In this document: positions 1-12,052 of the stretch, one piece after another
Layout of the letters: the number at the start of each line of letters is the position of its first letter
Numbering within the stretch: position 1 is the first letter of the stretch
Assembly: GCA_028276785.1 (NCBI GenBank)
Contig: JAPYVP010000016.1
Coordinates: forward strand, 1-12,052
Reading direction: 5' to 3'
Source of the DNA: Candidatus Nanopusillus sp.
GTDB lineage: Archaea; Nanobdellota; Nanobdellia; Nanobdellales; Nanobdellaceae
Length of the DNA: 12,052 nucleotides
Notes under the pieces: model-generated
What the model was told of the DNA's origin: nothing
The model's database searches: none
What the model saw: only the letters and a program-made list of their open reading frames with translations
Program-made: the position numbers and the translations under genes

Positions 1-818
1 TGATTTATTTTTTCATTAAAATATATATTTTCAAAGTATTTTGTTAAAATAAATAAGAAATCCTTTGCCTTTATTTTTTCAAAGTTTACATTATCTATAA
101 AATCAATAATTGAAGGATCTCTAACAACCTGATTTAAAAATAATATTAAATCTTCTTTATTTTGTACTTTATAATATAAACCATTGGAAGAAAATATATC
201 CAATAATTTTACAAATCTTTCTTTTGGAATTATGTCTTTTAACATTATTATAGGAAATGGATCTCCACTAAAACTTCCAATAACTCTTATTATAAAACCT
301 TTCACTACTTTAATGTCTAAATCCTTATCGAAAATTAAATTTAAACTTTCAGATAAAACTGTATACATAGTAATTTTTAGTTTATATTTTTCATTTATTA
401 AATAATCTAATATCTCTATTAGAACTCTTATTCTTTCTTCGTCCAAATTTTCTATGTTTTTTCCAATAGTTTCTATTATAAATGTTGTAGATATTTGAAA
501 TATTTCTTCATATTTTATTAACATACTTATCAAATCTTCCAAAACTTTTCCACCAAATCTTTCTTTAATTAAATAAATATGAGTTAGGAATTCTTTTGAG
601 ATATATAAAATAGTTTTTTCCTTAACTAACCATTGAAAATATTCAATCAACTTATCGTTATTAATCATTTCTTCAATAGCTTTTTCACCTTTTAATTTTA
701 TTAGATAATCTATATTTTCATTAACAATTTTTTTCATTTTTTCTATATCTAAATTATCATAAATTTCCAGATATTCGCTTTTTGCTATTTTGCTTAAAAA
801 TTCTTCACAATATTTCAT
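1..818 (-). CDS. Hypothetical protein. The 5' end is in the window and the 3' end is cut by the left edge. It is not in the supplied ORF track.
   Basis: I read the minus strand codon by codon from the ATG at 818..816. There is no in-frame stop down to base 3, and the nearest upstream in-frame stop is at 842..840. The translation starts MKYCEEFLSKIAKSEYLEIYDNLDIEKMKKIVNENIDYLIKLKGEKAIEEMINNDKLIEYFQWLVKEK... Its K/E/I/L-rich, helical-looking composition is typical of real proteins in this genome. No family was recognised. Confidence 0.6.
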   Translation of the reverse strand, partial: MKYCEEFLSKIAKSEYLEIYDNLDIEKMKKIVNENIDYLIKLKGEKAIEEMINNDKLIEYFQWLVKEKTILYISKEFLTHIYLIKERFGGKVLEDLISMLIKYEEIFQISTTFIIETIGKNIENLDEERIRVLIEILDYLINEKYKLKITMYTVLSESLNLIFDKDLDIKVVKGFIIRVIGSFSGDPFPIIMLKDIIPKERFVKLLDIFSSNGLYYKVQNKEDLILFLNQVVRDPSIIDFIDNVNFEKIKAKDFLFILTKYFENIYFNEKIN

Positions 819-1077
819 AATACTAAAATTAATAATTATTTATTTTAAATTTTAACCTTTTTATTATGTATTTATCAAGAATTTTAAGATAGAAGATTTA
901 CAACCAAACCAATAAATAATATTTTATTTGTCTTTAAACCAATATATTATAAGTATAAATAGTTTGTTTATTTATTCTATCATTGAATAACAAGATTATA
1001 TTTTTGCAAATGATACCTATTAAAAATAAAGAAGAACTAAAGTTTTTCAATAGTTTACATTAATTTTTATAAAAATT

Positions 1078-1085
1078 TTTATAAA
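1078..1085 (+). promoter_or_regulatory. Putative TATA box for vapBC
   Basis: The octamer TTTATAAA is centred 26.5 nt upstream of the vapB ATG (1108). An A-rich stretch (1071..1075) precedes it in the BRE position. A second copy of ATTTTTATAAA lies 12 bp upstream (1063..1073). The spacing would give a leaderless or near-leaderless mRNA. The octamer is common in this AT-rich DNA, so support is only positional. Confidence 0.35.
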
Positions 1086-1107
1086 TGTATACAAGTAATA
1101 AACAATT

Positions 1108-1332
1108 ATGTCTACAGTCATTAGCATTAGGATAAAAAAGGAAATAAAAGAAGAATTAGAAAAGCATGGAATAGATATTAGTCAAGAAGTGAAAAAATTT
1201 TTAGAAGAACTTTATATAAAGGTTAAAGCTAAAGAGTATGTAAATAAATGGATTGAAGAATTAAAAGATGTTAAACCTAGTGAAGAAGGCTTCTCTGTAA
1301 AATCAATAAGAGAAGATCGTGAGAGTCATTGA
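1108..1332 (+). CDS. vapB: VapB-type antitoxin (archaeal type with a short N-terminal DNA-binding segment)
   Basis: This is a 74-aa K/E-rich protein, MSTVISIRIKKEIKEELEKHGIDISQEVKKFLEELY..., ending in ...SIREDRESH. From memory, N-terminal VISIRI..E....L and a C-terminal IREDRE-like tail are typical of archaeal VapB antitoxins. It overlaps the downstream PIN-domain gene by 14 nt. Confidence 0.75.
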   Translation: MSTVISIRIKKEIKEELEKHGIDISQEVKKFLEELYIKVKAKEYVNKWIEELKDVKPSEEGFSVKSIREDRESH

Positions 1333-1714
1333 TTCTTCTTCCTTGGTAAAATTTTTCTCTAAAGAAAAAGGTTGGGAAAAAGTAGCTCAAATAATATCTG
1401 AAGGAGTTATAACTCTAGATTTATCAATCAAAGAAGTTGCCAACGCTTTATGGAAAAAGGTTCTTAAAGGGGATTTGAATGAAGACATTGCAATTAAAAT
1501 ACTTTCCGACTTATTAAAACGAGAAGCTATGATAATTGTAAACCAAGACGAATATTTAATAGAGGCGTTTAAAATCGCTAATAAAAATAAAATAACCATT
1601 TATGATTCCCTATTTATTGCATTGGCTAAATCAAAGAACCTCGAATTAATAACATCTGATATAAAACAATATGAAATTGCAAAAAATGAAGGAGTAAATA
1701 CTCTATTAATATAA
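1319..1714 (+). CDS. vapC: VapC toxin, PIN-domain ribonuclease
   Basis: 131 aa with a GTG start. All four PIN acidic residues sit in their usual contexts: D5 (RVIDSSS), E39 (IKEVANAL), D96 (IYDSLFIALA) and D114 (LITSD). The gene overlaps the upstream antitoxin in classic type II TA organisation. Confidence 0.85.
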   Translation: MRVIDSSSLVKFFSKEKGWEKVAQIISEGVITLDLSIKEVANALWKKVLKGDLNEDIAIKILSDLLKREAMIIVNQDEYLIEAFKIANKNKITIYDSLFIALAKSKNLELITSDIKQYEIAKNEGVNTLLI

Positions 1715-1866
1715 GAAAACATTTGTATCTTTTACATATATTATTAACAAATTTGCATAAGAGATTAGGATAAATATAAAGAATACTTTCCTTTCATGAT
1801 CAATAACACGTTAGAAACCTCTTAGATTTATTAGCACTATTAGTTATCAACTAATAACCATAATTT

Positions 1867-3237
1867 CTAAGATGAAGGATTTACAACTTGGCCAATAAAT
1901 AATATTTCTTTCGTTCTTAAATCTATTATCATAAATATAAAGGGTCTATTTATTTTTATTACTGGTCCTAAAGATACAGTCCGAGCTACTGTAACAGTTG
2001 CTGCAGCAGCTTTAGTTCCTTCTTCATTATTTTCAATATATGTAAACTGCTTAAATAATGAAACATATAAATTCTCATCAGGGCTTTTAGAATATACTAT
2101 ATTTGAAAGATTTGAAGATCCCGGATTAAATATTGTATTTATACCCAAAGATTTAAGATATGGTATCAAATCGTATTTTCCTTCAAAACTAAACTTTGGC
2201 ATATATAATTTATCTACTACAATTTCGTTTAAATTATTTAGATAATAATATAAATTATCCAATGTAAGATTTGATATTATGTTTGACAGGTCACATAGAT
2301 TTTCTCCCGAATTATCTAATGTAAGATTCGATATTATATCTGATAAGTTATATAGATTTTCACCTTTTAATCTGATACATGGATTGTCTACAAGATGATA
2401 TAGATCATAATAAGGATTATATGGAATAATTACAACCATAGCAGTATTATTTCCTTTATAAGGTATTTCTACAACTTCTATATCACCAAAAATTCCATAT
2501 CTCAATGGAACATCATATGCAACCATTGTTTGTACTTCTATAACATCTTTTGGTGAAATATAAAATTTTTCAGGTCTAGTATCTTCTTTTTTAAATTGCT
2601 TTGCCCATTTTCCATAAAAATATATAGCATTTGTTATAATTAATACTGTATTTTCATTGATATCGGATGGTGATATTACATTTTTTATTAAACCATTTGT
2701 ATTTTGTAATATAAAGTTATTTATAGTTTCTGCAGATTTTACCCTATTATTTACATCTATATTTTCAGTTTCTACTAAGAAATAATCTTTTGCAGTATTT
2801 ATAAATGTGGGTTTGAATTCATAATTTTTATTTAAGAATAAACCATTTGCAATTTTTAATTCATAATTACCACCAGTATTCATTAAAATATTATATAATT
2901 CTCCAAAGTTTGGATTATCATAATTTGGCTCACTTAAATTTAATATATTTTTTAATTCTTCATATGTTTCCCCACCAGCTCCATTATATAATAATAAAAG
3001 ATTAGAAAAAACACCGTAAGGAGAAATCATAATATTACTGTTTGGATTATCTTGTTGAATTAATTTAAATAATTTAAGTCCAAGATTATTACTAGAATTT
3101 ACTACATGACTTAATCCTTCAGGAGTCCATCCTGTATTCTTAGCAATCTTAGTAGATGTATTAAAGAATTCATAGAATAAAAATATTAATACAATTCCCA
3201 ATAATGCAACTAAAGCAATTTTAGTATATAATCTCAT
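1867..3237 (-). CDS. Serpin (serine protease inhibitor family), N-terminally membrane-anchored or secreted, inhibitory-type hinge
   Basis: 456 aa with an N-terminal hydrophobic segment, MRLYTKIALVALLGIVLIFLFYEFF. The C-terminal IKINRPFIFMI (1927..1959) fits the serpin signature pattern as I recall it ([LIVMFY]-x-[LIVMFYAC]-[DNQ]-[RKHQS]-[PST]-F-[LIVMFY]-[LIVMFYC]-x-[LIVMFAH]). The hinge EEGTKAAAAT (P17-P8, within 1972..2025) is close to the inhibitory consensus EEGTEAAAAT. The ending ...FIGQVVNPSS is also typical of serpins. Confidence 0.9.
   Translation of the reverse strand: MRLYTKIALVALLGIVLIFLFYEFFNTSTKIAKNTGWTPEGLSHVVNSSNNLGLKLFKLIQQDNPNSNIMISPYGVFSNLLLLYNGAGGETYEELKNILNLSEPNYDNPNFGELYNILMNTGGNYELKIANGLFLNKNYEFKPTFINTAKDYFLVETENIDVNNRVKSAETINNFILQNTNGLIKNVISPSDINENTVLIITNAIYFYGKWAKQFKKEDTRPEKFYISPKDVIEVQTMVAYDVPLRYGIFGDIEVVEIPYKGNNTAMVVIIPYNPYYDLYHLVDNPCIRLKGENLYNLSDIISNLTLDNSGENLCDLSNIISNLTLDNLYYYLNNLNEIVVDKLYMPKFSFEGKYDLIPYLKSLGINTIFNPGSSNLSNIVYSKSPDENLYVSLFKQFTYIENNEEGTKAAAATVTVARTVSLGPVIKINRPFIFMIIDLRTKEILFIGQVVNPSS
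2254..2367 (-). repeat. In-frame tandem duplication (2 x 57 bp) inside the serpin gene
   Basis: Units 2254..2310 and 2311..2367 match at 45 of 57 positions (aligned base by base). They encode GENLYNLSDIISNLTLDNS followed by GENLCDLSNIISNLTLDNL. Confidence 0.9.
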
Positions 3238-3258
3238 TCAATTTAATTTAATTATACT

Positions 3259-3266
3259 TTTATAAA
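3259..3266 (-). promoter_or_regulatory. Putative TATA box for the serpin gene
   Basis: The palindromic octamer TTTATAAA is centred 25.5 nt upstream of the serpin ATG (3237). This spacing implies a leaderless transcript. Evidence is positional only. Confidence 0.35.
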
Positions 3267-3483
3267 TTTAATGATTTATTAAAAAGTTTCCAACTTTTTA
3301 GTTTAATTTAAAAAAATTCTAAAAAATATATAAAGAATTTGTATACTTTTGATATACATATTATTATATATAATCTAAACCTAAGATTTATATATTTGTT
3401 ATTCTTAGCTATGATGTTGTTTTTATTTAGTCTTACCCTGATTATTGAATTTGTAAGAGAATTAACTAGAGAATTATAAAGCT

Positions 3484-3771
3484 TTATTTCTTTACAACTT
3501 CAAATGCTATATTTTTATCTTTTAACATTGTAAATATTGCATACCATATTGCAATTCCATCTAAAATACTACCAATTATAATAGATGCAATAGAAAATAA
3601 GATTTTATAATGTATTGGAATATTTAAAGGTTGTGTATTCAAATAAAAACCCACTAAATAAGAGCCAATCCATGTAACCATTACTGGCATAATTATCAAA
3701 ATTATATAATTATTAAAAGGAAAGATTGTTCCTGAAAATATTGCTAATAATGTGGCAGTTAAGCTAATCAA
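3484..3771 (-). CDS. Small hypothetical integral membrane protein (about 3 predicted TM segments)
   Basis: 95-aa ORF with a TTG start; there is no ATG between the upstream stop at 3819..3817 and the start. It has three long hydrophobic stretches (LTATLLAIFSGTIF, IILIIMPVMVTWIGSYLVGFYL, ILFSIASIIIGSILDGIAIWYAIF) and a basic C-terminus. The start codon is uncertain and no family was recognised. Confidence 0.4.
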   Translation of the reverse strand: MISLTATLLAIFSGTIFPFNNYIILIIMPVMVTWIGSYLVGFYLNTQPLNIPIHYKILFSIASIIIGSILDGIAIWYAIFTMLKDKNIAFEVVKK

Positions 3772-4024
3772 TCCCGAAGCCCATATTAATAATGAATAAA
3801 AGCACGTTAATTTAGATTATCCTATCAAAAATTACATCAAACTTACACCACCCCAAGATCCATGTCGCATAACCAAGATTATCCGACATCTACACTAATA
3901 TAAATATTTTTCACCGAAATTTTAGTATATTTCACAATGAATTAAGCTAGATTATATGTTATAAAATTTTTATCAAATCATATATCACAATTATTATAAA
4001 TATTTATTACAATCATTACTATAT

Positions 4025-4792
4025 ATGGGCGCTATGACTATTTCTTCTACCAATTATCCTAAGAAACCAATTTATATAACCTTAGATGAAAGATTGTCAA
4101 GAGAAGATAAAAATATAATCATAAATAATCTAGAAAGATTATTAATTTGGTATGAGAGATTAGCAGGGGTTAAAATACAAAGATATTATTTTGATGGACC
4201 ATGGTGTAGAGATCCAAATCAACCCTATTGTCGTCCTATTTATTATATTGAAATGTGCAGAGATTCTAATGATAAGATAAATGCTAATTGTATTCTTGAT
4301 CTTATTAGAACAGAACCATGGCAACAGCACAGGCCACATATTGATGTATTTGTAATAGACGACATAATTTATACAAGGGGTACTAACTTTTTATTTGGGT
4401 TGAGCTTTCCAGCAATTTTTCCAGATGGTAAGATATTTCGAGATGCTACAGGTGTTGTTCTATCTGTAGGGATATTAAAATTATTTTACGGACGCGATTG
4501 GCCAACAGCATTTTATGGTATAGCTGCACATGAGCTAGGACACTTATTTGGATTACCAGATCCAAAAAGTCCCTATTATATTAGTTATAATCATCCTCGG
4601 ACAAAAGAAAGTCCTTTGTATGCTAACCATTGTTCATATAAGTATTGTGTAATGAGACAAGTAAATGCTGGGGGAAGTCTCGATATAGATTTATTAGATC
4701 TTACAAGAGATATATTGAAATATAATCCAAATTTATATTGTGATTATGACTTTCGACTGTTAAGAAGAAATTTACAGATTCTTTTTGGTTAA
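4025..4792 (+). CDS. Archaemetzincin-like zinc metallopeptidase (peptidase M54 family), divergent
   Basis: 255 aa with no signal peptide. AAHELGHLFGL (H169-E-x-x-H173-x-x-G176) and, further on, HCSYKYCVM (C203-x4-C208-x-M210) match the archaemetzincin motif HExxHxxG...CxxxxCxM. The upstream segment DVFVIDDIIYTRGTNFLFGLSF resembles the M54 block ...D......nFvFG.a. Deviations from the canonical motif are described in findings. Confidence 0.7.
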   Translation: MGAMTISSTNYPKKPIYITLDERLSREDKNIIINNLERLLIWYERLAGVKIQRYYFDGPWCRDPNQPYCRPIYYIEMCRDSNDKINANCILDLIRTEPWQQHRPHIDVFVIDDIIYTRGTNFLFGLSFPAIFPDGKIFRDATGVVLSVGILKLFYGRDWPTAFYGIAAHELGHLFGLPDPKSPYYISYNHPRTKESPLYANHCSYKYCVMRQVNAGGSLDIDLLDLTRDILKYNPNLYCDYDFRLLRRNLQILFG

Positions 4793-5003
4793 TCTAAATT
4801 TTTAAAATTTACATAAATTTAATTTTCTAATAAAATACATTTTATAATTATTTTTCTTAAATTTTTTTGATTATTTAAAAATATAAATAAGCACTTACAG
4901 AATATTTTTATAAAATAAGTTTAAGGATAGAGAATAAAAAACTATAAATAAGTTTTATCATACTGACATTATTGATAAAAATTTAAGATACAAAATAACT
5001 TAT

Positions 5004-6236
5004 TTAAGAGCCGAATCTTTTAACAATTTCCTCTAATTTTTCAAAGAAGAAATCTATTTCTTCTTTTGTATTATAAATATATAATGAAGCTCTAACAGAT
5101 CCTTTATATTTATACAAATCTAAATGTCTAAATAATATATAACAACAATGATATCCTGTCCTAACAGAAATATTATAAGAATCCAACATTTTTCCAATTA
5201 TATGTGGATTTATTTTAAATACTAATGAAAATATTGCTTCCCTATCTTTATAATCATTTGATCCCATCAATATTACATCTTTATATTTATTTGAAAATTC
5301 TTCAAATCTCTCTAAGAAATATTTTGTTAATTCTTGTTCATATTTTTCAATATTTTTCATTCCCAATTTATTTAAATATTTAACTGCTTCTCCAAATGCA
5401 ATCCCATCTACAATATTTGGTGTTCCTGCTTCAAATTTCCATGGCAAATCGTTTAAATATTCTTTATCAAAATCAATATCTTTAATCATATCTCCACCCC
5501 ATAAAAAAGGTTCCATATTTTCTAATAATTCTTCTTTTCCATATAATACACCAATTCCAGATGGTCCTAACATTTTATGAGAACTAAATACTAAAAAATC
5601 AACATCTAATTTTTTAACATTTATAGATAAATGTCCAGAACTTTGTGCAGCATCAATTAAAACTAAAGCACCTTTTTCATGAGCAATTTTTATTATTTCT
5701 TCTATAGGATTTATTGTACCTAGAACATTTGATACATGAGTTATAGAAACTATTTTTGTTTTTTCATCTATTTTTCTTTCAAAATCGTCCAAATCTAATT
5801 TATAATCTTTAACATTAATATATTCTAATTTTGCTCCTGTTTTTCTACATACAAACCTCCATGGTAATAAATTTGAACTATGTTCCATATAAGATATCAA
5901 AATTTTATCATCTTTTTTTATATTATTTAAACCATATGAATATGCAACAAGATTTATAGATTCTGTAGTATTTCTTGTAAAAATTATTTCTCTCCATTCT
6001 TTACATTTTATAAAATCTGCAACCAATTTATGAGAATTCTCATATTCTTCAGATGATATTTCGCTTATTTTATATACACCCCTATGTATATTAGCATAAT
6101 ATTTTTCATAAACTTCTTTTATTTTTTCAATAACTTGTCTAGGTTTTTGAGTTGTAGCAGTATTATCAAAATATATTAAATTAGGATTATTTTCAAAAAT
6201 TGGAAAATCTTTTCTTATCTCCTTTGGATTTATCAT
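5004..6236 (-). CDS. sufS: Cysteine desulfurase, SufS/CsdA-like class V aminotransferase
   Basis: 410 aa. The N-terminus IRKDFPIFENNPNLIYFDNTATTQKPRQVIEKI...YYANIHRGVYKIS matches the SufS-type consensus (IR.DFP....YLDNAATTQKP...aNvHRG). The PLP-lysine motif is FSSHKMLGPSGIGVLYG. The catalytic-cysteine loop is VRTGYHCCYILF, against the usual R.GHHCA. No other suf genes lie in the window. Confidence 0.85.
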   Translation of the reverse strand: MINPKEIRKDFPIFENNPNLIYFDNTATTQKPRQVIEKIKEVYEKYYANIHRGVYKISEISSEEYENSHKLVADFIKCKEWREIIFTRNTTESINLVAYSYGLNNIKKDDKILISYMEHSSNLLPWRFVCRKTGAKLEYINVKDYKLDLDDFERKIDEKTKIVSITHVSNVLGTINPIEEIIKIAHEKGALVLIDAAQSSGHLSINVKKLDVDFLVFSSHKMLGPSGIGVLYGKEELLENMEPFLWGGDMIKDIDFDKEYLNDLPWKFEAGTPNIVDGIAFGEAVKYLNKLGMKNIEKYEQELTKYFLERFEEFSNKYKDVILMGSNDYKDREAIFSLVFKINPHIIGKMLDSYNISVRTGYHCCYILFRHLDLYKYKGSVRASLYIYNTKEEIDFFFEKLEEIVKRFGS

Positions 6237-6286
6237 AAAATAAATTTATATAAAACCCTTATATTTTTTAATTATATTTTATCTTA

Positions 6287-6538
6287 ATGAAATATAGAAT
6301 AAATAAACTTTGTGGAATAAATAATTTATCTGTACGGTTTGATAAAGAATTTGATGATGAATTTATTAATAAATTAATAAATTTATTAAATAATTCTGAA
6401 ATAAAAGAAAAAGATAAAGATTCTGTATGGTTAAAGTTGGGAGAAAAAGATATATTAATATATAAACATGGAGAAATTTTATTTTTAGGTTTTTCTGAAG
6501 ATGATGTTAAAAATATTTTATACAAGGTTTTAGAATAA
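6287..6538 (+). CDS. Small hypothetical protein, possibly a single TBP-fold (helix-grip) half-domain
   Basis: 83 aa with a balanced charged/hydrophobic composition, MKYRINKLCGINNLSVRFDKEFDDEFINKLINLL...ILIYKHGEILFLGFSEDDVKNILYKVLE. I prefer it over the fully overlapping antisense ORF 6268..6582, whose product is S/F/L/N-rich and looks like a shadow ORF. It is divergent from sufS with a 50-bp spacer. Confidence 0.5.
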   Translation: MKYRINKLCGINNLSVRFDKEFDDEFINKLINLLNNSEIKEKDKDSVWLKLGEKDILIYKHGEILFLGFSEDDVKNILYKVLE

Positions 6539-6660
6539 ATATTTATACTATGTTTGTTACCATAATATTTTATCCAAATCATATTGATATGTTTTATTGA
6601 AATAAAAGTTGAGTTTCAATTATTTATAAAGTAAAATTCAAAAAATTTATAATTACCAAA

Positions 6661-7131
6661 ATGCTTTTAAAATTTATGGTAACCCTACCTTTTAGAAGAT
6701 TGTCCAAAGGTAAAGCACCGCCAAATAAGCTGGGTAAAATTAACAAAAAACTTATCAGCAATCCAAAAAAGGAGGAAAAAATTATAAAAACAGCGAGAAA
6801 GGAATTTAAAGAAATAAATATAGATACTGAAAAACTTTTAAAGGAATCTAGAGATTTAAGAGATATTAAAAAAATTGAAAAGACAGTAAAGAAGGATTTA
6901 AAGGAAATAGAAAAATATATAAAATCTTTAAAGACTTTATATGGGGCTAATTTAAATAGAGTTTATCCAGAAATTATTCAATTAGAAAAGCTTATCAAAA
7001 GGCTATATGAAATATTAGAAGAAATTAAAAAGAAAGGGCCATCAATGAATCTTGAAAGAGAGTTCCATATAATATTAAATGAAATACATAAACTTTGGGA
7101 AATACATAAGCATAAAATTTCAAAAACGTAA
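6661..7131 (+). CDS. Hypothetical K/E-rich coiled-coil protein
   Basis: 156 aa that is very lysine/glutamate rich, with heptad-like hydrophobic spacing (KEFKEINIDTEKLLKESRDLRDIKKIEKTVKKDLKEIEKYIKSLKTL...). The start may instead be the in-frame ATG at 6676 (MVTLPF...), which lies 26.5 nt from a TTTATAAT element at 6646..6653. No family was recognised. Confidence 0.55.
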   Translation: MLLKFMVTLPFRRLSKGKAPPNKLGKINKKLISNPKKEEKIIKTARKEFKEINIDTEKLLKESRDLRDIKKIEKTVKKDLKEIEKYIKSLKTLYGANLNRVYPEIIQLEKLIKRLYEILEEIKKKGPSMNLEREFHIILNEIHKLWEIHKHKISKT

Positions 7132-7155
7132 TTTTTTATAAAAATTTTATTTTTT
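7132..7155 (+). terminator. Oligo-T tracts in a convergent spacer (possible archaeal termination signals)
   Basis: T6 runs at 7132..7137 and 7150..7155 lie immediately after the stop codon at 7129..7131. Archaeal RNA polymerase terminates at oligo-T. The minus strand of the same 48-bp spacer also carries T5 runs downstream of the pilin gene stop. The signal is weak in such AT-rich DNA. Confidence 0.3.
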
Positions 7156-7179
7156 ATATGATTATAAAAATCTTTAATC

Positions 7180-7647
7180 CTATGGTGTACGCAATGTCGC
7201 CTGAACAGATATTCCACTATATGTAAATGTAAATACATAATAATAAATTCCAGAACTCCATCTAGTAGTTAAACCTGTAGGATTACATGATAATGTTAAT
7301 GTAGTTTGTTGACCTGGTGTAATTATAGCAGATGAAGCTGAACAAGTATATGTAGTAAGAGTATATGTACTGTTTGTAGCCCAATATTCTTGAGCTACTA
7401 TAGTTAGATTAGCAGTATTAATTGGTACATTTCCACTATTGTATAATATTGCATATATATTACCACCAGAAACATATAATTGTGGCACACTAAAAGATAC
7501 TACTTGAGTAACACCGCTAACTTGTTGTGAAGTAGCTCCTGTTAAAGATGAAAACATTCCAGATAACCATGCATACATTAATCCTGCTATTGCTACTGTC
7601 ATTACAATTAATAGTATTGTTGCAATAATTGGCGATATACCCTTCAT
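7180..7647 (-). CDS. Archaeal type IV pilin-like protein with class III signal peptide
   Basis: 155 aa. The N-terminus MKG/ISPIIATILLIVMTVAIAGLMYAW has a short basic leader, then K-G, then a hydrophobic helix. This is the prepilin-peptidase (PibD/FlaK-type) substrate pattern and resembles the archaeal pilin N-terminal domain (Pfam Pilin_N, formerly DUF1628). The remainder is S/T/G-rich and beta-looking, with two Cys (TCSASS...LSCNP) and the N-x-S/T sequons NLT and NST. Confidence 0.8.
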   Translation of the reverse strand: MKGISPIIATILLIVMTVAIAGLMYAWLSGMFSSLTGATSQQVSGVTQVVSFSVPQLYVSGGNIYAILYNSGNVPINTANLTIVAQEYWATNSTYTLTTYTCSASSAIITPGQQTTLTLSCNPTGLTTRWSSGIYYYVFTFTYSGISVQATLRTP

Positions 7648-7670
7648 AAATAATTTATTAAAATATTGAT

Positions 7671-7680
7671 ATTTATAAAT
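7671..7680. promoter_or_regulatory. Palindromic TATA element between the divergent pilin gene and tRNA-Arg (possible bidirectional promoter core)
   Basis: ATTTATAAAT is a perfect 10-bp palindrome. Its centre is 28.5 nt from the pilin ATG (7647) and 33.5 nt from the mature tRNA 5' end (7709). An A-rich BRE-like stretch (TTAAAAA on the minus strand, 7681..7687) flanks it on the pilin side. Confidence 0.35.
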
Positions 7681-7708
7681 TTTTTAACTTTAATCAAAAT
7701 TTAATAAA

Positions 7709-7783
7709 GGACCCGTAGCTCAGCATGGATAGAGCGACGGCCTCCTAAGCCGTAGGTCGGGGGTTCGAATCCCCCCGGGTCCG
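7709..7783 (+). tRNA. tRNA-Arg (anticodon CCT), no intron, CCA not encoded
   Basis: I folded it by hand into a cloverleaf. The acceptor GGACCCG pairs with CGGGTCC. The D arm is GCTC/GAGC with a 10-nt loop. The anticodon stem is ACGGC/GCCGT with loop CT-CCT-AA. The variable loop is AGGTC. The T arm is GGGGG-TTCGAAT-CCCCC and the discriminator is G. It is 75 nt with 50 G+C (67%). Confidence 0.93.
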
Positions 7784-7796
7784 CTTAATTATTAAA

Positions 7797-8996
7797 TTAA
7801 ACATCGATTTCACGTTTATAATATCTTAATCCCAATAAAAATAATGAAGAGACTATATATACATAAACCATTGGCATAAAATCTATTACGTAGAATGTAA
7901 ATAATGTATCGTTACCTAACATATATATTAAGAAAAATCCTAAATAAATTGACAATGGATATAAATAAGAAACTGTAACTTTCTTATCTTTTAATATAAA
8001 CACTAAAGGTGTTAAAATTAACCAGAGTATCATAAAATAATTGTTTACAGATGCATAAAAATTATTTAAATAAAGGTCATTTCCAGAATATGCTCCCAAA
8101 TAAAATGGATGAATGTTTAACAACCATTGCCATGGCAGAGAAATTTGATTTGTAGCATTTACAACATGTCCAGACGTTATACCCCACTCTAATGCGTCTA
8201 AAAAGCCCTTATTAAACCAATTAGAAAATCCAAAATATATAATTAATGGAATGTTTAAAGATAAATATATTAGCAATGGTAGTATAATTACATAGAAAAA
8301 TCTCTTTATTATACTCATATCAACTTTCCTGACATAATATAGAAAAGGGAATATTAAAAATGCTCCTGAAAATTTTGAAGAAAATGCCAGTCCAAAAGAT
8401 ATTGATGATTTTTGTATGTCATCTTTTATTAAATAATATAATGATAATAAAGAAAAAAATGAAACATATATATCTAACATGGCTATACCATGCATTATCC
8501 ACATATTTGGATCAGATATAATTAAAACTGAAGCGATTATTCCAGCAACATTTCCAAATATATTATTACCAACAATTTTTCTAGTTATTAAAAATGATAG
8601 GATTATTATTAAATCCCCCAATATCCAACTAGGAATTCTCCAAACCCAATAATCATATCCTAAAAAATATATAAAGATACCAATAATATATTTTGCTAAA
8701 GGTGGATGTTCAAGATTAAAATAGTCAACCAATTCTTTTCCAGAAGGAAATGGAACAGTCTGATTTATATTTAAATGAAATATTTTTGTCATAATATTAT
8801 ATGAGGCTGGAGCATACCATACTTCATCAGAAATATATGAATTTATATGATAAAATACAGAAACTGTCTGATAAGTATAAATTAACAATAAAATACCCAA
8901 AATTATATAAAAAGGATATTTTTTTATAAATCCATATAATTTATGTACTATTCTGTTTCTCTTTAAATTATCAATAATCTTAAATAAATTTCTCAT
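7797..8996 (-). CDS. GT-C fold membrane glycosyltransferase, PMT/GT39-like (dolichyl-phosphate-sugar:protein or related polyprenyl-phosphate-dependent transferase)
   Basis: 399 aa and polytopic (roughly 10 hydrophobic segments). The first extracytoplasmic loop carries SDEVWYAPASY, comparable to the PMT catalytic DE motif (DEVHFGKFASYY). EHPPLAKYIIGIF follows, comparable to PMT VHPPLGKMLIA. Assignment to GT39 rather than the ArnT-like PMT_2/GT83 family cannot be settled by eye. Confidence 0.75.
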   Translation of the reverse strand: MRNLFKIIDNLKRNRIVHKLYGFIKKYPFYIILGILLLIYTYQTVSVFYHINSYISDEVWYAPASYNIMTKIFHLNINQTVPFPSGKELVDYFNLEHPPLAKYIIGIFIYFLGYDYWVWRIPSWILGDLIIILSFLITRKIVGNNIFGNVAGIIASVLIISDPNMWIMHGIAMLDIYVSFFSLLSLYYLIKDDIQKSSISFGLAFSSKFSGAFLIFPFLYYVRKVDMSIIKRFFYVIILPLLIYLSLNIPLIIYFGFSNWFNKGFLDALEWGITSGHVVNATNQISLPWQWLLNIHPFYLGAYSGNDLYLNNFYASVNNYFMILWLILTPLVFILKDKKVTVSYLYPLSIYLGFFLIYMLGNDTLFTFYVIDFMPMVYVYIVSSLFLLGLRYYKREIDV

Positions 8997-9034
8997 TAAT
9001 GATCTATCTTAAAAAAATTTAAAAAATAGACTAT

Positions 9035-10228
9035 TTAAGATAATCTTTCTATATAGATTTCTGGCATAATTCCGTCTGGTGGATATGTTCTCCCAACAAT
9101 CCAGTATATGGATTGAGAAGATGTTGATTGAGAACCACTTCCAGAACCAATGGAAAAATATCTTCCAGACAAAATGTTTCTATCAACTCTTATTTTTAAA
9201 GTCTGATTAGTATTTTCCAAAGTTCCCAATAGAGAAATTGGCGGAATATCATTCAATACAAGATATCCTGCTTGTACATATGTATCATTACAGAAATTGG
9301 CTAAGAAATATGAATAAACATATGATTGGTTTTTATCTATAAATGATCCTTCATATAATTGTACAGGAAATATTCTACCATAATATGAAATATATATTGC
9401 CGGCTGTAAATTATAATACTCATACTGTACAAATATAGAACCATATAGGGTTGGTGTATATCCTCCAAATTTATTTGCTCCCGCTGCATATACAACGGAT
9501 TTTTCACCATACATTGAAATTACATTTGCATCAGCTTCCCCACTATAATACCATCCTTCTTCAATAATTATTGGTATATTTGGAATATTTCCATTATTTG
9601 GTGGTTCTATATATGATCCTTGAGATAATGAATAATTTATCATCTCAATTCCATTAATTGTTGGGGTTGGAAAATAATTTCCATTTTTAACATTTAAAAC
9701 CCAATTATGTCTTGTATCATAAAACCAACCATAAAAATTAAAGACTAGTTGTCCATTATCATAAATACTCAGAGGTCCCCAACTGTAATTATTATATACA
9801 TAAGATGATATACCAACGTATGGAGAATATTTTTCATAGTAATTTTCTCCCACAGGTCCTATATACATGTATATTGTAATATTTGAATGTGAAGAGATTG
9901 GGGTTGGTAACTTTACCCACCAAATAGAATAATTGTTATAATAACCTGCAAACCAGGAATATAAAATTGACCCTGTAATGTTATTCAAATCTGTAAAGAA
10001 GAAAACGTTTGATCCATTTTCATTTATCCCATATTCATTCATTATAGAGCTATTTATATATATTTCTTGTTGAAATGGTGAAAAAACTGTACAATTTGTT
10101 GGATTATATACTAATAGCTTTAATATTTTTCCGCTGCTATGTGTTTTATTTTGATTACCCAAATAGTATATTATTCCAAAAATAAGAACAATAAAAATTA
10201 ACAATATAAATAAATTTCTTTTATTCAT
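9035..10228 (-). CDS. Secreted or N-terminally anchored glycoprotein with a DUF2341-like (concanavalin/LamG-like) domain
   Basis: 397 aa with the signal/anchor MNKRNLFILLIFIVLIFGIIYYLG and a Y/N/G-rich, beta-looking body. The segment ...GSNVFFFTDLNNITGSILYSWFAGYYNNYSIWWVKLPTPISSHSNITIYMYIGP resembles the DUF2341 core as I recall it (..DiRF.d..g..L.yeiE.....a.vWVKvP.l.a....iYmYYGn). I count 12 N-x-S/T sequons: NKT, NCT, NSS, NGS, NIT, NYS, NIT, NYS, NYS, NQS, NDT, NQT. The CDS call is strong and the family call is moderate. Confidence 0.6.
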   Translation of the reverse strand: MNKRNLFILLIFIVLIFGIIYYLGNQNKTHSSGKILKLLVYNPTNCTVFSPFQQEIYINSSIMNEYGINENGSNVFFFTDLNNITGSILYSWFAGYYNNYSIWWVKLPTPISSHSNITIYMYIGPVGENYYEKYSPYVGISSYVYNNYSWGPLSIYDNGQLVFNFYGWFYDTRHNWVLNVKNGNYFPTPTINGIEMINYSLSQGSYIEPPNNGNIPNIPIIIEEGWYYSGEADANVISMYGEKSVVYAAGANKFGGYTPTLYGSIFVQYEYYNLQPAIYISYYGRIFPVQLYEGSFIDKNQSYVYSYFLANFCNDTYVQAGYLVLNDIPPISLLGTLENTNQTLKIRVDRNILSGRYFSIGSGSGSQSTSSQSIYWIVGRTYPPDGIMPEIYIERLS

Positions 10229-10269
10229 AAACTAATAATGATAATAATTTTTTTAAATAATTTGTTATT

Positions 10270-11412
10270 TTATATCAATAGTAACAGACCCAAAATTCCT
10301 GCTATAAATATAAGTACATAATTTATATTCTCAGAAACTGATAGGGTAGGTGAAGAAGATCCCAATCCAACATTAAATTGGTAAGTTCCATACCCGACAT
10401 ATTGTCCATCTACATAAACCTTTATATTCACATCTGTTGAACCTGGAGATAATACAAGCATATTAAATGGTATTATTACTGAACTATTTGGTGGTAAAGA
10501 AGAAGATATAGTAATATTATCTAATACTGTTAATGGTAAGTTATTATATGATAAAATTACGCTATTTCCAATAACTGAAAAAGATAAAGTTATATTATTA
10601 ATCGTTGCATTACCAGAATTAGTTATATTTAAATAAAATATTACGTTTCCAGACTGTACAGGGATACTAATTGACCTATAGAATGTTTGATTAATAGAGT
10701 TAATATTTAGAATACCACGCAGATATAGAATAGAACTATATATACGAGTGGTTGTTGTAGTAGTAGTTACATAATTTGTAATAGTAGAAGTAGTTGTAAC
10801 TGTAGATGTTGTATATTGGGTGTTTGTTACTGCTGAATAAACCGTAGATGTCGTAGTACTTGTTACACTTGTAGTATATGTCTGGCCATTTATGATTGTC
10901 GAAGTTGAAGTTACAGTAGAAGTAACTGTTGTTGTTGATACTGCGCTAGTAACTGTTGCTGTACTAGTAACAGTTGTATAAATAGTCGATGTTGATGTAT
11001 AAACTGTAGATGTCGTAGTACTTGTAATTGTTGAAGTAACTGTTGTTGTTGATACTGCGCTAGTAACTGTTGCTGTACTTGTTGCCGTGGTATAAACCGT
11101 ATTAGTAACTGTTGTATATACTGTGTTAGTTACTGTTGTATATTCAGTATATGTGACTGTTGTATATACTGTGTTAGTTACTGTGGATGTAACAGTTCTT
11201 GTAACAGTAACGGTTTTATAGACTGTATTAATTACTGTATATGTACAATATTCTACACATTCAGTTCCTACACTACAATAAGTACATATACCACCTGGAG
11301 CATCATAGGTAGTACAAGGACCACTATAAATAACATTAAATGCCTTTATAAATAATACTAAAATTAACATATATTTTAAAATTCTTTTTATTTTTGTACT
11401 AGTATCTATCAT
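10270..11412 (-). CDS. Thr-rich cell-surface protein B: signal peptide, Cys-rich module, Thr/Val/Ser repeat region, Ig-like (CARDB / COG1361 S-layer-domain-like) domain, C-terminal TM anchor
   Basis: I place the start at ATG 11412..11410 (380 aa), not at the track's 11556. MIDTSTKIKRILKYMLILVLFIKAFNVIYSG is a proper signal peptide, and its ATG overlaps the stop of the upstream gene (ATGA at 11412..11409). Next comes GPCTTYDAPGGICTYCSVGTECVEYCTY with 6 Cys. About 170 residues of T/V/S/Y repeats follow (VTNTVYTT units). A domain then reads ...VIFYLNITNSGNATINNITLSFSV...LPPNSSVIIPFNMLVLSPGSTDVNIKVYVDGQYVG, resembling CARDB/archaeal S-layer-domain Ig folds. The C-terminus is the hydrophobic YVLIFIAGILGLLLLI. 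Confidence 0.75.
   Translation of the reverse strand: MIDTSTKIKRILKYMLILVLFIKAFNVIYSGPCTTYDAPGGICTYCSVGTECVEYCTYTVINTVYKTVTVTRTVTSTVTNTVYTTVTYTEYTTVTNTVYTTVTNTVYTTATSTATVTSAVSTTTVTSTITSTTTSTVYTSTSTIYTTVTSTATVTSAVSTTTVTSTVTSTSTIINGQTYTTSVTSTTTSTVYSAVTNTQYTTSTVTTTSTITNYVTTTTTTTRIYSSILYLRGILNINSINQTFYRSISIPVQSGNVIFYLNITNSGNATINNITLSFSVIGNSVILSYNNLPLTVLDNITISSSLPPNSSVIIPFNMLVLSPGSTDVNIKVYVDGQYVGYGTYQFNVGLGSSSPTLSVSENINYVLIFIAGILGLLLLI
10747..11241 (-). repeat. Coding Thr/Val/Ser repeat array in protein B (24-bp octapeptide units plus a 114-bp higher-order duplication)
   Basis: A perfect 29-bp repeat lies at 11108..11136 and 11156..11184 (offset 48 bp, two 24-bp units). A perfect 47-bp repeat lies at 10919..10965 and 11033..11079 (offset 114 bp, 38 codons) and encodes TSTATVTSAVSTTTVTST twice. 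Both were checked base by base. Confidence 0.9.
11075..11139 (-). repeat. 65-bp perfect direct repeat, copy in gene B (partner at 11728..11792 in gene A)
   Basis: gtacttgttgccgtggtataaaccgtattagtaactgttgtatatactgtgttagttactgttgt is identical at both sites (compared base by base). The offset is 653 bp and both copies are in the same reading frame in their genes (see findings). Confidence 0.92.
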
Positions 11413-12029
11413 GATTGTATTAAAGTGTAATAAGTTTGGCTGGTTGTAACAGTTGAAGTTACAGTAGATGTTGTAGTTGTATAAACAGTTGATGTAGTTG
11501 TAACCGTGCTTGTAGTTGTCATGGTATCGGTGGCCGTTGTGTATACAGTACTCCATATGGTTACTGTAGAAGTTGTCGTTGTTGTAATTGTAGTTGAAAC
11601 GACTACTGTAGAAGTTATTGTGTTTGTAGCGGTTCCTGTAACAGTTGAAGTTACTGTGGTAGTTAAAGCGCTGGTTGTAGTAAATATGCCATATACAGTC
11701 TGTGTTATTGTAGTTGTTGAATATACAGTACTTGTTGCCGTGGTATAAACCGTATTAGTAACTGTTGTATATACTGTGTTAGTTACTGTTGTTGTTCTAG
11801 TTATTGTTGTATATTCAAAGTATGTAATTGTAGTATATTTTGTGTTAGTTACTGTTGTATAAACCGTATTAGTTACTGTGGATGTATATGTAGCAGTAAC
11901 TGTATCAGTTACTGTGGATGTAACAGTATTATAAACAGAAGTAAATGTTGCACATTGTGAATATATAGGCAACATATGAATAAAAATAACTATAAATATC
12001 ATCAAAATCTTATATAATTTATGTAGCAT
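11409..12029 (-). CDS. Thr-rich secreted protein A (paralog of the N-terminal repeat region of protein B, no anchor)
   Basis: 206 aa with the signal peptide MLHKLYKILMIFIVIFIHMLPIYSQ. The mature part is about half threonine (I count about 88 T in about 180 residues). It contains the units VTNTVYTT / VTNTKYTT / ITYFEYTT. The protein ends ...TSQTYYTLIQS with a TGA that overlaps the next gene's ATG. Confidence 0.75.
   Translation of the reverse strand: MLHKLYKILMIFIVIFIHMLPIYSQCATFTSVYNTVTSTVTDTVTATYTSTVTNTVYTTVTNTKYTTITYFEYTTITRTTTVTNTVYTTVTNTVYTTATSTVYSTTTITQTVYGIFTTTSALTTTVTSTVTGTATNTITSTVVVSTTITTTTTSTVTIWSTVYTTATDTMTTTSTVTTTSTVYTTTTSTVTSTVTTSQTYYTLIQS
11728..11792 (-). repeat. 65-bp perfect direct repeat, copy in gene A (partner at 11075..11139 in gene B)
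   Basis: See the partner entry. Weaker similarity with an indel continues on the higher-coordinate (5') side of both genes, to about 11890 in A and 11190 in B. Confidence 0.92.
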
Positions 12030-12052
12030 AATTCTCTTATTTTTGTTCTTAT

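Follow-up and report, generated by a model that had tools for sequence, protein, structure and literature searches.

A conserved cell-surface gene block in Candidatus Nanopusillus encodes a protein-O-mannosyltransferase-lineage enzyme beside threonine-repeat proteins

Gene content of the locus

The window analysed, a stretch of 12,052 nucleotides from the very small archaeal symbiont Candidatus Nanopusillus (Nanoarchaeota), carries five minus-strand ORFs encoding, from low to high coordinates, a type IV pilin, a GT-C glycosyltransferase (GT), ORF3, protein B and protein A. All five were found in the positions and order given by the original prediction. Its spacer lengths were also exact, with 38 bp separating ORF3 from GT (8997..9034, minus strand) and 41 bp separating B from ORF3 (10229..10269, minus strand), and the stop of A and the start of B share ATGA, as it had claimed. 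Both spacers are A+T-rich, and each holds a TATA-like run: TTTTTTAAAT (coding strand) lies ~21-30 nt upstream of the GT ATG, and TTTAAAAA ~22-29 nt upstream of the ORF3 ATG. Since these runs were picked by eye in a genome of 75% A+T, they are putative elements only; with one in each spacer, separate leaderless transcripts are possible, and a single operon is therefore only a candidate. A secreted 401-aa protein is encoded just past the window end, upstream of A.

Protein A (206 aa, 11409..12029, minus strand) joins a signal-like hydrophobic N-terminus to an unbroken (Thr/Tyr-X)n dipeptide repeat, which spans residues 40-206 and terminates in a conserved QTYYTLIQS. Thr accounts for 42.7% of the protein (48% over residues 22-206) and Pro for 0.5%. 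Within the repeat, Thr occupies 64 of the 83 odd positions and 19 of the 84 even positions, the Fourier peak falls at a period of 2.01, and the alternate Thr residues are invariant across four orthologues; the underlying DNA contains 24-nt tandem repeats at 11715-11879. Neither a C-terminal anchor nor an N-X-S/T sequon was found in A, against 3.4 sequons expected. The N. acidilobi orthologue, Nps_02620, is annotated as uncharacterised.

Protein B (380 aa, 10270..11412, minus strand) was delimited by translation, the ATGA overlap and orthologue alignment; its mechanical ORF extends to 11556, and the ATG at 11412 is backed by orthologue N-termini. After a signal-like N-terminus and a short stretch rich in Cys, residues 50-236 form a (Thr-X)n region, periodic with a few phase shifts; a beta-rich domain and a C-terminal transmembrane anchor follow. 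The conserved beta-rich C-terminal domain, which is 51-82% identical among aligned orthologues and weakly CARDB-like (16.4 bits, below threshold), contains six sequons, and the Thr-rich region has none (4.4 expected). Sequons are likewise absent from the Thr-rich regions of A and B orthologues, so any glycan there has to be O-linked. The description of both proteins as about 50% Thr fits their Thr-rich segments (48% in A and 44% over residues 50-236 of B) but not the whole proteins (42.7% and 25.3%). Judged by sequence, A and B are Pro-poor, strict (Thr/Tyr-X)n repeats of beta type and not mucin-like; as the Thr-rich regions are also V/Y/I-rich and strictly periodic, they are probably folded, unlike the classical disordered substrates of protein O-mannosyltransferases (PMTs).

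ORF3 (397 aa, 9035..10228, minus strand) is a membrane-anchored extracellular protein with an N-terminal helix as the anchor and 12 N-X-S/T sequons. Its AF2 model (pLDDT 80.5) contains a ConA/L-type-lectin-like beta-sandwich, for which VIP36, ERGIC-53, Emp46p and legume lectins were the best Foldseek matches (E ~1e-7, TMt 0.5-0.65). A DUF2341-like character had been proposed; the window protein gave nothing above threshold in Pfam, DUF2341 included, and the proposal finds indirect backing in the lectin fold, a paralogue that passes the DUF2341 threshold (P0171, 29.5 bits) and an orthologue scoring 16.5 bits (P0112, from the lineage whose GT is 63% identical). The family has multiple paralogues; its named homologues are all from Nanoarchaeota (Nanopusillus, Nanobsidianus and Nanobdella), and most matches are metagenome proteins. 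Archaeal pilin N-termini mark the other members, among them paralogues of 400-690 aa whose annotation is pilin/archaellin N-terminal protein.

The pilin gene (155 aa, 7180..7647, minus strand) encodes a class III signal peptide, and its TIGR02537 score of 36.8 bits (cutoff 20) supports the predicted type IV pilin. Between it and GT stands the convergent tRNA that had been foreseen, a tRNA-Arg(CCT) at 7709..7784 on the plus strand (ARAGORN; Rfam 71 bits). Sulfolobales possess heavily O-glycosylated adhesive pili, whose pilins resemble the Nanopusillus protein in Ser+Thr content (~37% versus 30.8% in its globular part) and in low charge (~1.5% versus ~2.5% charged residues in the same part, the latter only three residues) (PMC7347861). 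It differs from the Saccharolobus/Sulfolobus adhesive pilins in falling below the UpsA-like equivalog cutoff (106 bits, cutoff 130).

Family and fold of the glycosyltransferase

GT (399 aa, 7797..8996, minus strand) was placed in the PMT (GT39-like) lineage by Pfam PMT_2, fold and profile comparison. It has ~10-11 TM helices and a K/R-rich cytoplasmic N-terminus, and both anticipated motifs, DEVWY and HPPLAKY, are present, the first external loop holding the DE motif (D57, E58) and EHPPLAKY. Residues D57, E58, P98, P99 and K102 do not vary among 32 homologues. GT scored 35.5 bits against Pfam PMT_2 (PF13231; GA 26.1) and 21.8 bits against Pfam PMT, just under the GA of 22.7; PMT_4TMC was not directly detected by Pfam. 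With the AF2 model (pLDDT 92.6), Foldseek ranked fungal Pmt4 first (9i5k, E 2e-7, TMq 0.68) and ArnT second (5ezm, E 3.6e-6, TMq 0.59), and ALG enzymes and AglB were ranked below Pmt4, ArnT and Pmt1/2. When the 32-homologue GT profile was compared by hhalign with P0093, a prokaryotic protein of PMT + PMT_4TMC architecture, the probability was 99.7% (E 6e-26) over 308 columns covering residues 49-386, the C-terminal helices included, versus 0.6% for E. coli ArnT. Among PDB sequences the sole glycosyltransferase matched by the profile was Pmt4 (E 0.045), in an alignment that pairs HPPLaK with HPPLGK and PWDW with PYQW; the other weak match was an unrelated sialidase (E 0.37). An ArnT-like or oligosaccharyltransferase identity was rejected on the 0.6% value, the lack of a PDB ArnT sequence among the profile matches and the lower fold ranking of AglB. 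The PMT_2 score, the Pmt4 fold match and the P0093 alignment thus uphold the predicted PMT-like GT-C enzyme: GT is polytopic and belongs to the protein-O-mannosyltransferase lineage of GT-C enzymes.

GT shares with the GT39 PMTs (fungal Pmt1/Pmt2/Pmt4, PDB 6p25, 9i5k and 9e61; actinobacterial Pmt) the GT-C fold, the loop-1 Asp-Glu and the HPPL(A/G)K and P(W/Y)xW motifs, and by analogy it would be expected to use a dolichyl/polyprenyl phosphate sugar donor and a secreted Ser/Thr acceptor. It differs from them in having only 399 aa, no MIR domains and 14-18% identity, and its putative substrates are periodic (T-X)n repeats, whereas those of PMTs are disordered Pro/Ser/Thr stretches. PMT genes are not known to cluster with those of their substrates. 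With ArnT and RgtA-D (GT83-type), GT has in common the GT-C_A class and the PMT_2/PMT Pfam clan; unlike ArnT it has no periplasmic C-terminal domain, and E. coli ArnT scores 211 bits against Pfam PMT compared with the 21.8 bits of GT.

The annotation itself is not new: GT belongs to the arCOG00561 group, which includes Sulfolobus acidocaldarius Agl1 (Saci_0421), its N. acidilobi orthologue Nps_02605 carries arCOG00561, and published genomes list a predicted Dol-P-Man-protein mannosyltransferase under this number.

Conservation of the gene neighbourhood

In four genomes, those of N. acidilobi, N. stetteri, RSNS12 and a lineage with a 63%-identical GT, the genes for A, B, ORF3 and GT lie next to one another, and the block retains both the ATGA overlap of A with B and spacers of 38-41 bp. 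In the 63% lineage (L002) the block is retained between flanks that are unrelated or rearranged on both sides: within ±8 kb, the only genes common to L002 and L007 are the upstream 401/411-aa gene, A, B, ORF3 and GT. The tRNA-Arg(CCT), which occupies the corresponding position in L005, L006 and L007, and the pilin gene, found downstream of GT only in these three loci, are both missing there in L002. Given four Nanopusillus genomes including the 63% lineage, the arrangement exceeds chance. In two more DPANN lineages (GT 36-37% identical) GT is flanked by secreted and pilin-like proteins whose tails are S/T-rich, and L087/L088 and L025 have a gene very rich in sequons directly upstream of GT.

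The closest non-DPANN homologues, from Sulfolobales, are 44-51% identical to GT over ~90% of its length and form the sister clade in an NJ tree. None has Thr-rich, ORF3-like or pilin neighbours (no pilin homologue occurs within ~8 kb of GT in the Sulfolobales loci retrieved), and the Thermoproteus orthologues have no glycosylation genes nearby. The predicted pairing of GT with Thr-rich genes therefore holds across Nanopusillus but is absent from its closest non-DPANN relatives. Agl1 lies instead in a DeoC-agl1-agl2-(agl3)-agl4 arrangement, compared with the Thr-repeat proteins, lectin-like ORF3 and pilin around GT; the agl2-agl4 neighbourhood serves sugar activation and N-glycan synthesis (NDP-glucose pyrophosphorylase, UDP-sulfoquinovose synthase, kinase). 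Agl1 has been predicted, and only predicted, to transfer sulfoquinovose onto the N-glycan (PMC4388408). The one deletion phenotype reported for Saci_0421 is a reduced number of GDGT cyclopentane rings (PMC7312580; PMC7174258); the same phenotype is reported for Saci_1201, a gene assigned in the literature to glycogen metabolism, so the effect is probably indirect.

Candidate acceptors of the glycosyltransferase

The original prediction read the locus as an enzyme-substrate cassette, and we consider it plausible, if tentative, that GT glycosylates Thr/Ser of the neighbouring secreted proteins. The PMT lineage, the synteny in Nanopusillus and the S/T-rich neighbours in other DPANN speak for this reading; the Sulfolobales context, the non-mucin repeats, the enzyme AglS and a negative ConA result speak against it. 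AglS of Haloferax volcanii is also PMT-like. Compared with GT by its description, this archaeal enzyme sits in the membrane and transfers mannose from Dol-P-mannose, at the outer membrane face, to an Asn-linked tetrasaccharide and not to Ser/Thr (PMC3871713), and PMT-likeness thus does not settle the acceptor of GT. As for ConA, it is specific for alpha-Man and alpha-Glc. N. acidilobi cells were not labelled by it (PMC4935971). The published proteome of this organism, covering only ~200 proteins, contained none of six locus proteins. N. acidilobi does encode and express a phosphomannomutase, NDP-sugar pyrophosphorylases and a 2-TM glycosyltransferase, a possible donor supply.

The main rival, which we regard as possible but doubtful, is that GT completes N-glycans at the outer face in the manner of AglS, ALG3/9/12 or the Agl1 proposal, adding a dolichyl-phosphate-borne sugar to a flipped lipid-linked oligosaccharide or an Asn-attached glycan, with heavily N-glycosylated surface proteins as its neighbours. 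Sequons are plentiful in ORF3 (12), in the C-terminal part of B (six) and in the genes directly upstream of GT in L087/L088 and L025, and N. acidilobi carries AglB-like, AglH-like and flippase genes; protein A, the most tightly linked conserved partner, nevertheless lacks any sequon. The fold matches include ALG12, ALG3 and ALG9, but Pmt4, ArnT and Pmt1/2 all outrank the ALG enzymes and AglB, and the full-length profile match is the PMT + PMT_4TMC protein. GT-C enzymes take their sugars from lipid phosphates, for which the UDP-sulfoquinovose proposed for Agl1 is atypical, and the N. acidilobi annotation lists no sulfoquinovose synthase or epimerase. The precedents for an N-glycan acceptor are AglS (PMC3871713) and, as a prediction, the Sulfolobales orthologue in the agl1-agl4 cluster (PMC4388408).

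It seems unlikely that the locus forms no functional cassette and that GT is a housekeeping enzyme positioned by gene packing in a 0.6-Mb genome rich in surface-protein genes. Speaking for this view are the extreme compactness of the genome, the great number of single-TM proteins listed as 'uncharacterised' among the N. acidilobi genes, the presence of a TATA-like element in each spacer, the distribution of the GT family far beyond that of A, B and ORF3, and the lack of the downstream pilin and tRNA in the 63% lineage. Against it, the block persists between unrelated flanks with its overlap and spacers retained, and in independent DPANN lineages the neighbours of GT are again secreted S/T-rich or pilin-like proteins. 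The same persistence of the five-gene block argues against incidental adjacency to surface genes of an ArnT/RgtA-D-like enzyme that would decorate the head groups of outer-leaflet tetraether lipids, which in Nanopusillus are host-derived. We judge this role very improbable: PMT_2 is the better Pfam match, a UniRef homologue is named 'RgtA/B/C/D-like', ArnT is second in the fold ranking, and Wurch et al. propose a use of activated sugars in both protein and lipid glycosylation, but neither the hhalign comparison nor the PDB profile search linked GT to ArnT, its periplasmic C-terminal domain is lacking, and the Saci_0421 lipid phenotype (PMC7312580; PMC7174258) is shared with Saci_1201.

Under the enzyme-substrate reading, the secreted 401-aa protein, A, B, ORF3 and GT make up a cell-surface block conserved in Nanopusillus, followed in this sublineage by the tRNA-Arg and the pilin. 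From family knowledge, the donor would be a dolichyl-phosphate-linked hexose, with Dol-P-mannose or Dol-P-glucose from cytoplasmic GT2 enzymes the likeliest, and transfer would take place at the outer membrane face with catalysis by the loop-1 Asp-Glu pair. The conserved neighbourhood suggests as the most likely acceptors Thr/Ser hydroxyls of secreted proteins emerging from the membrane, above all the (Thr-X)n proteins A and B and probably also the low-charge, S/T-rich pilin. The outcome would be a protein with O-linked sugars along one face; B would stay tethered to the membrane through its C-terminal anchor, the anchorless A would be released or associated with B, and the lectin-like ORF3 may bind the glycans so formed. 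In archaea, an O-linked single mannose is known from S. acidocaldarius, and the original prediction that no archaeal protein O-glycosyltransferase has been assigned agrees with the literature searched, in which the Sulfolobus enzyme is still 'currently elusive' (PMC11607397). GT is a reasonable candidate for an archaeal protein O-glycosylation enzyme.

Family and fold of the transferase

The transferase gene of the block (7797-8996, minus strand) encodes a 399-aa GT-C protein of the PMT lineage, with a catalytic loop predicted to face outward. The original prediction had called it PMT-like and had listed DEVWY and HPPLAKY motifs, both of which are present, and Pfam bore the PMT likeness out in part: PMT_2 was matched above threshold (35.5 bits), whereas PMT (PF02366) stayed below its gathering score (21.8 against 22.7 bits) and covered profile positions 81-196 only. 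PF02366 was matched at E<=0.01 by 20 of 32 family members, and the match to the NCBIfam Pmt equivalog was weak. The protein is a further member of a known enzyme lineage, annotated as such before, and the annotation is not new; its identity is 97-99% with proteins from Candidatus Nanopusillus MAGs and 86-87% with the N. acidilobi 7A and Nanobsidianus stetteri orthologues, which assigns the window to a Nanopusillus-type nanoarchaeote.

An AF2 model built on 32 homologues (pLDDT 92.6, about 11 long helices) was searched against the PDB by Foldseek. Pmt4 of C. thermophilum ranked top (E 2e-7, TMq 0.68), ahead of ArnT (3.6e-6, TMq 0.59), yeast Pmt1/2/4, ALG12 and AglB, and every one of the best 36 matches (E up to 0.15) was either a GT-C enzyme (Pmt, ArnT, ALG12/3/9, AglB/PglB/STT3, Emb, AftA/AftB, GPI-MT) or PIG-U, a GT-C-like subunit of the GPI transamidase. 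The polytopic protein with its conserved GT-C helical core thus falls into the GT-C superfamily (GT-C_A class), and it has the acidic catalytic motif of such enzymes in the first extracytoplasmic loop: D57 and E58, immediately past TM1, are invariant across the 32 homologues, and the K/R-rich N-terminus is the reason for placing this loop outside the cell. The external loop of residues 274-318 is modelled as a beta-hairpin only. Pfam matched no MIR domain in the protein, a domain that eukaryotic PMTs have in their large luminal loop; to our knowledge, bacterial PMTs are without MIR domains too.

Since Foldseek separated PMT from ArnT only narrowly, profiles were compared by hhalign. The transferase family aligned through residue 386 to a prokaryotic PMT protein (P0093) that carries PMT_4TMC (PF16192) at 57.7 bits, with a probability of 99.7% (E 6e-26, 308 columns, reaching the C-terminal helices); PF16192 itself was not detected directly by Pfam in the transferase or any of the 32 homologues. 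Against PDB sequences the single sequence had no match, and the family profile matched Pmt4 as its sole glycosyltransferase, weakly, pairing EHPPLaK with VHPPLGK and PWDW with PYQW; the other weak match was an unrelated sialidase (E 0.37). Membership of ArnT/GT83 was rejected, as the hhalign probability against E. coli ArnT was 0.6%, the 399-aa protein lacks a soluble domain, and ArnT scores far higher on PF02366 (211 against 21.8 bits). An oligosaccharyltransferase of the AglB/STT3 type was rejected as well, with no STT3 match in Pfam and AglB/PglB folds ranking 11th or lower at a TMt of about 0.26; apart from the transferase, N. acidilobi has an N-glycosylation protein of 21 TM helices (Nps_01945). 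The transferase is therefore nearer to PMT than to ArnT or oligosaccharyltransferases by both profile and fold, and the clustering with either of the latter that the original prediction had named as counter-evidence was not observed.

Layout and conservation of the gene block

The block runs on the minus strand from protein A (11409-12029) through protein B (10270-11412), a lectin-like protein (ORF3, 9035-10228) and the transferase to a type IV pilin (7180-7647), with a convergent tRNA-Arg(CCT) at 7709-7784 between the last two. These five ORFs, the spacers of 38 and 41 bp, the ATGA overlap of A and B and the tRNA are all as originally described. By eye, a TATA-like run can be read in each of the two short spacers, about 25 nt before the next ATG, in what is a very A+T-rich genome (about 25% G+C in the window), so a single transcript across the block is putative. 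A promoter and terminator scan returned 42 sites against 40.9 expected, using bacterial models that are uninformative for an archaeon.

The loci of RSNS12, N. stetteri and N. acidilobi share the order [401-aa secreted protein]-A-B-ORF3-GT-tRNA-Arg-pilin-SufS, where GT is the transferase. Four loci of a lineage whose transferase is only 63% identical (L002-L004 and L008) read [411 aa]-A-B-ORF3-GT, followed by different genes and by neither the tRNA nor the pilin. All-against-all comparison within +-8 kb found these five genes ([401/411 aa], A, B, ORF3 and GT) to be the sole ones common to both lineages, which indicates that the block is conserved while its flanks are rearranged. The expected synteny of the transferase with Thr-rich genes holds across Nanopusillus lineages and is lost in the closest non-DPANN relatives; we established that the arrangement of this enzyme with very unusual (Thr-X)n proteins is lineage-specific and undescribed before. 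The sixth co-directional gene, Nps_02625, lies just past the right end of the window (3560-4765 in the N. acidilobi locus, 3518-4753 in L002) and is part of the conserved block; its product, a secreted or membrane protein of 401-411 aa, is 60% identical between the lineages and matches no Pfam family.

Two other DPANN lineages have a transferase 36-37% identical to that of the window; its neighbours are sequon-rich proteins with a membrane anchor on one side and, on the other, large proteins that carry class III signal peptides. The genes flanking it lie at 4629-6482 and 10878-12971 in L025 and at 764-1573 and 2949-5150 in L087, and a third such locus is L088. The class III (pilin-type) proteins there measure 570-730 aa and end in Thr- or Ser-rich tails with TTTHTTKVY repeats or poly-Ser; in L087 the gene upstream of the transferase overlaps its start.

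Three further features of the window lie outside the block. A full-length serpin gene (1867-3237, minus strand; Pfam Serpin, 317 bits) contains a 57-nt tandem duplication at 2253-2361 that encodes GENLYNLSDIISNLTLDN twice. Overlapping small plus-strand genes at 1108-1332 and 1319-1714 resemble a VapBC-type toxin-antitoxin pair, the former encoding 74 aa with weak antitoxin-like matches and the latter a PIN domain (61 bits). The plus-strand gene at 4025-4792 encodes a 255-aa protein in which an HELGHLFGL zinc-metalloprotease motif is followed by Cys pairs, with weak matches only, to Reprolysin and Matrixin. Neither the serpin nor the 255-aa protein has a homologue in the 17-kb N. acidilobi locus.

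The threonine-rich proteins, ORF3 and the pilin

Proteins A and B had been described as about 50% Thr, which is approached in the Thr-rich segments (44% in residues 50-236 of B) and overstates the whole proteins (42.7% in A, 25.3% in B). Of the 83 odd positions within residues 40-206 of A, 64 are Thr and a further 10 are Tyr, whereas only 19 of the 84 even positions are Thr, the others being V, S, I, N and A; this (Thr/Tyr-X)n pattern keeps a single unbroken phase for 167 residues, to the C-terminus. Its alternate Thr residues are invariant in four orthologues, as are IWST(V/I)YTT and the C-terminal QTYYTL(I/L)QS. Residues 50-236 of B follow the same two-residue period with a few phase shifts, and beyond them come a conserved beta-rich domain, weakly CARDB-like, and a C-terminal membrane anchor. 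Pro makes up 0.5% of A and 2.4% of B, and both Pro and Gly are nearly missing from the repeats. A and B are therefore not mucin-like linkers; a mucin-like Pro/Thr/Ser domain was rejected on the scarcity of Pro, the strict period of two and the V/Y/I at alternate positions. The alternation suggests an extended beta conformation in which one face is all Thr.

No N-X-S/T sequon occurs in the Thr-rich regions of A and B, where shuffling predicts 3.4 and 4.4, and six orthologous regions (L002, N. stetteri and N. acidilobi) have 0, 0, 0, 0, 1 and 3, counts that are not independent given the repeats and shared ancestry. The depletion arises because Asn always stands within T-N-T-(V/A/Q/I), and any glycan on sequon-free Thr-rich regions must be O-linked. 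Elsewhere there are 12 sequons in ORF3 and 6 in the C-terminal domain of B.

With protein A as query, no homologue came up among the 8000 candidates that the search covered, which were swamped by low-complexity Thr-rich sequences. Orthologue conservation backs the minus-strand frames of A and B, and an 80-aa Val-rich plus-strand ORF (11506-11748) was dismissed as the mirror of ACN-codon Thr repeats in gene A. Tandem DNA repeats of 24 nt and 57 nt lie inside the two genes (10913-11184 and 11715-11879), and between strains A ranges from 206 to 253 aa and B from 376 to 397 aa, which suggests repeat-mediated size variation. Non-detection in the N. acidilobi proteome carries no weight, since only about 200 proteins were detected there and A and B are nearly devoid of tryptic sites.

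ORF3 had been called DUF2341-like. It matches no Pfam family, PF10102 (DUF2341) included, and its orthologue in the 63% lineage (P0112) scores 16.5 bits, short of the gathering score of 23.4; a paralogue (P0171) does pass, at 29.5 bits. Named matches of this family are from Nanoarchaeota only, most matches being unnamed metagenome proteins, and the paralogues have 400-690 aa and pilin N-termini. Foldseek matched the AF2 model of ORF3 (pLDDT 80.5) to VIP36, ERGIC-53 and Emp46p, which are mannose-binding L-type lectins, to legume lectins and to a lectin domain of M. jannaschii (E 1e-7 to 3e-5, TMt 0.5-0.65). The model thus shows a ConA-like/L-type lectin beta-sandwich, a statement about predicted fold and not binding.

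The pilin assignment was confirmed by TIGR02537 (36.8 bits, cutoff 20), a class III signal peptide and an N-terminus matching archaeal filament subunits in the PDB; the UpsA equivalog NF046073 scored 106.5 bits, under its cutoff of 130. Its globular part has 30.8% Ser+Thr and 3 charged residues, and the corresponding values for the heavily O-glycosylated pili of Sulfolobales are about 37% for S/T and about 1.5% for charged residues (PMC7347861).

Relation to Agl1 and the possible acceptors

The nearest non-DPANN relatives of the transferase are Sulfolobales Agl1 (Saci_0421) homologues, with 44-51% identity across about 90% of the length, and the N. acidilobi orthologue Nps_02605 is assigned to arCOG00561; by similarity and clade alike, the enzyme belongs to the Agl1/arCOG00561 group. 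In an NJ tree Nanopusillus is sister to Thermoproteus plus Sulfolobales, with other DPANN just outside; being sister and not nested, it gives no footing for a firm claim of transfer from a Sulfolobales host, which we rejected. The Sulfolobales gene stands in a DeoC-GT-NTP_transferase-(epimerase)-BadF kinase context, the agl1(saci0421)-agl2-agl3-agl4 cluster (8001-9140 for agl1 at the S. acidocaldarius SUSAZ locus), and in several Sulfolobales it neighbours agl2 and agl4, whereas the fetched flanks contain no homologue of agl3. A, B, ORF3-type and pilin neighbours are all missing there; conversely, Agl2, Agl3, Agl4 and DeoC homologues are all missing from the +-8 kb covered at each Nanopusillus locus, and the Thermoproteus orthologues have no glycosylation context.

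For Agl1, attachment of sulfoquinovose to the N-glycan was predicted (PMC4388408). The proposed transfer from UDP-sulfoquinovose fits poorly with a GT-C/PMT-like protein, whose nature implies a dolichyl-phosphate donor, and a sulfoquinovosyltransferase in Nanopusillus was rejected, as N. acidilobi has no annotated sulfoquinovose synthase or epimerase. The sole Δsaci_0421 phenotype found in the literature searched is a reduced number of GDGT rings (PMC7312580).

From family knowledge, the Nanopusillus enzyme would take a hexose from a dolichyl-phosphate donor, which the phosphomannomutase, NDP-sugar pyrophosphorylases and 2-TM glycosyltransferase expressed by N. acidilobi could supply. Gene context suggests that the acceptors would be Thr/Ser residues of A and B, and perhaps those of the pilin, and TVTSTVTNTVYTTVT would be a sample synthetic peptide for a putative acceptor. 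That the transferase O-glycosylates these co-encoded proteins is a tentative reading to which we give somewhat less than an even chance: the gene arrangement stands as originally described, and its interpretation as an enzyme-substrate pair is supported in part. S. acidocaldarius has an O-linked single mannose whose O-glycosyltransferase was 'currently elusive' in a 2024 structural study (PMC11607397), and our literature search found no archaeal O-glycosyltransferase assigned. Four points weigh against O-glycosylation. In Sulfolobales, the orthologue is surrounded by genes of an N-glycan and sugar-activation setting, and AglS sets a precedent for transfer from Dol-P-Man onto an N-glycan (PMC3871713); both favour a transferase that finishes N-glycans, which we regard as unlikely if still a serious contender. 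In addition, ConA staining of N. acidilobi was negative (PMC4935971), and A and B look folded, not disordered, as judged from their sequences. Glycosylation of lipids appears quite improbable, and the remaining weight falls to an incidental neighbourhood.

A wider picture, rather unlikely to hold, extends O-glycosylation to the whole family. The arCOG00561/Agl1 enzymes would be archaeal protein O-glycosyltransferases, responsible in Sulfolobales for O-mannose on Ser/Thr-rich stretches and possibly for the heavy O-glycosylation of pili, and in the dedicated Nanopusillus block for sugar-coating A and B. Sugars on every second residue would turn these proteins into a beta fibre or sheet with one glycan-coated face, which lectin-like ORF3 might recognise and with which the cell might contact its host.

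Archaeal O-glycosylation is known on S-layer proteins, cytochrome b558/566 and Sulfolobales pili, and is putative on the thread filament. The block yields a concrete candidate family, Saci_0421/arCOG00561, for the missing archaeal O-glycosyltransferase, and the hypothesis is directly testable because Saci_0421 belongs to a tractable organism with a deletion strain already described. If N-glycan finishing were true instead, the function of 'Agl1', a prediction since 2011, would be settled. Nanopusillus-type nanoarchaeotes are obligate ectosymbionts of Thermoproteota, Nanopusillus itself having about 600 genes, and the (Thr-X)n repeats, the lectin-fold protein and the pilin form a Nanopusillus-specific surface set whose members are good candidates for host contact.
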